A stretch of 64,000 bases of DNA from a virus (Duplodnaviria; Heunggongvirae; Uroviricota; Caudoviricetes). Location: IMG/VR virus record IMGVR_UViG_3300005076_000001, positions 23,361-87,360 of that record. The stretch is one strand, 5' to 3'. The notes beneath the pieces are model-generated. The model was not told where the DNA came from. It saw only the letters and a program-made list of their open reading frames with translations, and did not search any database. Numbering within the stretch: the first letter of the stretch is position 1; each line of letters starts with the position of its first letter. Positions 1 through 64,000 of the stretch are shown piece after piece. The position numbers and the translations under genes are program-made.

Positions 1-3
1 GAC

Positions 4-540
4 TTGGCCTTTGGTTTGCCTAGTGAGGTTAATAGGAATCCCGATTACTCCGCCTCGTGTCTTATGGGACGAGGTAAATCAGGTAAGTATTATATCGCAC
101 ATGCTGAGAAGTTTCGAGGACTTGTTCACGATGTAACTCAAAAAATCATCAAGACGGCACACGAAGACGGTGATGACGTTGCTCTGCAAATCCCAAAAGA
201 CCCCGGTGGCGGTGGTAGATACATGCATGATGATATGAAACGTCGTCTGGCAGAGGAAGGGGTTTACGCGCACACAGAGGTTATCTCTGGGTGGAGTAGT
301 AAGGTACAGCGTTATATGCCTTTCTGTGCGATGGTGGATTTGGGTATGGTGCATGTTGTTCGTGGCAGTTGGAATGATGACTGGTTACAGGAGAATTTAC
401 ATTTCACAGGTGATAGGAATAAGAAGGATGACTTGTGTGACTGCACTGCATCTGCATTTAAGTTTCTCTCTAAACGTGCGACATTGCCAGTTTTTGAATT
501 CGCAGATATGAGTAGAGCATCAAATATTCCATCTCTGTAA
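4..540 (+). CDS. terminase large subunit, C-terminal nuclease domain (5' end cut by window edge)
   Basis: ORF open to window start; terminase-type C-terminal motifs (KDPGGGG, DDLCDCTASAF); sits immediately upstream of portal gene. Confidence 0.55.
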   Translation: MAFGLPSEVNRNPDYSASCLMGRGKSGKYYIAHAEKFRGLVHDVTQKIIKTAHEDGDDVALQIPKDPGGGGRYMHDDMKRRLAEEGVYAHTEVISGWSSKVQRYMPFCAMVDLGMVHVVRGSWNDDWLQENLHFTGDRNKKDDLCDCTASAFKFLSKRATLPVFEFADMSRASNIPSL

Positions 541-559
541 TGTTTTACATTACACCCTA

Positions 560-587
560 TTGACATTAATACATTTCATGTTATAAT
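560..587 (+). promoter_or_regulatory. sigma70-type promoter TTGACA-N16-TGtTATAAT upstream of portal
   Basis: -35 TTGACA 560-565; extended -10 TGtTATAAT 579-587; same architecture as promoters at 9490 and 14243. Confidence 0.45.
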
Positions 588-604
588 GTTATTATTAAGC
601 AATG

Positions 605-636
605 GAAGAAGCACTTAAAAATAAGTGCTCCTCTTC
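605..636 (+). promoter_or_regulatory. 5' UTR hairpin before portal RBS
   Basis: GCACTTA/TAAGTGC 7-bp stem plus GAAGA/TCTTC extension, AAAA loop, directly upstream of AAGGAGAA RBS. Confidence 0.3.
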
Positions 637-651
637 TTACAAGGAGAACAA

Positions 652-2118
652 ATGGCTGAATTAAATGAAGCCGCTCTTTCTCCCGACGACAATGTAATTC
701 CCCGAATTCGATTTTCAGATGTTGGTGTATTAGGGCTTAAAATTGCAGGTGATAGTGTTGTTGAGGAAGCTAGTCGTAAAATGCGCTTCCCTGAATTCTA
801 TCGCATTGTAGATGAAATGAAAAAAGATGCCACAATTGCAACAGGCACTAATTTCATTCGCACAATGATTAGCGATGCTGAATGGCACGTTAAATGCAAC
901 CCTAATTATTCTGATAAAGCTAAAGAGCGTTCTAAATTCCTCATGCAATGCATGAACGATATGGAACATTCTTGGGCTTCATTCATTTCGGAAGTTACAT
1001 CCTATCATGAATATGGATATGCAATCCATGAGAAAGCATTCCGCTATCGTCTTAAGCGAAACGGTAGTAAATATAATGATGGGCTTGTCGGATTAAAGAG
1101 CCTCAACCCTAGAGCACAATCCACCATCATCAAACATCATTTTGATGAGACAGGTAGTAAGCTTGTAGCTGTTACACAATCTACAGCCAACTCCTCTACC
1201 AACCTTCTTAGCGATAAGCTTAAAGAGAGTGAAATTAAGATTCCTCGTGAACGCTTTCTTCTCTTTACATGCGACAGCCGACTAAACAACCCTCTTGGCA
1301 ATTCTCCTCTCAAATCCATCTATCTAGCTTGGCAAACACGTCGCTCTATTGAAGAGCAAGAGCTTGTTGCCTTGGCTCGTGATTTGAATGGTATTCCGTA
1401 TGTTTCTGTGCCTGCTGCCATTATGTCAGATAATGCTTCTGACGGACAGAAAGCACAATACGAATATGCTAAGAATATGGCTCGTAACCTGCACGCAAAT
1501 AGGCAAGCAGGTATTGTGTTCCCTTCTGACGTTGATGAACAAACGAAGACAAAATACTTCGATATTAAATTGTTGTCAACAGAAAGTGGAAGTACATACG
1601 ACGTAAACAAAATTATTGAGCGTATCAATAACCAAATTCTAACAGCTCTTTCTGCTGACGTTCTCACAATTGGTCAATCTGGTACAGGTTCTTTTAGCCT
1701 TGCAGATAGCAAAGTGAGTTTGACAGAGTTTGCAATTCGTCATCGTCTGAAAGAAATTAAAGACGTTCTCAACCATGACCTCATTCCTGCTTTGTGGAGA
1801 ATGAACGGTTGGGATATGGACGAATTGCCAGAGTTTGATTTTGAAATGCCGGACACCATCACATTGTCTGAATGGGCTAAGGCTGTACAACAGCTTGCTG
1901 CTACATCTAACATTGAGCGTACACGTTCCTTCTTCAACATGGTGAACAAGAAACTTGGTTTGCCTCTTGAAGCCGATGACAAGGAAGTTGATTGGGAAAC
2001 GGTGGTAGTGGATATGGCCTCACGTTCTGGCGATGGTATGGCTGCTGGTATGAATAGTGGAACATCTTCTGGTGCTTCCACTTCTGACAACAGTTCCACC
2101 AACCTAGACAAAGCTTAA
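652..2118 (+). CDS. portal protein
   Basis: ~490 aa ORF between terminase and prohead protease; ATG 652 preceded by AAGGAGAA (ORF track extends upstream to 625). Confidence 0.65.
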   Translation: MAELNEAALSPDDNVIPRIRFSDVGVLGLKIAGDSVVEEASRKMRFPEFYRIVDEMKKDATIATGTNFIRTMISDAEWHVKCNPNYSDKAKERSKFLMQCMNDMEHSWASFISEVTSYHEYGYAIHEKAFRYRLKRNGSKYNDGLVGLKSLNPRAQSTIIKHHFDETGSKLVAVTQSTANSSTNLLSDKLKESEIKIPRERFLLFTCDSRLNNPLGNSPLKSIYLAWQTRRSIEEQELVALARDLNGIPYVSVPAAIMSDNASDGQKAQYEYAKNMARNLHANRQAGIVFPSDVDEQTKTKYFDIKLLSTESGSTYDVNKIIERINNQILTALSADVLTIGQSGTGSFSLADSKVSLTEFAIRHRLKEIKDVLNHDLIPALWRMNGWDMDELPEFDFEMPDTITLSEWAKAVQQLAATSNIERTRSFFNMVNKKLGLPLEADDKEVDWETVVVDMASRSGDGMAAGMNSGTSSGASTSDNSSTNLDKA

Positions 2119-2135
2119 AAGAGAAAAGGAATAGA

Positions 2136-3476
2136 ATGGCACACGAAGCATTCCGAGTAATGCAGAGTTTGTACGACACGCCTCATCTCATCTCTCAAAC
2201 CAGCCTTAATGCGATTGTCTCATATCTTGAAGATCGTGGCAACGGTGTTAGGGCTGAATCTGACGAAGAATCTCCTCGTTCCACATACGGCTACAACCCA
2301 GACACACAGATTGGTATGTTGTCTATTTCTGGTGCTCTGACAAACAAAACTACAGGCATGGAAATGATGTGTGGTGGTGTTAGCTACCAATCACTTGAAG
2401 AGCAAGCTGAAGAGTTGCTTGAAGCTGGTGCTAAGACACTTGTGCAGATGGTTGATAGCGGTGGTGGCGAAGCTTACGGTTGTTTCCAAACAGCCAATCG
2501 TATCCGAGAGATGGCAGATGAATATGGCGCTTCCATCATCAGTTATGTAGATGGGACAGCAGCCTCTGCTGCTTATGGCCTTATTGCCAAGAGTGACAAA
2601 ATCATTCTTAACCCAGATGCAGGTGTTGGAAGTATTGGTGTTGTTATCAAACTGCAAAACGTAGCTAAAGCAAAAGAACAGGCCGGTATTCAAGAGAGTT
2701 TTGTTTACGCTGGTGCTAACAAAATCCCGTATGCAGAAGACGGCTCCTATCGTAAAGAGTTTATTGCTGATTTGCAAGCTCGTGTAGACAAGATGTATGA
2801 ATCCTTTGCTACTCATGTTGCAGAAGGTCGCTCTCTGTCTCTGGAAGCCGTTAAAGCAACAGAAGCAAAAATGTTTATGGCTGATGAAGCTATTTCCCTT
2901 GGCCTAGCAGATGAAGTGATGACTACACACCAGTTTGCTAACGCCCTTGCCGACATGGCGAGTAATGTTAAACAAGAAAGGAAGTCAACAATGTTTGACA
3001 AAATTCTAGGCAAGGCTAAGGCAGAAGATGCTGGCGTCGTAGCCGAACTGGAGGCAAAACTCACCCAGATGGGCGAACAATTCGCTCAAATGGAAGAGCA
3101 ATTTGCTCTGGCAAAACAATCTCTGGAAGCTCATGTAGCTGACGCTGTTGCTCGTGCAGAACAAGCAGAAGCTGTGCTGAAAGCAAAAGAAGAAGCTGAA
3201 CAAGCTAAAGCACAGGCTGCTGAAGAAGCCCGTCTGAGTGCTCGTAAAGAAAAGCTCTCTGCTGCCGTAGGCGATGAGAAAGCTGTTGAAATGTTTGAAG
3301 CTCTGAAGGCCCTGCCGGATGCTGCTTTTGACAGTGTTGTTGATTCTATGTCGGCTGCTGTTGACCAGAAAAACGCACAAATGGATGAAATTGGCTTCAC
3401 TGTAGAACAAGCCTCTACCACACCTGATGTACCACACTTCTCTCAATATCTGAAAATTAAGAAAGAGGATAAGTAA
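2136..3476 (+). CDS. prohead serine protease (S49/ClpP-like) fused to Ala/Glu/Lys-rich coiled-coil scaffold domain
   Basis: Protease core YVDGTAASAAYGLIAKSD...GVGSIGVV resembles S49/ClpP active-site region; C-terminal 150 aa low-complexity AEAK coiled coil typical of scaffolds; lambda C/Nu3 position. Confidence 0.65.
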   Translation: MAHEAFRVMQSLYDTPHLISQTSLNAIVSYLEDRGNGVRAESDEESPRSTYGYNPDTQIGMLSISGALTNKTTGMEMMCGGVSYQSLEEQAEELLEAGAKTLVQMVDSGGGEAYGCFQTANRIREMADEYGASIISYVDGTAASAAYGLIAKSDKIILNPDAGVGSIGVVIKLQNVAKAKEQAGIQESFVYAGANKIPYAEDGSYRKEFIADLQARVDKMYESFATHVAEGRSLSLEAVKATEAKMFMADEAISLGLADEVMTTHQFANALADMASNVKQERKSTMFDKILGKAKAEDAGVVAELEAKLTQMGEQFAQMEEQFALAKQSLEAHVADAVARAEQAEAVLKAKEEAEQAKAQAAEEARLSARKEKLSAAVGDEKAVEMFEALKALPDAAFDSVVDSMSAAVDQKNAQMDEIGFTVEQASTTPDVPHFSQYLKIKKEDK

Positions 3477-3478
3477 TT

Positions 3479-3877
3479 ATGACTAAACTCGCTACTCGTG
3501 GCGCTAAACTGACTGGCGTTCTGGCATGGGAATTTGAGCCGGAGGTTGGCTACAGCCGCTCCACCGCTACCGTAACTGTTGAAGCAGGTATGGACGTAGG
3601 TGCTGTGGTTGTTCTGGCATCTGGTAAATACAAATGGGTTGCTGCTGCTGATGTTGCAACTCTGGCTGCCGATGTTCGCGTTGTTATTGACCCGACCATC
3701 ACCGACGTAGGCACTGGCGATAAGTCGCTGACCCTGCTGGGTAACGAACTGGCTGTTGCTCCTGCAATGGTTACTCGTGCTGGTCTGAAATTCAAAGACG
3801 CTCTGTCTGCCGGTCAAATCGACACTGTTATCACTAAACTGAACGCAAAAGGCATTCGTGCCGTAGCACGAGTGTAA
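3479..3877 (+). CDS. head decoration protein (lambda gpD-like)
   Basis: 132 aa between scaffold and major capsid gene; VLAWEFE...GAVVVLASG similar to gpD core; highly-expressed-gene codon usage. Confidence 0.5.
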   Translation: MTKLATRGAKLTGVLAWEFEPEVGYSRSTATVTVEAGMDVGAVVVLASGKYKWVAAADVATLAADVRVVIDPTITDVGTGDKSLTLLGNELAVAPAMVTRAGLKFKDALSAGQIDTVITKLNAKGIRAVARV

Positions 3878-4611
3878 TGTCCCGTAGTATTGTCTATTGG
3901 GCGCATCTTCCACAGCACACCGATATAACAAAAGAAGGCTATGTTGGTGTGTCTAGGAAGAACCTCTCTAAAAGAGAGCAACAACACAGGCGAGTCTCTG
4001 TAAAAGGCAATAATGTCTTCCATAAAGCCATTAGAAAATACAGAGAAGATATAGTCTTTGATGTTGTTGTCATTGCCTCTTTTGATATTTGCTTGAAGAT
4101 CGAAGCTGCATTACGTCCTGATATTTTCATAGGTTGGAATATGGCAAAGGGAGGCGGTTCTTCTCTACAACCTGTCAACAAGGCACCGTTAAGTCCTGAG
4201 ACAAAGAAGAAAATCTCCGAAGATCACAAAGCAAACGCACAGTTTTATGCCGACCAAGCAAGGCGTGTTCACACAGGAAGAAAACGGAGTGACGAAACTA
4301 AGAGGAAAATTTCATCCTCTTTGACTGGACGCACTTTGAGCGATAACACCAGAAAACTTATATCTGAGAACCGCACACCTCCTAAGAAATGGGAGCACCC
4401 TAACTCTGATATAAAGATGTGGGCTGTTGCCGATGAGCTGTTTGCTTTATGGGTAAACAATGACAAGTGCGGGAGGCAAAGGCTTGCAGAACTCTTCGGA
4501 GTCGGTAAGTACGCAGTTACAGCTATTCAAAAGTGCTTTAGAGAGGGATGGAACCCCTTAGATGATTCCGACTGGCAACACTTCAAATCAAATTACAAGG
4601 AAATAAAATGA
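3877..4611 (+). CDS. GIY-YIG homing endonuclease with three NUMOD3 repeats and C-terminal HTH
   Basis: N-terminal IVYWAHL...GYVGVS...R...H...N GIY-YIG motifs; NUMOD3-like TKKKISEDHK, TKRKISSSLTGR, TRKLISENR; start and stop overlap flanking capsid-module genes; AGA/AGG/ATA codon usage unlike neighbours. Confidence 0.8.
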   Translation: MSRSIVYWAHLPQHTDITKEGYVGVSRKNLSKREQQHRRVSVKGNNVFHKAIRKYREDIVFDVVVIASFDICLKIEAALRPDIFIGWNMAKGGGSSLQPVNKAPLSPETKKKISEDHKANAQFYADQARRVHTGRKRSDETKRKISSSLTGRTLSDNTRKLISENRTPPKKWEHPNSDIKMWAVADELFALWVNNDKCGRQRLAELFGVGKYAVTAIQKCFREGWNPLDDSDWQHFKSNYKEIK

Positions 4612-5648
4612 ATATTCGCTCCTACCTCAACTCTTTTAAAACTGACGAATTTACCGATCAAATCAACCGCGTTGAAAACCAATATGGTTACATCAACTCG
4701 CGTGACTACTTCGGCAATCTGCGTTCCACTGGCTCCACCTCTATTGTTTTCGATGTAAACAAGCACAATATCACCCTGCTGCCGCAAGTGAATCGTGGCG
4801 ATCATTCGTTTACTGACGGTAAAGAACGTGATGTTGAAACTTTCGCTCTGAAACTGGCCTACTTCAAACACCATGATCGTCTGACTAACGAAGACATTCA
4901 AGATTGGCGTCAGCCTGGTAGCATGGATGAAGAAACCTACGCTCGTGCATTTGCTGAAAAAGTAACTGACATGCGTATGGCTGCTGACCAGACCCGTGAA
5001 TACATGAAACTGCAAGCTTTCAAGGGCGTGTTCAAAACCCCTGATGGTAAAGTTGTTGCTGATATGTTCAACGAGTTCGGCGTTACTCAGAAAACTGTAG
5101 ACTTCGCTCTGGGTACTGCTTCCACTAACGTAGACAGCAAAATCCAAGAACTGAAACGCTATATCGCTTCCAACATCAAGCAAGGTGGTAGCATCAACGG
5201 TGTTGAAGTGCTGGTTGACCCATCCTTCTACGACAAGCTGATTTCCCATCCGAACATCAAAGCTGCTTACCAATACTACCTGAACTCTGGTGCTCAACGT
5301 CTGCGTGACGACCTGTCGCAATACATGAGCTGGGGTGTAATGGACTTCTTTGAGCATCGTGGTGTTCGCTTTATCTCCTACGACTCCACCTTCAACCTGC
5401 CGAACGGCACCACTGAAGTTGGTATTGCTACCGATAACGGTCATGCCTACGGTCTGGGTACTCGTGACCTGTTCCGTCAGTATGCTGGCCCATCCAACAA
5501 ACTGTCTGCTGCTAACCAACCTGGTCAAGAGATGTTTGTTCGCACCTATCTGGATGAGCGTGATGAGTATGTAGATTTCGAGCTGGAAATGGCTCCGCTG
5601 TACTTCTGCACCCAACCTGCTTCTCTAGTGAAATTGACAACAAACTAA
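4608..5648 (+). CDS. major capsid protein (lambda gpE-like, HK97 fold)
   Basis: 346 aa; position after decoration gene; lambda E-like length and sequence character; strongly biased codon usage. Confidence 0.75.
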   Translation: MNIRSYLNSFKTDEFTDQINRVENQYGYINSRDYFGNLRSTGSTSIVFDVNKHNITLLPQVNRGDHSFTDGKERDVETFALKLAYFKHHDRLTNEDIQDWRQPGSMDEETYARAFAEKVTDMRMAADQTREYMKLQAFKGVFKTPDGKVVADMFNEFGVTQKTVDFALGTASTNVDSKIQELKRYIASNIKQGGSINGVEVLVDPSFYDKLISHPNIKAAYQYYLNSGAQRLRDDLSQYMSWGVMDFFEHRGVRFISYDSTFNLPNGTTEVGIATDNGHAYGLGTRDLFRQYAGPSNKLSAANQPGQEMFVRTYLDERDEYVDFELEMAPLYFCTQPASLVKLTTN

Positions 5649-5747
5649 GCAATAAAACAACAAGCAGCCTGTGTTCGCATGGGTTGCTGTTTTCTGCTAC
5701 AAAATGTCTCTTCTTCTTTCGAGGAGATATTCTATAGGAGAATTTAC

Positions 5748-6170
5748 ATGGCTTTAGATTTTACAAAAGCCGTTGACAGAGTGAGGTTGAAGGTTGGCGA
5801 TACCAATGAGCTTCAAATCTTCCCTGACACTCTTTATCAGGCTGTTCTAGATAAGAACAATGCTGACGAAGCTGCAACGGCACTTGAAATGGCTCAATAT
5901 ATTCTTGGGTATATTAGTCAACATGGCTTCAGGGAACGTAGTGGAGCTTATGAAGTTTATGGGCGCGAGTGGCTGCAAAGCTACATGGATTTCCTTAAAA
6001 CATTCCTCTTGTCTAGTGGTACAGCTGCTGCTTTGAATGCCAAGATTTACGCTGGTGGTATTAGTATTTCTGACATGGAACAGAATGACCTAAACCCAGA
6101 TAACAACATTGTCCCAACAACAGATTTTGATGAAATGTTTGAGACGTATAATGGCAATCTTCGTTTCTAA
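5748..6170 (+). CDS. head completion / head-tail adaptor candidate
   Basis: 141 aa ORF from ATG 5748 with AGGAGAA RBS, directly downstream of capsid gene. Confidence 0.35.
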   Translation: MALDFTKAVDRVRLKVGDTNELQIFPDTLYQAVLDKNNADEAATALEMAQYILGYISQHGFRERSGAYEVYGREWLQSYMDFLKTFLLSSGTAAALNAKIYAGGISISDMEQNDLNPDNNIVPTTDFDEMFETYNGNLRF

Positions 6171-6618
6171 AGTTAAAATCGACACAAAGGGTTTGGATAA
6201 GCTTGTAAAGCGTGTTGAAGAAATCAAGAAAGCACAGCTTGATGTTGGTTATTTTGATGACATTCATCAAGCCTCTGGCCTTCCTGTTGCAGCCATTGCA
6301 GCAATGAACAATGAGGGTGTTCCAGAGAACAGTACACCTGCTCGTCCATTCGTAACAGAATCTCTCATTATGTCGTTTGAAAATAAAGCAGCAATGCGTC
6401 CTGTACGTTCTTTGCTTGACATTAAGATTCCTCTGAAGCTTACGTTGAGCCGTATTGGTGGACAAGCTGTAGAGCTTTTCAAATGGAACATTTACAATGG
6501 TGCATGGGTTGATAACGCTCCATACACTATTAGCTTGAAAGGCGTCAACTCTCCTCTTGTTGATACGGGAGAAATGGCTGACCTAACACTTTATCGCATT
6601 ACAACCCCATTTGCCTAA
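6151..6618 (+). CDS. structural hypothetical protein (neck/head-tail joining candidate)
   Basis: ATG 6151 overlaps previous stop by 20 nt; operon context. Confidence 0.35.
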   Translation: MAIFVSKVKIDTKGLDKLVKRVEEIKKAQLDVGYFDDIHQASGLPVAAIAAMNNEGVPENSTPARPFVTESLIMSFENKAAMRPVRSLLDIKIPLKLTLSRIGGQAVELFKWNIYNGAWVDNAPYTISLKGVNSPLVDTGEMADLTLYRITTPFA

Positions 6619-6636
6619 AGGCAGAAAGGAAATAAA

Positions 6637-6996
6637 ATGTCCTCTGCTCTTTTCCGTCTTGTTGGGTATGTTGATGTTACATTAAAGCGAAGAGGATTGC
6701 CTACAATTGTAAAAGGTAAGCCTGTTCCTGCAACAGCTACAGATGTTCCGATTAAAGCAAACATTCAACCTGTTGGATATGCAGAGCTAATGCAGCTTCC
6801 TGAAGGTGATAGAAGTAAACAGCTTATCATGCTTATGTCCACATTTGAAATTCGTGACATGAAAGAAGGAAGCTGGGAAGCTGATGAGTTTGAGTGGGAA
6901 GGTGATATGTATGTTGTTCTGAAAAGTCGTCATTATTCGATGCGTGTACGTAACCATTATCAAGCTATTTGTGCTAGAAAGCAAATGGTGAAATAA
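6637..6996 (+). CDS. structural hypothetical protein
   Basis: 119 aa ORF with RBS AAAGGAAA; structural operon. Confidence 0.35.
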   Translation: MSSALFRLVGYVDVTLKRRGLPTIVKGKPVPATATDVPIKANIQPVGYAELMQLPEGDRSKQLIMLMSTFEIRDMKEGSWEADEFEWEGDMYVVLKSRHYSMRVRNHYQAICARKQMVK

Positions 6997-7538
6997 TGAG
7001 CACAGCTTACACAACACTTGAAGACAAGCTGTATGACGCTTTGTATGTTGCAATGGGTAACAATGCGTCCATCCCAATCATTTACGCAAACAGAAACATT
7101 CCAGAGCCAGCAGGAACACACATTGCCATTCGTTCCATCCATCGTAATCCAATGGGGAGAGCACAAAAGTCTTCTCGTGTAGACACAGACGGTAATCTTG
7201 TCAGTGTACAGCATTACGAGTGGTATGTGCAGTTCACAGTTGTTGGTGATGACAGTGGTAATGTCAGTATGGATTTAGCCTCCATCTTCGACAGTGAAGA
7301 AGGGTTGTATCAGTTTGCAAAACAAGGATTATCCTACCTTCGTCGTTCACATATTCGTGATGTTCCAAAAAGCAGGGAAGATGGAAGTTATGTCCTTGCC
7401 TGCAACCAAGATGTTTTCTTCGGAATTGCTCTAGAGATTAAGACAGCTTCGCCTTCAATTAATTACATCAACTACACATCCTCGTATCCATCTTCACAAC
7501 AAGGCGGAAGTACATGGTTGCCATCCACCCCTCCGTAA
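6996..7538 (+). CDS. structural hypothetical protein (tail terminator/neck candidate)
   Basis: 180 aa, ATGA overlap with previous gene; immediately precedes sheath. Confidence 0.35.
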   Translation: MSTAYTTLEDKLYDALYVAMGNNASIPIIYANRNIPEPAGTHIAIRSIHRNPMGRAQKSSRVDTDGNLVSVQHYEWYVQFTVVGDDSGNVSMDLASIFDSEEGLYQFAKQGLSYLRRSHIRDVPKSREDGSYVLACNQDVFFGIALEIKTASPSINYINYTSSYPSSQQGGSTWLPSTPP

Positions 7539-7551
7539 CAAAGGAAATTAA

Positions 7552-8841
7552 ATGAGTAAGGTTTCGGATTTTATCAATATTCAAATTAGCCGTCAAACAC
7601 AATCTGTTTCTCGTGCTAGTTTCTCTGTGCCGATGTATCTGGCTGAACATGCTGGCTTTGCAGATCGTGCTCGCACATTCTCTAGCCTTGACGGTGTAGC
7701 AGAACTGTTTGACAGTGCTTCTCCTGTGTACAAAGCTGCTGAGAAGATGTTTGGTCAAGAGCTTGTTCCACAATCCATTATTATTGGTCGTAAAGCTGTT
7801 GCTGGTGGCACTATCAGTGTGTCTAGTGTTCTAGCCTCCTACACCTACAAACTCACTGTGAATGGTCAAACCATCACCTTCACATCTGATAGCACCCCTA
7901 CTGCAACTGAAATTGTTACTGGCCTGAAAGCTGCTTTCGATGCTGCTACTCCTGCTATTGTTGGTGTAACAGCCACCATCTCTGGCACTACTCTTGTTCT
8001 AGCTGCTTCCGGTGATTGGAGCGTTAAAGCTGGCACCAATCTGTCTCTGGTGTACGATGCATCCACTGAAACTTGGGTTGACGCCCTGAATGCTGTAGCT
8101 GCTGTTAATAGCAATTGGTATGTCTTTGCTGCTAACACTCACGCTAAAGCCGATCAGCTTGCGCTGGCTGCTGCAATTGAAGCACGCAAACAACTCTACT
8201 TCACTTCGACTGCCGATAGCACAGCTAAAGCCACTACCGTAACAGACGTAGGTCAAGCCCTGAAAGACCTCGGCTATGATCGTACACTGGTTATGTGGTC
8301 TGCTGTTGCTGCCACAGAAGAGCCTGAAGTTGCTGTTATGGCTAAGTTTAGTCAATACACCCCCGGCTCTGCAACCCTGATGTACAAGCAATTTGCTGGC
8401 GTCACTGTACAAGCTTTGACCGACAACGAAGTGGCTAACCTGAAAGCTAAGAACTACAACGTATACGAAACTGTTGGTGGCGTAGCGATGTTCTCTGATG
8501 GCGTCATGGCAAGTGGGGAATTTTGTGACACCATGTTCGTCAGTGACTGGTGCGAAGCGCGTATCCGCGAACGTGTATTCTTCAAGCTGGTGAATCTGTT
8601 GAAGCTTGGTTATACACGCGCTGGTGCTGCCATCATCGAGAATGAAATTCGTGCTGTGTTCACAGAAGGTGTTAGCTCTGGTGCATTTAGTCCTGATGTT
8701 CCTGCCATTATCTCCGTACCTGACCCTGTAACCGTTGACCCCAACCTGCGTGCTCAACGTAAACTGGAAGGTATTACGTTTGAATTCCGCCTTGGAAGTG
8801 CGGTGCATCGTGTTGGGATTAAAGGAATTTTGACCGTTTAA
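7552..8841 (+). CDS. tail sheath protein candidate
   Basis: 429 aa protein followed by 174 aa tube-like protein, chaperones, tape measure and Mu-type baseplate genes. Confidence 0.5.
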   Translation: MSKVSDFINIQISRQTQSVSRASFSVPMYLAEHAGFADRARTFSSLDGVAELFDSASPVYKAAEKMFGQELVPQSIIIGRKAVAGGTISVSSVLASYTYKLTVNGQTITFTSDSTPTATEIVTGLKAAFDAATPAIVGVTATISGTTLVLAASGDWSVKAGTNLSLVYDASTETWVDALNAVAAVNSNWYVFAANTHAKADQLALAAAIEARKQLYFTSTADSTAKATTVTDVGQALKDLGYDRTLVMWSAVAATEEPEVAVMAKFSQYTPGSATLMYKQFAGVTVQALTDNEVANLKAKNYNVYETVGGVAMFSDGVMASGEFCDTMFVSDWCEARIRERVFFKLVNLLKLGYTRAGAAIIENEIRAVFTEGVSSGAFSPDVPAIISVPDPVTVDPNLRAQRKLEGITFEFRLGSAVHRVGIKGILTV

Positions 8842-8853
8842 TAGGAGAATAGT

Positions 8854-9378
8854 ATGGCAACTCAAACACTGGCTACATTGGCCCCTGAGGATATTAAGGT
8901 AGTGGTTTCAACCGACACTTTCACCCACATCATCTCTGGTTATTCCGAAGATGCTATGGTGAGTATTGCTCGTAATAGTCCTACTTTTGAGATTTTTGTC
9001 TCGGCTGACAATCAACCGACTCGTGTTTACAAGAGCAACACTTCTGCCACTGTAACACTGACACTGAATCAAACTTCCGTGTCTAACGATGTTCTGTCTC
9101 AGCTTTACATCAACGACAAGAACAGCCGTAACAGCACTGGTTTGTTCCAGATTCAAATCTTGGATATGTCCGGTCGCAGCCGTTACACCTCTGGTCAAGC
9201 CTTCATCGCTGTTGTTCCTGACAGTGCATTTTCCAACTCGATTCAAACCCGTGATTGGCAAATCTTCTGCAACGACATGGAAACAATCATCGGTGGTAAT
9301 GCTCTGATTGGTGATGATGATGCTAACACACTGGCAACGCTTGGTGCAACTGTAGAAGCTAAATGGCGTAGCAACTAA
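8854..9378 (+). CDS. tail tube protein candidate
   Basis: 174 aa, directly after sheath candidate, followed by strong terminator. Confidence 0.5.
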   Translation: MATQTLATLAPEDIKVVVSTDTFTHIISGYSEDAMVSIARNSPTFEIFVSADNQPTRVYKSNTSATVTLTLNQTSVSNDVLSQLYINDKNSRNSTGLFQIQILDMSGRSRYTSGQAFIAVVPDSAFSNSIQTRDWQIFCNDMETIIGGNALIGDDDANTLATLGATVEAKWRSN

Positions 9379-9400
9379 CGTTTGAATAAATCAAACAGGG

Positions 9401-9430
9401 AGGGACATACAGAAATGTATGTCTCTTTTT
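9401..9430 (+). terminator. rho-independent terminator after tube gene
   Basis: AGGGACATACA-gaaa-TGTATGTCTCT stem-loop followed by TTTTCTTTT; same hairpin family as 45225 and 58421. Confidence 0.6.
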
Positions 9431-9489
9431 CTTTTATATTGTAAACACGTTCACACATGTTTGTGCTGTTGAGAAGAGCACATTTGCTC

Positions 9490-9517
9490 TTGACTTTAAG
9501 CGTGTTTATGCTATAAT
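9490..9517 (+). promoter_or_regulatory. sigma70 promoter TTGACT-N16-TGcTATAAT
   Basis: -35 9490-9495; extended -10 9509-9517; 22 nt upstream of ATG 9540. Confidence 0.55.
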
Positions 9518-9539
9518 TGAAATATAAGAAAGGGAATAC

Positions 9540-10016
9540 ATGGTTTACACATATTCCGCAGAAGACGTTGTTGTTCTTATTGGTGGCATGGCTGTAGAAG
9601 GAATTGACACATCTTCCTTCGTTACTGTAACAGCTTCGCAACCTGTATTTAAGACAAAACGCTCTGCTTCCGGCACTATCTCCCGCACTCTCGTAAAGAA
9701 TCAACAATACACTCTCAAGCTACGTCTTGTTCAAACATCTGAATTCAACGATAAATTGTGGATGTTGCTGACAACAGATCGCTATCTTGGCGATGCTATT
9801 TTCCCTCTGTTCATTAAAGACTTCTCTTCTGGTACAGCACTGATTGCAGGTCAAGCTTGGATTTGTGACTTCCCAGAGATTGTCTATTCTGATGGTGTGG
9901 AAATTCGTGAGTGGACAATTGACTTCACATCTGAATCCATCGCTATTTCTGGTGGTACAGATGGCGAGAGCTTCCTTGAAACAGCAATTAAATTGTTCTC
10001 GTCTGGAGTGATTTGA
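9540..10016 (+). CDS. tail protein, unknown role
   Basis: 158 aa, RBS AAGAAAGGGAA; between tube and chaperone genes. Confidence 0.4.
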   Translation: MVYTYSAEDVVVLIGGMAVEGIDTSSFVTVTASQPVFKTKRSASGTISRTLVKNQQYTLKLRLVQTSEFNDKLWMLLTTDRYLGDAIFPLFIKDFSSGTALIAGQAWICDFPEIVYSDGVEIREWTIDFTSESIAISGGTDGESFLETAIKLFSSGVI

Positions 10017-10654
10017 TGAATCTAGACTTAGTTAAAACGTACACACCAGAGAATGTTCAGCTAATTGTTGCAACATCAGATGGAACAAATACACTGTTCA
10101 CTGAATACATTACAGGTTGGAATAGTATCAAAGTGAAGCGAGACAATCAAGTGTTTCGCAAGATTAAAGGTATTCGTGGGACAGCTACACGTTCTCGTAC
10201 ATTTGATAGAAGCTTCTCCATTGAGGTGGGCATTGACCAAAACAGCAAAAGCAATCTTGTTCTAACATCTTTGTTGCGTCTTGATGGTAATGGTGTGCTT
10301 GAAGCTCCTTTGGCTATTCTTCTATCTGACGGTGTAACAGATAATACGTCTATCAGCGATTACGGCAACTTTCAAACACTGACAGGGCAAGAGTTTCCAG
10401 CTAAAGCAGGCACAACCGTTGCAAGCTACAAATGCTATTTGTCTGGCTTTCCTGAAGTGGAATATACAGACGAAGCTGTAGAACGTGTGTGGACATTTGA
10501 ATGTATTGATGCTTCTGAGTACATTGTGGGACGTGGTGCAAGCCTTCGTCAATCTTTGCTTGATGCTGCATCTCCTGTCCTTGATGGGTTGATTTCTCAA
10601 GCATCTAGTGTGGTGAGTAGCAGCTTACCATCTATCACCAAAATTTTCAATTAA
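10013..10654 (+). CDS. tail protein, unknown role
   Basis: 213 aa, ATGA overlap with previous gene. Confidence 0.4.
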   Translation: MMNLDLVKTYTPENVQLIVATSDGTNTLFTEYITGWNSIKVKRDNQVFRKIKGIRGTATRSRTFDRSFSIEVGIDQNSKSNLVLTSLLRLDGNGVLEAPLAILLSDGVTDNTSISDYGNFQTLTGQEFPAKAGTTVASYKCYLSGFPEVEYTDEAVERVWTFECIDASEYIVGRGASLRQSLLDAASPVLDGLISQASSVVSSSLPSITKIFN

Positions 10655-10675
10655 CAAATAAATAAGGAGAGCCTT

Positions 10676-11089
10676 ATGGCACTAACACAAAAAGAAGTAG
10701 AAATTAACGGCAGTAATTATCTGATTACATCGTTCGCTGGCATGAAAGGCTTCAACTACCTGAAACGTCTCACCAAACTTATTGGCCCTGCCCTGATGGC
10801 AGCTAATGGCGAAGGGGATGTTCTGGAAGGTAAGAGTCCAATGCAAGTGGCTGTAGAGGCTCTTGTAGATGCAACAGACAAAGTGGAAGTGGAACAACTC
10901 ATTCTTGATTTGCTGTCCAGTACATCTGTCAACGGCATTATGATCGATGCTAAGAAGTTTGACGATGTGTTTGCTGCCAACTACGGTGCTCTGTTCAAAA
11001 TTCTATTTGAAGTGTTGAAACACAATTACGGAAATTTTATGGAGGCCATTACTACCGTAGACATGCAACAAGTAATGGCAGGCAATTAA
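10676..11089 (+). CDS. tail assembly chaperone (gpG-like)
   Basis: 137 aa immediately upstream of tape measure; carries slippery site near 3' end. Confidence 0.55.
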   Translation: MALTQKEVEINGSNYLITSFAGMKGFNYLKRLTKLIGPALMAANGEGDVLEGKSPMQVAVEALVDATDKVEVEQLILDLLSSTSVNGIMIDAKKFDDVFAANYGALFKILFEVLKHNYGNFMEAITTVDMQQVMAGN

Positions 11090-11298
11090 GTAGAGTTGAA
11101 AAGGAGATACAAGACAAGCTCTCTGTTGATATGATTGTTTTTACCATATGTACAGCAGAACAGCCTCTTGCCCGTCTCTGGGAGTTAGAAACAATTTATT
11201 CTGTTGATGATGTTCTCATTCTTTACGAGATGATGCAAGCTAAATCTGCACTCATTGATGAGGCAAGGAAAGAACAAGAAAGACAGAACAACACGTGA
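10676..11298 (+). CDS. tail assembly chaperone GT-like fusion via programmed -1 frameshift at A_AAT_TTT (11032-11038)
   Basis: -1 frame open from 11011 to TGA 11296-11298, 87 codons beyond heptamer AAATTTT in X_XXY_YYZ register; no start codon in the extension; lies in 260 bp 'gap' before tape measure. Confidence 0.5.
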
Positions 11299-11305
11299 GA
11301 ATGTA

Positions 11306-11335
11306 GCCCTTGCCTTTGTGCAGGGGCTTTTCTTC
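11306..11335 (+). terminator. hairpin plus T-tract between chaperone and tape measure (partial terminator/attenuator)
   Basis: GCCCTTGC-ctttgt-GCAGGGGC followed by TTTTCTTC. Confidence 0.3.
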
Positions 11336-11351
11336 ATAACAAGGAAAATGT

Positions 11352-13508
11352 ATGGCTGAAAAAATTGCCGAGTATTTTGGGGCGTTAGGGTTTCAAGTTA
11401 ATGATAAAGGGCTAAAGGAATTTATCAAACAGCTTGACAATGTAGCCAAGAAAATGCAAGCTGTAACAAAGCTGGCTGTCGCAAGCAGTGGTGCAAGTGG
11501 TATGTCTCTCGGAATGCAGAAGCTAGCAACAGATGCAAAGAAAGCTGCTGACGGTGTAGAGAAGGCTACAACACGTATTACACGCAGTCGAGCGAAGCTT
11601 GGGTTGGTTGGTAAGAAGGCAACAGACATTCCGGCTACAGGAAGTTTGGCAAGCTTTCGTAGTAGAGTGTTGCTACTAAACCAACAAGCAAAGGAAGATG
11701 GTGCTGCAAAAGCTACGCTTGATCGTCTCACGAAGATGAAAGAGATGGCAGAGCAACGAGATGCGCTACGCCTACAACGTCGTCAAGAACGGATGGGAAG
11801 TGAAGATGAACGTCGCTATCAAAACCGCGTCTCTCGCACATATGCTCCCCGCACCTCACGTCTTGACCTCTACCAGAAAGACCTTGCACGTACACAGATG
11901 ATGTACAATGCAGCCCTTGCTGCTGGTGATGGTGGTGCTAAACGATATGCTGAAGCCATTAAGAAGCTACGAAGTGAAATCACATCCCTTAACAGGCAGA
12001 CAATGTTTGGTAAGATGGGTCTGAAAGGTGTTGGTGGATTTGGCTTAGGTGGTTTGGGTAGTGCTCTTGTTCCAATGTTAGGTATGGCTGCTGCTGGCGG
12101 TGCTGCTGGTTTGGGATATTCTGCTGTTGCCCTTAATCAGCAACTTGTAGAGAAGCAAAACATCAACGCACAGTTTGAAGGGTTGTATGGTGGTGCTTCG
12201 CAAGGTAAAGCTGGGTATGGCAGATTCAAGGATTATGCAAACCAGCGTGGTGTTCGTGCAGGCGATGTAGCACAAGATTATCTTGGCTTTATGTACTCTG
12301 CTAAAACCAACCTTGGTCTTGAGGGTGGTGAAAAGATTTTCCAGCAGTTTACAGATTTCGCTCGTGTACGTGGTACAAGTGGTGAACGCTACAAACGTGC
12401 ATTGGCTGCCCTCTCACAAATGGTGTCGAAAAACAGAATCTACTCTGAAGAATTGACACAACAGTTGTCTGAGCATTTGTTTGGTAGTAAAGAGATTTTT
12501 GCAGAAACCATCACGGGTAAAAAAGGCGGTGATGCCATGCAAGAATTGATGAAACAAATGAAATCGGACAAAGGTGTTACAACTTCTGATTGGTTGCCAA
12601 AAGTTACAGAGAAGATGCAGGAGCTTGCAAAAGAGTCCGGTGTTCTCGATAAGATGAGTAATAACCTAGATGCAACTCTGGCACGCCTTAATAACCGCTG
12701 GGGGGATTTCATCGGTAAGATAGAGGAAGTAGGTGTTGCAGATGCAATGGGGCGATTCATTGAAATGCTCACAGGCAAACTGGACATTCTTGAAGACTTC
12801 ATTGTAGAGAATAAAGATTCCATCATCAAACTGATGGATGCTTTCACAAGCTTTGTGGACTTCATTACCTCTAAAGAGTTTGTACTTATTGGTTTGACAG
12901 CAACCTTCACAGCCCTTGGTGCCGCAATTAAAACTAATGCTGTTTGGATGGGTATCCTCACTGGTCCAGCAACACTTGCAGGCTTTGGCAGTTTGATTAA
13001 GGCCATGTGGAGCTTGGCAGCCGCACAAGCTGTAGCGTTTGCTCCTTGGTTATGGCTTGGTACAATGATTGCTGTAACACTCCTCGTTCTTGAAGACTTC
13101 TATTATTGGGTGAATGGTAAACCTAGTTTGATGGGTGAGCTATTTGGCGATGCCGACGACATGTTCAAAGGTCTCGACCAGTTCTTTGATGACATGAAGA
13201 AGAAGTGGGATGAGGTTACGGCAGAAATGACCAAGATGTGGGAGAAATTTAAAACCACTGTAAGTAAGCCTTTTAACTGGCTCGGTAAGAAATGGGACGA
13301 TGTTTCTAAAGGTGCTGGTGAGATGATGAACGATATGGGTATTCGCACAAGCATTGTTGCAAATGCTCCCATGGTTACAGGGCAGCAGACCAAGCCTGCA
13401 CCGACATATCAACTTAATGGTGTAACTATTAATGCAAATGACCCAATGGCGTTAGGTAGAGCCTTACAGCAAGAAACTTCTAAATATTCTATTGGGGTTC
13501 CGCGATGA
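11352..13508 (+). CDS. tail tape measure protein
   Basis: 718 aa, coiled-coil N-terminus, Gly-rich and hydrophobic C-terminal segments, downstream of frameshifted chaperones. Confidence 0.75.
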   Translation: MAEKIAEYFGALGFQVNDKGLKEFIKQLDNVAKKMQAVTKLAVASSGASGMSLGMQKLATDAKKAADGVEKATTRITRSRAKLGLVGKKATDIPATGSLASFRSRVLLLNQQAKEDGAAKATLDRLTKMKEMAEQRDALRLQRRQERMGSEDERRYQNRVSRTYAPRTSRLDLYQKDLARTQMMYNAALAAGDGGAKRYAEAIKKLRSEITSLNRQTMFGKMGLKGVGGFGLGGLGSALVPMLGMAAAGGAAGLGYSAVALNQQLVEKQNINAQFEGLYGGASQGKAGYGRFKDYANQRGVRAGDVAQDYLGFMYSAKTNLGLEGGEKIFQQFTDFARVRGTSGERYKRALAALSQMVSKNRIYSEELTQQLSEHLFGSKEIFAETITGKKGGDAMQELMKQMKSDKGVTTSDWLPKVTEKMQELAKESGVLDKMSNNLDATLARLNNRWGDFIGKIEEVGVADAMGRFIEMLTGKLDILEDFIVENKDSIIKLMDAFTSFVDFITSKEFVLIGLTATFTALGAAIKTNAVWMGILTGPATLAGFGSLIKAMWSLAAAQAVAFAPWLWLGTMIAVTLLVLEDFYYWVNGKPSLMGELFGDADDMFKGLDQFFDDMKKKWDEVTAEMTKMWEKFKTTVSKPFNWLGKKWDDVSKGAGEMMNDMGIRTSIVANAPMVTGQQTKPAPTYQLNGVTINANDPMALGRALQQETSKYSIGVPR

Positions 13509-14224
13509 TTAGTATCCAAAGGCCAAACAAAGACCTTGTCCACCTATCTGTTATTACGTCTTATGGATTGAGTTATAGTAATTCTGTAACAGCACATCCT
13601 GTTGAGAACGGCAGTAAAATATCTGACCACGTTCAGTCCGAAAACCTGAAAGTAAGTTTGAATGGTGTGGTTGTAGATACAGACATTTTCTCTGGTACAA
13701 ATGTTGTCTCTGAACCTGCCATTCTTTCTCAGAACGATGCGTTTACTGTTGTTGCATCGACAGGTAGTAATGTAAAGCTTGGTGGCGATGTTGTCAAAAA
13801 GGCTTTACTTGACGCACGTAACAATAAAGAACTTTGTACCATCATTGATGGCGAGGTAGGTATTACAGGCCGTGCAACAGGTAAGGTGAAAAACGTGTAC
13901 AACAATTGCGTCATTACATCTCTGTCTTTTTCCGAAGGTGTAGATAGTGGCGATGGTGTTGAAGTGAGCTTAACGTTTGAGCAAATTAAACTTGTCACTC
14001 TGCGTGAAGTTGTTGTAAATGTCCCGCCTCAAAAGCAAACAGAGGGTAAAGGCACAACAGGCGGTAACAAGGGAAACACAAAGGACGGAAAAGCAACAAC
14101 CAACACACCCGCACAAAACACAAAACCAAATGAGAAAGGTAAAGCAGAAGGTAGTATTTTGCGAAAAGGTGTTGATAAAGCTCGCGGAACACTTACTGGT
14201 ATTTTAGAGAACGTATTCGGTTGA
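13505..14224 (+). CDS. tail/baseplate protein (Mu gp43-position), low-complexity Lys/Thr/Gly-rich C-terminus
   Basis: 239 aa, ATGA overlap with tape measure. Confidence 0.4.
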   Translation: MISIQRPNKDLVHLSVITSYGLSYSNSVTAHPVENGSKISDHVQSENLKVSLNGVVVDTDIFSGTNVVSEPAILSQNDAFTVVASTGSNVKLGGDVVKKALLDARNNKELCTIIDGEVGITGRATGKVKNVYNNCVITSLSFSEGVDSGDGVEVSLTFEQIKLVTLREVVVNVPPQKQTEGKGTTGGNKGNTKDGKATTNTPAQNTKPNEKGKAEGSILRKGVDKARGTLTGILENVFG

Positions 14225-14242
14225 TACAGTAAGGTGTACTTA

Positions 14243-14270
14243 TTGACTTTACCGATTTATATGGTATAAT
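14243..14270 (+). promoter_or_regulatory. sigma70 promoter TTGACT-N16-TGgTATAAT
   Basis: -35 14243-14248; extended -10 14262-14270. Confidence 0.55.
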
Positions 14271-14326
14271 GTAATAAACAAAGAGAAAGAGGGTTGTTCA
14301 TTCGGCCTTCTTTCTTAGGAGATTTT

Positions 14327-14695
14327 ATGAGTTATTCTTCTTTGCTCGAAGTAGATAGCAGCGAGTTATCTATTCTTGAGCTTCCGCTTTATAGTGATTT
14401 GTCTTATTCTTATTCAACAACATTAGAACAAAAGACATTCACACTCATCATCACATGGAGTACATTTAGCGAGAGTTGGAATTTCTCTCTGAATGATGAA
14501 GACGACGAACCTCTACTAACCAATCAAGCGTTAGTGTGTAGCTTCCCGATTGACCTTCCAATTGCCTCTGGGCTGGAAGGTTATTTGTTGTTAGAACCTA
14601 TTTCCTCCAATTCAAAAGGAAAATGGGATACATTGAAATGGGATTTGTCTTCTAATTATTCTCTCTATTTTGTAACAAAAACAAGCCTTCTGTAA
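14327..14695 (+). CDS. hypothetical Ser/Leu-rich protein in baseplate module
   Basis: ATG 14327 with AGGAGA RBS (track ORF starts 14294); lower GC than neighbours. Confidence 0.35.
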   Translation: MSYSSLLEVDSSELSILELPLYSDLSYSYSTTLEQKTFTLIITWSTFSESWNFSLNDEDDEPLLTNQALVCSFPIDLPIASGLEGYLLLEPISSNSKGKWDTLKWDLSSNYSLYFVTKTSLL

Positions 14696-14704
14696 GGAGA
14701 ATAT

Positions 14705-15733
14705 ATGGCTGAGAATACAACAGAAATTAAGCCACCAGAAGCTACAAGTATTGTCGGCTATGGAGATTATTCTCCTCTTGATAAGACACAATATCAGTTC
14801 ATACGTGTGTATGAGCTTATTATTGGTGATGGCAAAACAAAGAAAGGCTTTTCCATTGCTGATTTGGAAGTGAGCTTTTCCATCAAGAAGTCGGCAAATA
14901 ACAAAGACGCACAAAACACAGCAGATATTTCAATCACAAATTTGTCTGAAGAAACATTAGCTATTCTTGAGAAAGACTATCCTGTTGTCTCTTTGAAAGT
15001 TGGCTATTTGAAAACAGGATTGAAAGAATTGTTCTCCGGTGAAGTGTATGACATGGAGACAAAACGGAATGGCACAGGCAGAGTAACAACACTTAAATGT
15101 ACACCGTTTCAAAGTAAGCTCTCTTTCAATTATGTTTCCGATTTTGTTGCTGCTGGCAACACTGTCGGTAGTGCAATTGAAAAGCTCAGACAAAGTGTTG
15201 ATGGTTTGGCTAAAGGTATTTATCGCTCTGACAAGCTCAACCTAACACTTCCATTCGGTATGCCTATTGCCGGTAGTGCAATGCAAGAGTTGCAACGCAT
15301 TTGCAATGCTTATCTGCTTGAGTATCGTCTAGACAATGGTGCATTGTATATCAGTGACATTGACGGTACAAGCGATAGCAGCGTAAAGAAAGCTCCTGTG
15401 CTTTCTTATACAACAGGTTTGCTTGCTGGCCCTTACAAATCCACAGGACGCATTAAACGTGGCAAGCTTGACCCCCTACGTAAAGAAGGTCTGACAGTTA
15501 AGGCACTTCTAAATCCGACTGTACAAGCTGGTTGGGCTGTTGTGCTAGAAGGTACAGGTGATACAGACGGCACATATAAAGTAGAAGAAGTGACATTCAA
15601 TGGCTCATATCGCGGCTCTGATTGGACAATGGATATTCTTCTTATGACTACGAATGAGTTTGCCAAGATGCGTGCTGAAGATGCAAGGAAAGCTGATAAG
15701 AAGAACAAGAATAAGAAAGAGGAGACGAAATAA
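14705..15733 (+). CDS. baseplate hub protein (Mu gp44 / P2 gpD-like)
   Basis: 342 aa preceding gpV/W/J-like genes; gene order matches Mu/P2 baseplate cluster. Confidence 0.5.
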   Translation: MAENTTEIKPPEATSIVGYGDYSPLDKTQYQFIRVYELIIGDGKTKKGFSIADLEVSFSIKKSANNKDAQNTADISITNLSEETLAILEKDYPVVSLKVGYLKTGLKELFSGEVYDMETKRNGTGRVTTLKCTPFQSKLSFNYVSDFVAAGNTVGSAIEKLRQSVDGLAKGIYRSDKLNLTLPFGMPIAGSAMQELQRICNAYLLEYRLDNGALYISDIDGTSDSSVKKAPVLSYTTGLLAGPYKSTGRIKRGKLDPLRKEGLTVKALLNPTVQAGWAVVLEGTGDTDGTYKVEEVTFNGSYRGSDWTMDILLMTTNEFAKMRAEDARKADKKNKNKKEETK

Positions 15734-16395
15734 TGTCAGCATTTGATGATGCTTTCGAGTGGCTAATGTCCACGACATACACAGCAATGCCAGCTACAGT
15801 TGTTAAGTATGACTTTGACAATCAAATGGTAGATGTAAAGCCAGATATTGGTGTTGTAAAAGAGAATGGTGGTTTGATAGAACGTCCAACAATTGCCGGC
15901 ATTCCGATTTGCTTCCCTTGTTCTACAACATCTGCAATTACATTCCCTCTTCCTGTTGGTAGCAAAGTGCTGGTGGTTTGGAGTATGCGCGGAACAGACA
16001 ATTGGAAACAGAATGGTAGCTCTATTCCTCCAGACTATCGCATGAATGATATTCGCGATGGGTTTGCTATTCCTGCGCCATATCCAATGAATCAAGCCAA
16101 AACAAAATATGGACAATCTCCTGATGATTTGGTGTTGATTCATAACATTGGTGGAAGCCAAACAGAGCTTCATTTGAAAGCCTCTGGTGATATTGTAGCA
16201 AACACACCAACAAAGTTTCAAATCAATTGCAACCAGTTAGAAATTAATGCTGCTTCCACACAAATCAATTCCCCTGTGACAACGAACAGTAGTGTGACAG
16301 CTACAGGCGACGTTGTTGGTGCAGGAATTAGTTTGAGCACACACGTTCATGGTGGCGTTATTGTTGGTGGTAGCAATACAAGTGGGCCTCAATAA
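15733..16395 (+). CDS. baseplate spike protein (gpV / Mu gp45-like)
   Basis: 220 aa; N-terminal MSAFDD...ATVV KYDFDNQMVDVKPD OB-like region typical of gpV; ATGA overlaps. Confidence 0.6.
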   Translation: MSAFDDAFEWLMSTTYTAMPATVVKYDFDNQMVDVKPDIGVVKENGGLIERPTIAGIPICFPCSTTSAITFPLPVGSKVLVVWSMRGTDNWKQNGSSIPPDYRMNDIRDGFAIPAPYPMNQAKTKYGQSPDDLVLIHNIGGSQTELHLKASGDIVANTPTKFQINCNQLEINAASTQINSPVTTNSSVTATGDVVGAGISLSTHVHGGVIVGGSNTSGPQ

Positions 16396-16763
16396 TGGAT
16401 ATTCTCCTTAACGGTGATACAAAAGATGCTGTGTTTCTGAATGGGCAATGTCCTGTTACAGACGAGGCACGGCAATCTACAGCACAACGTCTAACAATTA
16501 AGCTGCGTACATTTGAAGGTGAATGGTTTTTAGACGAGGAATATGGCATTCCTTACATTGGAAAAATTATGGGGCGTGGACGTAAGAAAAGCTCCATCGA
16601 CACAATCTTCCAGCAAGCTATTTTGGAAGAGCCTTATGTTGCTTCCATTGCTTCATTCGCCTCTGATATTGACGCAGCAACACGGACATACTCTGCTGTG
16701 TTCACAACCATTACAAACATGGGTGAAACAACAGAACCAATAACAATTAACTTAGGACTCTAA
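16395..16763 (+). CDS. baseplate wedge protein (gpW / Mu gp46-like)
   Basis: 122 aa between V-like and J-like genes. Confidence 0.5.
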   Translation: MDILLNGDTKDAVFLNGQCPVTDEARQSTAQRLTIKLRTFEGEWFLDEEYGIPYIGKIMGRGRKKSSIDTIFQQAILEEPYVASIASFASDIDAATRTYSAVFTTITNMGETTEPITINLGL

Positions 16764-16764
16764 T

Positions 16765-18210
16765 ATGGCAGGACTTACTGATACAGGTTTTGAAGCATTA
16801 GGGCTTGCCGATGTATTGGAACAGAACAAAGCGTCTGCTGTGTCTTTGTTCCAAGATTTGGTGCCAGAAGGCGAGGTTGTTGATACAACAGATAGTAGTT
16901 TGTTAGGCAGGCTAATAGCTCTTGTCTCTCCTTACCAAGTGGATTTGTGGCAAGCCAACCTCTCTGTATTTCAATCATTCGACCCTGAACAAGCCTATGG
17001 TGTTGCTCTTGACAACATTGTTGCTCTTGCAGGACTTACACGCTTTGCAGCTAAGGCAACAACAGCACAATGCTTGTTTGAGATTGCTCCACTTGTTGTT
17101 CTATCTCCAGCATATCAAGTTAGCAGCTCGAGCACAGGGTACAAGTTTCAACTAACAGAAACTATCACGTATTCGCTAGATGGTGCTTCCTCTCTCACTG
17201 TCACTGTACCAACTGTTGCTAACAGCACCACCTACTCTGTTGCTTACAAAAGTAGTAACACATCTGATACACCAACTGTTCGCAGCTTTACATCTGATGG
17301 CTCTGCAACACAGGACGAAGTGTTAAATGGTATTGTAGCTGCTTTTGCTTCAGATGTAGCTTTTACGGCTACACGTAATGGCACGTCTGTTGTCATTAAG
17401 AGCAACGACCCTCTGCTACGTCGTGATTTCACGCTAACAAACGTAGCTGCGTCTTTTGCTGTACGTGTTGCCACAGTGGAGTGTACACAGAAAGGCGTTA
17501 TCGAGCAAGCTGTAAATACAATTGACACAATCGACACACCTGTCATTGGCTGGAATGGTGTCTCCAATCCTGTGCAAGCTGTTGTTGGTAATGATTTGGA
17601 GACAGATGAAGAGCTGCGTTTGCGCTTCAAACAAAACAAAGCGCGTACATCTACCGGCACTGTAACAGCGCTCTATTCTGCCTTGACGGCATTGGACAGT
17701 GTGAAAGAAGTGAAGGTTGTGGAGAATTTTACCAGCACGACAGATGCTAATGGTTTGCCGCTGAAATCATTCATGTGTGTTGTTGATGGGGGCAACAGCT
17801 CTGATATTGCTAATGCTATCTGGCAAAAGAAACCAGCAGGTATTCAACCCTATGGTAACACAACAGTGAATGTAATTGATAGCCAAGGGTTTGGTCATGA
17901 CATTTCATTTCAACGTGTTGCCGATAAGAATGTTTATGTTGCTGTCAATATTACTACGTACACTGGTGCTCCCCCTACAGCTGTGGAAGATGTGAAGGCA
18001 GCTATTGTTGCCTATCTTGAGGGCTTGAAAATTGGCGACGATGTTGTTTATTCTCGCCTCTATACACCAATCAACTCTGTTGCAGGTGTTCAAGTGAACA
18101 ATTTGTTTATTGGGACAAGTGCAAGTCCGACAGGCACAAGTAATATTGTTGTAGGTTTGACAGAGAAAGCAAACACACAAACATCCTTCATCACTGTAAC
18201 AACTTCGTAA
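16765..18210 (+). CDS. baseplate J-like protein (Mu gp47-like)
   Basis: 481 aa; size, position and sequence character of Baseplate_J family. Confidence 0.65.
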   Translation: MAGLTDTGFEALGLADVLEQNKASAVSLFQDLVPEGEVVDTTDSSLLGRLIALVSPYQVDLWQANLSVFQSFDPEQAYGVALDNIVALAGLTRFAAKATTAQCLFEIAPLVVLSPAYQVSSSSTGYKFQLTETITYSLDGASSLTVTVPTVANSTTYSVAYKSSNTSDTPTVRSFTSDGSATQDEVLNGIVAAFASDVAFTATRNGTSVVIKSNDPLLRRDFTLTNVAASFAVRVATVECTQKGVIEQAVNTIDTIDTPVIGWNGVSNPVQAVVGNDLETDEELRLRFKQNKARTSTGTVTALYSALTALDSVKEVKVVENFTSTTDANGLPLKSFMCVVDGGNSSDIANAIWQKKPAGIQPYGNTTVNVIDSQGFGHDISFQRVADKNVYVAVNITTYTGAPPTAVEDVKAAIVAYLEGLKIGDDVVYSRLYTPINSVAGVQVNNLFIGTSASPTGTSNIVVGLTEKANTQTSFITVTTS

Positions 18211-18219
18211 GGAGAGAAT

Positions 18220-18936
18220 ATGGCGCTCAATCCTTTTAATGAAGTTGATTATTATGTAGAGGCACAAACAAGGTATACAGACGCCTTCAAAGATAAGCCG
18301 ATCTTTGATAAATATCTTCGCTTGATGTTAAATGGATTTCTACCTATTCAGGAAGCAACAAAACAACTTATGCAATTGCGTAGCTTGGATGTTGCCACAG
18401 GAAAGAACCTAGACATTATCGGAGATATTGTAGGTCAAGAACGTATTCTTGTCGATACAGGTTTGTATATCTATTTTGGCATGAATGAGGATGCCACAGC
18501 AGGTGAGCTTGGTACTGCGTCAGACAGCAGCAAAGGTTATCCTTTGTTCTCCATAACAAACGAGTCAACATCTGATTATCGTTATATTGACGATGCAACT
18601 TACCGTCTATTTATCCGAAGTAAGATATTGAAGAACATATCTGGAATTAGTCCAGAGGAGATTATTGAGTTCTTCAACTTCTTGTTCCAAACAGAACAAA
18701 CTCTTCTTGTAGAGGAGTATCCCGCAAAATGTACAATAAGGATTGGCAAAATCTTGTCTTTCCAAGAAGAGCAATTCTTGGCTTATTCTGTATTGAATGG
18801 TGGGTACACAGATAGATTGTTCCCGAAACCAGCCGGAGTGCAGTTTGACTTTGAACAGGCATTGTCTCCATTCTTGTTATTTGATGGCACTGTTGCATAC
18901 AACGGCTCACAAACATACGATGCAGTGAAAGATTAA
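18220..18936 (+). CDS. tail protein (Mu gp48 / P2 gpI-like)
   Basis: 238 aa directly after J-like gene. Confidence 0.45.
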   Translation: MALNPFNEVDYYVEAQTRYTDAFKDKPIFDKYLRLMLNGFLPIQEATKQLMQLRSLDVATGKNLDIIGDIVGQERILVDTGLYIYFGMNEDATAGELGTASDSSKGYPLFSITNESTSDYRYIDDATYRLFIRSKILKNISGISPEEIIEFFNFLFQTEQTLLVEEYPAKCTIRIGKILSFQEEQFLAYSVLNGGYTDRLFPKPAGVQFDFEQALSPFLLFDGTVAYNGSQTYDAVKD

Positions 18937-18945
18937 AGGAATAAT

Positions 18946-19560
18946 ATGGCAGAAATTAACAAACCTTCTCTCGGTGTAGCTTGGGCAGAGAGTGGTAGTA
19001 AAGTGGAACCAAGTGATACAAAGAAGAACACAGGTTGGGTGGTCGAGAAGCCTCCTTATGAAGTGTGGAACTTTATTGAACATCGTCAAGATAAGATGCT
19101 TCAACATATTAACCAACACGGTATTGTTGTGTGGGACACCACAACAGAGTATATTGCTAATAAAAGTTTTGTGCAAGGTTCGGACGGTGTTCTTTACAAG
19201 TGTAAGGTTACAAACGTCAATCAAAATCCTGTTTTAGACACTTCCTTTAGTTATTGGGAGAAGCTCCTTGGTAGGTATGTAGCAGGTACAAATGGTTTCA
19301 ATATCAACGCGAACGGGATTATTGAGCAGTGGGGAAGAGGTTCTTACTCTGGAAATTCAGACGGAACAATAGATGTTTTTTTTAACATCCCATTCCCAAA
19401 TGACTGTTTTAACGTTGTATTGTCTCCCGGAGCGTTTATCGCAGATTCAACATTTGGGGCTGATACCATAGATAACATAAAGTTTAAACTCGGTTATCAC
19501 AAAGCTTCTGGAGGGTCTGTAGTGAATATTGGATACTATTGGCGCGCGATTGGGCATTAG
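18946..19560 (+). CDS. short tail fibre protein
   Basis: 204 aa after baseplate genes; Asn/Gly-rich beta-rich C-terminus. Confidence 0.45.
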   Translation: MAEINKPSLGVAWAESGSKVEPSDTKKNTGWVVEKPPYEVWNFIEHRQDKMLQHINQHGIVVWDTTTEYIANKSFVQGSDGVLYKCKVTNVNQNPVLDTSFSYWEKLLGRYVAGTNGFNINANGIIEQWGRGSYSGNSDGTIDVFFNIPFPNDCFNVVLSPGAFIADSTFGADTIDNIKFKLGYHKASGGSVVNIGYYWRAIGH

Positions 19561-19998
19561 ATGGAGACACTGTTATCGTTCATATTTTCAGCCGAGGGCT
19601 TTGACGGCGTAACTAAAATAGGTGGTGTCTCTGTCCTTCTTCTGTTCATCATCATTTACCTTGTTGTAATGATGAAAGAGAAACTATTTGAAACAGGCGT
19701 AAGACAGAATGTTGTTGAGATGCTACTTAAACAAATAGAAGATGTGAAGAAGGATTTTGAGAACGAACGGGATAAACTAGAAGAAGCATATAAGGAACGT
19801 AATGAAGCTATTTCAGAAGTGAAGAAATGGCAAAGCCTTGCACAACGTCTTGAACGAGATGTTGATGAAATGCGAGAAGAGATAAAGCAAAGCTCTATGT
19901 TCATTCGTTCACTTCTAAATAATATTCATAAATTTACACAAGAGCATCCAGATAAAGCACAATATTTAGATGTTCCTGATTTCCCAGATAAGGACTAA
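19561..19998 (+). CDS. membrane-anchored coiled-coil protein (unknown; inserted in fibre module)
   Basis: N-terminal TM segment VSVLLLFIIIYLVVMM then charged coiled coil; low GC. Confidence 0.4.
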   Translation: METLLSFIFSAEGFDGVTKIGGVSVLLLFIIIYLVVMMKEKLFETGVRQNVVEMLLKQIEDVKKDFENERDKLEEAYKERNEAISEVKKWQSLAQRLERDVDEMREEIKQSSMFIRSLLNNIHKFTQEHPDKAQYLDVPDFPDKD

Positions 19999-20001
19999 TA
20001 A

Positions 20002-21987
20002 ATGGCAAATCTTACACCAACAGCAATTTGGGGTGATGTGTTTCAGATCGAAAAAAACACACCTGTTCTTGGTGGCGCAGGAGGTGTTGCGAACCGGCAG
20101 GCACAAGAACTAGCGAATAGGACACAGTTTCTTTACGAGAATATGGGGGAGGAATTTGCCCCTACCTACGCAGCCCTCCGTGCGTATAACGGCAGTGCCA
20201 CTCGGATGCAGGTTGGGGGCCGCACTAACTATTTTGACGGCGCAGGCGGTATTGTTGTTCGTACTGGTAGCCAGCCTGACAACGACGGCACTGTGTGGGT
20301 AGATGCGCTTGGCCGCAGCTGGGAGCGTCAATTTAGTGGTCCGGTAGATATTCGTTGGTGGGGCGCAAAAGGCGGGAACTATAATTCTTCCCCGGCATTG
20401 CAGGCTGCATACAATTACCTTGTATCTACAGGAAACGGTGGAACCATTCTAGTCCCACCTGCACCTGATGGCTATCGATTGGATACCCCACTTAACTTCA
20501 CTGACGCGTGGGTTCCAATTACTATTAAGGGGATGTCTGGGACAAATATCCCAAGCAATCGACCGAATAACTTCCCCTATGGTTCGCTGTTCTGGGCAAA
20601 CACTGGCGGGGTGTGTATTGATATTGCAGGCCGATGCAATTTTGGTTTGGAAGATATTGTTATCGACACGTTCGATACTACAAAATGCCCTACCCCATCC
20701 AGAATTGGTGTGCTTGGCGCTCGTACTACTACGAGCCAAGATAACCAAAACCACCACTTTAAAAACGTGGCGATTTTCATGAAGTCACAACGCCCCAGCG
20801 CCCCGTCCATCGCGCACTATGCTTATGGTACAGAGCTTGGGTATTACGAGAACTGCTGGTACTTTGCCGACCTTCCGGCAGCGTACTGCTTGGCTAACGT
20901 ACTCGGCGTAACGTCTCCACACCGCACACTTGTGGCAAGCGGCGTTTCCGCTACTGCGAACACCGGTAATGGCTGCCGTTTTGTGACAGTTTCCCCCTCT
21001 GACCCTGCCATCTGGTTTGACGGAACTTACGACAACAGCTTTAAGCAGTCATACTTCTACAATGAAAGTGGCGTATTCACCAATCGCCCCGCGCTGCTTC
21101 TAACTGGCAATAACCACAGTTTGTCGGTTGATACTTTCCAGTGCGAAGAGTTTGCAAACGTCTTTGAGCAGTATGGCTCTTTGTTCAACTCCAAGATTAA
21201 GGGGTTTGTTACAAGCACTAGCTACGCAACAGCAGCTAGCGAAATTGGTCGTTTCACTGGCGCGGCGATTACTGTTGATAACAATTTCGAGATTGAAACA
21301 GGCGGAATTGGCGTAGCTTATGAAGCGTACAAAGGCACCACTGCGGCAAGTTCTGTTTTTGCTAACAACAAGTTCAAGTTAAACCAAACTGGCGGATTTA
21401 ATGTATCTTTTGGTGCTAGCAGTAATGTCGGAAATTTGCACTTTGACAAATGGACGGATGACGTGTCCGTGTTGTTGGGTGGGCTAACCAACTCGACAAA
21501 CATCACTGTAAACGGCAAACAAAAAACAATTGGTGCTGTGAATGTTTCTGAGGGGTTTGTTTTCAAGTATGAAGCCAAGCCAAATAGCACGGCCAACTCA
21601 ATTTTGTCTTTTACCGTTCCAAATGGCGATATTGCATATTGTTATTTTGTTGATTACGTTATTAACTCCAGCGCAAAAGAAGCAGTTAAAACTGGCAGAG
21701 TTCAAGTTTCTGTCGCCAGAAAAACTGACCAAGCCATGGTGCTTACCGCTGAGAAATTGCATGAAAACACACTTCAAGCAGCCGGATCAGAAAGCATAAG
21801 CACTACCTTTTCGGTGTCAGGTATTTTTGATCCTGCAACTGGTACGCAGTATGCTTTTCTAACGTGCAACGCCAACTCTTCTGCTGGTGGAACATCCTAT
21901 ATTCGTGGTAGTGTTAAATCGCTAGGCGCAAGCCTACTAAACTCTCCAATTTACGGAAATCAAAATATAATCATTGGAACGGTATAG
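20002..21987 (+). CDS. tailspike / tail fibre with pectate-lyase-like right-handed beta-helix (probable depolymerase)
   Basis: 661 aa; conserved fibre N-terminal anchor; WWGAKGGNYNSSPALQAAYNYL...GGTILVPP pectate_lyase_3-like; body ~55% GC vs ~42% genome. Confidence 0.6.
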   Translation: MANLTPTAIWGDVFQIEKNTPVLGGAGGVANRQAQELANRTQFLYENMGEEFAPTYAALRAYNGSATRMQVGGRTNYFDGAGGIVVRTGSQPDNDGTVWVDALGRSWERQFSGPVDIRWWGAKGGNYNSSPALQAAYNYLVSTGNGGTILVPPAPDGYRLDTPLNFTDAWVPITIKGMSGTNIPSNRPNNFPYGSLFWANTGGVCIDIAGRCNFGLEDIVIDTFDTTKCPTPSRIGVLGARTTTSQDNQNHHFKNVAIFMKSQRPSAPSIAHYAYGTELGYYENCWYFADLPAAYCLANVLGVTSPHRTLVASGVSATANTGNGCRFVTVSPSDPAIWFDGTYDNSFKQSYFYNESGVFTNRPALLLTGNNHSLSVDTFQCEEFANVFEQYGSLFNSKIKGFVTSTSYATAASEIGRFTGAAITVDNNFEIETGGIGVAYEAYKGTTAASSVFANNKFKLNQTGGFNVSFGASSNVGNLHFDKWTDDVSVLLGGLTNSTNITVNGKQKTIGAVNVSEGFVFKYEAKPNSTANSILSFTVPNGDIAYCYFVDYVINSSAKEAVKTGRVQVSVARKTDQAMVLTAEKLHENTLQAAGSESISTTFSVSGIFDPATGTQYAFLTCNANSSAGGTSYIRGSVKSLGASLLNSPIYGNQNIIIGTV

Positions 21988-22010
21988 ACCTAGTATAAGA
22001 GAATAAAATT

Positions 22011-22448
22011 ATGACTCAAGTTAAAAAACAATTTATAATTTCCGAACGTTCTAACAGTGCTTTGAAAGGCGTTGATAAACGTCTGCAAGATGTTGTTGCA
22101 TTGGCAATTAAATACACAACAGAAGATTTCTTTGTCAATGAAGGATTGCGCAGCCTAGAACGGCAGCGCCTGCTTGTCAAGCAAGGAGCTTCTAAAACAA
22201 TGAACAGCAAGCACATTACAGGTCATGCTGTTGACCTTATTCCTGTTGCTGTCAAAGGTGTTATTCCTTGGAACGACACAAAGAAATTTGATGCAATCGG
22301 TAAGGCAATGATGAAGGCAGCAGCAGAGCTTGGTGTTAAAATTCGTTGGGGCAAGGATTGGAATGGGAACGGAATTGCGGATGAGAAGTTTGTAGATAGT
22401 CCTCATTTTGAATTGCTTGATACAGCATCTTTTGTGAAAGGTTTCTAA
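22011..22448 (+). CDS. endolysin, L-alanyl-D-glutamate peptidase (peptidase M15 family)
   Basis: SKHITGHAVDL...DSPHFEL Zn-binding H-x6-D...H signature of M15/VanY-type phage endolysins. Confidence 0.8.
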   Translation: MTQVKKQFIISERSNSALKGVDKRLQDVVALAIKYTTEDFFVNEGLRSLERQRLLVKQGASKTMNSKHITGHAVDLIPVAVKGVIPWNDTKKFDAIGKAMMKAAAELGVKIRWGKDWNGNGIADEKFVDSPHFELLDTASFVKGF

Positions 22449-22639
22449 TGGAAAAGCTTAAACAATTGAAAGCATATGTGCTTGACTTGCTTGCAGAAGC
22501 TTCTACATGGCGTTCCCTGATGTTCTTTGCTACTTTGGCTACAGGGCATCAAATGGATTGGCCTGAAGAGCAGCAGTTGTTTGTTGCTACGTCAGCAGCA
22601 TACGCTATCGGGTTGATGTTCAAGGACAAGACAAAATGA
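22448..22639 (+). CDS. putative holin
   Basis: 63 aa, two hydrophobic segments, charged C-terminus, between endolysin and spanins. Confidence 0.4.
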   Translation: MEKLKQLKAYVLDLLAEASTWRSLMFFATLATGHQMDWPEEQQLFVATSAAYAIGLMFKDKTK

Positions 22640-22971
22640 ACAAAGTGGCGGAACTTGTCTACAAGCTTGTTCCCGCTCTTCTCATTGTTATTTCTGTATT
22701 CGCTTCTGGCTGGTTTGTACGTGGCTGGAGCGATGCAGAGGACAGGTTGAAAGAAGAGAAGGCAATTGCAGAGCAACGTATTGCAATTGAGAAGCTTGCT
22801 AACAGTACATTGCTTGAACTTAAAGATACATTGTCTGACATTAAGGCTCAAGGGATTAAAGAGCGCACCATCGTTCAGAAAGAGACACAGAAGCCTGTGT
22901 ACAGCCAACAATGCTTTGAACAGAGCGGTGTAGATATTGTCAACCAAATGGCTAAAGGGAACAAGCAATGA
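22636..22971 (+). CDS. i-spanin (Rz-like)
   Basis: N-terminal TM, periplasmic coiled coil; precedes lipoprotein gene. Confidence 0.55.
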   Translation: MNKVAELVYKLVPALLIVISVFASGWFVRGWSDAEDRLKEEKAIAEQRIAIEKLANSTLLELKDTLSDIKAQGIKERTIVQKETQKPVYSQQCFEQSGVDIVNQMAKGNKQ

Positions 22972-23246
22972 AACACATTCTAATTGCATTGTCCGTTGTT
23001 CTTTTGTCTGCTTGCTCTACAACGAAGGTGGTTTTGCCTGCTGAAACATTCAAGCCGGAGCTTACACAAATGTGTTCCCCTGTCTTGGCTGAAATGAAAG
23101 GGGTGGATGGCAAAGCTGTTTTCGTAACATTGCAGGCTTGGCATGAAGAATACAGACGTTGTGAAGCATTGAACAACAGCAAAGCCTCTTACATGCTCAA
23201 GCTACAAGAGCTTGTAAAGAAGCAGAATAGTTTGATTACATTCTAA
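22968..23246 (+). CDS. o-spanin (Rz1-like outer-membrane lipoprotein)
   Basis: Signal peptide with lipobox LSAC; 92 aa; follows i-spanin. Confidence 0.6.
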   Translation: MKHILIALSVVLLSACSTTKVVLPAETFKPELTQMCSPVLAEMKGVDGKAVFVTLQAWHEEYRRCEALNNSKASYMLKLQELVKKQNSLITF

Positions 23247-23251
23247 AACAG

Positions 23252-23277
23252 AAAGCCCTCCAATTAAGGAGGGCTTT
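23252..23277. terminator. bidirectional rho-independent terminator at convergence of + late and - early blocks
   Basis: AAAGCCCTCC-aattaa-GGAGGGCTTT 10-bp stem flanked by A-tract and T-tract. Confidence 0.7.
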
Positions 23278-23294
23278 ATTCTATTGCTTAAATT

Positions 23295-23483
23295 TTAGGC
23301 AAACAAGCCAAGAATGCTACCGAGAGGGGCAAGAACAATACCTGCTGCTCGTGCAATCTGGAGTGTATCAAACAGAGGCAAGGCTTGAACAAATGCAACG
23401 ATGTTCATAATCCAACCAACAAAAGCCGCAATCCAGAGACCCACCACAACCAAACCAAAACCAGCACCAAACAGTTCTTTCAT
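23295..23483 (-). CDS. small membrane protein (2 TM)
   Basis: 62 aa hydrophobic ORF with RBS. Confidence 0.35.
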   Translation of the reverse strand: MKELFGAGFGLVVVGLWIAAFVGWIMNIVAFVQALPLFDTLQIARAAGIVLAPLGSILGLFA

Positions 23484-23497
23484 TTTATTCTCCTTTC

Positions 23498-23776
23498 TTA
23501 CAGATTAGCCAGCTCGGCAGCTTCGTCCATCAGAGCCTTCTGTTCTGTAGCTTGTTGTTTAGCGTACAGAGCAAGAGATTTCTTCAGAGCTTTAATTTGA
23601 CCTTTGTGTTCCTTTCGGCACCAACCGAGGCCATCAATCAAGCTATCAACATCGTCTTTCTGCATTTGCTTGATGTTGTCAATGTCTCGTGCGTTCTTGG
23701 CATATTCGGCACGAGTTGCCTTGTACAGCTCCACTTGATGTGCATTCATGGAAATAGTGAAGTTCAGTTCGTTCAT
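23498..23776 (-). CDS. hypothetical protein
   Basis: 92 aa ORF, operon context downstream of nrdA. Confidence 0.35.
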   Translation of the reverse strand: MNELNFTISMNAHQVELYKATRAEYAKNARDIDNIKQMQKDDVDSLIDGLGWCRKEHKGQIKALKKSLALYAKQQATEQKALMDEAAELANL

Positions 23777-23790
23777 TTGATTCTCCTTAA

Positions 23791-23985
23791 TTAGAATTTA
23801 GAAATACGTTGTTGCAGAATGATAAAGTATTCAGACATTTTAATCAACTGTTTTTGAAGTAGTACGTAATCTTCAATACCAATACTGTCTGCAACAAAAT
23901 CAGGGTTGGTGTAAAGATACTTGTGAAGTTTACTGATTTTCTCGCCAAGCTCGTCTTTCTCTTCTATGACTTCCCAGTTTTGCAT
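23791..23985 (-). CDS. hypothetical protein
   Basis: 64 aa ORF with AAAGGAGAAGAAA RBS. Confidence 0.35.
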   Translation of the reverse strand: MQNWEVIEEKDELGEKISKLHKYLYTNPDFVADSIGIEDYVLLQKQLIKMSEYFIILQQRISKF

Positions 23986-24072
23986 TTTCTTCTCCTTTAA
24001 ATGGAGGCTACGCAGCGTAGCCCCTTCATGTGTTACATATTAAGTTGTTTCAGCCAGTGTGTCAACAACTGT

Positions 24073-25794
24073 TTATTGGCAAGCCAAACATTCACCACTA
24101 CTGCTACTTACAACACCACGACTACTGTAGATGTAGTAGAGAGAAAGAATGTCTTCGTTCTCAAAAGCCTCTTGATGCACTTCAGCAATCAACTCTTCAC
24201 TTGCATTACCAGCAAAGTAGAGGTTGAGCGACTGACCTTGACAAATACGTCGTTGACGTGCTGCTGCCATACGGATAATTGCTTTCTGGTCAATTTCAAA
24301 TGCTGTCTTGAACACAAGCTTCTCTTCGGGTGTCAGCCAATCAACGTGTTGTACACTGCCCTGACCAGTCACAGTATCGCTGATACACTTCTCTACGTCA
24401 AGCCCTTTCTTCTTAATTAGTTCAAGAAGAACAGGATTGATACGATCTACTTCCCCTGCTGCCGTGAGTTGTGTAAAGCTCATCGCCATATCAGGGCCAA
24501 TACCTTCACTAATACCACCGTAAATCAATGCTGTGCTCTTTGTTGGAGCAATAGCAGTACGATGAGTGAAACGTACACCATACCCTTCACACCACTCAGG
24601 TTCGCCAAGAACAGAAGCAAGCCACTTAGAAGCTTCCAGCGATTGCTTATCAATGTGCGCAGCAATTTGGTTAGAAAGCATGTGTGCCTCAAAACCCTCA
24701 AACGGCAACATCTTCTTCTGGAACAGAGTGTGCAAACCACCTTGACCCAGACCAATTGCCCGACCTTTCACGGTGGAAGCAACAGCTTTCTCAAGACCTG
24801 CAATCTTGCTGCCTTTCTCGATAAAGTCACTTACAACACAATCGAGGAACACAGTGGCAACAAAAACAGCATCAGTATCTTTCCATTCGTCCCATTTACT
24901 GTCATTCATCCAAGAAAGCACACAAGTATATGTCAAATCTTTCGAAGAATGCAGCATAATTTCCGAGCAAAGCTGGCTTGCCTTGACATAAAGTTGCTTG
25001 TCTACGTACATTTGTGGGCGTTGTCGATTAACTTTATCCACAAACATGAAGTAGCCACGACCAAACACCATCTTCAGTTTCAGGGCTTTCTTGAACCGGC
25101 GATGTGCTTCCTTGTCTCCGTTGTTTAGTTTATCAACAAACTTGTCCTTGACAATCCAACCAACATTTCGACCATCAGGCTCTTTCTCGATAACACCCAC
25201 GAGTTCGTCAAAGTCACCGTGCTCAATGTCAACGTAACCAGCCCAGCCACCTCGACGGTTACTGCCTTGGCTCACGTCCACCATATCCTGCACAAAGTGT
25301 TCGTAGACAGGCACCAAACCTGCTGCTGTGCCGCCACGAGAGATAGGGCTACCACGAGGACGAATATCACTCAAATCAGTGGCTGTACCGAAACCTTCCT
25401 TGGTGAGCATAGCAACTTCACGATAAGCATCATAGAAGCCCAGCACACTGTCGTCAATAACACTACCTGCACAAGAGACAGAACAACCACGCTCTGTACC
25501 CATGTTGGCGAGAACAGGTGTACTACCAGCCATCCAGCCTTTCCACATAATCTCAAAGAATGCAGATTCCCATGTACGACCTACAGGCCAGTTTTCAGGA
25601 TAGGCTTTAGGGGCATGTTTTGCTGCTGTCTTTGCAATACGCTCAAATTGCTCACGAACATTGGTTGCTTGATAGAGGTATTTATTCTTGAACATCTGCC
25701 AGCCTGCTGTTGCCATCCAATCAGGAATTAGCCCTTCTTGCTGCAACATCTTACGTTCCATGCTCAGTGCTTCATACGCATTCACTACTGTCAT
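24073..25794 (-). CDS. nrdA: ribonucleotide reductase class I large subunit (no ATP cone)
   Basis: 573 aa; active-site region NMGTERGCSVSC; C-terminal redox-active Cys pair in ...GECLACQ; start overlaps nrdB stop. Confidence 0.8.
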   Translation of the reverse strand: MTVVNAYEALSMERKMLQQEGLIPDWMATAGWQMFKNKYLYQATNVREQFERIAKTAAKHAPKAYPENWPVGRTWESAFFEIMWKGWMAGSTPVLANMGTERGCSVSCAGSVIDDSVLGFYDAYREVAMLTKEGFGTATDLSDIRPRGSPISRGGTAAGLVPVYEHFVQDMVDVSQGSNRRGGWAGYVDIEHGDFDELVGVIEKEPDGRNVGWIVKDKFVDKLNNGDKEAHRRFKKALKLKMVFGRGYFMFVDKVNRQRPQMYVDKQLYVKASQLCSEIMLHSSKDLTYTCVLSWMNDSKWDEWKDTDAVFVATVFLDCVVSDFIEKGSKIAGLEKAVASTVKGRAIGLGQGGLHTLFQKKMLPFEGFEAHMLSNQIAAHIDKQSLEASKWLASVLGEPEWCEGYGVRFTHRTAIAPTKSTALIYGGISEGIGPDMAMSFTQLTAAGEVDRINPVLLELIKKKGLDVEKCISDTVTGQGSVQHVDWLTPEEKLVFKTAFEIDQKAIIRMAAARQRRICQGQSLNLYFAGNASEELIAEVHQEAFENEDILSLYYIYSSRGVVSSSSGECLACQ

Positions 25795-26807
25795 TAATTC
25801 GCCCCTTTCTTAGTTTTCCACACAAACCCATCTTCATTCCAGCCACGTTGATATTCACGACCAACGCCAGAAGTAAAGAAGTCAATCATCTGAATCTTTT
25901 GCACACCACTGTAAAACCATTTGGCAATCGGATTATCACCCACAGGGAACATCGCGTCAATGCCCAAATCAGCGAGACAGATGTTCAACCGGCTACGAGC
26001 AAACTCTTTCAACTGATGTGCGTTAATACCTCGTGGGTCGCCTTTGGCACAAAGCATTTCACAAATACGCTCTTCATGCTCCAACACACTGATTGCTGCT
26101 TGCTTAATCTTTTGTTGAATCTCCGCCACTTCTTCTTGGGAAAGTTGAAGCTCTTGCAGTGCAATGTTGTAAAGCAATGCACCAGCTGTTTGGTGCAAAC
26201 CTTCATCAATGGCAGATTGATTAATCCCACGTACAGTGTTGCTAATTAGGTTGTTACCGTTGCTTTGGAAGTTCTTAAACAAGGCAAAGCTACTGAACAG
26301 TACAGCACCTTCCACAAGAGAGAATACAGCCAAGTCAACCAAATCATCAGAGCTATTTACAATCTCATCCAAGAACTCCATACGAGCTTTTAACACAGGG
26401 TCTTCGATGTAACTCTCGTAAAAGCTGTCTACGTTCAGACCAAGTACTTGATTGAGCTTATCATAAAAAACTGCATGTATGCCCTCTTCAACCATGCCAA
26501 ACACTGCGCACAATCGCTGCACTTCAGGGCGCGGGAACATCTTACGAACACGGCCATTCCAGTGTTCACCACCAACAAACAGCTCGTATTTTACAAATAA
26601 CTTCAGAGCCGTCGATACAGCATGTTTCTCTGCCTCTGTCATATTCACCAGAAGGTCTTGCTTGTCTTTCTCTACATCCATCTCTGTTGCTGTCCAAAAG
26701 CAATCCACAAGCTGCTTATCAGCAAGCTCTACAATCTGTGGATAGTAGGTTACGTAGCTTTCTGTTGGTGTAAAAATGCGAGAATTGTATTTTCGAGTCA
26801 TATTCAT
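25794..26807 (-). CDS. nrdB: ribonucleotide reductase small subunit
   Basis: 337 aa ferritin-like di-iron protein immediately upstream of nrdA. Confidence 0.8.
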   Translation of the reverse strand: MNMTRKYNSRIFTPTESYVTYYPQIVELADKQLVDCFWTATEMDVEKDKQDLLVNMTEAEKHAVSTALKLFVKYELFVGGEHWNGRVRKMFPRPEVQRLCAVFGMVEEGIHAVFYDKLNQVLGLNVDSFYESYIEDPVLKARMEFLDEIVNSSDDLVDLAVFSLVEGAVLFSSFALFKNFQSNGNNLISNTVRGINQSAIDEGLHQTAGALLYNIALQELQLSQEEVAEIQQKIKQAAISVLEHEERICEMLCAKGDPRGINAHQLKEFARSRLNICLADLGIDAMFPVGDNPIAKWFYSGVQKIQMIDFFTSGVGREYQRGWNEDGFVWKTKKGAN

Positions 26808-26813
26808 CCTTTA

Positions 26814-27344
26814 TTAAATGTGTTCACAAACAACATCACCTTCACCAATACCACGAATATCTTTCACAACACGCGTCATGGCATTGATGAGCTGTTCAAC
26901 CTGTACACTATCTTTTTCCCATTCAGGGTTGGAAGATTTACGACGTGCAGCATTGCTAAATGTCTTACGTGCAAACTCTTGCAAATCCCTATCCCCAATA
27001 CCTTCTTGGCTTGCTCTAATCATATCGCTACGTAGTTCATCATCTTTCTGGCTGTTAATACGAGCTTCCATTGAAGCATACCTACTGTTCAACCAACCAA
27101 TATCTGTTCGCTCATAACCTGTAACAGAAAAATCCATCACAGCCTCTCCATCTAAATTACGATGTTTATTGAATTGATACTCCACCTCACGATTTAGATT
27201 AATGCCGAGCTCATGCAAGAAAGGGCGTAGCTCTTCATCTGTTTCTTTAGAGATGAATTGCTCTTGTGTCATCTCTTTAAAGCGTGGAATTTTAACAATA
27301 TCTGTGTAGCTTACACGCTTAATACCAATTGTACGAAATGTCAT
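26814..27344 (-). CDS. hypothetical protein
   Basis: 176 aa ORF, operon context. Confidence 0.35.
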   Translation of the reverse strand: MTFRTIGIKRVSYTDIVKIPRFKEMTQEQFISKETDEELRPFLHELGINLNREVEYQFNKHRNLDGEAVMDFSVTGYERTDIGWLNSRYASMEARINSQKDDELRSDMIRASQEGIGDRDLQEFARKTFSNAARRKSSNPEWEKDSVQVEQLINAMTRVVKDIRGIGEGDVVCEHI

Positions 27345-27601
27345 TCCATTTCCTCCATATTTTTCTTAGCTTTTCCAAGTATTTCTTTCCATTCTTCTTG
27401 ACCACTGCCTTCACTGTTCTCAAGAATATATTTTGTTACACTGTCATAAGCTAGCTGTTGTAACAGAAAAGAATATTCTTGTGGAGCATCAAAGCAACGC
27501 TCTTCAATTGTGTACACAACATTCTCGACATTGTCTCCAATAACAAATTTGAAATAAGTGTTAATGGAATGCCCTTGCTCTTTTCGATATAGTGTTTGCA
27601 T
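27341..27601 (-). CDS. hypothetical protein
   Basis: 86 aa ORF. Confidence 0.3.
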   Translation of the reverse strand: MQTLYRKEQGHSINTYFKFVIGDNVENVVYTIEERCFDAPQEYSFLLQQLAYDSVTKYILENSEGSGQEEWKEILGKAKKNMEEME

Positions 27602-28531
27602 TTATTTCTCCTCGTTAGGTAGAAACTCATTCAGTGTAACAGAAACAAAATTGTAAGGCTTGAGGAGCTTGTTGTCGCTCTTGCGTTTCACCACCCACAC
27701 ATCATACACCTCATTGTATTGCTTGTAAACATCTTCTCCCTTGTTTTTATACATCTCTACTGTCTTATCAGCTTCATCTTCTGTGTCGTGGTATTTTGTG
27801 TCATTGTTAGCTGCAACGGCAGACAGGCCACCAAGAACATCATACCCCAACACTTCAGCTTTTGCAATAAGGCCAAGAGATGTGACGAGAACATCATCAA
27901 TACCATCCAGCAGCCCAAGCTTGTCTAGCTCTGTACGCCACTCATAGAAAGTACCATCAGCGTCTTCCCACGTTGTTACCATTGCATCATACGTTTCTTT
28001 AAGCTCTTCATTCACCCGTTCCAGCTGATTCAACAAACTTCCATACGACTGTGGATTGCCAATAATTGCATTAAAGCGTTCAATAGCTCGGAAAGCAAGA
28101 ATCAGCTGCTCTTCACGACGTGTAATTGGAATGTTGCTCAAAGCCATAGATGTGTCCTTTTTGCTGTTGTTAAAGAATCTGTTGATAAGTTCAACATCAG
28201 GATGGTCAAGAGTGGTGAGTTGGTAATCTGTACTGAGGTCTACAATATACCCAACACCACCTTGTTTCACAAACTCATCCCAAACTTTTTGTTCTAGAAC
28301 ATACTTTCCAACATACGCTTCACGAGCATAACCCTTCCAAACACAAACAAGATTGTCTGGTAGATAATCATACTCAAAATCACTCAGTTCCTTTTGTACT
28401 TTGTGGAACAATTCTTTATATTCCTCAGATGCTACGTAAATGATAGCAGCACCTTTATATGGCAGCAATGACATTATTTCTTCTCCTTCATTTAATAAAG
28501 CGTTTTTCACCGTATGTCTGGCCTTTTTCAA
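27602..28531 (-). CDS. hypothetical protein with MazG-like NTP pyrophosphohydrolase-like C-terminal half
   Basis: C-terminal region LERVNEELKETYDAMV...EWRTELDKLGLLDGIDDVL...LGLIAKAEVLG resembles MazG E-x2-E...D motifs. Confidence 0.3.
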   Translation of the reverse strand: MKKARHTVKNALLNEGEEIMSLLPYKGAAIIYVASEEYKELFHKVQKELSDFEYDYLPDNLVCVWKGYAREAYVGKYVLEQKVWDEFVKQGGVGYIVDLSTDYQLTTLDHPDVELINRFFNNSKKDTSMALSNIPITRREEQLILAFRAIERFNAIIGNPQSYGSLLNQLERVNEELKETYDAMVTTWEDADGTFYEWRTELDKLGLLDGIDDVLVTSLGLIAKAEVLGYDVLGGLSAVAANNDTKYHDTEDEADKTVEMYKNKGEDVYKQYNEVYDVWVVKRKSDNKLLKPYNFVSVTLNEFLPNEEK

Positions 28532-28727
28532 TCAACGTGTTTGCGTCTTCTTTACTCACGAAGAAAACATCGCCATTGAAAATCTCTTTACCAACAATAG
28601 CCTCCACGACAACTTGAGGAACGAAATAGCCGTAGCTGTAGTCGTTAGCGATAAACACACGTACAGTGTTGTTCCAACCAGAAGGCATAACCCCTTCTGT
28701 AACACTGATTCTAACTTTGTTTTCCAT
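28488..28727 (-). CDS. hypothetical protein
   Basis: 79 aa ORF downstream of promoter at 28763-28791. Confidence 0.3.
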   Translation of the reverse strand: MENKVRISVTEGVMPSGWNNTVRVFIANDYSYGYFVPQVVVEAIVGKEIFNGDVFFVSKEDANTLIEKGQTYGEKRFIK

Positions 28728-28762
28728 TGGTTTCTCCTTAATTTCCCAACTGACGAATATAC

Positions 28763-28791
28763 ATTATATCATGCACATTACGTCTTGTCTA
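28763..28791 (-). promoter_or_regulatory. sigma70-like promoter TAGACA-N17-TATAAT (minus strand)
   Basis: read on minus strand: TAGACA (plus 28786-28791) N17 TATAAT (plus 28763-28768). Confidence 0.4.
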
Positions 28792-28873
28792 CAATTATTT
28801 CAGAACAATGTGTTTGCAATAAAGAACAACACAATAAGTATAGTAATGTACACGGCAATGCTTTGGAATACGT

Positions 28874-29056
28874 TCATTTCATTTCACCTTTAATGTCGTG
28901 AGCAAAGATTTCCAAGTCTTTAATCACGTAATGATTGCCACCACGACTGCCATCTACCCATACACCTTCTCGTGCAACCTGAAAGCCAACACGTTTAAGG
29001 ATTACGTCCATAACAGCACGTTCAAATTCTTCTTGTGTCTCAAATACAATAGCCAC
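28874..29056 (-). CDS. hypothetical protein
   Basis: Track ORF starts at GTG 29086 inside a terminator hairpin; in-frame GTG near 29056 with AAAGGAGAGA RBS is more plausible. Confidence 0.25.
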   Translation of the reverse strand: MAIVFETQEEFERAVMDVILKRVGFQVAREGVWVDGSRGGNHYVIKDLEIFAHDIKGEMK

Positions 29057-29089
29057 TTCATCTCTCCTTTTGTTAACAGAAAGCACCTC

Positions 29090-29110
29090 CCGTGATTGGG
29101 AGGCACATTT
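29090..29110 (-). terminator. minus-strand terminator after exonuclease gene
   Basis: minus-strand GCCTCCC-aatcac-GGGAGGTGC then TTTCTGTT. Confidence 0.4.
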
Positions 29111-29114
29111 CTCA

Positions 29115-30029
29115 TCAGATTACATTCAACATTGTAACAGACATTTCCTGCTTTGTTCTAACATTTTTACGTGTGCGAGAATATTTCCCACAACATTTAC
29201 ATTGCATTGTCTCAAATGAGGACAAGGCTGTGTGTGAGAGCTTATCGACATGCTTCAGATCAGATGAGCCACACACGACACAACGAACAACAGAATCATT
29301 ATAGTATAGGGAAGCGTTAGGTGCAAACTTATCGTAAGGACGAAGCTTCTTATACACTTCCTCAAGGACAAGAATGTCTTGGACATTATACTCTTCCATC
29401 TCAGCCCATGCTTCTTCATCCATCTGCATAACACGCTTCCACAGAGAGAAGCCAGAATGTTTCATCTTCTGTTCTGTCAAGCCCAGATAAGCAGCAATGG
29501 AATCAAGAGAGTTAGAAGGAAAGCGGAAATTCTGCTTTGCAATCTTCAACGTATCCACCACTTTATGAGGAGCGAAAGGTGTCATGCCATGATACAACAT
29601 GCGTGTAGCAATCGTCGGCATATCGAACTTCACGGCATTGTGCGCAATCACAACCTGAGCACTATCAATAAGCTCTTTCATCTCCTTCACAATGTCATAG
29701 TCATTCTCTGGCTCTTTGACACGAGAGAAAATAATACTATCCTCACCTAACCATTTAGCTGCATAGCACAGAATGTACCCTTCCTTCTCTACATTCTCTT
29801 GTCCAATATTAGCCTTCCATCTGCGGAATGTATAAGCTAAGAATGGTGCTGTCTCAATGTCAATAATGAGAATGCGTGGAGCTTGTGACACAGATTGCGT
29901 ATTGCTTTGCTTTCGATGACTTCTAAGCATATCAGACACTGTACTCTTGCTAACACCAAGACGACGCCCAATCTCACGCCAAGAAATCCCTTGCTTGTCT
30001 AGCTCAATTGCTTGTTGTTTCCAATTCAT
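29115..30029 (-). CDS. DnaQ-like (DEDDh) 3'-5' exonuclease with N-terminal HTH and C-terminal Zn-ribbon
   Basis: HTH ISWREIGRRLGVSKSTVSDML; Exo I ILIIDIETAPF, Exo II VIAHNAVKFD, Exo III YNVQDILVLEEVY; C-terminal CVVCGS...CKCCGK. Confidence 0.55.
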   Translation of the reverse strand: MNWKQQAIELDKQGISWREIGRRLGVSKSTVSDMLRSHRKQSNTQSVSQAPRILIIDIETAPFLAYTFRRWKANIGQENVEKEGYILCYAAKWLGEDSIIFSRVKEPENDYDIVKEMKELIDSAQVVIAHNAVKFDMPTIATRMLYHGMTPFAPHKVVDTLKIAKQNFRFPSNSLDSIAAYLGLTEQKMKHSGFSLWKRVMQMDEEAWAEMEEYNVQDILVLEEVYKKLRPYDKFAPNASLYYNDSVVRCVVCGSSDLKHVDKLSHTALSSFETMQCKCCGKYSRTRKNVRTKQEMSVTMLNVI

Positions 30030-30214
30030 TCAAGTGTCTCCATAACGGTGCGAGAATATACTTTCACAAGACCTAAATTCTGCGCCTCTTTAAAAGTGTA
30101 CGAGGTGTTTTCGTGAATTGCCTCCTCCAAGTCTGCAACAGCCAACTCATAAGTTGCATAGATGTTGTTGTTAATACCTAAATCCCACTCTGCCCAGATA
30201 GTGTACACTTTCAT
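30026..30214 (-). CDS. hypothetical protein
   Basis: 62 aa ORF, ATGA overlap with downstream gene. Confidence 0.3.
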   Translation of the reverse strand: MKVYTIWAEWDLGINNNIYATYELAVADLEEAIHENTSYTFKEAQNLGLVKVYSRTVMETLE

Positions 30215-30231
30215 TCATAATCCTCCTCTGC

Positions 30232-30380
30232 TGCGTTAGCGTGATAACCACATTCCCAGCCATCCCAGTAGGCAATGAGTGCTATGACAGTAGCTTCTGT
30301 CTCGTTAGCTTCAAGCCATCTATTAGCCTCGTCAACAGAAATTCCAACACGTCTTGCAAAGTCAATAACGTCCAGTTTCA
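30232..30380 (-). CDS. small HTH protein (Xis/AlpA-like fold candidate)
   Basis: 49 aa ORF not in track: MKLDVIDFARRVGISVDEANRWLEAN...; ATGA overlap with upstream ORF. Confidence 0.25.
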
Positions 30381-30746
30381 TTGTTTATTCTCCAGCATGT
30401 CAGGGTATTTCTTCATAAGCTCTTTCAGCTTCTTACGCTCTTTCTCCTCCTCTTTACGTTTCTTCTCTTGCTCTTTCCCTACACGAGCTTTCCATTCGTC
30501 TTCTGGCTCATCAACAAAACCAACAAGAACAAGCTCATAACCAGAAGGAAGAATGCGCCACTCAACGTCTCTACCAAACACTTCAATACTGCTACCTCCC
30601 TCCCACCATTCCTCCTTACAAGCCTCCAATGTTTTTGTAAGAGCTTTTTGTAGTTCATCCACACTGTAGGTATCACTGTAGCAGCTTTCGTCGTAAGTGC
30701 CGTGTGCAATGGTGCTACTTCCTACATAAATCTTCTTACGTTCCAT
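30378..30746 (-). CDS. hypothetical protein with Lys/Glu-rich C-terminus
   Basis: 122 aa ORF. Confidence 0.3.
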   Translation of the reverse strand: MERKKIYVGSSTIAHGTYDESCYSDTYSVDELQKALTKTLEACKEEWWEGGSSIEVFGRDVEWRILPSGYELVLVGFVDEPEDEWKARVGKEQEKKRKEEEKERKKLKELMKKYPDMLENKQ

Positions 30747-30942
30747 TATTCGTCTCCTTGATAGTTTTTACTCTGTTGTTCCATCGGTGGATTGCACGGT
30801 TAATCGTTCCACATTCCTTCGTCAGTGTGTGATTATTGCCACACCAGACGCGATACATTCCACGAAAATCCCAATCAATGACAATGGCCTTTGCTCCGCA
30901 CCAGCAATCCTCTATCTCTGGGACAATCACTTTACTCATCAC
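30736..30942 (-). CDS. hypothetical Cys/Trp-rich small protein
   Basis: 68 aa ORF. Confidence 0.3.
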   Translation of the reverse strand: MMSKVIVPEIEDCWCGAKAIVIDWDFRGMYRVWCGNNHTLTKECGTINRAIHRWNNRVKTIKETNNGT

Positions 30943-31526
30943 ATTGTCTCCTTGAGGTAGGTGATTTGTTGTTGAGCTTTCTTAATTGTTTCTTCCAGCT
31001 GCTCAATTTGTTTACGACGTTCACGTTGTTCTTCACTCTCTTCTTGCCAGATAGGCGTTGCGTCGTAGTTGAAATTTGATGTAATGTCTGCACCACCACG
31101 TTCTTTTTCCCAAATCTTCACTGCGCGATAGTGTGTGTCTCCTTCCAAAATATTATACAGAACATTGGAGTGGTAGGTAGACCACACATTTGCCTCAAAA
31201 TAAACAGCGCACACCTCACCCTCAAAATCTAGAAACACACCGCGCTTCCCATTAGCCATTTCAAAACGATTGAAGGGTTTAATGTATTGTTCTACGTCTT
31301 TCATTCTCTTCTCCTCTTTCAATCTAAAAGAATTAATGTACCACTCTTCCTTCTGGTCTACAAAAGGCCACCTAGAAGGGTCTTCTACACGTACTACAAC
31401 TCCGACGAACAAGTCTTTACGTGATTCAACATCTCCCAATACGAGAACATCGAAACTATTCCCGATGACCTCCTGCGCCATGCGGCCGCCAACCCAAGTA
31501 ACAATATCACCTTTCTTAAACATCAT
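30939..31526 (-). CDS. hypothetical protein (N-terminal MFKKGD domain shared with ORF 44304..44744)
   Basis: 195 aa ORF; MMFKKGDIVTWV N-terminus matches MFKKGDVVVF of 44304..44744. Confidence 0.35.
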   Translation of the reverse strand: MMFKKGDIVTWVGGRMAQEVIGNSFDVLVLGDVESRKDLFVGVVVRVEDPSRWPFVDQKEEWYINSFRLKEEKRMKDVEQYIKPFNRFEMANGKRGVFLDFEGEVCAVYFEANVWSTYHSNVLYNILEGDTHYRAVKIWEKERGGADITSNFNYDATPIWQEESEEQRERRKQIEQLEETIKKAQQQITYLKETM

Positions 31527-31543
31527 TCTCTCCTTTACAACAG

Positions 31544-32101
31544 TTAATCTCTAGACAATATATCTCTCAACAGCTTCCTACGCTTTGCTTCACTATTGAT
31601 AGCAACACCAGTATACCCTTTTTCTTGAAGGTAGGCAAGCACCTTTGCCTTGTTTTTTAACATGTCAATAATGGTTGCCTCAGTCTTAGCTTCCTCAAAG
31701 GACACACCAAGACGCTGCCCAAGACTTACAATTCTGTGACACCCCTTGCATAAAATCCTCAAATCACTATCAGCAACCACTAAAAGCTTTTCTACACAAG
31801 ATCGTACATCATCCAGAGATGTAAGGGAAGCTGTTTCTTCAAGGATGTGGTCAACTTCCACTTCGTTCTGCTTAAAAACTTGCTGGCAAATCTCACATTT
31901 GTACGCGTTAACAAAAGGGAAACGTTTCATTGAACGTGGGTTTGTGTTTGGAACACGCATTGCCCTCTTCTTCAAATGCTTTAGACGTACAGGGGATTTA
32001 GACCACCCTTTCCTAATAATCCCCTTAATCCACGAGAAGAAGGCAGAACGTGTCTTCCAAACATCTTGGTTTTCTGCAACGATGAGGTCGATTTTATCCA
32101 T
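31544..32101 (-). CDS. HNH endonuclease
   Basis: CEICQQ...VEVDHI...CKGCHR HNH Zn-finger nuclease signature; ATG 32101 with GAGAAGG RBS. Confidence 0.55.
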   Translation of the reverse strand: MDKIDLIVAENQDVWKTRSAFFSWIKGIIRKGWSKSPVRLKHLKKRAMRVPNTNPRSMKRFPFVNAYKCEICQQVFKQNEVEVDHILEETASLTSLDDVRSCVEKLLVVADSDLRILCKGCHRIVSLGQRLGVSFEEAKTEATIIDMLKNKAKVLAYLQEKGYTGVAINSEAKRRKLLRDILSRD

Positions 32102-33080
32102 ACAACACCTTCTCATACGCTTCACTGAACGTCACTGCATCATCTTCCCAGCGACGCATACGTGCCATATCCCACATTTCAGAGGCAACATATTTCCAAT
32201 CAATCACAATATCATCTCCTCGCCAACCTTGAATTGTTTTTGGCTCTGGGTAGAGTGTTTTGAATATTTGCTCGATTGCAACAAACGCTTCTTTATCATT
32301 CTGCAAGCCACGCAGAATGTCATAAGCCTTCACATCACCCCATTTTACATCAGAGAAGCAACTGGCATTATAATTGTCACTCGTATCTCCGCTACACATT
32401 TGAAAATAGAAGAACAAACGTCCAATACCCCTCACCTTACCCTTACTATCTCGCCACAATTTACCAAACCAATTGCAATTACGAATACCAAGTTCAGGAT
32501 AGTTTGGATTGAACAAGAAGATTGGGCAACCGTTATAATCCTTGTCAACCCCGATCACAACATGGTCTTTCTTCTTGTACGCTTCAATTACACACCAATC
32601 GTCAGCCTCAAGAGAGGTGCATTCAATCGGTTTATATTTAGCCTGCAAATATTGTGTTACATCATCCAAGTATAGAGGTTTTAGCAGGTCAGCACGTTGC
32701 CCTTTGTATTTCAATAGTGTGCTACGTTCTACACGAAAACTATCACCTTTACCAATGAAAGAGACATAGTTGTCAGCGTTAATAGCTTTCAAGCCACCTT
32801 CAAACATCATTTTGGCTGTGTGTAAAACATTCTCGATTGGTTCTGGTGTTTGCACATCAATGATTTCAAAATCGTCTGCAACAAACGGTGATGTACGTCC
32901 TTTGTTAAGCTCTCCAAGCCAACCACCATCTTTGTTCTTGCCACGACCCCAAAACTCTGTCCTGTTTGCAAAAGGGTGTTCTCTACCACTTTGTTTGTGA
33001 ATAGCAACGATGGAGCGTTTCTCTCCCACACCTGCTGCTGCATACTTGATAAAATCTAAATCGACAATAGCTGTTGTCAT
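32094..33080 (-). CDS. 5'-3' exonuclease / flap endonuclease (FEN, T5 D15 / T4 RNase H-like)
   Basis: N-terminal MTTAIVDLDFIKYAAAG; EADDWCVIEAY; VIGVDKDYNGC motifs of PIN-like 5' nucleases; start ATG 33080 with AGGAGAACC RBS. Confidence 0.7.
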   Translation of the reverse strand: MTTAIVDLDFIKYAAAGVGEKRSIVAIHKQSGREHPFANRTEFWGRGKNKDGGWLGELNKGRTSPFVADDFEIIDVQTPEPIENVLHTAKMMFEGGLKAINADNYVSFIGKGDSFRVERSTLLKYKGQRADLLKPLYLDDVTQYLQAKYKPIECTSLEADDWCVIEAYKKKDHVVIGVDKDYNGCPIFLFNPNYPELGIRNCNWFGKLWRDSKGKVRGIGRLFFYFQMCSGDTSDNYNASCFSDVKWGDVKAYDILRGLQNDKEAFVAIEQIFKTLYPEPKTIQGWRGDDIVIDWKYVASEMWDMARMRRWEDDAVTFSEAYEKVLYG

Positions 33081-33640
33081 AGGTTCTCCTTTAGGAAATC
33101 TCGCAAAGCTTGCAATTCCTCTTCGTAATAAAGATTGAATGTAGGGATGTTGTTTTTCTTTGCTAACATGTAAGCTGTGTTTGTGCCACCAGAAACACCT
33201 TCGCCATCTTTCTTTGGCTTTGCATAGCACACAAGAAAATCACTCTTGCTTGTCAAACTACTGCCCAGCACTTGAAACACATTACGTGTATGTAGACGTT
33301 TAGCACCTTGGCTGCAACGCTCCCAAGCTGGGTGAATCTGTGCCACAATACCTTCTGCTGTCTCTACAATGTTCTTGTTTGTCACCAACACATCGTAGCT
33401 GTTAGATAAATGTGGGTTTGAAAACTTAGCCCACGGGATGTAGATTTCTGCAAGCTCTTTCTGGAATACGCCAGATTGTTTTGCAAAAGCCTCTACACCA
33501 AGCTGGAAGGCTTCGTCTGCACCACCAGCTTTGCCAGAACGAAGCACAACGCCTTTACTAGCCAGATAGAAAGCAATGTCTTTCATCTTGTCTAAAATGT
33601 ACTCTGGTGTCTCTCTACTACCAATTCCTGTGTAAATCAT
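33077..33640 (-). CDS. DprA/Smf-like Rossmann-fold (SLOG-type) protein
   Basis: GIGSRETPEYILDKMKDIAFYLASKGVVLRSGKAGGADEAFQLGV matches DprA GSR...GxxVVSGxAxGxDxAAHxGAL core. Confidence 0.45.
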   Translation of the reverse strand: MIYTGIGSRETPEYILDKMKDIAFYLASKGVVLRSGKAGGADEAFQLGVEAFAKQSGVFQKELAEIYIPWAKFSNPHLSNSYDVLVTNKNIVETAEGIVAQIHPAWERCSQGAKRLHTRNVFQVLGSSLTSKSDFLVCYAKPKKDGEGVSGGTNTAYMLAKKNNIPTFNLYYEEELQALRDFLKENL

Positions 33641-33960
33641 TCTTCCTTCGCCTCCCAATAAGCATCAACATCAAACTTATTGTTCTTGTCAAACACCACT
33701 GTCACACGACCACCACAACCATCATAGCAATTCTTGAAAATAATGTAGCTTTCTGTTTCTACAGGTGTACCATGATGCTCGACACCATATGTGTTTCCAT
33801 TTCCGTTGACCAAGTCTTCTTTGTTGTTGTCTGTGTTCCAGTGGACAGCACTGGAAACTGAATACCACAAACAGTCTGTCAAATCGTCAATGTCAGGTGT
33901 GATGAATTTGCTCAGTAAGGTGGCTGCTGCCAGCATTTCTTTAACGTCGTTGTCAGTCAT
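33637..33960 (-). CDS. hypothetical protein
   Basis: 107 aa ORF. Confidence 0.3.
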   Translation of the reverse strand: MTDNDVKEMLAAATLLSKFITPDIDDLTDCLWYSVSSAVHWNTDNNKEDLVNGNGNTYGVEHHGTPVETESYIIFKNCYDGCGGRVTVVFDKNNKFDVDAYWEAKEE

Positions 33961-34585
33961 TTTGTTGCTCCTCTTTCACTTCATACTCCATCAGTGCCTT
34001 ATAAACCCGTGGGTCAACTCTGCCCTTGTAGTGCTCAGCAACAAGCTTCACATACTTTTCCTTTTCTATTTTAAAGAAAGCAAAAGCAGCTTCAGGTGTT
34101 GTGAACTCCTTGTAAACTGTACTCAGGTTCATCGCACCTCTGCGGATTGTTGCAGAATAACGTTCGCCTCTTGACGTGAGTGCAACACCAGTCGGCAACC
34201 CTTTAGTGCATTTCCTGTTCACTTGCAGCAAATTGTTTATAGCAACAGGTACAAAGACACATGTCTCTGGGGAGTATGCTTTACCATTACCGTTAGCCAA
34301 AACATCTTTGTCTAGGTGAAACATCTTTCCGTTATCGTCTAAGGAACAGTATCCAATCTGAGTTTGGCACCACTCCACAAAAGACTGAAAATCGGTAAAG
34401 AGATTAAGAGTCCCTTCATAATAACTCACTTTCGAGTCACTACCAACTGTTCTCCTACGTACACTATAGAATAGTGCAGCAGCGTGCGTTGTTACTTTTA
34501 CATAGGGTTCAGGGTTAAATGCTTTTACCCACAAACCATTCACTTTAAAATCTGGAACATTCTTTCTTGTTATGTATCTGCTCAT
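33953..34585 (-). CDS. HNH-type homing endonuclease with C-terminal AP2 DNA-binding domain
   Basis: FQSFVEW...HLDKDVLANGNGKAYSPETCVFVPVAINN nuclease-like region then AP2-like GVALTSRGERYSATIRRGAMNLSTVYKEFTTPEAAFAFF; paralogous to 45258..46568 and 59761..60342. Confidence 0.5.
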   Translation of the reverse strand: MSRYITRKNVPDFKVNGLWVKAFNPEPYVKVTTHAAALFYSVRRRTVGSDSKVSYYEGTLNLFTDFQSFVEWCQTQIGYCSLDDNGKMFHLDKDVLANGNGKAYSPETCVFVPVAINNLLQVNRKCTKGLPTGVALTSRGERYSATIRRGAMNLSTVYKEFTTPEAAFAFFKIEKEKYVKLVAEHYKGRVDPRVYKALMEYEVKEEQQND

Positions 34586-34595
34586 ATCTTACCCT

Positions 34596-34627
34596 TATAA
34601 ATAAAAACCCCACCCCGAAGGGCAGGG
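34596..34627 (-). terminator. minus-strand rho-independent terminator after SSB-like gene
   Basis: minus-strand GCCCTGCCC-UUCG-GGGTGGGG tetraloop hairpin followed by TTTTTATTT. Confidence 0.55.
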
Positions 34628-34642
34628 CTGATTTAAGCCAGA

Positions 34643-35719
34643 TCACATCCAGTGAATGCTCATTTTGTTTTGCAAACCCAGCGGGGCAAACGGAATATCC
34701 GACTCCAGATCAGCCAAAGGGGTGGCAACTTTCTGTTGCACTTCCTTCTTAACAACTGGAGGAGCAACGTCTTCTACACCATCCTCACCAAGCAGAGTAA
34801 AGATTTCTTGAAGCTCTTTGTTACCTGCAATAGCCTTGGCAGACAGCTCTTTAGCTTTCTCAATCAGTGCTGCTTCATCCATACGTTGCTGAATTGCTTT
34901 TTGCATTTCAGAGCCAGCATAATCTTCAGCCAGAACAATCTTACGCAGGTCAGCCTGACGAATCAGATCAAACTTGCAGCTACCACCGAGTTCTTCTTTT
35001 GGCTCCAGCAGGTCAGTGTCGGTGAAGCTGATTGCCTTCGGAGGAACCAGAGGAGCCGGAGGATTCATGCCTTTCATCAGAGGAACAGGAGATTTCAGAG
35101 AGACATTGTGATAGGTTTTACCATCACTCTTACCAACACTCTCCTTCACTTCCACGTTCATCATAAATGGCTTCCCAAGCAGCAAACCAACATTGTTCAG
35201 GTTTGGGTTGTTGAAGTCAGCAGCAAAAATCACATCCTTAACCAGTTGACCATCTTTGGTTTTGGTTACAGCAGCCAGCTTTGCCCACATAGAAGCAGGG
35301 GCCAGAGTCCAAGGCTTACCTTTGATATAATTGCCTTGGGTATCTCGCGGTGCGACCTCTACGTAGTTGAGACCTTCAGAGATAGCGTAGCCAACTTTGT
35401 GCAGCGGCAGACGAATGTTCTTAACACCAATGTCGTTGCCGTAGTCATGTGTCTGGTCTAGAAGGTCAACATAGGCAGCAATCTTCCGTTCTAAGCCTTT
35501 GTCGCCTTCTTTCGGAATCAAGATTTTCTTGCTACCATCTTCATTCAGTTCTACAACACCTTTACTGTCTTTGGCAAACTTAGGCTGTTTGCGATGCTTA
35601 CCCAGATAAACAAGCAGGCTGACAGCAACAGCATTCAAACCATCTTCAGGAATTACAGGAACGAATTCCTTCTGCTCAGTGTTGTTGGAGGTAGTGCTTA
35701 CTTTACGTTCGTTAAACAT
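34643..35719 (-). CDS. putative ssDNA-binding protein (highly expressed early protein)
   Basis: 358 aa from ATG 35719 with AAAGGAAA RBS; basic N-terminus MFNERKVST; C-terminal acidic tail with DIPF motif; optimal codon usage; own promoter and terminator. Confidence 0.35.
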   Translation of the reverse strand: MFNERKVSTTSNNTEQKEFVPVIPEDGLNAVAVSLLVYLGKHRKQPKFAKDSKGVVELNEDGSKKILIPKEGDKGLERKIAAYVDLLDQTHDYGNDIGVKNIRLPLHKVGYAISEGLNYVEVAPRDTQGNYIKGKPWTLAPASMWAKLAAVTKTKDGQLVKDVIFAADFNNPNLNNVGLLLGKPFMMNVEVKESVGKSDGKTYHNVSLKSPVPLMKGMNPPAPLVPPKAISFTDTDLLEPKEELGGSCKFDLIRQADLRKIVLAEDYAGSEMQKAIQQRMDEAALIEKAKELSAKAIAGNKELQEIFTLLGEDGVEDVAPPVVKKEVQQKVATPLADLESDIPFAPLGLQNKMSIHWM

Positions 35720-35798
35720 ATTGGTATTTCCTTTCATTTAAAATTAAACAATGTGCTTCCACACATTTCTTCGTAGCTGTGTATATCACTACAAAAAC

Positions 35799-35837
35799 AT
35801 TGTCTCACAGATTTGAGAATTTGTCAAGCAATTATTG
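35799..35837 (-). promoter_or_regulatory. early promoter TTGACAAAT-N-TCTGTG family (minus strand) plus GCAATAATTGC palindrome
   Basis: minus-strand TTGACA (plus 35822-35827) N17 GACAAT; shares TTGACAAAT...TCTGTG with promoters at 41063 and 41966. Confidence 0.45.
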
Positions 35838-36614
35838 CATAATCATGTTGCCCTTGAAATCAGAAGGGACAATAAAAACTTTATTCTGACTCTTTGCCAA
35901 CTCCTTCATCACATCCAGCTGTTTATCTGCCAGCAGTTTACTATCCAAAGATTGAGAACGCACACGCAGAGTTTCCGCTTCGACTTTAGCCACTTCCAGT
36001 TCATTCTGAGCTTGCTTCTTACGGTTTTCAGAGGCAGCTACAGCACGAATACTATCTTCTACAGTTGCATCAGTGAGAATGTTGGTGATGTTCACACGCT
36101 CAACGATGATGGTGCCTTTGTCACTCTTGTCAAACTCTTTCTGCAAACTCTCTTTAATGAAAGCTTCCATTTCAGTGCGTTTGTCATTCAACTGCATACT
36201 CGGCACTTTAGCTACAGCTTCGTTAGCAGCAGAGCGAGCCACCTGTTCCACCAAGTTGTACGCTGGATAGCTGATGCTAGTCTCAGCGTCGTAGGCTGTC
36301 GAATTGCTGTATTTCACCACCAAATCAGCAACAGAGGCAGGGTTTACAGCGTAGTAAATGGTTACATCGAAGTCTTGCAGACGTAGGTTGTCGGCTGCTT
36401 TCGGCTTCAGATCAGCCAGTGTAACAGGGATTTGTTTCACAGTGTATTTGCGAACATCCGATGTAACAGAGGTGTAGAACCCTTGTTGTAGTTCTTGTTG
36501 CTCCACTTCACCGCTGAAGGTGGTGCGAACACCAACTTGACCAGTTTCCACAGAGCCACATGCAGCCAGAGACATTGCCACAACAACAGACATTACGATA
36601 GATTTGATTTTCAT
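35832..36614 (-). CDS. SPFH/Band-7 (flotillin/HflC-like) domain lipoprotein
   Basis: Signal peptide MKIKSIVMSVVVAMSLAAC with lipobox; SPFH-like core DFDVTIYYAVNPASVADLVVKY...; C-terminal coiled coil; strong RBS AAGGAGAGAAG. Confidence 0.65.
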   Translation of the reverse strand: MKIKSIVMSVVVAMSLAACGSVETGQVGVRTTFSGEVEQQELQQGFYTSVTSDVRKYTVKQIPVTLADLKPKAADNLRLQDFDVTIYYAVNPASVADLVVKYSNSTAYDAETSISYPAYNLVEQVARSAANEAVAKVPSMQLNDKRTEMEAFIKESLQKEFDKSDKGTIIVERVNITNILTDATVEDSIRAVAASENRKKQAQNELEVAKVEAETLRVRSQSLDSKLLADKQLDVMKELAKSQNKVFIVPSDFKGNMIMQ

Positions 36615-36624
36615 ACTTCTCTCC

Positions 36625-36813
36625 TTAATTAAAATTACCAACAAAAGACAACACAGCACAAACTACAGCACCTATAGCAAGAAGTAGAGAGATGGACAAC
36701 CCTTTCTTCCCAATTTCAATTTTCTCCCTCAAGCTTGTCTTGCGTAGAACATCATAACAGATGTACACAAGAACACAAGACATAAAGTAAAGAATAAGTG
36801 TTTTTGCAATCAT
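36625..36813 (-). CDS. small 2-TM membrane protein (NfeD-like partner candidate of SPFH gene)
   Basis: 62 aa, two hydrophobic helices; immediately upstream, same strand as SPFH gene. Confidence 0.4.
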   Translation of the reverse strand: MIAKTLILYFMSCVLVYICYDVLRKTSLREKIEIGKKGLSISLLLAIGAVVCAVLSFVGNFN

Positions 36814-36848
36814 TCCAGCCTTTCAGAAATAGATGTGTGTAAACGCGG

Positions 36849-37082
36849 CTATTTCAGCCAGCCCAGCTCAATTGCTTTGTTCAGGGCTTTGATGAGGTTT
36901 TGGGCCTGTTCAATAGAACGTACTCGGACACATTCATCTTGATCGTCCCAGATTGCAACATCACCAAACTCATTGCCCAGCTTAAAAGCAACACTGAAAC
37001 CTGCGTCATCCACCGTCTCAGCAAACACAATCTCAGTGATGGATTCTTCCACATCGTTACGAACATCAAATACAGCCATCAC
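36849..37082 (-). CDS. small acidic protein
   Basis: 77 aa, Asp/Glu-rich. Confidence 0.3.
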   Translation of the reverse strand: MMAVFDVRNDVEESITEIVFAETVDDAGFSVAFKLGNEFGDVAIWDDQDECVRVRSIEQAQNLIKALNKAIELGWLK

Positions 37083-37242
37083 TCTTCTCCTTTCTCAAAC
37101 AGTTTAACAGCCTTCTTCAAATCCTTGAGTGTAAATTGACCAATCCCACGAACAGGTTCGTCAGCTTTTACAACAACACTCTCCTTTTCAGGCTGGTCTG
37201 GGTCAAAAACAATCACTTCGCCACCACACACTTGAATTGTAA

Positions 37243-37815
37243 TCATATTTCTTCTCCTTTGTTAACAACATTCCCGAACACATTTATGAGTTCACTCTCA
37301 GCCCCATACAACATAACAGCAACATTCTTATCCTGCTCAAACATTGTTGCTATGTCTTCATTATCTCCCAATCCCCACTCTTTGTCAAGAGAATTTAGAA
37401 GCTTTTCCACTTGCCCAAGCTCCATACGAAGCTGTTTGGCGTTGTAAGAAGCATAACCCATCTCGTACACATAGTCAAGCAGATTGCTTGCATTGACACG
37501 CATAATGACAGTGAAAATGTCCTTCATGCCAACAAGAATGCCTTTTGGGAATTTCTTGTTCTTTACACGGAAATTGATAGGGAGGGCAATATCTAAAGTT
37601 GCCCTGTCCGTCCGTGTGTGGTTTTGCTTCTTAACAATAGCTGCTGTGCAGGCCACAACCACTTTCTGCCATGTTTCAGGAAGAATAGGAGAAAGACGTG
37701 AGTCTATGTATTTAGAAAAACGCCCAACCCCTATTGCATCCTTAGCTTTCTTGTACATCTGTTCCGCTGAGGAACAGCCCTCGAAGAAGGATGTTCCCTG
37801 CCGGTAGTATTCCAT
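37243..37815 (-). CDS. hypothetical protein
   Basis: Track ORF extends to 37917 but that overlaps DNA pol exon 2; internal ATG 37815 has GAGAGGGA RBS. Confidence 0.35.
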   Translation of the reverse strand: MEYYRQGTSFFEGCSSAEQMYKKAKDAIGVGRFSKYIDSRLSPILPETWQKVVVACTAAIVKKQNHTRTDRATLDIALPINFRVKNKKFPKGILVGMKDIFTVIMRVNASNLLDYVYEMGYASYNAKQLRMELGQVEKLLNSLDKEWGLGDNEDIATMFEQDKNVAVMLYGAESELINVFGNVVNKGEEI

Positions 37816-37898
37816 CAATGTCAAATCCCTCTCGCTGGGACGAATGAGAGAGGGGCTTTTCCTAATGCGTTTCTTTTTCCTCACGTCCTTTCTCCATA

Positions 37899-38051
37899 TT
37901 AGTGAACTGAAAACCAAGATTTCCCAATCTTGCCTTCGCCAGCCAAAGGCATTGCTGTCTTCAGCACCTCACCGGCACGCACAAAACCTTGCTCTGCCAT
38001 CTGGCGGATTTCTTCTGCAATCTCAGGACGACACTCAAAACTATATTCATC
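37899..38051 (-). CDS. DNA polymerase exon 2 (C-terminal 50 aa incl. D-E of motif C)
   Basis: minus-strand reading DEYSFECRPEIAEEIRQMAEQGFVRAGEVLKTAMPLAGEGKIGKSWFSVH* aligns to family A pol C-terminus (T7 ...HDEIQVGCRTEEIAQ...EGKMGPNWAICH). Confidence 0.7.
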   Translation of the reverse strand, partial: DEYSFECRPEIAEEIRQMAEQGFVRAGEVLKTAMPLAGEGKIGKSWFSVH

Positions 38052-38277
38052 CAATCTGTTATGTGGTTCGTTACACCACCTTGCATCCCTGCAAGTGTCG
38101 GACTATATCACCATCTCTCACGAGATGCCCCCCGTTTCGAGAGCACTTGCTCCCTACGCCTTTCGGCTAGTCTCTAGGCTTTCAGCTTTCGCTGTTTAGC
38201 ACGGTAAGTTAGCTGTTCTAGCTTTCTCCGTTTAGAGGGGTTTTCAATACGCATCACTGCGCAAGGCCACAATGTCT
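38052..38277 (-). other. group I self-splicing intron (226 nt, no ORF) in DNA polymerase gene
   Basis: 5' exon ends in U (..UACUACCAU); intron starts AGACAUUGUGG (IGS GUGG pairs CCAU giving U.G); R-like GAGACUAG (plus 38167-38174) and S-like GAUAUAGUCC (plus 38100-38109) P7 elements; terminal G; splicing restores HDE motif. Confidence 0.7.
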
Positions 38278-40995
38278 ATGGTAGTAGATTACGCGTTTAA
38301 CTTCGTAACCTTTATAAATATAGTAAGGTCGCCCCTTATCGTCAATGTACATCTCGCCCAACCATGTATCCATGAAACAACAAGCAAGGTCACAAGCAAT
38401 AGCACCACCAGACTGCATGATGATATTAATCAGGCTGTGTTTACTGCGTGTGTTCAGCAACCGTCCATCAATAGCAGGCAGGTGTTTCTTCTTGCCCTTG
38501 GTTTCCCAATACTTCTCCACATTCTCCTTCAGAGCCTTCAGCGCAGGGTTTGAGTCCCAGAACGCATCGTACAGTCGCTTACCTTCTGCCTCCGGCTTAC
38601 CAAGCGTTGTGGCCAGTTTCTTAGGTGAAGAACCATACAACACTGCGTAGCCACCGCTTTTTGCTTTGTTACGCCAAGGTTTGAAACGCGGGTCATCCTT
38701 GTTAAAGTCCACAGCCTTGTAGTCAAAGCCTTTCGTCTCTTCTGGGAAGAAGCTGCATGCCACTTTACTGTGAACATCACCCTCAAGCAACTCTTTTGCG
38801 TATGCACCGTTGTCGTACTTGTGCGTATTACCTGTAATGGTGATGGTGTTGCCCTGCTTCATGACCCAACTACCATGTTTTGTCTTTGGGCACCACACTT
38901 CCTCTGTGCCATAGTAAGATACTGCCATACGCTGCATGGTCACAAAACCTTTCCTGTTCACAGTGACAGTGTTATGTTTACAGCGTACATATTCTCTTGT
39001 AGCAACCGTCAGCATAGCGTCTGTAGCAAGGTACGTGGCGGTCAGGGCGGCATCAAAGTGCTTGCCTTCATTCTGAGAGAATCTCCACCGACCATCCGGA
39101 TTTCCAGCACAAACCTTGTGTGCATTTTCTCCTTCAAAATGACCATCTGCTACCAAGAAACCCTCCAACCACCTTTGCGTTTCTGCCAGTGATTGTTGAC
39201 AGATTCGTTCAGTCCAGTCAATAGAATACTTACCTTTTGCAAACTGCATGTCACAACCGCTGTAGTCGAGTGTTGGTGCATTTACAATAATGTTACAACA
39301 TGTATTCAAGTCTTTTGTCTCAACAACTCTGTCCTCGTAAGTTCGTTTTTGCGTGTTTCTGTATTTTACAAACCACCTGTGGTTGGCAGTTGCTCGTACA
39401 GAAAAATGCGAGTTGCTAATAGTATATGTTTCGGCATCAGAGAACTTGTGCTTGCTTTCTAGTGGTGTCCACTCTTTCTTTTTAGTCTCTGGGTTATATG
39501 CAAGTATATCTTCACCAATGACAAGCTCATTAAAAAACTTCCAACCTGTACGGGTTAGTGCTTGTGCCGACATTGGGACGCAATAATGGCCTGTAATGCG
39601 TTGTTCCAAACCACTGCTGTCAGAGGCTGCAATAACGAAGCCATCTTCAGCACAAAACAAACGCCTAAACTCTTCACCATACACACTACCGACACGAGGC
39701 ACGTTGCAAATTTCACTATGCGCTTGACGATGTGTGTTGGTAATTTTTGTGCTCTTAGGGTTTAGTCGTCCATCCCAATCAAGACGCCACACACCCAACC
39801 AACCCTCAAGCACAGAGAGACGATTACGCAAAGACAGAAAGCGAACAACGTCTTTAGCCAACTCACCTTCAAGAATTTCAAGATTAGGACACAGCTTGCC
39901 CATCTCCTGTAGCTTCGGTGATGTTTGGATAACATCTTTTGTACGCTCGTCTCTGACAGCTTTGCCTTTTGCGTCCTTCTTAATGTTCCAGAAAGTAGGC
40001 ACCCAACCATGCTCTTCTTGTAGCCAAGTTTTCAGATCGTCTTGGTGTTTAAGTTCCATTGGAAGCATAACGTCAAGAACAAGGTTGCCAACAACTTTAT
40101 ACTGCTTACCGTAAAACTCAACAACACCTGTGCTCACCTCTTTACCGTTATGCTTTGCAATAAAGTTTTGCATATGGTGTGAGTAAGAGCCGTCTTTCTT
40201 GTAAGGGTTTTTAGGAAGTGTGTATTCCTTTTCTTCACCTTTGTTCGGACTGCGTGGTGGCAGCTTAGGCTCAACCTTCTCCTTGAGTTCTTCAATCTCT
40301 TTCTCAAGGCGTTCTTTCACCTCAAGAGCAAGCTTCTTGTCAAAAGCATGACCCGTAAACTCTTGTGCTTTCATGAGGAAGAAGCTTTTCTGCCCCATGC
40401 GATAGCTAGGGTGAACCCACGCATCACCGTACATGTCAACAGCCTTACGCCATAGATCGAAGAACACAACAATGTTTGCGTCAACGTCTTGGTCACAATA
40501 CTCTTCCATCAACGGGTGATAGAAAGAAAACTCATGTCCTTTTGTTTCATTGCCAACCATCACACCAATGTCTACGAGGCGCTGGCGATAGTCGATCTTG
40601 TGACTACCAGCTTTGCGCGACAAAGCATCCAAACTGTGTGACTCAAGATCAGGTTCAAGGTACATGGATAGGTAGAGTGTGTCCCAAAACACCACCTCAA
40701 TACCTGCCAGCGTGTCTTTGCCTTTTTTGCCGACGCGAGGTTGTAGGTCGAAATGCTTCCACAACACCCACACATCATAGCCCAAGATATTGTGGCCTAC
40801 GATCAGCGGTTTATCAAACTGAGACAAAAAGTCTACAACGGCTTGTCTCACTTCCTCTTTTGTCATCTGGAACGGACGAAGGCTCAGTATCTTACTGCCA
40901 TCTGCTGTCTTCCAACGCATATACCACACTTGCTTTGATTGCAAATAGAGGTTGTCTGCCTCAATGTCAAATACAATGATGTTACTCCTGTCCAT
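38278..40995 (-). CDS. DNA polymerase, family A (T7 gp5-like) exon 1, with 3'-5' exo domain and an in-frame intein
   Basis: Exo I NIIVFDIEADN, Exo II HNILGYD; motif A DSSGLEQRI; motif B RNKAKSGGYAVLYG; start ATG 40995 with AGGAGAAAG RBS; ORF reads through into intron to TGA 38254. Confidence 0.85.
38827..39582 (-). mobile_element. intein (252 aa) with LAGLIDADG-type motif inserted after pol motif A
   Basis: Begins Cys right after ...EQRITGHY; block B TANHRWF; LEGFLVADGHFEG; ends ...ITITGN followed by Thr; flanks align contiguously to T7 gp5 (AHFMARFDNGEYAHEILNGDIHTK vs GHY/THKYDNGAYAKELLEGDVHSK). Confidence 0.75.
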
Positions 40996-41024
40996 ACTTT
41001 CTCCTCTGTAAACACTCACAAGAA

Positions 41025-41047
41025 GGGACAGCACTATCGCCTGTCCC
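41025..41047 (-). promoter_or_regulatory. 5' UTR hairpin of DNA polymerase mRNA
   Basis: GGGACAG-9nt-CTGTCCC perfect stem between promoter and RBS. Confidence 0.35.
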
Positions 41048-41062
41048 TTTCAATCAGTAGTC

Positions 41063-41091
41063 ACATTACCACAGAAACGTCTATTTGTCAA
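41063..41091 (-). promoter_or_regulatory. early promoter TTGACAAATAGAC...TCTGTGG-TAATGT (minus strand) for DNA polymerase
   Basis: minus-strand TTGACA (plus 41086-41091) N17 TAATGT (plus 41063-41068). Confidence 0.5.
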
Positions 41092-41095
41092 GCTG

Positions 41096-41338
41096 TCAAA
41101 GGGTTGTCCACCAATCTGGAACATAACCCATTGCCACGTCCTTCTTACCTTCTTGTTTGCAGTTTGGACACTCTTTCAACTTAACGTCACCACTTAGCGA
41201 CCACTGATGGTTACAAATCTTACAACGACAATACGTTTGCATCCACAACTGCTTGATAGATACACTACTGTCTTCCGCTGTGAATTTAATCATGTTTTGT
41301 TTCTCCTTTACGATATTTCTCCGTGAACTCATCAACAC
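41096..41338 (-). CDS. Zn-ribbon protein
   Basis: CRCKICNH...CPNCK paired Cys motifs. Confidence 0.3.
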   Translation of the reverse strand: MLMSSRRNIVKEKQNMIKFTAEDSSVSIKQLWMQTYCRCKICNHQWSLSGDVKLKECPNCKQEGKKDVAMGYVPDWWTTL

Positions 41339-41624
41339 TCTTTTTCAACTCAGACATGTTCCGCTTGTGTGCATGATAGCGACGTTCACTATCCTTCTCT
41401 GCCTCTTCTTTCGTAGCAAACAAGAAACGCTCTTCAATTGTGTCAAAATAATTATCAATGTGCGTAAACACTTTAACAACGTAATGCACATGCTCAGAAA
41501 CATCGTTATCAAAGAATGGCGTTACGACAACAACGTCATAGGCTTCTTGGGGTTTGCTAGGCCACAGCTTCATAGCATCTGCTGTACGCCACAGAACATC
41601 ACCTGCTTTGTATTTCGGGTTCAT
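41286..41624 (-). CDS. hypothetical protein (copy B1 of duplicated cassette)
   Basis: 112 aa; paralog of 41983..42360 (PKYKAGDVLWRT, YIDNYF, ERFLFATKEEAEKDSERRYHAHKR). Confidence 0.4.
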   Translation of the reverse strand: MNPKYKAGDVLWRTADAMKLWPSKPQEAYDVVVVTPFFDNDVSEHVHYVVKVFTHIDNYFDTIEERFLFATKEEAEKDSERRYHAHKRNMSELKKSVDEFTEKYRKGETKHD

Positions 41625-41887
41625 ACTTCATCTCCAATAATACCTTCTGGCAAAAGTTGTTCTGTGAACACCAACACTGTTGGTTCTTCTTCCATAAACG
41701 GAACAGCAACGTGCTCCTCTTCAAACACAGCAAGCTGTTCCATCATGTCCTCTTTCTTCCCAAAAATAGCTTCCCAGCCTTTAGCATATTTCTCTTGACC
41801 AGAAGCTTTTGTCTTAATCAAATCCACTGTGCTGTCATCCAGCAATCCTGTGGTCTCAATATCAAAACACCATGCTCCCTTGTCCAT
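41621..41887 (-). CDS. hypothetical protein (copy A1 of duplicated cassette)
   Basis: start ATG 41887 with AAAGGAGAACAG RBS; paralog of 42344..42604 (DLIKTKASGQEKYAKGWEAIFGKK). Confidence 0.4.
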   Translation of the reverse strand: MDKGAWCFDIETTGLLDDSTVDLIKTKASGQEKYAKGWEAIFGKKEDMMEQLAVFEEEHVAVPFMEEEPTVLVFTEQLLPEGIIGDEV

Positions 41888-41965
41888 CTGTTCTCCTTTT
41901 GTAACATTGTTTGCAACGAGGGGCGTGTGACGAACGCAGGGAGCCACACACCCTTCCAAACAACT

Positions 41966-41993
41966 AATGTAACACAGAATGTCTATTTGTCAA
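41966..41993 (-). promoter_or_regulatory. early promoter TTGACAAATAGAC...TCTGTG-TACATT (minus strand)
   Basis: near-identical to pol promoter; minus-strand TTGACA (plus 41988-41993) N16 TACATT. Confidence 0.45.
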
Positions 41994-42360
41994 GAACGGT
42001 ACGTGCTTGTGCAGCCTTTGCTGCAAGCTCTTGCCCACGCTTCTTAGCTTCAGCCAACACACGCTTGTGTGCATGGTAACGCTTCTCACTATCTTTAACA
42101 GCTTCTTCTGCTGTCTCAAACAGACAACGCTCTGGGACAATGCAGAAATAATTGTCAATGTAAGTGTAGACAGTGCAAACATACCACACTTGGCTGTCAA
42201 CATCATGCTTGTCAAGAACAGCTGTCACTTGAACGTCATACGCTTCTTTAGCAGGCTTCTCTCCAACTTTCCACCAAATGTTTTCTGCGTCGCTTGTACG
42301 CCAAACAATTTTACCAATGTTGTATTTTGGGACAATAACTTTATCATTGTTCATTTTCAA
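41983..42360 (-). CDS. hypothetical protein (copy B2)
   Basis: 125 aa paralog of B1. Confidence 0.4.
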   Translation of the reverse strand: MKMNNDKVIVPKYNIGKIVWRTSDAENIWWKVGEKPAKEAYDVQVTAVLDKHDVDSQVWYVCTVYTYIDNYFCIVPERCLFETAEEAVKDSEKRYHAHKRVLAEAKKRGQELAAKAAQARTVLDK

Positions 42361-42604
42361 TCATCCCTTGTGGCAACAAGCCTTCTACAAACTCTTGCAC
42401 ATACGGAACACACTCAACATCGCCCTCCGGTGTTTCAAGAATAAAACGAGCGTCTTTGGAAGAAATGGTTTGTTCCTCTTGTTTCTTCCCAAAAATACGT
42501 TCCCAATTATCTGCATATGCTTTCTGAGAAGAAGCTTTGCTTTTAATCAAATCCCCTGTTACATCGTTTACAGATGTTTTGAATTTCTCTACATCTTTAG
42601 CCAT
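42344..42604 (-). CDS. hypothetical protein (copy A2)
   Basis: 86 aa paralog of A1. Confidence 0.4.
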   Translation of the reverse strand: MAKDVEKFKTSVNDVTGDLIKSKASSQKAYADNWERIFGKKQEEQTISSKDARFILETPEGDVECVPYVQEFVEGLLPQGMIENEQ

Positions 42605-42616
42605 GTTCTTTCTCCT

Positions 42617-43627
42617 TTACGCGTCTTTGTTCTTCAACAGATATGCGTTGCTAATTGCTTTAAAGCTGAAATCACTTGTCAGATGTTTGAACACCAACCC
42701 TTCACGCTTAACACCCTTGTTCATACCTTCGCCTTCGGCCATTTCCAAGAGTTGTTTTACGTCATGTACAAGAACGTATTTGGCGTTAAACACAGGTACA
42801 TGAGGAATACCAAGTTGCTTGCACAAAGCAGCACGCTCCTCTGGAAGCAAATACTGGCGCTTATCAATGTCGTAAACATCGTAAACAAACATGCACAGCT
42901 TGTCAACCTTCTCCCAATTACCTTGAATGTTTGTGTTCAGCATCTCACCTTGGATTGCAAGTTGACGCCCTGTGGAACGGATTTTCTCGTGCAAATTCTC
43001 TTGTTTAGCAATAATCCAGAATGCACTATCACCCTCTTGCAAATCTAGATTGCGACTGCACACACCTTCACGCCAAACATTATCTTCATTCACACTGTAC
43101 ACAGTGATGGAACTTCCGTCAAGTTTCAACGTAACCTCAAATTCTTCACCTTGCATTTGCTCGATAATACGGGACAAATTTTGAACACGTTCTTGGTCTG
43201 TCTTAGGGATGAATGATGGGAAATTCCCTCGTGCCAAACCTGCAAGCTGTGGAGAAATCGGTTTGTCCCACTTCTTGATACCCAGAATCTCGGCGACATC
43301 TGCGCCTTCTTCAAATACATAATCAGCGAAATCTAGAATACTCATTGGTAGCAATAATCCTTGGCTGACAACACCTCGCAGTTTCTTGGTGCGCAGACGA
43401 GCACCTTCTACACCTTCAAACTCTTTACCCTCAAACAAGAAAGAAGCAAGCTCTTTTGGCATCCAAGAATCAATCTCAAAATACACAGCCAAATCGCCTG
43501 CTTTAAACTCTCCCTTCTTAATTACGACATTCCAACCGCCAACGATAGCACACTCAATTGCATCAGCGTCTTTGATAGGTACAACGTCATCAATACGGCG
43601 TACAGTGGCAAGTTTGCGTTCACTCAT
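42617..43627 (-). CDS. ATP-dependent RNA ligase-like nucleotidyltransferase (N-terminal OB-like domain + KxDG NTase)
   Basis: Motif I EVTLKLDGSSITVY (K-x-D-G) resembling T4 Rnl1 KEDGSL; ~150 aa N-terminal domain as in DraRnl-type ligases; separate from the DNA ligase at 58932. Confidence 0.5.
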   Translation of the reverse strand: MSERKLATVRRIDDVVPIKDADAIECAIVGGWNVVIKKGEFKAGDLAVYFEIDSWMPKELASFLFEGKEFEGVEGARLRTKKLRGVVSQGLLLPMSILDFADYVFEEGADVAEILGIKKWDKPISPQLAGLARGNFPSFIPKTDQERVQNLSRIIEQMQGEEFEVTLKLDGSSITVYSVNEDNVWREGVCSRNLDLQEGDSAFWIIAKQENLHEKIRSTGRQLAIQGEMLNTNIQGNWEKVDKLCMFVYDVYDIDKRQYLLPEERAALCKQLGIPHVPVFNAKYVLVHDVKQLLEMAEGEGMNKGVKREGLVFKHLTSDFSFKAISNAYLLKNKDA

Positions 43628-43628
43628 T

Positions 43629-44021
43629 TCATTCTCCTTTACTTAAAATATAAACATCAGCTTGTGCCAACGAACACAAAGCTTCTTCCTTAATATGCAT
43701 ATATTGCATTGTATACAGCTTCATTGCATTACACAAGAACGAAGACATGCGAGAGCAAGCTTGGTGTATTTCTTCTTCGTTATTTCCGTTCAATGCCTCT
43801 ACAATGCGAAAACATTGTACAACAGACTCTGTTGGAATGTCAACAGATGGGTTGTCACTTGTTACATGCCTCAGCTCAAAGAACATCTTAGAAGCTGTCT
43901 TTCGTACAAACACAATCCGGAAAGAACATCCATTTAACACAATCCCTATGTCATTTGGAACATTGTGTGCTAATGAACACAACAACATTTTCAATAACTT
44001 TTCTGGAGAGCTTGTTTTCAT
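43629..44021 (-). CDS. hypothetical protein
   Basis: 130 aa ORF. Confidence 0.3.
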   Translation of the reverse strand: MKTSSPEKLLKMLLCSLAHNVPNDIGIVLNGCSFRIVFVRKTASKMFFELRHVTSDNPSVDIPTESVVQCFRIVEALNGNNEEEIHQACSRMSSFLCNAMKLYTMQYMHIKEEALCSLAQADVYILSKGE

Positions 44022-44335
44022 GACGCATATTCCGAAGGAATGTTCCCTTTCAATTGGTTGATGATAGCGGAAATATCTATCGGCTTTTCCAACAACACCT
44101 CACCCTCAGAGGCATACGCGGCTTTCAAAACAGCCTCATGCACAGCTTCCGCCACAGTTTGCAGGGCTTCGTCAGTGTATAGCTGACGTACTTCGTAACC
44201 GAATTCCTTGATAAGATGTGGGTCTGGTGCAGTAAGCCACCGCGAAACATCTCCGTTATGATTCCTTCGGAACTGGTGATGTGCTGGCTCAATTTTGTTC
44301 ATATTAATTCTCCTTACGCAAAATACGTTCTGCAA
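44018..44335 (-). CDS. hypothetical protein
   Basis: 105 aa ORF. Confidence 0.3.
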   Translation of the reverse strand: MQNVFCVRRINMNKIEPAHHQFRRNHNGDVSRWLTAPDPHLIKEFGYEVRQLYTDEALQTVAEAVHEAVLKAAYASEGEVLLEKPIDISAIINQLKGNIPSEYAS

Positions 44336-44744
44336 TATCTCTATTCACAGGGCAATCGAATGCTGTCCAATACAAAGCGTTACGCTCTGCTTCGATGAGA
44401 CGTTGTTTAAGTTGTTCGTTTTCTTGTTGAAGCTGCAAAACAACATCATCCATCAGGTCGTGGTAGCCTCTGTTTTTCAGACGAAGAAAACCTCCCCACA
44501 CCGTTACATCCTTTTCTTCGTAAAAATCAATGATGACAAAATTCCCTGTTGTACCTTTCACAATGAAGGTGGAATCCAGATCACTAATGTACCAACCATA
44601 CCAATCTCCTCGTGTGGCAAGTACATTTTTCTTATGCTCCTCTGTGAACACAACCACATCACCTTTCTTAAACATTCTCTTTCTCCTCTTTGTTAGTAGC
44701 TTGCTGCAACACCCCAAAACAACGAACAACGTCAGCATAGCCAA
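44304..44744 (-). CDS. hypothetical protein (MFKKGD N-terminal domain; probable start at 44672)
   Basis: internal MFKKGDVVVF matches N-terminus of 30939..31526. Confidence 0.3.
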   Translation of the reverse strand: MAMLTLFVVLGCCSKLLTKRRKRMFKKGDVVVFTEEHKKNVLATRGDWYGWYISDLDSTFIVKGTTGNFVIIDFYEEKDVTVWGGFLRLKNRGYHDLMDDVVLQLQQENEQLKQRLIEAERNALYWTAFDCPVNRDIAERILRKEN

Positions 44745-44868
44745 TACTCTTCAAATGTGCAAGCAATTTCTTGCGTTGTGTTGTAATGTGTCGTTGTGTT
44801 GTAACATCCCCGTCTTCTACAATGAGACGTGCATTATTTTCCAATTGTACGTGCCATATCAGCTTCAT
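44668..44868 (-). CDS. hypothetical protein
   Basis: 66 aa ORF. Confidence 0.25.
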   Translation of the reverse strand: MKLIWHVQLENNARLIVEDGDVTTQRHITTQRKKLLAHLKSIGYADVVRCFGVLQQATNKEEKENV

Positions 44869-45050
44869 TTCAAAAACACCTCACGGGCCAGTTTGAAAAA
44901 GAACTCTTGTGCATCTCTTTCTTCCTCACACATATCTCCTTTATGAACAATCTCCCCACAAGGCGTTTTAATGTCGTAGCTACCTGTGTTGTGATTATAC
45001 CACATTTCAAAACCCATAGCACGTACAATGTCAGATGCTTCTAGTTTCAT
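44865..45050 (-). CDS. hypothetical protein
   Basis: 61 aa ORF. Confidence 0.25.
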   Translation of the reverse strand: MKLEASDIVRAMGFEMWYNHNTGSYDIKTPCGEIVHKGDMCEEERDAQEFFFKLAREVFLK

Positions 45051-45224
45051 TTAGTTTCTCCAATGTTAAACAGTTTCATAAGGCTTCGTTGTACAACGTC
45101 AAAGACATTATACACGAATGTTGCGTACATGTGCAAGAGGGACATTTACTCTCCTTCCGTTCTGTTGATGTGCTCAATATAGAGGATGGGTGGAGGAATG
45201 TCAAGCACAATTTGCAAAAGAAAA

Positions 45225-45248
45225 AGAGCATACAGAAATGTATGCTCT
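45225..45248 (-). terminator. minus-strand terminator (conserved AGAGCATACA hairpin family)
   Basis: AGAGCATACA-gaaa-TGTATGCTCT; on minus strand followed by TTTTTCTTTT; 10 nt downstream of HEG stop. Confidence 0.6.
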
Positions 45249-45257
45249 TGAAGGTTG

Positions 45258-46568
45258 TTACACACGTTCCTTTACAGAGTAGCTCATCAGTGCGTGATAC
45301 GCAGCGGGAATGATATGCTCTTTCCATTTCTCAGCAAGACGTCTGGCATAAGCTTCTTTGCAACCACAATATGCTTCATGGGCTTCCTCTTGAGTTGGGA
45401 AGAATCCAAGGTATTCCCTACCTTTCTCTGTGTTGCAACGAGCAATGTACCCAACTGTCTCATTAGGTGTTTTAGGCTCAATGATGTGTACACCACGCAA
45501 GAACTTGGAGTCGCTCGGCTCGATGAGGAACTTGTTAACTTCTGATGGTAGGAAACAACAGCCTTCTGGCCCGTACACTTTGTTGTTAGGAATCAACAGG
45601 TCTTTGTCAAGTTCAAACTTAGGTAGTTGCCAGTTTGGTTGTGCCAAACCCCATTCAGCGAAGTTATGAAAATTCCACCACCTTTGGTCTACCTCTTTAT
45701 CCTCATAGCTTCTACCTGTTGGTTTTTGCAACTCAAACTCATTGTAACAGCGACTGAACATCCTTACCCAATAACCGTACATCCGCTCTGGTGCATGTTC
45801 ACCACGCTTGCTGCCGCGAGGAACAAACCTGCCAACACCAAAGAAACCTCTACCCTCTACAGACGGCTGCGTTGGTGGTTTAATACCGCCACTCAAAATA
45901 TTAGCAGAAGCATTCCAAGACTCGCTACCATCTTGCCATCGAATGAGAACGTCATGTGGCCCTTCGTAGCCAATAACTTCGCCTTCCCAACCGCTATTTG
46001 TTTTGAACTTTTGCCCAATACGGACAGCGCCTGTCGGATGCCTTACATTACCTTCTTTTAGGTTGTTCCAAGAAGTAACAACTTCACTTCCATCCTCAAA
46101 GGCAACTAGAATCTTTGTGGCGTTTACAAACTGTTTAACCACAACACTCCCGTAGTTGTTCGTAGAGAATACAGTACCAATCTCCGGTTTGCTCTTGGTT
46201 GGATGGCGATTGTGCCCTTGTCGAAGAACTGCAATGTTGGTAGTATGCTCCGTTCCATCGCTCAACCACTTAACACGCATCTCGGAGTTTTTCAATACTT
46301 CCACAATCTCAACAACATCACCGTCATGGCAAGGGAATTGTTGCCCAACGTAAGGCTTACCGAACGTAGGATGAAGTGGGCGCTGTTGTTTAATATAAGT
46401 GCCGGTGGTTGTCACAATAGCCCCGTCAAGGTCGAAACGAACGTCAATGTCCTTTCTTCCTCGGTATGCAACAATCTCAACTTCAAGCCCCTGTTTGTTT
46501 GTATAGCGATAGCCTACAAAATAGGCACCTTTCCTACTACCCATATACCCTCCCAATAAATAAGCCAA
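45258..46568 (-). CDS. HNH-type homing endonuclease with four N-terminal ~50 aa tandem repeats and C-terminal AP2 domain
   Basis: Repeats ending in (R/L)HP; nuclease-like WWNFHNFAEW...LDKDLLIPNNKVYGPEGCCFLPSEVN; AP2-like GREYLGFFPTQEEAHEAY; paralog of 33953..34585. Confidence 0.5.
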   Translation of the reverse strand: MAYLLGGYMGSRKGAYFVGYRYTNKQGLEVEIVAYRGRKDIDVRFDLDGAIVTTTGTYIKQQRPLHPTFGKPYVGQQFPCHDGDVVEIVEVLKNSEMRVKWLSDGTEHTTNIAVLRQGHNRHPTKSKPEIGTVFSTNNYGSVVVKQFVNATKILVAFEDGSEVVTSWNNLKEGNVRHPTGAVRIGQKFKTNSGWEGEVIGYEGPHDVLIRWQDGSESWNASANILSGGIKPPTQPSVEGRGFFGVGRFVPRGSKRGEHAPERMYGYWVRMFSRCYNEFELQKPTGRSYEDKEVDQRWWNFHNFAEWGLAQPNWQLPKFELDKDLLIPNNKVYGPEGCCFLPSEVNKFLIEPSDSKFLRGVHIIEPKTPNETVGYIARCNTEKGREYLGFFPTQEEAHEAYCGCKEAYARRLAEKWKEHIIPAAYHALMSYSVKERV

Positions 46569-46592
46569 CCCGAAGGTTGGCCTTTAGCTTGA

Positions 46593-48347
46593 TTAAAATG
46601 AAACGTCCTGCTTACCCACCCAATCATCGAAGTCGTGCAATGAGTGGGTTTGTCCATCATAGAACAGTTTTCCACACTCACCTGTTGTACCTGCTCCGCG
46701 ATTCTTAGGCATGAAGAGGTTTGTAGTGTTGCGAATTATAGGGTCTTCGTTCATCTTGTCTCGACTTGCAATGATAATCCATGCAGCGGATTTAACAAGC
46801 GTACTACTACCCTGAACACCGCTCTCTGTGCCAACACCACCTTGACTACCATCCTTCTCACCCGTACCAACCTTACGTTGATGGGCAATCAGTATAAAGC
46901 TTACAGGATAGTTTGTCACCATACCCTTCATCCACATCATAAGCTGTGCTTGTTCGTCCACAGTGAGCATATCGAAGCTGTCAGAAATGGTGTCCCATAC
47001 GATGATTTGACAATCACATTGAATGATGAGCTGTTCAATGCGTTGCTTCATAATGTCGATGTGGCAGTCACGATCATCAATTACAAACCAACGATCTGCG
47101 CCGTCTGGTGTACGGAACAGTTCATTAGCCTTCTCAATTACCCACTCTTGTTCAAGAAGCTCAACCTTCTCTTCTTTAGTAAGAGCACCAAGTTTTACAC
47201 CGATATGGCGAGATAACACAAGCTCAGAATACTGGCCCAAGTTCTGTTCCATTGAAATGACGCCAACTTTCAGTTGACCGTTCATTAGCCAATGGTAACA
47301 GCACTCATTGACAATAGTTGATTTTGCTGCACCTGTAAATGCAGAAATCAGGCCAATCGTTCCCAGTGCTGGGCCACCTGCTGTCATGCTGTTAAACTTC
47401 TTCATGAAGGGCGGAAACTCAATACGTGGTGCATGTGCTTCTTTGATAACAGCATCAAGAAAACTACTACTACCTGCAATCCCTTGCGGTACATAAGGTT
47501 TTGCCTTCAAAAACGCATTCAGAAAATGGCGAGAACGATCTTGAATAAGCATCTCGTTAGCGTCTTTAAGGTCAATGTGCATAACGTACATCTTCCCTTT
47601 GGGCAGAACATCTACAAGCTTCTTGACAGCATCTTGACCAGCCTTATCGTTATCATAACAAACAATAATTTGCTCGAAACGATTTAGCCACTCGTAGTGG
47701 TGTTTCAATTGCTTAAAGCTGGCTGTCTCGCCCACAACAGCACTGACGATAGGTGTTGGCTCATACTCGCTGTCTGGCTTGTTAAGCATTGCATACGCAG
47801 ACATTGCATCAACTTCACCAGCGGTGATGAGAATCTTCTTGCTGTTGCTGTTACGGAATTTGTGCTGACCAAACAAATCACTCTCACTGCCCATGCTGCC
47901 AACTGTGTAGAATGTTTTTGGAAGCTGCCTTACTTTAAAGCCCGTCAGAACACCATCTTTGAAGATTGGATAGTATTGCTCAGTTGGCTCACCTGTGGTT
48001 GTGTCAATCTTATGGCGAACGTAAAACGGTGTGTACGCCCAATCAGGAATGCCACGTACTTTGTAGCCTTGTGGTGTGGTGTACCCTTTAATCTTCTCAA
48101 TCTCTTCTTTAGTTAGTGGTTCCTTGCTGCTCACCTCTTCCTCCATTTCATCAGTCCAGTCAAAAACACCAAGCCCACGTCTCTCTAATTCATCGTCGGA
48201 CAACACAGAGAAGCCGCAGCTGAAACAATGACCGCCAAGCCCCTCGCCATAGAAATAAAAGTTATCCCCAGAATGATCTTGGTTGTTCTCACGGCAGCGC
48301 GGGCATGGGTTTTTACCGATTTTAAAATCAACCGCGTAGTGGTTCAC
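46593..48347 (-). CDS. primase-helicase (T7 gp4-like)
   Basis: N-terminal Zn ribbon CPRC...CFSC; TOPRIM-like ITAGEVDAMSAY; Walker A AFTGAAKST; 584 aa. Confidence 0.8.
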   Translation of the reverse strand: MNHYAVDFKIGKNPCPRCRENNQDHSGDNFYFYGEGLGGHCFSCGFSVLSDDELERRGLGVFDWTDEMEEEVSSKEPLTKEEIEKIKGYTTPQGYKVRGIPDWAYTPFYVRHKIDTTTGEPTEQYYPIFKDGVLTGFKVRQLPKTFYTVGSMGSESDLFGQHKFRNSNSKKILITAGEVDAMSAYAMLNKPDSEYEPTPIVSAVVGETASFKQLKHHYEWLNRFEQIIVCYDNDKAGQDAVKKLVDVLPKGKMYVMHIDLKDANEMLIQDRSRHFLNAFLKAKPYVPQGIAGSSSFLDAVIKEAHAPRIEFPPFMKKFNSMTAGGPALGTIGLISAFTGAAKSTIVNECCYHWLMNGQLKVGVISMEQNLGQYSELVLSRHIGVKLGALTKEEKVELLEQEWVIEKANELFRTPDGADRWFVIDDRDCHIDIMKQRIEQLIIQCDCQIIVWDTISDSFDMLTVDEQAQLMMWMKGMVTNYPVSFILIAHQRKVGTGEKDGSQGGVGTESGVQGSSTLVKSAAWIIIASRDKMNEDPIIRNTTNLFMPKNRGAGTTGECGKLFYDGQTHSLHDFDDWVGKQDVSF

Positions 48348-48349
48348 TG

Positions 48350-48691
48350 CTATCGCTCCCCAAGACGAATCAACTCAACAAAATCTTTAGGAAGCTCAAT
48401 CTTTGCCGGTTCATAAACAGAATCCAATGCAACCATAATTGCTTCTTGACGCTTCACAATTTTAGCAACACGACGCAGCTTAACAATTTCAGCCAGAATG
48501 CGTTTATCCTCTTTCTGTTGTTTTGCAAGAGCAACAACGTCTGGATGGTTTGGCGGAAGGCCATCCCGAACGTGATTGTAGATAGTCCTACCAAACATGT
48601 CTTCATAGGCGTATGCCCGGTTTGTTAGCTTACTAAACTCTTTCAAACGCTTTGCAATACGCGATTGCAGAATGGAAATAACGTCTTTCAT
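48350..48691 (-). CDS. hypothetical protein
   Basis: 113 aa ORF upstream of primase-helicase. Confidence 0.3.
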   Translation of the reverse strand: MKDVISILQSRIAKRLKEFSKLTNRAYAYEDMFGRTIYNHVRDGLPPNHPDVVALAKQQKEDKRILAEIVKLRRVAKIVKRQEAIMVALDSVYEPAKIELPKDFVELIRLGER

Positions 48692-48909
48692 TTAATGTCC
48701 TCCAGCAGCTTGATAACAGCGTCTCGGTTGTCGAGTAGGAACTGTGCAATACTGCCGTGGTTGTCTATATCTTCCATAGTATCCAGAGCACTAAGACCCT
48801 GTTTCAAAGTGTTGTACTTCAGCATCATGTCATTGGCACGTTCAGACTTCAAAGTTGCGACAATGTTTTCTGCCTCTTCCAGTTGTTTTTGTTTCTCTTC
48901 ATTCCACAT
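48688..48909 (-). CDS. hypothetical protein
   Basis: 73 aa ORF. Confidence 0.3.
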   Translation of the reverse strand: MWNEEKQKQLEEAENIVATLKSERANDMMLKYNTLKQGLSALDTMEDIDNHGSIAQFLLDNRDAVIKLLEDIK

Positions 48910-48921
48910 TATTTCTTCTCC

Positions 48922-49158
48922 TTAAAGTTTACGAACACGCATTTGCACATTGAGAGGGGAAGCTGGTGCAATTTCAATGATGTGACAAGCACCACAGTTA
49001 GGGCACATTTCAACTTGCTCATTAATGTCTTTTGCAACCTCTGTTGGAACAGATTCGATAGAGAAGTTGCTACAATAACATTCTCCCGCCTTGCTCTGCC
49101 ATTCTAGCAGATTACCACACTCACTGCAACGATCTGTAACACTGTCGTACATACCCAT
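48922..49158 (-). CDS. Zn-ribbon protein
   Basis: CSECG...CPNCGAC. Confidence 0.3.
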   Translation of the reverse strand: MGMYDSVTDRCSECGNLLEWQSKAGECYCSNFSIESVPTEVAKDINEQVEMCPNCGACHIIEIAPASPLNVQMRVRKL

Positions 49159-49529
49159 TATTTCTTCTCCTGTTTGTCTTTAGTTTGTTCATCAAGCCAT
49201 TTCTCCACAACAGCTACACTCTTCGAAGCAAGACGCTGTGCTGTCTCGCTTTTAACAGCTTCCGTAATACCAACACCTGCTGCAATGAGCATAGCATCTT
49301 CTTTGGAAGGAATGAAAGGTTTTGTTGCAGATGTTAGGATGAACACTGTTGCAAAAACAGGCATCCACTTCTTAGCAAGAGCCTTCTCTTCAACCTCGAG
49401 GTCACTTGACACAATCCGCAAGAAACCTAGTGCCAAGAAAAGCGCACCAGCCAACCCTTGCACCCAAGACAATGTTTGAATCAGCGTGTCAAGCCGTGTA
49501 ATCCAATACAAAATCCACAACGATTCCAT
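49158..49529 (-). CDS. membrane protein (holin-like candidate)
   Basis: 123 aa with 3-4 hydrophobic segments and charged C-terminus; directly downstream of secreted cell-wall hydrolase. Confidence 0.35.
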   Translation of the reverse strand: MESLWILYWITRLDTLIQTLSWVQGLAGALFLALGFLRIVSSDLEVEEKALAKKWMPVFATVFILTSATKPFIPSKEDAMLIAAGVGITEAVKSETAQRLASKSVAVVEKWLDEQTKDKQEKK

Positions 49530-50048
49530 TTATTTCTCCATTCGTTTGTAAAACACATGTCCAGATTCAACATACATCCTTTTCATCTTACTTGCCCATG
49601 TTGGACGTACATTCTTGGCATGAAAGAACGTAATGTTGCTGTAATTGCTTTGTCTATTATGCATTGCTCTTCCAAGAATGTCAAGCACAATTTGTATGTT
49701 CTCCTCGTACATTGCATTCTTCGTAAAGCTATACCCTGCTTTGTAGAAGGAAAATTGTGCCTTCTCTCTTAGAATGTCACAAACATGTTTATTCTTCTCT
49801 ATTGCCCTGTTAAGAATGACAACAGCAATTTTCTCCCTGTCTTGTTTGCTCTCTAGCTGCCCTTCAGAGAACAAGGCAGAGGAGAGACAAGCCACACTCC
49901 CCCTCTGTGTCATTGCATGAACATAAGCGTTGTTTGCATTTGCATTAGAAGCAAAGAACATCAGCAAAGACAAAGCAACAATGTAATATAAAACAATACG
50001 AATTATTCTTCTCCTTTTCTTACCAAGTAGTTTGCATGTGTAATCCAA
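49530..50048 (-). CDS. cell-wall hydrolase, SleB/CwlJ (Hydrolase_2) family, with N-terminal signal/SAR-like segment
   Basis: GSVACLSSALFSEGQLESKQDREKIAVVILNRAIEKNKHVCDILREKAQFSF matches Hydrolase_2 core (AVA.VILNR...QFS); N-terminal KKRRRIIRIVLYYIVALSLLMFFASNANA. Confidence 0.6.
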   Translation of the reverse strand: MDYTCKLLGKKRRRIIRIVLYYIVALSLLMFFASNANANNAYVHAMTQRGSVACLSSALFSEGQLESKQDREKIAVVILNRAIEKNKHVCDILREKAQFSFYKAGYSFTKNAMYEENIQIVLDILGRAMHNRQSNYSNITFFHAKNVRPTWASKMKRMYVESGHVFYKRMEK

Positions 50049-50323
50049 CCTAGTTGTGTCTCATTTGAAGACAGTGAGCATGTTTTGGCTTTTGCCAATG
50101 CAGAACGATATTGACGTTCAACATGATCTGTATAGGAGACTAGATGACAGCCCTGTATTGTAACATTCCCTGCTGCTCGGTCATGAAGAGATTGATGTAA
50201 AGCCTCTACAGAATTATCATTTGTCGGACAAACAACCTGTGCATCATAAATAGCCACGCTTTGCAATACAGCATCACTTGCAATAAAGACAGTGCCACCA
50301 CGGATAGTTACCTTACCTGACAT
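50003..50323 (-). CDS. hypothetical protein
   Basis: 106 aa ORF overlapping hydrolase start. Confidence 0.3.
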   Translation of the reverse strand: MSGKVTIRGGTVFIASDAVLQSVAIYDAQVVCPTNDNSVEALHQSLHDRAAGNVTIQGCHLVSYTDHVERQYRSALAKAKTCSLSSNETQLGWITHANYLVRKGEE

Positions 50324-50647
50324 TATTCTTCTCCTTTATACATCTGTTGTACATACATTTCATTCTCAACATTCTCTTCCTCTTGCTCTGCCTCTAAAAC
50401 AATTGTTTCAAATGCGTCATAAGCTAGAAGGCTGTTAATGCTCCCTTGTTTGTGTTTTGGAAGGAACATATGTTCATTCATTATTCTAAACTCTCCAAAT
50501 TACCGTTTTTCATGTTGTAAACAAGCGTGTCTACGTAGTCTCTATCAAAGCCGGGCATTGCAGGAAGCTGTACATCCGCTGGAATAGCGTCGATATACTC
50601 CAAAGCCCATTGCAGAGCTTCCAAGAGATTAGCTGTATTTTCGTCCA

Positions 50648-50878
50648 TCAGTCGAAGTCCTCCACAAAAGCATTCTCAAGCAAATACTCTTTCACAATGT
50701 CATAATACATTTGTTCCAGAGAACGCTTGTCTGGCAAACAAACATCAGAAGGAGCAGGGCAAATGTTTGTCCCCTGAAACACAGCGTCAGCTGTATATAT
50801 TTCAATATCTCCTTCGTAGAATTCATAGCAAATGATGATAGCGGTGCGTTCATCGTACAGCCGGTGCATGTTAGACAT
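50648..50878 (-). CDS. hypothetical protein
   Basis: 76 aa ORF. Confidence 0.3.
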   Translation of the reverse strand: MSNMHRLYDERTAIIICYEFYEGDIEIYTADAVFQGTNICPAPSDVCLPDKRSLEQMYYDIVKEYLLENAFVEDFD

Positions 50879-51077
50879 GTTGCTTTTCCTTCACAAGAGT
50901 TGTTTGTGTGCTAAAGCTGTTCTGCACATGAAGGACAGAATAACGTGTTTTGTGTTTCAATGCAAGAGCTTTTGCTTCTTTCTCTGCTGATTCTTTGTTG
51001 GAATGCAACACACCATTATGTGTCAACATACGGAATGCCCCACCATCTACAATTTCTAGCTTTGCTACAATGTACAT
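50871..51077 (-). CDS. hypothetical protein
   Basis: 68 aa ORF. Confidence 0.3.
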   Translation of the reverse strand: MYIVAKLEIVDGGAFRMLTHNGVLHSNKESAEKEAKALALKHKTRYSVLHVQNSFSTQTTLVKEKQHV

Positions 51078-51511
51078 TATTTGTTCTCCTTAGATTTCTT
51101 AGCACGTTCTTCTTCACGTTTCTTCTTGAAAGCCAATGTTGCTTCAACATCAATACCACCGTGAGCGTCAAGAACAGCTCGCACAACATCTACAGGTACA
51201 TAGCCATACACTGTATCTGTTGGTTGTTCAGGTTGTTCTGCATATTCCATCCATTCATCTGCCTTGAACGAAGGGAAGCCAATCTCGTACTTGAAATACG
51301 GCGTGTCGTAACGAGAAAGCTCATCCAAGAACATGTTCTCACGAGGGGAGCAATACGCATACTCGTTAGCCTGAACACTTACGCTCTCACCATCAACAAG
51401 AATAATGCGTGTACGTCGGCAAGGAATGTTCTCATCCACTTGCATTGTGCTGTAGTTGAAAGCAAAATCTGCTACAAAACGTGCATCTCTGAAGAATTCG
51501 TTAATATCCAT
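51077..51511 (-). CDS. hypothetical protein
   Basis: 144 aa ORF. Confidence 0.35.
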   Translation of the reverse strand: MDINEFFRDARFVADFAFNYSTMQVDENIPCRRTRIILVDGESVSVQANEYAYCSPRENMFLDELSRYDTPYFKYEIGFPSFKADEWMEYAEQPEQPTDTVYGYVPVDVVRAVLDAHGGIDVEATLAFKKKREEERAKKSKENK

Positions 51512-51527
51512 TTGTATATCCTTTCGT

Positions 51528-51728
51528 TCAGTTACGGTCTACAGAAATTTCAAGCAATGTGATGATGTGCTCAAAAGAATCAATAGAGCCTTCAAAATAC
51601 ATGCGTTCTTCTTCGCAGTCTGCCTCTTTGAGGTCTCGCTGAAGGTTTTGCAGTTCATCTTTCAGGTTGCTAATCAGTTGTTGAATTTCTGCTTTCATGT
51701 TTGTTCTCCTAAGAAATAATGTAAACAA
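51528..51728 (-). CDS. hypothetical protein
   Basis: 66 aa ORF. Confidence 0.3.
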   Translation of the reverse strand: MFTLFLRRTNMKAEIQQLISNLKDELQNLQRDLKEADCEEERMYFEGSIDSFEHIITLLEISVDRN

Positions 51729-51841
51729 TTTTGTTGCTGAACATTGGTTTGTACAGCTTCATTGTACGTGGGCTAGAAGCCTTTGTAAAGCGTTTGTTTG
51801 TTACAGGGCGTATGTCCATGTATGCTTTTGTATATGTCATT

Positions 51842-52234
51842 TTACATACCATCAGGACGTGGCGTATAACTAGTTTTCCAGTCTACACCATTTGTATCGA
51901 TGTTAAAAGCTGTGGCGTACACCCATTCACCAGCATAACAACCATTGTGCAAGTCCAAAACTGGTGTTTTCTTGTAGAAATATACGTCGCCATACTTATC
52001 CATCGCAGCTCCAACAATGCTCTTACCCACCCACTCCCACGGAATGATGAGCTGTTTTTGCTTTGTGCGGTAAACAGCAGAAAAGTGAACAGCCAAAGTG
52101 TCAGCTTCTTCCCACACTTCGTAGTGACTGTGGTAGCTCTCAACATTTCCTTTTTGTTTTGCTTCAATAATCACCAGTTGCTCTTCCTTTGCCATGTCAC
52201 GGAATGCCAGCTTTTGTTCGTTCAATACAGTCAT
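51842..52234 (-). CDS. hypothetical protein
   Basis: 130 aa ORF. Confidence 0.35.
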   Translation of the reverse strand: MTVLNEQKLAFRDMAKEEQLVIIEAKQKGNVESYHSHYEVWEEADTLAVHFSAVYRTKQKQLIIPWEWVGKSIVGAAMDKYGDVYFYKKTPVLDLHNGCYAGEWVYATAFNIDTNGVDWKTSYTPRPDGM

Positions 52235-52247
52235 TTGTTATCTCCTT

Positions 52248-52450
52248 TTATGCACAATAACGTGGGAAATCGCTATTTTTCGTAGACAACACCACCTTAG
52301 CCATCTCTGCCAACTTCTTACTCTTGCTTTGGGCTACAAGACGAATGAAATCTTCGTAGAGCTGGTCTTCCATTCCGTGTGCAGCTTCGTAGTCGCCAGC
52401 ACATTCGTTAATGTCGTTTACACGTTTTTGAATTTGTTCCAATGTCATTT
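52248..52450 (-). CDS. hypothetical protein (likely start MTLEQIQ...)
   Basis: track ORF 52248..52625; upstream part is low-complexity. Confidence 0.3.
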
Positions 52451-52634
52451 CTATTTTTCCTTGTTTAGTGTTCTGTTGTCTATTTCTTGGCACACACGTT
52501 CGATACAATTCTGTCGGTTTGTGTGACAGTACCAACTTGTTTTGCAACTGCATTTGCCGCAGCAAAGCACGCCTCTTTCGTCTCAAAAGTAGTAGTAAAA
52601 GAAGTTGCACCACTGTATGTAGCAATCACTGTAA

Positions 52635-52820
52635 TCAAAATCCACATTTCTTTTCTCCTTTAGGTTTTAACTGTATGCCGCCCTCGACACAACGTATGTC
52701 AAATATAGCATTGATGTTCTTGCTTGTCAACTCTTTTACGTATTCTTCTGCCTCTTCCTTTGTATCTCTGTAGCCACACAACATTGTCTTAGGCAGACGT
52801 TGGCAGATGATGTATTTCAT
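52635..52820 (-). CDS. first gene of leftward early operon, hypothetical
   Basis: 61 aa, RBS ACAGGAGAACACCC; directly downstream of promoter/operator. Confidence 0.35.
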   Translation of the reverse strand: MKYIICQRLPKTMLCGYRDTKEEAEEYVKELTSKNINAIFDIRCVEGGIQLKPKGEKKCGF

Positions 52821-52840
52821 TGGGTGTTCTCCTGTTGTTT

Positions 52841-52895
52841 GTTAACATGTCCACGTACTCGTACACATGTTAACTTGCTTGTGAGGGTGTGTCAA
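52841..52895 (-). promoter_or_regulatory. leftward early promoter TTGACA-N17-TAACAT overlapped by perfect 10-bp inverted repeat operator
   Basis: minus-strand TTGACA (plus 52890-52895), TAACAT (plus 52867-52872); IR GTTAACATGT(52841-52850)-N14-ACATGTTAAC(52865-52874) covers -10 to +20. Confidence 0.5.
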
Positions 52896-53233
52896 GCAAA
52901 TTCTTCATGTGCAGATTGTCTCTAAGTTTGTGACAGATTTCTGCTACGCCCTCTTGACAAAACAGCATTCTTGTGAGACACTATGCTTAGTTGGACGTTT
53001 GGCCTACGTACAGGCACTGCCAAATTTTAGGGGGAAGGAAGCACAGACATGTGTTTGCTTCGGCAGTAGGTGTTGTCAGGAACCTCAGAGAATACGCTCA
53101 AGGAACAGGACACACGCTCTCTTTTCTTCATGGAATCTATAAAAATTCTATGGGGGATTAGGGGGTAGTGTGTCTGAATTTCCTAGAGAATATATCTATA
53201 ACATACTAACATACTAAGATACAGGAGATAGAA

Positions 53234-53920
53234 GTGATAAGTTGTAACGTATACATACTAACAGACAAGACAAACAAAGCAGTAAAGATAGGGATAACAA
53301 AGAAACATCCAGATGTACGTATCTCTACTATCAACAAAGAAGCAACGAAGTACAAGTTTGTTCTTCATAAGTTTGAAACAATGTCCACACCAAAGGCAAG
53401 GTGGGTAGAGAACAAGTTGCTTGATGCATTAGAGAAGATGGGTGGCGCTTGGGTTGAAGATGATGATTTTGGTGGTGTAACGGAAGTTGCTACACTTGAT
53501 GTAACCAATGTTGTGTTTGATGCTTGTGTCTCGTATCTAGACAATCTTCTCCTCACTCTGGCAGAACAAGAGTTCAAAGAACGAAGTTACACAGAACTAG
53601 AAAATGACAGCAGTGTTCTCAAAATTCCTCTGAATCTTCTTGGTGCAAAATACCTGCACAACCTTTTCACAGATGCTAAAATTCAACTAGACCTTACACA
53701 CAAGGTTTTGCTGTGCTTGCTAAAGGACGATGGTAACGTAGACCAATCCACACTTGCAGATGTTTGTGGGGTTAGCAGACACTCTGTTTTGCGTGCAATT
53801 TCTATGCTGTCCTCTTGTGGCATTGTCGAGGTTGTTAAGGTGCGAGCAAGCAATGGAGCCGTGTACAACAACTATGTGGTGCATGAAATTGATGGTGTAG
53901 CATTTGTAGCATACAAATAA
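53234..53920 (+). CDS. T5orf172 (GIY-YIG-like) domain + winged-helix DNA-binding protein
   Basis: GTG start with CAGGAGATAGAA RBS; N-terminal VYILTDKTNKAVKIGITKK; C-terminal wHTH LLKDDGNVDQSTLADVCGVSRHSVLRAISML. Confidence 0.45.
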   Translation: MISCNVYILTDKTNKAVKIGITKKHPDVRISTINKEATKYKFVLHKFETMSTPKARWVENKLLDALEKMGGAWVEDDDFGGVTEVATLDVTNVVFDACVSYLDNLLLTLAEQEFKERSYTELENDSSVLKIPLNLLGAKYLHNLFTDAKIQLDLTHKVLLCLLKDDGNVDQSTLADVCGVSRHSVLRAISMLSSCGIVEVVKVRASNGAVYNNYVVHEIDGVAFVAYK

Positions 53921-53933
53921 ATCCATTCTAGCC

Positions 53934-53962
53934 TTGACATGCCCTCTTCGGAGGGCTATTAT
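53934..53962 (+). promoter_or_regulatory. promoter TTGACA-N17-TATTAT with GCCCTC-TTCG-GAGGGC hairpin in spacer
   Basis: -35 53934-53939; -10 53957-53962; hairpin 53941-53956 may also terminate upstream gene. Confidence 0.35.
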
Positions 53963-53998
53963 CCGTATATAGACACTGACAACGTAAGGAGAAACCAA

Positions 53999-54637
53999 AT
54001 GAAATCTATCAACTTAGCCAACCTGAAAGAACAACGCTTTAACAAGCTGCAAGAAAGCCTCTGGCTCGATTACGAATCCTTAACCAAAGCAGGTGCAATT
54101 ATTGCTGGCGGCAGCTTGCGCACACTGATTGACAAAGAAGATGAAGTGTGCGACATTGATCTTTTCTTCAAAGATGAGGAAAGTATTGCTAACACTAAGA
54201 AATTGCTTGAAGACAACGAATACGTTTGTGTGTTCCAATGTCCTCTTGGCTACCTTTCCACTTATTACAAGTTCAGTGAGAAGATTGTTGGTGAACGCTT
54301 TGACGGAAGCCCTGAATACGAAGTGGTGAGTAAGGTGCAACTGATTACACGAGACTTGTATATTGATCTGGAACATGTTGTTTCGTCTTTTGATCTGATG
54401 CCATGTTGTGTTGCAATGGATGATGAACGTATTGTGTTTGCTGATAAATGGGTGAAGAGTGTCAAGAAGAAAATGCTCTACTTGAACAACCTTACCTACC
54501 CTGTTGCTACATTGAATCGAATTGACAAATACAAGCGCAAAGGCTACTATGCCAGTGAAGCATTTTATGTAAACATTATCACAACAATTCAGAGCAGCAG
54601 CTTTGACGGTGACAGAATGTCCTTGTACATCGACTGA
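53999..54637 (+). CDS. nucleotidyltransferase-fold protein (pol beta superfamily, minimal NTase)
   Basis: AGGSLRTLIDKEDEVCDIDLFF matches hG[GS]-x9-13-DhD NTase signature; ATG 53999 with AAGGAGAAACC RBS. Confidence 0.5.
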   Translation: MKSINLANLKEQRFNKLQESLWLDYESLTKAGAIIAGGSLRTLIDKEDEVCDIDLFFKDEESIANTKKLLEDNEYVCVFQCPLGYLSTYYKFSEKIVGERFDGSPEYEVVSKVQLITRDLYIDLEHVVSSFDLMPCCVAMDDERIVFADKWVKSVKKKMLYLNNLTYPVATLNRIDKYKRKGYYASEAFYVNIITTIQSSSFDGDRMSLYID

Positions 54638-54648
54638 GGAGAAATCAA

Positions 54649-54855
54649 ATGAATCATCCACCAATCACAAAAGACTATTTCCACATTGGCTTTGCAGAGA
54701 GTGATGTTGTTCTTGTCACGTTAGCTGATGGACAAAAGACAAAGGCACAATGGGTAGTGAATTACGAAATGGGGACAGGTGTTGTTAGTTGCGGTTGGAT
54801 GCATGAGTGTGGGCTACCGCTTAACAATGTTGTTTCTTGGGAGGAAAGTAAATGA
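54649..54855 (+). CDS. hypothetical protein
   Basis: 68 aa ORF. Confidence 0.3.
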   Translation: MNHPPITKDYFHIGFAESDVVLVTLADGQKTKAQWVVNYEMGTGVVSCGWMHECGLPLNNVVSWEESK

Positions 54856-55235
54856 ACACATTTGTCATAAACAAGAACAACATTGATGAAATATTTGGCA
54901 TGTGCTGTCTGTTCATCTCTCACCACGAAAAGAAGCTTGAACGTCTGAAGCATCAAAGCAACAGCCTGTCTAACATCAGCTTACGTTTCTGGCGTGTTCG
55001 TCTGGATTGTTGGAGCGGTAAGACACGAAACATTGCAACAGTAATGGAGAATGAGTTGTGTCAGTGGATGAAAGATAATGACAAGCTTTACAACCACCTC
55101 ATTGATGCTTTTCGCCTTGCAGAGAATGTTGTGTCTCTGTATTGCAAAGGGTATGAAGAATTTGAAGAAATACACGTAAACAGTGTTGACATGGAAATGG
55201 TGGTGTCGTATGCTTACAAACATGGAAATGAATGA
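54852..55235 (+). CDS. hypothetical protein
   Basis: 127 aa ORF. Confidence 0.3.
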   Translation: MNTFVINKNNIDEIFGMCCLFISHHEKKLERLKHQSNSLSNISLRFWRVRLDCWSGKTRNIATVMENELCQWMKDNDKLYNHLIDAFRLAENVVSLYCKGYEEFEEIHVNSVDMEMVVSYAYKHGNE

Positions 55236-55247
55236 AGGAGAAACAAA

Positions 55248-55466
55248 ATGCTAATTGACGAAACAAACTGGAAACAAGAGCTTGCAAAGCTGAAAGCAAA
55301 ACGTATTCTGATTGTAGAAGAAAAGAAGACACTACTCAGTACACCAGAGAAACAATGGGAACATGGTGTAAATCAAGTATATTGGCGTCAACTTCAGATA
55401 GAAGAACTTGACATTTCTATTGAAACAATAGAGAATGTGTTTGTACATAAACGCTGTTATATTTAG
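55248..55466 (+). CDS. hypothetical protein
   Basis: 72 aa ORF with GGAGAAAC RBS. Confidence 0.3.
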   Translation: MLIDETNWKQELAKLKAKRILIVEEKKTLLSTPEKQWEHGVNQVYWRQLQIEELDISIETIENVFVHKRCYI

Positions 55467-55477
55467 GAGAGAATAAA

Positions 55478-55912
55478 ATGAATGCAAGAGATATTGCTTG
55501 GGAATACCACAATGGTCAGATGTATGGAAACGCAAGCTACATACTGGGTCATGTTTGCGACGTTGTTGATAGGGTTGCTGGGGTAGGAAACCACCTACAT
55601 GTAGCCATTGCCTACCTTCACGACACTATCGAAGATACCTCACTGACGTTGGAAAAGCTACGCAATCTCCTGAAAGAGGACGAAAGCGATAGTGAGTATG
55701 TAGATGCAGTGGTGGATGCCGTTGACGCCTTGACAAAACGTGAAGGGGAAGATTATACTGCGTATATGTCCCGTGTAATGGAAAACAAACATGCGGCTTT
55801 TGTAAAATATTACGACAGTGAATCCAACATGTATGCTTGCATTCATGACGGCGATAATAGACGAGCACAGAAATATCTGAAGAACATGTGTATGTTGAGA
55901 GATTTTGTTTAA
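55478..55912 (+). CDS. HD-domain small alarmone hydrolase (RelA/SpoT-hydrolase / Mesh1-like)
   Basis: EYHNGQ...ILGHVCDV...VAIAYLHDTIEDT...AVDALTK matches (p)ppGpp hydrolase HD motif (H..GQ...H...ALLHDvvEDT). Confidence 0.65.
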   Translation: MNARDIAWEYHNGQMYGNASYILGHVCDVVDRVAGVGNHLHVAIAYLHDTIEDTSLTLEKLRNLLKEDESDSEYVDAVVDAVDALTKREGEDYTAYMSRVMENKHAAFVKYYDSESNMYACIHDGDNRRAQKYLKNMCMLRDFV

Positions 55913-56067
55913 GGGGGCAAGCGTGGACATTGACAAGCGTGAGCGAGATGCTAAAATCTTGACAGGTGGTTTTGTTTGCATGGTGGCATTAGGTTTTGTT
56001 GTATTTATTGCCACTGTACTACTTGTACCTCTTCTATTCTGGCTAGCAAATTAAAGGAGACGATAAC

Positions 56068-56361
56068 ATGAACAAGCAATTTAAAGAGTTTGCTGATATT
56101 GTAAAGACCTACGCACAACCAACTAAGGAGAAGCCCATGAACACACAATCTAGTGACAAACCATTTGTCGGAGCATTCTTTGTCATTTCTTGTGTTGGAG
56201 AGAATGAAGAACGCATTAGCCAATTCTTCTCTCACAAAGAGATGGCTCGTGCATTCATTGAAAGCTGTGACGTTGTAGAGAATGAAATGTTGTACATTGA
56301 TGTTGTAAGAGATGAAGAACATAAGCAATTCTTGCTTGACAACATTGAGAAGATAAAGTAA
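56068..56361 (+). CDS. hypothetical protein
   Basis: 97 aa ORF with AAAGGAGACG RBS. Confidence 0.3.
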   Translation: MNKQFKEFADIVKTYAQPTKEKPMNTQSSDKPFVGAFFVISCVGENEERISQFFSHKEMARAFIESCDVVENEMLYIDVVRDEEHKQFLLDNIEKIK

Positions 56362-56395
56362 TATACAAACACATTGAACGTAGGGAGAGAAAGAA

Positions 56396-57097
56396 ATGAA
56401 ACAACAGAAATTCTTTGTTGGTGATAAAATAGAAAGAACAGACAACTTTATGCAGGAGTTTGGTGGCGAACGTGGTGTTGCTTACACTGTAAAACATGTT
56501 AGTGCCGACGGGTGGTTTATTGTGGTTACGGATGGTTATTCTGTATCAGGAAACCGTTATCCTGAATACTACACCCTCGTAGAACGTGCATGGCAAGAGA
56601 ATGACGGCACACAAGGAGCTGACGAAGACACGTACATTGAAGTCTTGTTCAATGACGCAACAACGCCGTCTATTGTTACAGTTGAGAAAGAGTGGTGGGA
56701 AAATACGAAGGGTATGGTGAAGTGGCGTATTGCCGATGAGTATGAAAACCCAAAAGAGTTTTTTGAGCAGGAACAATCGGCAAATTCTGTGTGTCCACCA
56801 GAAGCACAGCCTCCGGTGTGTGCCATTCCCCCTGCACATGTTGCTCTTGGGGAAGAGCTTGTTGCTGTTGACGTGCAAAAGAAAAACAAATACACTCGTG
56901 AAATCAAGCCGAATGTGTTTGTTGATGTGTATGATGTTCTTCGTGCTTTTAATGTAACAGACCCTTGTCTGAGCCACTTGGCGAAAAAGGCACTTGCAGC
57001 AGGGCAACGTCATCATAAAGACCGCCTGACAGACTTGCAAGACATTAAGGCTAGTATTGAACGTGCAATTGAAATGCACATTGAATGGGAGAAGTGA
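56396..57097 (+). CDS. hypothetical protein
   Basis: 233 aa ORF. Confidence 0.35.
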   Translation: MKQQKFFVGDKIERTDNFMQEFGGERGVAYTVKHVSADGWFIVVTDGYSVSGNRYPEYYTLVERAWQENDGTQGADEDTYIEVLFNDATTPSIVTVEKEWWENTKGMVKWRIADEYENPKEFFEQEQSANSVCPPEAQPPVCAIPPAHVALGEELVAVDVQKKNKYTREIKPNVFVDVYDVLRAFNVTDPCLSHLAKKALAAGQRHHKDRLTDLQDIKASIERAIEMHIEWEK

Positions 57098-57098
57098 A

Positions 57099-57380
57099 AT
57101 GAACACACTTATTTCACAGCTAGAGTACATGGCTTGGAAGCTTACATGGGCTGACAGCAAATGGAAATGTAACATGACAGGTGTAGAATTTACGCTCCCT
57201 ACGGAAGTGAGGAAGGGTGATTTCTACGAATTCGGTAAGAGTTATGTTGATGTTGGAACAGAAAGCTATTCACGTTTTGGAGGTAGTCCTGTTCTTGTAG
57301 AAGCTCCGCACAGGCAGCTTGCTGAAACAATTCGAGAATATGTTGAACAACTGAAAGGAAAGAAAGATGACAACACTTGA
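57099..57380 (+). CDS. hypothetical protein
   Basis: ATG 57099 with GGGAGAAG RBS (track starts 57057). Confidence 0.3.
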   Translation: MNTLISQLEYMAWKLTWADSKWKCNMTGVEFTLPTEVRKGDFYEFGKSYVDVGTESYSRFGGSPVLVEAPHRQLAETIREYVEQLKGKKDDNT

Positions 57381-57672
57381 AGATTTGAAGAAAAAGCTGG
57401 AAGAGGCACAGAGTAATGTCGCTTCTCTTGAGAAAGAGATTGCTTCTAAAACACCACATTTTTGTGGGAAGTTTGACTTCTTGTATCTACTGCCACACCG
57501 CGCTGAGATTGTGCGTCGTTGGTGTGAGAAACATCAACTGCCTTATTCTATTGATGGGGTTTCAGCTTATGGGTTTGCTGGAGGTTATATCAGCATGGAC
57601 GTTTATGTAGATGGCGCTTTTACGTCAGCCCGTCTTCGTGATTTGGCAGATAAGATGGAGGAGAATGTATGA
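57367..57672 (+). CDS. hypothetical protein
   Basis: 101 aa ORF. Confidence 0.3.
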   Translation: MTTLEDLKKKLEEAQSNVASLEKEIASKTPHFCGKFDFLYLLPHRAEIVRRWCEKHQLPYSIDGVSAYGFAGGYISMDVYVDGAFTSARLRDLADKMEENV

Positions 57673-58409
57673 CACAACGTACCGAACAAATTAAAGTGGA
57701 GTTCATTGACAAGATGGGCAGTGACAAGCGCATTTGTAACGCTGCTCGCGTTTCATTTGCCAAGTGGGATGATACTGAAGAAATCACTGAGGCAGATAAG
57801 GGATTGCTTCGTTATCTTGCTACAGGTTTGCCAAAAGCTGAACGTGACGATTGGGAGAAACGTGCAAAAGCACACACTCATTTCACACCTTTCTGCCATG
57901 CAACACTATCTGTTCGTGTAACTGTTCCTATCTTCGTTGCACGACAATTGCACAAACATGTAATCGGTTTGGTGATTAACGAAGAGTCTCGTCGTTACAT
58001 TACAAACGATGTTAAGCTTTTTATTCCAGATGTTGTGCATAAAGCCCCAGCACATGCAAAGCAAGGTGCAAGTGATGAAGAGCACACTGCTATTGTAGTG
58101 AAAGAGGCTAAGTTTGGAGGTGATGATCTGACAGCAAAACAGCTTATTGAACAGCAAACAAATGCTGCTGTCGATGTGTACGAGGCTCTGCTAGACGCAG
58201 GAGTTGCACCAGAAGAAGCACGTATGGTATTGCCTTTGAATACAATGGTGACGTGGATTTGGACAGGCTCTCTTCTGGCTTTCAACCGTGTTTATCAACA
58301 ACGTATTGACAGCCATGCACAGAAGACAGGTACGCAAGAGTTTGCCGAGAAGCTTGGTACAATTCTCTATGAATACTTTCCGCATAGTATGGAAGCACTA
58401 AACAATTAG
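57669..58409 (+). CDS. thyX: flavin-dependent thymidylate synthase
   Basis: 246 aa; ThyX signature HKHVIGLVINEESRRY (RHR-x7-S-x-RY type); C-terminal MVTWIWTGSLLAFNR. Confidence 0.75.
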   Translation: MTQRTEQIKVEFIDKMGSDKRICNAARVSFAKWDDTEEITEADKGLLRYLATGLPKAERDDWEKRAKAHTHFTPFCHATLSVRVTVPIFVARQLHKHVIGLVINEESRRYITNDVKLFIPDVVHKAPAHAKQGASDEEHTAIVVKEAKFGGDDLTAKQLIEQQTNAAVDVYEALLDAGVAPEEARMVLPLNTMVTWIWTGSLLAFNRVYQQRIDSHAQKTGTQEFAEKLGTILYEYFPHSMEALNN

Positions 58410-58420
58410 AAACACACATG

Positions 58421-58450
58421 AGAGCATACATTTCTGTATGCTCTTTTTGT
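58421..58450 (+). terminator. rho-independent terminator (AGAGCATACA hairpin family)
   Basis: AGAGCATACA-tttc-TGTATGCTCT then TTTTTGTTTTTG. Confidence 0.65.
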
Positions 58451-58458
58451 TTTTGTGC

Positions 58459-58487
58459 TTGACAACATGCTTGCTGTGGATTATATT
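58459..58487 (+). promoter_or_regulatory. sigma70 promoter TTGACA-N17-TATATT
   Basis: -35 58459-58464; -10 58482-58487. Confidence 0.5.
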
Positions 58488-58519
58488 AGCTACATCAACA
58501 ACGAAGCAGGAGAAAGAAC

Positions 58520-58765
58520 ATGAAACAATTTCCGTACGCACAGCAAATCATTTGGGAGAATGATGTTGAGCAAATTGAATGGGAAGAGCAGTATGGGAAG
58601 TGCTGGAAATCGACTCTTTACGTTGCCAAAACCCATAACACGAAAGACGTTGTTGTAGGCGGGTTCTCCAGCAGGAATACAATTGGGGATGAGATTTTAG
58701 TGTTCATGACACCTAACGGTAGACAGCTTGAAGTAAGTAAACTCTTGTGCTGGGCAAAGCTATGA
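58520..58765 (+). CDS. hypothetical protein
   Basis: 81 aa ORF. Confidence 0.3.
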   Translation: MKQFPYAQQIIWENDVEQIEWEEQYGKCWKSTLYVAKTHNTKDVVVGGFSSRNTIGDEILVFMTPNGRQLEVSKLLCWAKL

Positions 58766-58932
58766 CAAGTGGCTACTATTTCATTAAGCTAGCTACAAAC
58801 GTAGCCCTTCCAATGTACGTCATATGTCTTGACGAACGCATGTATATTTGGCAGAATGGGAAACAACAATGGCTGCAATTGAAGAAAGAGCAAATAATGG
58901 GTGAACGTCTTACGTATGAGGGAGATAAGTAA
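58747..58932 (+). CDS. hypothetical protein
   Basis: 61 aa ORF. Confidence 0.25.
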   Translation: MLGKAMTSGYYFIKLATNVALPMYVICLDERMYIWQNGKQQWLQLKKEQIMGERLTYEGDK

Positions 58933-59768
58933 TGCTATACAACATCCTCAAACAACTTCAAGAAACACCGAGTACAAACGATAAGCTTTCTATTTTGAAA
59001 GCAAACAAAGACAATGAGACATTGAAAGAATACATGCGTCTTGTTTGTTGCCCTTCTGTCTCGTTTTATATTACAGCAAAGACGTTTCCTGTTGTATCTA
59101 AGATAGGGACACATACATTCCAGTCTCTCATGAATGCTGGGTATTCTCTTGGTACAAAAGAACTTTCTCAACGTCATGTTACAGGACAGGCAGCAAAGAA
59201 TTTTATTGTTGCTACAATGGAAGACCTTGATGAAGAGCACCAACAACTGTACAAAATGCTTCTTCTCAAGGACATTCGTGCGAAAGTGGGGGCAACACTT
59301 GTGAATAAGGTGTGGCCTAATTTGTGTGTCTCTGTTCCATATCAACGCTGCTCTCTTCCAGATGAAAAGACATTGGAGAAGTTTAAGAATGGAGAACAGT
59401 TCTTTGTTCAACTTAAATACGATAGTTCTTTTGCATATGCGTTCAAGTCTCCACGTGAATTTGCCCTTATTACAAGGGCCGGGTCACGATACCCCAAAGA
59501 AATTGCAAGTATCATTACAGAAGACATTCCAGAGAACTACGTGTTGATGGGTGAGTTAGAGGTTGTTTACAAAGGGGAAGTCCTTTCTAGAAAAGATGGC
59601 TGTGGGGTGCTAAATAGCTTGTTGAACGGAGGGCCGTTACCTTCTGGTTGTGGGCTTCAATTAACTGCGTGGGATGTTGTCAGTGTTGAAGAATTTTCAA
59701 AAAGTAAGAGTGACAAACCGTACTGGGAAAGACTCAACCTGCTGAGGGGGATGTTCACGAATGAGTGA
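58932..59768 (+). CDS. ATP-dependent DNA ligase (T4 gp30-like), N-terminal fragment (through motif IIIa)
   Basis: MLYNILKQLQETPSTNDKLSILKANKDNETLKEYMRL ~ T4 ligase N-terminus; VNKVWPNL; motif I region QLKYDSSF; LITRAGSRY; ends where T4 ligase continues. Confidence 0.7.
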   Translation: MLYNILKQLQETPSTNDKLSILKANKDNETLKEYMRLVCCPSVSFYITAKTFPVVSKIGTHTFQSLMNAGYSLGTKELSQRHVTGQAAKNFIVATMEDLDEEHQQLYKMLLLKDIRAKVGATLVNKVWPNLCVSVPYQRCSLPDEKTLEKFKNGEQFFVQLKYDSSFAYAFKSPREFALITRAGSRYPKEIASIITEDIPENYVLMGELEVVYKGEVLSRKDGCGVLNSLLNGGPLPSGCGLQLTAWDVVSVEEFSKSKSDKPYWERLNLLRGMFTNE

Positions 59769-60342
59769 TAATTTACACTGGGAAGATTATTTCTACTACG
59801 ACGAAACAAGTCCTAGTTGTCTAAGGTGGAAAGTTTCTGTGTACAGTGGATGTGGGTTAAAAACACAGAATGTCAGAGAAAACCAAGAAATCCAGCATAA
59901 AGATCGTGAAGGGTATTTTGTTGTTGGGTTGATGAAGAGGAGACATAAAGTACATAGAATAATCTATGAGATGTTCTACGGAGAAATCCCAGAGGGCATG
60001 GTGATAGACCACGTAGATAGAGACAAAGAAAACAACAAGATTGAGAATCTGCGCGCAGTTTCATGCAAAGTTAATTCCAGAAATACTAAAAGATACTCCT
60101 CCAACACGTCTGGGGTGACAGGGGTTAGTTTGCAAACCTCTTATAAGTCTTCAGGAAATTACACAGCGTATGTTGCAAATTGGACAGATTTAGAAGGAGT
60201 AAAACACGGAAAGTCATTTTCCATCCTTAAATATGGGGAAGAATTGGCATTGAAATTGGCCGAGGAGTATAGACGCAGTAAGATTGCGGAGCTTAATGCG
60301 CAAGGAGCTGGGTACAATGACACACATGGGGATGTGCTATGA
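59761..60342 (+). CDS. HNH_3 homing endonuclease with AP2 domain, inserted between ligase halves
   Basis: IDHVDRDKENNKIENLRAVSCKVNSRN HNH_3 motif; AP2-like GVTGVSLQTSYKSSGNYTAYVANW...ELALKLAEEYRR; own SD GAGGGGGA; ATG overlaps ligase-N stop. Confidence 0.75.
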   Translation: MSDNLHWEDYFYYDETSPSCLRWKVSVYSGCGLKTQNVRENQEIQHKDREGYFVVGLMKRRHKVHRIIYEMFYGEIPEGMVIDHVDRDKENNKIENLRAVSCKVNSRNTKRYSSNTSGVTGVSLQTSYKSSGNYTAYVANWTDLEGVKHGKSFSILKYGEELALKLAEEYRRSKIAELNAQGAGYNDTHGDVL

Positions 60343-60839
60343 AAAATATTAAACTCGCAGAAACACACACAGTTACGTCACTGGAGGGTGCTTTTGAGAT
60401 CTATTCCAGATATGTTGAGCAAGGTTATGAGGGTGTGATTATTAAGACAAAAGATTTTTTGTGGAGTTCGTCTACAAGTAAGGAATGTCTCAAGCTGAAA
60501 GTGGAAGCAGAGATTGACTTGATTTGGACAGACAGTGTGGAAGGCAAGGGGAAAGCTGCCGGAATGCTTGGTGCTATGTGCTTGCAAAGCTCTTGTGGAC
60601 GTGTTAAAGTGGATTGTGGCACTGGCTATACAGATGCACAGCGTAAACAGCTTTGGGAAGAACGTAGCAGCCTGCATGGCTCTGTTGTGACGGTGAAAGC
60701 CAACGACCTCGTCTCGAAGGAAGGCAGCAATGTGTTGTCTCTATTCCTACCTGTGTTCATTGAGCTACGTGAGAAGCAAGAGGCAGACAGCTTGGAACGT
60801 ATTGAGCAAATTTTCAATGCTGCTAAACATATTGCTTGA
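60339..60839 (+). CDS. ATP-dependent DNA ligase C-terminal fragment (motifs IV, V and OB domain)
   Basis: EGVIIK (motif IV), CLKLK (motif V), GKGKAAGMLGAM...LFLPVFIELRE aligns with T4 ligase C-terminus; own SD GGGGA; ATGA overlap with HEG stop. Confidence 0.7.
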   Translation: MKNIKLAETHTVTSLEGAFEIYSRYVEQGYEGVIIKTKDFLWSSSTSKECLKLKVEAEIDLIWTDSVEGKGKAAGMLGAMCLQSSCGRVKVDCGTGYTDAQRKQLWEERSSLHGSVVTVKANDLVSKEGSNVLSLFLPVFIELREKQEADSLERIEQIFNAAKHIA

Positions 60840-60899
60840 CACACATTCCTACACAAGCTAATATACAGACATACAAACAATGTAACGAAAGGAAGAGAA

Positions 60900-61040
60900 A
60901 TGAAAGACATTCTGCTTCAGATTGAACAACTGGAAGATGAAGTGATTGTGTGGCAAGAACGCGGCAATGTAACGCTTGCTCGTAAGTTCAAGGAGCAACT
61001 GATTGCTTTGCGTAAACAAGTGTTGAAAGGGGAAGAATGA
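60900..61040 (+). CDS. small hypothetical protein (46 aa)
   Basis: ORF with AAAGGAAGAGAA RBS, not in track (<60 aa). Confidence 0.25.
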   Translation: MKDILLQIEQLEDEVIVWQERGNVTLARKFKEQLIALRKQVLKGEE

Positions 61041-61390
61041 TGCCTCTGACAACACAAGATTTTCTGTATAAAGGGTACAAGAAATTCAAGTCTGTACTTA
61101 ACAATGCTGATTTTGGTTTGCAACGCGTTGTGCGTGATGAGGAAGGGAATAAGAAATACTTCCTAACCGTGTATGCATACGACTTCAGCACATCACAACA
61201 TCAAGCACTAGCACAGCGAGGGATTGTGTTCTCTTACGAGGTGTGTTTGTATACGGAAGATTTTGCACAAGAAGATGGTTACACTACGTTCCATGTAACA
61301 GGTAGTGTTGAAGACATTGAAACATTTGAAAAGTGGATTGAACACATGTACAATAAGCTGAATTGCGTTATTGATGTTCATAACAACTAA
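61037..61390 (+). CDS. hypothetical protein
   Basis: 117 aa ORF, ATGA overlap. Confidence 0.3.
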   Translation: MMPLTTQDFLYKGYKKFKSVLNNADFGLQRVVRDEEGNKKYFLTVYAYDFSTSQHQALAQRGIVFSYEVCLYTEDFAQEDGYTTFHVTGSVEDIETFEKWIEHMYNKLNCVIDVHNN

Positions 61391-61462
61391 GCCGTAAAAA
61401 CAATAGGGGTATATATGTACATATATACATTTGTTTGCCCCTGTTTTATTTAAGGAGAGAAC

Positions 61463-61627
61463 ATGCTATCATTGTTCATACTATCGTGCTTGTGCCTGTT
61501 GTGTGGACTGCTTGTCTCTCGTCTAGGAGATGACAGCAAGAGTGTTCCATTGGCTCTGCTAGGTTTTGCAGCCCTCATTGTAGGGTTTACAGGTGTGATG
61601 GTGTCGTTAGGGTATGTTGCTGTTTAA
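61463..61627 (+). CDS. small membrane protein (54 aa)
   Basis: hydrophobic ORF with TAAGGAGAGAAC RBS, not in track. Confidence 0.3.
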   Translation: MLSLFILSCLCLLCGLLVSRLGDDSKSVPLALLGFAALIVGFTGVMVSLGYVAV

Positions 61628-61639
61628 AGGAGAAAGAGA

Positions 61640-62350
61640 ATGAATAAAATTGAAGTGTTTGAATGTCCTACGTGCAACACGCTGCATCGCACAGAGAAAG
61701 GTGTGCAAGGGTGCATGAAGCTGCACAAAAAGGCAGAAGATAAGCGTGCTGAAGCTCTTGAGCAGAAAAAGCTAGAACAAGAAATCCGCAACATTCCAGC
61801 ACGAGAGGCAGAAAGCTTGGAGCAATTTCTTGACATGGTGTTGGAGCTACAACATAAGGTGCCACACCTTGTTGAAGAAGGGCATGTTACAGCTTACAAA
61901 ATCACTCGCAACCCTTGGCGCTGGGGTGTTGGTGAAGTGGGGCTGGATGTTACGTTTTGGTATAAGAACAAGAAAAGAACTGGTTGGTTTTCCCCGTCAA
62001 CAGTGATGGATTTCTTCGTTGGTTTTAGAACAGGTAGTGGAAGTGGTAACGGAGAAGATGAAATGTCTCTCCAATGTTATTTCGACATTTCTGTTATTGA
62101 TAAAATGCGAGATAAAATCCAAAAAGAATTGGAGAATAAAGAAGAGCTTTCTGCATTTATTCAGCATGTGCAAGAAGAGAATAACAAAGCATTTTATAAT
62201 AGCCCACATATTGTCGAATTAACTACAAAGATTAAAGCGTTAAATACAGAGCTAAATAGGCTTCGTAATGAACTATTTACTGTTCCGACAGAGAATAAAA
62301 TAAACGAGGAGCGGTTGAAATATACGTGGCAATATATTGATGCCCTTTAA
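61640..62350 (+). CDS. hypothetical protein with N-terminal Zn ribbon and coiled coil
   Basis: CPTCNTLH...GCMKLH then KAEDKRAEALEQKKLEQE. Confidence 0.35.
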   Translation: MNKIEVFECPTCNTLHRTEKGVQGCMKLHKKAEDKRAEALEQKKLEQEIRNIPAREAESLEQFLDMVLELQHKVPHLVEEGHVTAYKITRNPWRWGVGEVGLDVTFWYKNKKRTGWFSPSTVMDFFVGFRTGSGSGNGEDEMSLQCYFDISVIDKMRDKIQKELENKEELSAFIQHVQEENNKAFYNSPHIVELTTKIKALNTELNRLRNELFTVPTENKINEERLKYTWQYIDAL

Positions 62351-62774
62351 CTTGTTTTAAAAACCATCCCCGCCTAATTAAGCCCCGCCTTATTTAGGCT
62401 GGGGCATTTCTTATTATGTGAGCGCCAGCACACAACCCTACAACTGACGTATGTTCTACGAACGTGCAGACATTTCCCTAGAAATCGAGGACATTTGTTT
62501 CTAACACTCTTGGAAAGCTATTTACCAAACTACTCAAGGAGTTTATTATACGAGGGCTTTGGAATGGTATTTGTGTTTAAATGGGAGAGGAATCGAGGAA
62601 TAAATTCTGGTGAAGTCTTAAAATGCTTTTCGTAAATAGACAGAGAAATGTAAAACTACTCGACCGACGTGTTTATACAAAATGCTGACGCTGGTTTTGC
62701 TTTTTCGCGCCAGTTCCGTCGTGATTTCTTCCTATAAAACCTTGGAATGGTTTTTGCATTTTTATATAGGCGTA

Positions 62775-62894
62775 AAACATTTATACAATATGCTGACGCA
62801 TATATTGTCTTTTAACAATATGTCGAAACATAGAATATCAACAGACAATATATCGGCGTATATAATGAACAAAGACAATATGTCTAAATACATT
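62775..62894. repeat. iteron array: four direct repeats of ACAATAT(G/A)T... with exact 30-bp period, plus 20-bp direct repeat TTTATACAAnATGCTGACGC
   Basis: ACAATA cores at 62775, 62805, 62835, 62865; second copy of TTTATACAA..ATGCTGACGC at 62664 and 62771; AT-rich, noncoding. Confidence 0.6.
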
Positions 62895-63240
62895 ATATTT
62901 ATATGTAAAATGAATTAGCCCGTGGGCGCTGGCTTTTTAAACCAGTTGCAATCTATTAATAAACATTCCCTTGTTAATTTTACGAAAACGACAGGCACCA
63001 GCCGTCCTGCTCGATTGACTAGCTTCTTCGCGGAGTATACAGGAAATCAGAGAAAAGGCAAGCGGAATATTGAACAGGACGTTAGACAAGAAAGGAATAT
63101 AAAACGGCGTTTTTATGCTTACAAGAATATCGCGCAGCCTTGCCGTCCACCCCGGCAAACTGGCCTTCGAATCAGTAGGAACATTATAAAACAAAAAGAC
63201 AGGACAATGCAAGCCATATCCTACAAACGACAGGCAAAAT

Positions 63241-63268
63241 AAAAGCCCCTTGCGGGGCTTGTTTTGTT
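63241..63268. terminator. bidirectional rho-independent terminator
   Basis: AAAAGCCCC-ttgc-GGGGCTT then GTTTTGTT; A-tract on other side. Confidence 0.65.
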
Positions 63269-63273
63269 CATAT

Positions 63274-63717
63274 TCACAGCCACCAAGGGGCGCGGGCTTC
63301 TACTACTTCTTTCACGCAACCGACGCTAACCCAGATATTAGCACCTTCATGTTGCACACAAACCGTTTCAGGGTCGTATTGATTGAAACGCGCATTGTAT
63401 CCGCCAGCGTCATAATCAACGACAAGCAGCGGCGTTTTGTTTGGCGCTTTACGGCTACGTTGCAATACTACGGTGCAACCAATCAGTTTACTGCCGTAAA
63501 CCTTGGTTTCGTTGGCTTGCCACCAATCGGCAGCTGCCTGTTTTTCTTCTTGTGTAGCATTTACGCGCGCATCATCAAATCGACCATTGTCGTATGCACT
63601 GGCCACGCAGTCCATGTATACCTCTTCGCCATTCCACATAATGGCAAACGTGCGCGCGCCGTCGTTGTCGTTGTAAGTGTGGTCTACTGCTACGCAAACA
63701 GGGGCTTGGGTTTTCAT
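63274..63717 (-). CDS. hypothetical protein encoded by GC-rich moron
   Basis: 147 aa; ~52% GC vs ~42% flanks; own promoter and terminator. Confidence 0.45.
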   Translation of the reverse strand: MKTQAPVCVAVDHTYNDNDGARTFAIMWNGEEVYMDCVASAYDNGRFDDARVNATQEEKQAAADWWQANETKVYGSKLIGCTVVLQRSRKAPNKTPLLVVDYDAGGYNARFNQYDPETVCVQHEGANIWVSVGCVKEVVEARAPWWL

Positions 63718-63745
63718 GATGTTGGCCTTTCGTGCCGTGTTGATA

Positions 63746-63773
63746 AGATAGGTTGATTATAGCAAAGCCGTGT
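63746..63773 (-). promoter_or_regulatory. promoter TTGCAA-N16-TATAAT (minus strand) for moron gene
   Basis: minus-strand TTGCAA (plus 63768-63773), TATAAT (plus 63746-63751); RBS GAAAGG. Confidence 0.5.
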
Positions 63774-63910
63774 AACATTGCAAGCGTTATTTTCACCTTG
63801 TTACAAAATAACAGGCAGCGGTGCCGTGCACCCCCAGCCATGCTGATCGAACCATTAAGGACAGTATACAAAAGAAAAGCAGCAAGCGCAAATTGTTTTT
63901 CGTGGCGTGC

Positions 63911-64000
63911 CTGGTAGCCTTCGGCTTTGCCTTAGCCTGGGCTTCGCCCTGGTAGCCTTCGGCTTTGCCTTAGCCTGGGCTTCGCCCTGGTAGCCTTCGG
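63911..64000. repeat. tandem 38-bp direct repeat (>=2.4 copies, truncated by window end), GC-rich with small hairpins
   Basis: unit CTGGTAGCCTTCGGCTTTGCCTTAGCCTGGGCTTCGCC at 63911-63948, 63949-63986, partial 63987-64000; internal AGCC-TTC-GGCT and AGCC-TG-GGCT mini-hairpins. Confidence 0.6.

Follow-up and report, generated by a model that had tools for sequence, protein, structure and literature searches.

The DNA ligase gene of the 64-kb stretch of uncultivated-phage DNA analyzed here (the window) lies in two pieces, and comparison with its relatives makes it highly probable that a T4-type ligase is made as two polypeptides through the insertion of a free-standing HNH-AP2 homing endonuclease gene, within a cassette that spreads among ligase alleles. 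The locus consists of three ORFs on the + strand: LigN (58932..59768; 278 aa), comprising the DNA-binding domain and the first part of the NTase domain with motifs I, III and IIIa; the free-standing endonuclease gene (59761..60342; 193 aa), which encodes HNH_3 and AP2 domains in the +1 frame relative to the ligase; and LigC (60339..60839; 166 aa), in which the final strands of the NTase fold, carrying motifs IV and V, are followed by the OB domain and motif VI. These ORFs had been outlined in a preliminary description of the sequence, which likened the locus to the nrdA gene-in-pieces of Aeh1, and the comparison holds up well: relatives are unsplit, the two pieces fuse without a gap, no intron or intein is found, the layout recurs in independent assemblies, and the surrounding mosaicism has the pattern of cassette conversion.

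Two ligase pieces and the gene between them

Both pieces match one and the same family profile, that of the ATP-dependent DNA ligases in PHROG 114, with LigN covering positions 90-360 (E 1.5e-50) and LigC continuing consecutively over positions 367-518 (E 1.2e-41). In addition, LigC matches the Pfam families DNA_ligase_OB_2 (E 2.5e-9) and DNA_ligase_A_M, the latter over its final 50 positions. When aligned with the T4 ligase structure (6dt1), LigN residues 1-188 correspond to chain residues 21-208, and LigC residues 5-155 to chain residues 338-497. Motif I, KYDSSF (59415..59432, + strand, as are all of the following), retains the Lys nucleophile (Lys162) and Asp164, with Ser in place of the usual Gly, and motif III, LMGELEV (59544..59564), retains the Glu. 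The motif IIIa region, LQLTAWDVV (59655..59681), aligns with FQVWDY of T4 gp30 (residue 279) and its counterparts in relatives; motif IV, EGVIIK (60429..60446), with EGIILK of T4 (residue 344). Motif V, LKLK (60489..60500), is part of a conserved SKECLKLK block, and the motif VI region, LFLPVFIELRE (60741..60773), was located by alignment. Motifs III, IIIa, IV, V and VI occur in order and align with those of T4 and 42 relatives. Profile coverage, structure alignment and motif positions all agree with the original assignment of LigN to the T4 ligase N-terminus through motif IIIa and of LigC to the remainder.

Alignment of the fused pieces with T4 gp30 and with relatives lacking the insert, as the preliminary description had suggested, shows no gap at the junction, which has the same length as in the unsplit ligases, with only ~3 residues (MKN) particular to the split alleles. 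The break falls in the NTase domain, at about residue 313 of T4 gp30, in a loop that connects motifs IIIa and IV. An AF2 model of the fused LigN and LigC (pLDDT 89, pTM 0.71) places it in a 7-residue coil between a helix (264-274) and a strand (282-284), with residues 282-331 completing the NTase fold and residues 335-422 forming the OB fold; the best Foldseek match of this model is T4 ligase 6dt1 (E 1e-38, 460 columns). The consecutive profile coverage, the gap-free junction, the confident model and the T4 fold match confirm that LigN and LigC together correspond to one complete predicted T4-type ATP-dependent ligase. No second ligase was found within the 64-kb window.

The ligase is thus not encoded as a single polypeptide: its two ORFs are 570 nt apart, and an ORF of 193 codons in another frame fully occupies this interval. 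As described previously, the endonuclease ORF overlaps both ligase pieces: by 8 nt (ATGAGTGA) in the case of LigN and by 4 nt (ATGA) in the case of LigC, as read directly from the sequence. Its product was correctly recognized as an HNH_3-AP2 endonuclease, given that it scores above the Pfam cutoffs for HNH_3 (E 2.5e-19; 69.1 bits, cutoff 24.8) and AP2 (E 1.4e-8; 35.3 bits, cutoff 33.3) and matches the HNH endonucleases of PHROG 99 (E 5.9e-41). HNH_3 and AP2 are the only domains that Pfam detects in the insert, with no Hint domain among them, and the residues invariant across 20 family members, including D83, H84, N96 and N108, are kept. AP2-associated HNH endonucleases are a recognized class of phage homing endonucleases, and in a neighbor-joining tree the ligase-resident copies group together.

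Each ligase piece has, as noted before, a Shine-Dalgarno sequence of its own. That of LigN is GAGGGAG, and the LigN start codon overlaps the stop codon of an upstream 61-aa ORF (TAATG); that of LigC is GGGGA, 7 nt before the ATG. The GGGGA belongs to the second of two copies of GGGGATGT (60328..60335, + strand), encoded by the final ..HGD codons of the endonuclease, and, judging by its position, this copy is the presumptive LigC Shine-Dalgarno sequence. The first copy (59747..59754, + strand) lies within GAGGGGGA and could provide a weak or distant Shine-Dalgarno sequence for the endonuclease ATG at 59761. GGGGATGT occurs 5 times in the window, where 0.99 occurrences are expected. The reported recurrence of this motif at both junctions is real in the window, but it does not extend to relatives. 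At the position of the first copy, L003 has AAAGGGATGT (7/8 match), L008 and L014 have GAAGGAG, L012 has GGAAAGGA and L016 has GAAAAGGA; at that of the second copy, GGAGG (L008) or GGAGAA (L012, L014 and L016) is found in ..HGG or ..HGE codons. GGGGATGT itself is absent from the junctions of L008, L012, L014 and L016, and the repeat is best read as a lineage-specific, Shine-Dalgarno-like sequence, rather than as an insertion footprint.

Upstream of the ligase locus is a unit encoding ThyX (57669-58409; Pfam Thy1, E 2.1e-33), which is closed by a terminator-like hairpin with an 11-bp stem followed by a T-run (58420..58445, + strand). Beyond it is a promoter-like site, TTGACA-17-TATATT (58459..58487, + strand; 11/12 consensus match); these promoter and terminator calls are consensus matches, which occur at background frequency. 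No comparably strong promoter-like site was found downstream on the + strand, where the best candidate (58829-58857) matches 9/12 positions, and the first + strand terminator-like site is at 60836-60864. Orf81, orf61, LigN, the endonuclease gene and LigC are therefore likely driven as one transcript from the 58459..58487 site, and the overlapping stop and start codons suggest translational coupling.

Recurrence of the split and maintenance of the ligase

The identical three-ORF layout is present in seven further independent assemblies (L002, L003, L005, L008, L012, L014/L015 and L016), obtained from different samples through JGI, NCBI, ENA and Logan; the comparison loci mostly lie on short contigs (1-4 kb) of metagenomic origin. 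All split loci break at the same alignment column, with LigC always beginning MKNIK, and the endonucleases of the seven are 45-98% identical to that of the window. The split is rare: 79 of the 80 IMG/VR ligase loci are unsplit (1/80 split), as are 41 of 44 close homologs, the other three being fragments. Overall, ~99% of relatives encode an unsplit ligase. Across this range of endonucleases, the split appears to be old and stable, with endonuclease variants seemingly replacing one another at the same site. In one further locus, L013, an endonuclease of 75% identity carries a remnant of the ligase tail fused to its C-terminus, and no ligase lies upstream; evidently, the ligase can be lost.

This locus is among the observations that could be taken to mean that the split ligase is a decaying pseudogene, with the host ligase used instead and the cassette kept by endonuclease drive alone. 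T4 ligase mutants can be partly rescued by the host ligase, and motif I of the window, KYDSSF, lacks the near-universal Gly. The preliminary description had also pointed to a missing Arg in motif I and a missing Asp in motif III as departures that might alter activity. KYDSSF and LMGELEV are indeed present in the window, but the latter two absences are not peculiar to it. At the sixth position of motif I, which is Arg in T4, ~93% of some 168 unsplit representatives have F or Y, and the xGEL form of motif III is found throughout the unsplit relatives, for instance, VLMGELLVF in P0035. Hence, these two losses are a clade-wide trait, and only the change from Gly to Ser is specific to the window-type cassette. 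The Gly is present in ~95% of the unsplit representatives, the genuine exceptions being Ala and Met, both in full-length relatives, and all four distant split lineages have the canonical KLDGSF. The motif I codons are identical across all four copies of the cassette, so that selection on the Ser residue itself is not assessable.

The pattern of substitution speaks against decay. Between the window and L003, omega is 0.25 for LigN overall and 0.11 for residues 150-278, which span the cassette core; in the NTase core, dS is 0.50, with 26 synonymous and 15 non-synonymous codon differences. The non-synonymous changes are concentrated in loops, whereas the synonymous ones reach catalytic codons, including those of Gly207 and Glu208 in motif III. 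Omega is 0.08-0.25 for LigC, and both ligase halves are under purifying selection, which lends indirect support to the predicted self-adenylylation and nick sealing. Furthermore, both ORFs and motifs III-VI are intact in eight loci, including distant lineages in which the endonucleases have diverged to 45-59% identity and the ligase motifs are nevertheless all kept. Taken with the motif I variants of the other split and full-length ligases, these observations make a pseudogene unlikely.

Mosaicism and the probable spread of a catalytic core

The mobile unit behaves, in the sequence comparisons, as a block of ~1.1 kb (~59380..60474, + strand), with a foreign ligase catalytic core moving beyond the endonuclease gene alone: the block includes the NTase core (LigN residues ~151-278, with motifs I-IIIa), the endonuclease gene and residues 1-45 of LigC, with motif IV inside it and motif V just beyond the downstream exchange boundary. 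The window and L002 are 97-100% identical at the nucleotide level over 59374-60453, with a sharp drop outside. This segment is shared at 88-100% identity by four split alleles only, the best unsplit match being 43-56% identical, and the outer ligase parts of each of the four match a different unsplit ligase at 92-100%. An exhaustive search of 1.84e9 representatives yielded a best unsplit match to the cassette core of 50% identity, and no unsplit allele carrying the core was found in 5.8e9 proteins. The exchange is captured in a near-isogenic pair, L005 (filled) and L001 (empty), in which ~550 bp have given way to ~1083 bp, with sharp boundaries; the flanks on the two sides are 95% and 99.6% identical. 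A core brought in by such an exchange has no alignable DNA similarity to the one replaced; at the protein level, identity averages ~31%, with a maximum of 43% to any unsplit ligase. Together with a gradient of nucleotide identity centered on the endonuclease gene, the L005/L001 pair shows what appears to be cassette-type gene conversion. The NTase core is, at 80-95% nucleotide identity between the window and L003, more diverged than the endonuclease gene (95-100%), which implies that a number of exchanges have overlapped, and not that the cassette was transferred cleanly in a single step.

The ligase is mosaic elsewhere as well, with no endonuclease nearby. The hypervariable middle of the DNA-binding domain (59082..59252, + strand; LigN residues 51-107) has been exchanged independently of the remaining gene: the window and L002 are 40-56% identical there at the nucleotide level, with flanks at 88-97%, and the segment matches P0006 in the window (100%), P0014 in L002 and P0025 in L003. 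Similarly, in the comparison of L012 with L016, the whole ligase gene is an island of similarity amid unalignable neighbors. Such cases lend some weight to the view that the mosaicism stems from ordinary homologous recombination among co-infecting phages, with the endonuclease a passive and possibly inactive passenger. This explanation is nonetheless very unlikely for the cassette, because the maximum of identity is located exactly on the endonuclease gene and identity falls both ways from it. In the flanking ligase DNA, dS (0.5-1.4) exceeds that of the endonuclease (0.08-0.11) by a factor of 5-10, and the endonuclease is under purifying selection (omega 0.11-0.22), with family-invariant residues kept. 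Moreover, the ~1.1-kb block, which lacks DNA homology to the 550 bp that it replaced, sits between the same limits in no fewer than four ligase backgrounds, as predicted for repair initiated by a break.

Under homing, which we favor, the endonuclease would cut unsplit ligase alleles during mixed infection. The ligase flanks of a window-type cassette would be too diverged from an L001-type resident core to template repair, so that recombination would resolve at the closest conserved sequence on either side (upstream, KVWPNLC..PYxRCSLPDEK; downstream, GTSKECLKLK). As a consequence, ~1.1 kb comprising the foreign core, the endonuclease gene and motif IV would be copied whole, and the product would be a chimeric ligase with resident DNA-binding and OB domains and a foreign split core. 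LigN and LigC would be translated separately from one transcript, in keeping with the putative operon, and would assemble non-covalently, with LigC supplying the last NTase beta-strands to form the active site in trans. RNA or protein splicing would play no part.

A more far-reaching version, which we put forward tentatively and with slightly less than even confidence, is that the window carries a self-propagating "catalytic-core swap" element that yields a fully active two-chain ligase and later serves as an endonuclease landing pad. Because the endonuclease flanks have no DNA homology to the resident core, motifs I-IV of the resident ligase, an enzyme essential to replication, would necessarily be replaced during repair by a foreign, cleavage-immune version that is split from the outset. 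The Ser-bearing chimeric ligase would then be fully active, with its active site formed in trans and without added interaction tails, and the split would become a permanent landing pad on which endonuclease variants supplant one another.

Removal of the insert by splicing, which the preliminary description had considered as potentially fatal to its interpretation, is highly improbable. Endonuclease-bearing group I introns are frequent in phage replication genes (PMC2988022), and a group I (or group II) intron with an endonuclease ORF would yield a spliced mRNA and a single ligase polypeptide. In the window, LigN and LigC share a reading frame, 1407 nt apart, as they do in L008 and L012; in L014 and L016 they are out of frame. 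However, no Rfam intron was detected at E<=10 in 58500-61300 with permissive filters, the only hit being a chance snoRNA match (E 3.1). The endonuclease ORF overlaps both ligase ORFs, leaving no non-coding room for a ribozyme core, and RNA at the junctions folds no better than shuffled sequence. In every split lineage, an in-frame stop codon ends LigN, and LigC begins at a conserved ATG (MKNIK) with a Shine-Dalgarno sequence of its own. An intein or split intein was rejected as well: stop codons bound the insert, which lies in the +1 frame and contains HNH_3 and AP2 only, and the ligase pieces bear no extra sequence at the junction. Finally, the chance that the split stems from faulty sequencing or assembly, or from a contig of chimeric origin, conceivable for metagenomic data with many short comparison contigs, is negligible, because the layout and break column are the same in independent JGI, NCBI, ENA and Logan assemblies, at 45-100% endonuclease identity, and because selection acts on the insert, a complete ORF of 193 aa.

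Relation to known systems and implications

The closest precedent is the Aeh1 nrdA-a/mobE/nrdA-b "genes-in-pieces" ribonucleotide reductase (RNR) (Friedrich et al. 2007, PNAS 104:6176; PMC3045599; PMC2988022). In both systems, two polypeptides make up the host enzyme and neither RNA nor protein is spliced, as predicted from sequence for the window; the split falls within the catalytic domain, with active-site residues on both pieces; and start and stop codons are closely coupled. The Aeh1 tails arose at insertion and are essential for assembly (Crona et al. 2011, PMC3045599), whereas the pieces in the window have no added tail peptides, and fused they are gap-free relative to unsplit ligases. 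Unlike in Aeh1, the host gene encodes an ATP-dependent DNA ligase rather than an RNR, the endonuclease is of the HNH_3-AP2 type, and the split persists across endonucleases that have diverged to 45% identity and travels with a foreign catalytic core.

The mobA/gene 60/gene 39 segment of T4 reportedly constitutes a mobile cassette. MobA and the split topoisomerase are listed in PMC2988022 (see also bioRxiv 10.1101/2022.08.31.505936). As in that case, the endonuclease gene and adjacent host sequence would move jointly and leave the host gene in pieces, but the window has no translational bypass element, and ~0.5 kb of ligase catalytic core appears to be co-mobilized. The T4 endonucleases SegF and SegG are said to cause intronless homing and marker exclusion. 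Intronless homing has been described for T4 MobE (PMC2790892), and nuclease genes have been found at recombination boundaries (PMC10448857). The ligase locus resembles those of SegF, SegG and MobE in its presence or absence among related phages, in co-conversion of the flanks, and in identity gradients and boundaries at the endonuclease gene; those endonuclease genes lie between genes, whereas that of the window interrupts a coding sequence, and conversion there exchanges a catalytic core.

Among ligases, the closest match in both sequence and fold is T4 gp30 (6dt1), with the same DBD-NTase-OB architecture and the same motifs. The T4 enzyme is one 487-aa chain with KADGAR as motif I; the window ligase, ~27% identical to it, comprises two chains (278 + 166 aa) with KYDSSF. 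A phage DNA ligase annotated as two adjacent genes is also known in T5, as ligA and ligB (ORF119/120 in a T5-like phage), but the T5 ligase is of the NAD-dependent LigA type, and ~200 bp with promoters, without an endonuclease gene, separate its two genes. The ligase described here is, to our knowledge, the first ATP-dependent ligase among the genes-in-pieces created by a free-standing homing endonuclease, itself a known kind of arrangement.

T4-type DNA ligase is among the most used enzymes in molecular biology. If the two-chain ligase is active, its active site can assemble in trans, and ligases that are split or conditional by design could be divided at the position corresponding to ~T4 residue 313, where a break would be tolerated; how strictly the KxDG rule applies can be tested directly with the variant that has Ser in place of Gly. 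With this locus, the ATP-dependent ligase joins a short list of essential genes fragmented by endonucleases, namely, those for RNR, topoisomerase and DNA polymerase. The comparative evidence is unusually clear, with a filled/empty pair, one cassette in at least four ligase backgrounds and signs of endonuclease exchange at a stable split. It suggests that homing can swap half of the catalytic core of an enzyme for a version that is, on average, ~31% identical at the protein level, and may thereby give rise to inter-clade chimeric enzymes.

Organization of the interrupted ligase locus

The ligase locus consists of three ORFs, LigN (58932-59768, 278 aa), an endonuclease ORF in the +1 frame (59761-60342, 193 aa), and LigC (60339-60839, 166 aa), exactly as placed in the preliminary description. 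The reported overlaps at both junctions can be read from the sequence, with 8 nt (ATGAGTGA) shared at the first and 4 nt (ATGA) at the second, and the middle ORF is indeed an HNH_3+AP2 protein, both Pfam matches exceeding the curated cutoffs (HNH_3, E = 2.5e-19; AP2, E = 1.4e-8). LigN and LigC match consecutive parts of the profile of PHROG 114, the ATP-dependent DNA ligase family (positions 90-360 and 367-518, respectively), as well as consecutive parts of T4 ligase (6dt1), and all previously quoted ligase motifs were located in the sequence. Neither a second ligase nor another HNH-AP2 gene was found within the window.

Comparison with unsplit relatives indicates that LigN and LigC are one ligase in two pieces. 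The 88-kb IMG/VR contig L001 encodes a single, uninterrupted 493-aa ligase, a relative with 67% identity, and 41 of the 44 close homologues of LigN are full-length proteins (439-463 aa), the other three being N-terminal fragments. When aligned with relatives that lack the insert, LigN and LigC join end to end, with no gap at the junction. The joined LigN-LigC protein gave a confident AlphaFold2 model from 32 homologues (pLDDT 89, pTM 0.71), the top structural match of which is DNA-bound T4 ligase (6dt1; E = 1e-38, 460 columns). In this model, the break between residues 278 and 279 lies inside a 7-residue coil, preceded by helix 264-274 and followed by strand 282-284; LigC contributes the rest of the NTase strands, on which motifs IV and V lie, followed by the OB domain. 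By alignment, the break falls at about residue 313 of T4 gp30, in which motif IIIa is at 279 and motif IV at 344. The two products would form a putative heterodimer with ligase activity. Among deposited phages, no near-identical DNA was found, and the top protein match was only 34% identical; phages IME-SM1 and SP1, in which a gene annotated as DNA ligase is paired with one for a hypothetical protein, were rejected as split-ligase candidates given that the ligase is intact in both.

Splicing that would rejoin the two halves was considered as an alternative. An intron in group I or II was rejected: a permissive Rfam scan of 58500-61300 yielded no intron model, the sole match being a chance snoRNA (E = 3.1), and the RNA folds of either junction, whether from the window or from two relatives, were no better than those of shuffled sequences (z from -1.2 to +1.4). 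Moreover, a ribozyme core would have no space, since the endonuclease ORF takes up all 570 nt of the interval and extends into the ligase ORFs on either side. The two ligase pieces are in one frame in the window and in the split loci L008 and L012, whereas their frames differ in L014 and L016, so the agreement in the window carries no meaning. An intein was dismissed because the insert, which is out of frame, has HNH_3 and AP2 as its sole domains, with no Hint domain. Thus, the observation of an interrupted ligase gene is confirmed, and its interpretation as a gene in pieces, split by a homing endonuclease, is supported by the unsplit relatives, the gap-free junction, the lack of a splicing signal, and the recurrence of the arrangement.

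Upstream of LigN and the two small ORFs that precede it, a terminator-like hairpin is predicted at 58420-58445 and a strong promoter-like site at 58459-58487; a weaker promoter-like site (9/12) lies at 58829-58857, and the next strong one (10/12) at 60836-60864. The LigN start overlaps the stop of the upstream ORF (TAATG), and the probable Shine-Dalgarno sequence of LigC (GGGGA, GGAG, or GGAGG) is formed by the last endonuclease codons, which encode ..HGD in the window and ..HGE or ..HGG in relatives. The motif GGGGATGT, reported to recur at both junctions, is present there (59747 and 60328) and is enriched, with five copies in the window (the others at 10814, 20529, and 44804 on the minus strand) vs 0.99 expected from shuffles, none of 100 of which reached five. 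However, conservation does not extend to the junctions of relatives: 7 of 8 positions match at the 5' junction of the split locus L003, and the distant lineages have no copy. The motif was accordingly rejected as an insertion footprint. Because GGGGATGT overlaps the Shine-Dalgarno positions, we treat it as a Shine-Dalgarno-like coincidence.

A cassette that includes the ligase core

The window and the split locus L002 are 97-100% identical at the nucleotide level across 59374-60453, but only 40-56% identical midway through the DNA-binding domain and 48-72% past 60574, and the adjoining genes are unalignable. In a segment-wise comparison, the outer parts of each split allele matched a different unsplit ligase at 92-100%: those of the window resemble P0006, P0004, and L001 in the DNA-binding domain and P0024, P0025, and P0019 in the C-terminal part, those of L002 resemble first P0014 and P0017 and then P0005, P0007, and P0017, and those of L003 resemble P0025. 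By contrast, the central block (LigN 151-278 and LigC 1-50) is 88-100% identical among split alleles only, and at most 43-56% identical to unsplit ligases. Split L005 and unsplit L001 are near-isogenic, being 95% identical up to about LigN residue 151 and identical at 448 of 450 positions from about LigC residue 46, with ~1083 bp in L005 taking the place of ~550 bp in L001 and nothing alignable between the two; the exchange boundaries fall at two conserved blocks, PYxRCSLPDEK and GTSKECLKLK. A word-indexed search of 5.8e9 proteins recovered the KYDSSF-type core in split fragments only and in no unsplit ligase, and in an exhaustive HMMER search of 1.84e9 representatives, the nearest unsplit protein was 50% identical.

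Entry of the cassette probably proceeded by break-initiated gene conversion, that is, homing, following putative cleavage of unsplit ligase alleles by the endonuclease. The whole block would have been copied in because the ligase flanks of the cassette lack homology to the resident core. Between the window and L003, the NTase core (80-95% nucleotide identity) is more diverged than the endonuclease gene (95-100%), so that several overlapping exchanges must have taken place.

Variation in these ligase regions extends beyond the cassette. The central segment of the DNA-binding domain, 59082-59252 (LigN residues 51-107), is mosaic and hypervariable; it has near-identical flanks and no endonuclease gene nearby, and occurs in at least three unrelated versions (the window/P0006, L002/P0014, and L003/P0025 types). 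The middle of this domain is likewise variable between the split loci L012 and L016 (50% identity at L012 2815-2991). Directly after its ligase, L001 carries an extra ~380 bp (~6470-6850) with a 150-aa ORF (6398-6850); this sequence is missing from L005, which is elsewhere 95-100% identical.

Recurrence of the split and turnover of the endonuclease

The three-ORF layout is repeated in independent assemblies, with endonucleases that range from close to distant relatives of that in the window: ~97% identical at the protein level in L002, 97% in L003, near-identical to the L002 protein in L005, 59% in L012, 58% in L008, 46% in L016, and 45% in L014 and L015. The break column is identical in all seven complete copies, and every LigC begins with MKNIK. 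Among the best 80 of 254 IMG/VR ligase loci, 79 are contiguous and one is split, and the recipient clade is represented by a single locus, on the L001 contig. Recurrence across lineages together with this scarcity marks the arrangement as rare but old. Our literature search, the coverage of which was incomplete, returned no account of an ATP-dependent phage ligase split by an endonuclease, which is absence of evidence only.

The endonuclease family itself is very large (333 proteins at E<=1e-25, most on contigs of 75-93 kb), and across 80 IMG/VR loci, the gene lies within a ligase on one contig only. In a neighbour-joining tree, the copies resident in ligases group together. Close copies were not detected in IMG/VR, and a scan of JGI metagenomes yielded L003 only. 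In a reversal of the cassette pattern, the ligase halves of L012 and L016 share 82-90% nucleotide identity vs 43-68% (50% for the protein) for their endonuclease genes (L012 3501-4073; L016 3501-4058), with the switches located at the gene edges. This pattern indicates replacement of the endonuclease at a fixed split site, which thereby acts as a stable landing pad.

Other configurations were observed as well. In the 1-kb contig L013, an endonuclease 75% identical to that of the window (153-821) is fused at its C terminus to an apparent ligase tail, the last ~20 residues (..ERMFEAVKQGEMLYE), and the upstream region is non-coding in all frames; on this short contig, deletion seems to have removed the ligase and spared the endonuclease. 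Free-standing HNH-AP2 genes of the same broad family are often found near unsplit ligase genes, for instance, ~0.9 kb upstream in L001 (3553-4137; distant from that of the window, E = 8e-19) and ~0.7 kb downstream in the comparison locus L092 (2501-3037).

Ligase motifs, selection, and related systems

The unusual motifs I (KYDSSF) and III (lacking Asp) noted in the preliminary description are present, but most of their peculiarities are not specific to the window. F or Y stands at position 6 of motif I in 42 of 42 close unsplit relatives and in ~93% of ~168 representatives (counted by anchored pattern matching, with exceptions checked by eye), so the missing Arg is a clade trait; in motif III, xGEL is found clade-wide, and LMGEL occurs also in the unsplit P0035. 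Ser at the motif I Gly position is confined to the window-type cassette, four distant split lineages having KLDGSF, and other non-Gly residues at the KxDG position occur in full-length family members (Ala in P0051, P0076, P0091, and P0114; Met in P0100 and P0104). To judge from these sequences, the 'invariant' motif I Gly appears to be relaxed in a phage clade that uniformly lacks the motif I Arg.

Loss of function following the interruption is not borne out by the selection estimates (Nei-Gojobori). Omega was 0.11 for LigN residues 150-278 (window vs L003; dS 0.50), 0.17 for LigC from residue 51 onward (window vs L002; dS 1.43), and 0.11-0.22 for the endonuclease across all pairs (dS 0.08-0.11). 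In the NTase core, 26 of the 41 differing codons are synonymous, the motif III Gly and Glu codons among them, and the distant split lineages keep all catalytic motifs. Taken together, the low omega, the synonymous changes at motif III, and the motif retention are at odds with a decaying pseudogene. No cassette copy differs from another in the motif I codons, and omega is thus uninformative on the Ser itself.

The window derives from an uncultivated myovirus of ~87 kb, with a portal protein, protease, tail sheath, baseplate protein, and tape measure protein, and also encodes a PolA-type polymerase, primase/helicase, NrdAB, and ThyX; judged by the tail sheath (45%), the cultured phages closest to it are Pseudomonas myophages of ~95 kb. 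An unrelated 436-aa HNH endonuclease ORF (45258-46568, minus strand; PHROG 953, E = 4.6e-47, without a Pfam match) follows the primase/helicase gene (46593-48347, minus strand) by 24 nt and may be another homing endonuclease tied to a replication gene. The NrdA ORF (24073-25794, minus strand) is short (573 aa), with RNR profile matches starting only from ~200 or 397. It was rejected as a split gene, since both Pfam RNR domains are present and nrdB (25794-26807, minus strand) is directly adjacent, and seems merely to lack the N-terminal ATP-cone region.

The ligase arrangement works in the same way as the Aeh1 nrdA-a/mobE/nrdA-b genes in pieces and the T4 mobA/gene 60 cassette, although the ligase pieces lack the insertion-derived tails of Aeh1 nrdA. 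A phage ligase encoded by two genes has a precedent in the NAD-dependent ligase of T5 (ligA and ligB), which, however, belongs to another enzyme family and, unlike the ligase described here, has no endonuclease gene between its parts. What the locus adds to the known genes in pieces is a cassette that carries the core of the enzyme, a stable split site at which endonucleases turn over, and Ser in motif I.

Follow-up and report, generated by a model that had tools for sequence, protein, structure and literature searches.

In the genome of an uncultivated marine ~87-kb myovirus, a noncoding region of ~900 bp occupies one fixed map position, between the end of the ThyX/ligase operon and a promoter-dense early region, which raises the question of what this region does for the phage. 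An earlier note on the window (that is, the whole 64,000-nucleotide stretch of DNA analyzed here) had described the region as AT-rich, devoid of convincing open reading frames (ORFs) and filled with direct repeats, and had proposed that it acts as an origin or in packaging control. After comparative analysis, these two appear to remain the best explanations, and the minor repeats that had been listed beside the main array add little to either. Judged from its sequence, the region would most likely be a control site for the start of replication or for the marking of genome ends, and thus an element of a familiar kind.

The phage, represented by an 87,360-bp JGI metagenome contig, is a distant relative of the Pseudomonas phages PAK_P3, CHA_P1, and KPP10. 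The window encodes a Mu-type portal, an S49 protease, an E-type capsid protein, a tape measure protein, and, at the sheath position, a DUF3383-family protein; its replication and metabolism genes include those for a family A DNA polymerase, a gp4-like primase-helicase, ribonucleotide reductase (RNR), ThyX, and an ATP-dependent ligase, the last being split by an HNH gene. The portal shows 41-42% identity to the portals of the PAK_P3/KPP10 group, and the C-terminal domain of the terminase large subunit shows 39% identity to the PAK_P3/KPP10/PaP1 lineage. The structural module has the gene order of CHA_P1 at closely matching coordinates, and the replication module is homologous to that of CHA_P1 but inverted. 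Both the terminase and the structural module are therefore related to those of phages whose genomes have short exact terminal repeats. The terminase gene lies ~23 kb from the noncoding region, and a gene for a small terminase could not be identified. Pseudomonas phage vB_PsaM_M1, whose polymerase is 46-47% identical, was also considered as a closer guide and was rejected, as it has a different gene order and only two scattered homologues near the region.

Does the region encode anything? A small RNA or a small protein would be suggested by a 35-residue gene that the gene caller predicted at 62618-62780 on the minus strand, by mechanical ORFs of 106, 91, and 78 codons, and by the conserved hairpin at 62990-63006, which is followed on the minus strand by GTCGTTTT. 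However, the codon-usage log-odds of all seven ORFs inside 62351-63273 were 0 or below (-0.38 to 0.00, with -0.15 for ORF 62495-62635, -0.04 for 62922-63242 on the plus strand, and 0.00 for 62937-63212 on the minus strand), compared with 0.27 ± 0.07 for 31 real genes. The three longest ORFs found no match in PHROG, none of the ORFs of the region is kept in the relatives, and the tblastx similarity between the region and the related contig L062 is spread over several frames and both strands, as in noncoding DNA. Likewise, none of the Rfam 15 covariance models matched the region at its gathering score (best E-value 2.3), and four RNA folds gave z-scores from -0.5 to +0.9, the value for the right flank (63014-63216) being about -0.5 on both strands. 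A small RNA or small protein encoded here is thus highly improbable: the computational check gave no ORF, RNA family, or RNA structure signal, and the coding and RNA explanations for the region are excluded. The earlier description of the region as noncoding was borne out, as was that of its composition, with a GC content of 0.357 for 62001-63000, compared with 0.40-0.45 for most of the remaining 1-kb bins in the window. The GC skew of the 64-kb window tracks the direction of transcription and carries no origin signal; it was discarded as an origin marker, since it mirrors gene orientation only. Inspection of the region by eye revealed no convincing DnaA box or IHF site. Together with the comparisons described below, the sequence suggests a conserved, modular, noncoding cis-acting element, the parts of which are collected in Table 1.

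Table 1 Features of the noncoding region and its borders (coordinates of the window; cassette types A and B as defined in the text)
Feature	Coordinates	Strand	Remarks
236-aa gene	61640-62350	+	Stop codon forms the left edge of the noncoding region
Noncoding region	62351-63273		Between the stop codons of the 236-aa gene (+) and the 147-aa gene (-)
Intrinsic terminator	62368-62405 (scan: hairpin and T-run 62387-62405)	+	Closes the operon of ThyX, split ligase and 236-aa gene
Left flank module LF1, noncoding	62406-62671		Repeats AATCGAGGA (62483, 62591) and TTGGAA-type (62509, 62558)
Lone copy of the left half of unit 1, TTTATACAAAATGCTGACGC	62672-62691	+	108 bp upstream of unit 1
Conserved block TTCCTATAAAACC...GTTTTTGCATTTTTATATAGGCGTAAA	62729-62776		Right edge is the breakpoint of cassette types A/B
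Four 30-bp iteron units	62780-62899	+	Imperfect palindromes ACAATAT-N8-ATAKAWT; same four in L076 (4380-4500)
AT-rich stretch, candidate DNA-unwinding element	62885-62917		About 85% A+T; adjoins the array
Short G+C-rich segment with small dyad CTGG-N9-CCAG	62918-62950		Read from the sequence; follows the AT-rich stretch
Most widely conserved block, ATTCCCTT..TTTTACGAAAACGACAGGC, then imperfect hairpin ending CCTGCTCG	62958-63013
Right flank of the ancestral noncoding region	63014-63216
Junction with the inserted cassette	63217-63273		Second exact copy of AAACGACAGGCA (63225); bidirectional terminator 63243-63260
147-aa gene	63274-63717	-	Codon score 0.235; in the insertion, outside the iteron region

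The most conspicuous part of the region is its array of four repeats. Four iterons of the form ACAATAT(G/A)T had been reported at 62775-62894; the four copies and their exact 30-bp spacing, about three helical turns, were confirmed (ACAATAT begins at 62785, 62815, 62845, and 62875), while the repeated unit itself had to be redrawn, because the first copy reads ACAATATGC, so that the core common to all four is ACAATAT[GA] rather than the 9-mer, and the units extend over 62780-62899. A fifth copy of ACAATAT lies inverted at 62802-62808. Tandem Repeats Finder (TRF) detected the array with period 30 and score 76. At an offset of 30, the array matches itself at 55 of 90 bases, a level reached by none of 500 Markov shuffles (mean 40.9, maximum 48) and by none of 300 sequences drawn from a composition model of the local AT-rich DNA. 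The periodicity of the array is thus real and far beyond chance. The four units are 50-70% identical in pairwise comparison, with 10 of 30 columns invariant across them and seven of these ten contiguous (P about 0.001). Each unit forms an imperfect palindrome of 22-24 bp around a core, ACAATAT, that is invariant in the window, and this dyad symmetry is what a dimeric binder would be expected to need. A weight matrix built from the units scored at least 27.9 bits on the four of them and at most 14.6 bits anywhere else in the 64 kb, which argues against the unit being a genome-wide promoter class; the possibility of a phage-specific promoter class was rejected on the same ground. Sigma-70-like hexamers are present in unit 3 (TCAACA-17-TATAAT, 10/12) and unit 4 (AAGACA-16-TATATT, 9/12).

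The DNA around the array is of uneven conservation. By nearest-neighbor free energy, calculated in windows of 30, 50, 100, and 200 bp, the segment 62718-62917, which holds the array and the AT-rich stretch next to it, is the least stable duplex of the 64 kb. To its left, the terminator that closes the upstream operon is kept in four related contigs (L073, L074, L075, and L077), and module LF1 is alignable in L073 and L074, with the same sequence visible in L075 and L077; in L062, L063, and L076, all of which carry a homing-endonuclease-like gene upstream, LF1 is swapped for a different flank. The 20-bp direct repeat described earlier, TTTATACAA[AT]ATGCTGACGC, indeed has two copies, at 62672 and 62780, which lie 108 rather than 107 bp apart from start to start; two copies occurred in no shuffle. 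Its upstream copy, TTTATACAAAATGCTGACGC, is missing at the homologous position in L076 and L075 and is thus specific to this phage. Another repeat, TTGGAATGGT[AT]TTTG, was placed 4-9 bp off at 62562 and 62732, its two copies actually starting at 62558 (with one mismatch) and 62741, and AATCGAGGA occurs twice as claimed (62483 and 62591). The CTTGGAATGG and AATCGAGGA repeats are ordinary low-copy flank repeats whose copies vary among the relatives. The block directly left of the array (TTCCTATAAAACC...ATATAGGCGTAAA) is kept in L062 and L063, its 3' two-thirds (CCTTGGAATGG...GGCGTAAA) in L076, and its last ~30 bp in L075. To the right of the array, the G+C-rich segment is partly deleted in L076; the block at 62958-63013 is found in L062, L063, L075, L076, and L078 and is still recognizable in L079, and its hairpin stays while the letters of the stem vary among the relatives, as judged by eye only. 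Farther right, 63084-63215 has homologous DNA in L078 (5720-5845) and, over part of its length, in L063 (8406-8455).

The comparisons were made with nine related metagenomic contigs that we recovered (L062, L063, and L073-L080). A noncoding region of 0.6-1.05 kb was found downstream of the ThyX/ligase operon in every contig that is long enough (L062, L063, L075, L076, and L078-L080), followed by a run of small genes, each behind a TTGACA-N17-TAnnnT promoter, which gives the downstream DNA the look of an early region. The noncoding region stays in the nine contigs while the genes on both sides differ among them: upstream lies the 236-aa gene alone or together with a homing-endonuclease-like gene, and downstream the relatives have either a gene for a pyrimidine-dimer glycosylase (PF03013) or one of the small early genes. 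In L062 and L075, the flanks of the region read the same way.

Within the noncoding region, the conserved blocks at 62729-62776 (left) and 62958-63013 (right) frame a variable center, of which three types could be distinguished. Type A, the four-unit array, is shared by the window and L076, which are 93-95% identical over 62689-63073, a level that extends across the cassette and therefore has no power to show selection on the cores; one core of the L076 array reads ACATTAT. Type B, carried by L062, L063, L075, and L078, consists of a single perfect palindrome (ATTATAT-N6-ATATAAT), an AT-rich stretch of ~40 bp, and TTCCG(C)-N5-6-(G)CGGRA palindromes at 20- and 60-bp spacing; in all four carriers, the stretch after the TATAAT palindrome ranks first or second among the least stable DNA. 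The half-sites of type B are conserved between phages and its hairpins are not kept by compensatory change (by eye), which favors protein binding over a nucleic-acid structure. Type C, with ATCGG..ACATATAA repeats, was seen in L077 only. Inside the cassette, types A and B have in common GGCGTATATAATG followed by AT-rich DNA; the -10 hexamer is kept in all cassette types, and the -35 hexamer is absent in type B. The distant relatives L079 and L080 have no comparable array, and the region is not the least stable DNA there. Another noncoding region of L062 contains CACAATAT twice, exactly 30 bp apart; it was considered as a true homologue of the array and rejected, as it shows no alignable similarity beyond this 8-mer.

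Wider searches added no relatives. When the DNA of the region was compared with 50,697 phage records, neither the near nor the distant search mode gave a match, and IMG/VR scans with both flanking proteins returned no relatives. An IMG/VR scan for three successive ACAATAT-N23 units yielded 60 loci, none of which was counted as a relative because tblastn with 20 proteins of the window matched only RNR and ThyX, at two of the loci. Exact scans for unit 1 and for the junction of units 3 and 4 found none.

The right edge of the region has a different history. Both of the bounding terminators reported earlier exist, one at 62387-62405 on the plus strand and one working in both directions at 63243-63260; the right-hand one, however, belongs to an insertion and lies outside the ancestral region. 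It serves the minus-strand 147-aa gene, and early promoters occupy its position in the relatives. The protein product of the 147-aa gene is 33-39% identical to hypothetical proteins of Vibrio phages; no homologue of the gene was detected in L062 by tblastx, and the gene calls of L075 and L076 place other genes at its position. The inserted cassette comprises the terminator, the 147-aa gene, its promoter, and a perfect tandem repeat of three 38-bp copies (100% identity) 1 kb from the array, and it has taken the place of the promoters and of the 5' portion of the glycosylase gene.

What, then, would the central cassette do? Our preferred reading, held tentatively and with a probability of roughly 0.4, is that the segment 62780-62917 may be a replication origin composed of iterons and an unwinding element, in the manner of lambda ori. 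It is suggested by four phased dyad units that are unique in the 64 kb and stand beside the least stable duplex, and by the map position that stays fixed despite the turnover of the flanks, with the different phased array of type B in the same place. A lambda-ori-like origin is characterized by a site of 17-24 bp, often dyad-symmetric, that is directly repeated at least three times, as is the case in the four-unit array; the phasing on helical turns (30 bp in type A, 20 and 60 bp in type B) and the adjacent AT-rich element expected of an iteron origin are present as well. At such an origin, a sequence-specific DNA-binding protein would assemble on the four phased dyad sites, the adjoining AT-rich DNA would melt after this assembly, and replication would start at the cassette; the conserved GGCGTATATAATG may add transcriptional activation, as at T7/T4 origins. 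The only lead to such a protein is a winged-helix protein (T5orf172 plus winged helix) encoded at 53234-53920, which has weak PHROG matches to "replication initiation protein" (E = 1e-5); the type-B contig L075 encodes an HTH_36 protein at the corresponding place, and the two share only 36% identity; the type-B contig L062 has no winged-helix gene at the equivalent position. No initiator co-varying with the cassette type was identified in the 64-kb window of the genome and the relatives. The replisome, with its gp4-type primase-helicase and family A polymerase, is T7-like and counts against an iteron initiator; the lack of a comparable array in L079 and L080 and the uninformative GC skew likewise speak against an origin. 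Phages with a T7-like replisome usually start from promoters, without iteron-binding initiators.

The location of the region is explained about as well, as far as the comparison indicates, by a reading in which it would be the concatemer junction, containing or being the direct terminal repeat of a linear genome that is not permuted, with the phased repeats as sites for the packaging machinery or for end-binding proteins that position the terminase cuts. We consider this reading possible, though somewhat less probable than an origin. It draws on the membership of the phage in the wider PAK_P3/KPP10/PaP1 lineage (portal, terminase, and structural gene order), in which the KPP10-like phages have direct terminal repeats of 756-771 bp and the PAK_P1-like phages terminal repeats of 1153-1190 bp, as determined by read coverage or run-off sequencing (PMC4482731, PMC4309531, PMC3652863). 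In the CHA_P1 record, the 754-bp repeat is present as two tandem copies at 61954-63461 (first copy 61954-62707). On the circular map, this places it ~62 kb beyond the terminase gene and ~23 kb short of reaching that gene again, which is the map position of 62351-63273. Flanked by two operons of the same orientation, the CHA_P1 repeat carries only four short annotated minus-strand ORFs per two copies and contains ATT[GA]TGTAAC five times directly and once inverted per copy (six times by the 9-mer TTACACAAT); elsewhere in the ~86 kb of the CHA_P1 record examined, the 9-mer is present a single time and the 10-mer not at all. The terminus is thus a close rival, because the CHA_P1 terminal repeat occupies the same map position and contains short repeats of its own that are genome-unique; as in CHA_P1 (61954-62707), an ORF-poor region of the 0.75-1.2-kb class lies between co-oriented operons at the equivalent place (62351-63216). 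Furthermore, the region stands in the relatives directly upstream of the promoter-dense early region, as in T7-type genomes. In PAK_P3, gp113, which is located at the predicted terminus, is the sole untranscribed gene (PMC4933390).

Several observations weigh against the terminus. The correspondence with CHA_P1 is one of map position only, with just a short ACAAT-containing motif looking alike, and tblastn found no protein homology between the flanking genes and CHA_P1 that would tie the region to the terminal repeat. A second noncoding region, 3.6-4.4 kb downstream (L062 18583-19394 and L075 15171-16168), is equally eligible and carries TTACACAAT, and the terminal repeat of PaP1, when checked, contained no iterated array. 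Two short contigs do end within the region, at positions equivalent to 62612 and 62636 of the window, which co-occurring strains can explain; six sequences (L001, L062, L063, L075, L076, and L078) span the region without duplication or break and are uninformative on the termini. An origin and a terminus are compatible with each other, and both may share the noncoding region.

A more elaborate proposal, which we hold to be unlikely, is that types A, B, and C are interchangeable specificity cassettes for an essential cis-acting site, each matched to its own DNA-binding protein, in a lineage of uncultivated marine ~87-kb myoviruses. These PAK_P3-like lytic phages with a T7 replisome would then possess a lambda-style origin that depends on an initiator, or else an array recognized by the terminase, and recombination would swap its specificity, as in the ori/O modules of lambdoid phages. 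Also unlikely is that the cassette controls transcription at the head of the early region, as tandem promoters for the host RNA polymerase or as an operator array for a regulator. The sigma-70-like hexamers of units 3 and 4 would fit this, as would GGCGTATATAATG, the one cassette element common to types A and B, and the strong TTGACA-N17-TAnnnT promoters that begin 240-500 bp downstream of the region and recur before nearly every small gene; repeated promoter elements are also found in the early region of PAK_P1-like phages (PMC4309531). However, the conserved TATAAT is not preceded by a usable -35 hexamer in the relatives, the bipartite unit forms no promoter class, being confined to this array within the 64 kb, the 30-bp spacing would be too short for several polymerases at once, and a rightward transcript would here be a noncoding RNA of ~370 nt that ends at 63260 without structure or coding signal. 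We regard it as even more doubtful that the array arose by replication slippage in an AT-rich spacer and has no function, being kept only through the close kinship of its two carriers. It is true that the array is no better conserved than its surroundings between the window and L076 (93-95% identity), that the same phage has another young tandem repeat in the 38-bp triplication, and that distant relatives lack the array. Against slippage stand the divergence of the units (50-70% identity) alongside a contiguous invariant 7-mer in exact register, the phased palindromic arrays of the alternative cassettes at the same place, and the CACAATAT pair at 30-bp spacing in the other noncoding region of L062.

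Overall, the region offers a precise candidate site of ~140 bp, of the origin or terminus type, in an uncultivated marine relative of the PAK_P3/KPP10/PaP1-like phages, and the alternative cassettes at one locus amount to a natural experiment through which the protein that recognizes them could be sought. The literature that we found on PAK_P3/KPP10/PaP1-like myoviruses holds no mapped replication origin beyond a GC-skew guess for PaP1, and the termini of these phages are known only from coverage or run-off data for a few isolates (PMC4482731, PMC4309531, PMC3652863). The element is otherwise of a familiar kind and not new, its interest coming mainly from the alternative cassettes and from the lack of a mapped origin in the lineage.

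Among known systems, several show partial likeness to this locus. With the terminal repeats of Nankokuvirus and Pakpunavirus (CHA_P1, PAK_P3, KPP10-like phages, and PaP1), the region shares the lineage, the map position relative to the terminase, and the 0.75-1.2-kb size class; like the CHA_P1 repeat, it is ORF-poor, lies between co-oriented operons, and contains short repeats that are rare or absent elsewhere in the genome. Unlike the CHA_P1-type repeats, it has non-homologous flanking genes and a G+C content of 36-42% rather than 55%, and it is here a candidate terminus by map position. The R sites of lambda cosB, the pacL/pacR boxes of SPP1, and the pac hexamers of P1 are phased sites in a noncoding or bendable segment that direct the terminase. 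The present array resembles them in having several phased short putative sites; those arrays adjoin the terminase genes, whereas here the terminase gene is ~23 kb away. At the T7 primary origin and at T4 ori(uvsY) and ori(34), a promoter is followed by an AT-rich unwinding element, and the region resembles these origins in its conserved TATAAT directly before the least stable DNA as well as in the T7-like replisome; it differs in the iteron array, which is not needed there, and in the -35 hexamer, which is not conserved in the relatives. Lambda ori consists of four dyad iterons, to which the O protein binds, then an AT-rich unwinding region, and finally a small palindrome. The lambda array lies inside the O gene, with O encoded in cis and the iterons packed more tightly, whereas the present array is intergenic with 30-bp spacing, shows no sequence similarity to lambda ori, and belongs to a phage with a T7-like replisome in which no O-like initiator was identified. 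The two are nevertheless alike in their four direct dyad repeats near whole helical turns, in the AT-rich stretch next to them, in the small palindrome that follows, and in the existence of alternative "specificity" versions among related phages.

Immediately to the right of the noncoding region, a gene encoding a 147-aa protein has taken the place of the early promoters and of the 5' portion of a gene for pyrimidine-dimer glycosylase (PF03013). The 147-aa gene lies in an inserted cassette and carries its own promoter (TTGCAA-16-TATAAT) as well as its own terminator. The 3' ~155 nt of the glycosylase gene persist as a remnant just past the window end. An exact 12-mer, AAACGACAGGCA, is located at the cassette junction (63225), and a second copy of it occurs at 62986. 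Near the window end, a perfect tandem repeat of a 38-bp unit (CCTGGTAGCCTTCGGCTTTGCCTTAGCCTGGGCTTCGC; three copies, with a period that is not a multiple of three) was also observed, continuing to about position 64023 in L001, the contig that runs on past the window. No such repeat was seen at the equivalent position in the related metagenomic contigs that we read (L062, L063, L075, L076, and L078).

In the relatives, a second noncoding region, 0.8-1 kb in length, is present at the distal end of the short early region; the window stops short of its equivalent in the window phage. Within this region of L062, CACAATAT occurs twice (18861 and 18891) at a spacing of exactly 30 bp. Furthermore, TTACACAAT, the iterated motif in the terminal repeat of the distantly related Pseudomonas phage CHA_P1, was found in the second noncoding regions of both L062 and L078.

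Coordinates of the features at the right end of the window and in related contigs
Feature	Coordinates	Remark
Replacement by the inserted 147-aa gene	window 63217-63900; L001 about 560-790	gene on the - strand
38-bp x 3 tandem repeat	window 63910-64000	flanked by the 147-aa gene's promoter and the glycosylase gene remnant
Second noncoding region, L062	18583-19394	
Second noncoding region, L075	15171-16168	
Second noncoding region, L078	9245-10016	

Two short and mutually independent contigs, L073 and L074, which come from different samples, both end in the noncoding region's left flank, at window-equivalent positions 62612 and 62636, that is, no more than 25 bp apart. This coincidence could be due to chance, a strain-variation branch in the assembly graph, or a coverage boundary. 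The sole Rfam match at gathering score in the window is a hit at 21070-21088 to the 19-nt model of the HIV-1 splice donor; it scores 30.3 bits (cut-off 30; E = 0.023) and almost certainly arose by chance.

Elsewhere in the window, an HNH/AP2 homing-endonuclease gene (59761-60342) interrupts the ATP-dependent DNA ligase (58932-60839), leaving two ORFs, 58932-59768 and 60339-60839, each of which it overlaps; the ligase in relatives is intact (454-493 aa). A two-gene insertion at 53234-54637, not present in L062, encodes a T5orf172 and winged-helix protein with weak PHROG matches to 'replication initiation protein', and a second product that weakly matches a nucleotidyltransferase PHROG (E = 1.5e-5); at the equivalent map position, L075 carries an HTH_36 protein showing 36% identity to the former. 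HNH-type endonuclease genes are dispersed in the window, numbering at least four (33953-34585, 45258-46568, 59761-60342, and the T5orf172 gene).

Compared with CHA_P1, the structural module of the window phage has an identical gene order, whereas the entire replication and nucleotide-metabolism module (window 24073-52625) is inverted relative to its counterpart at 28.6-46.6 kb in CHA_P1.
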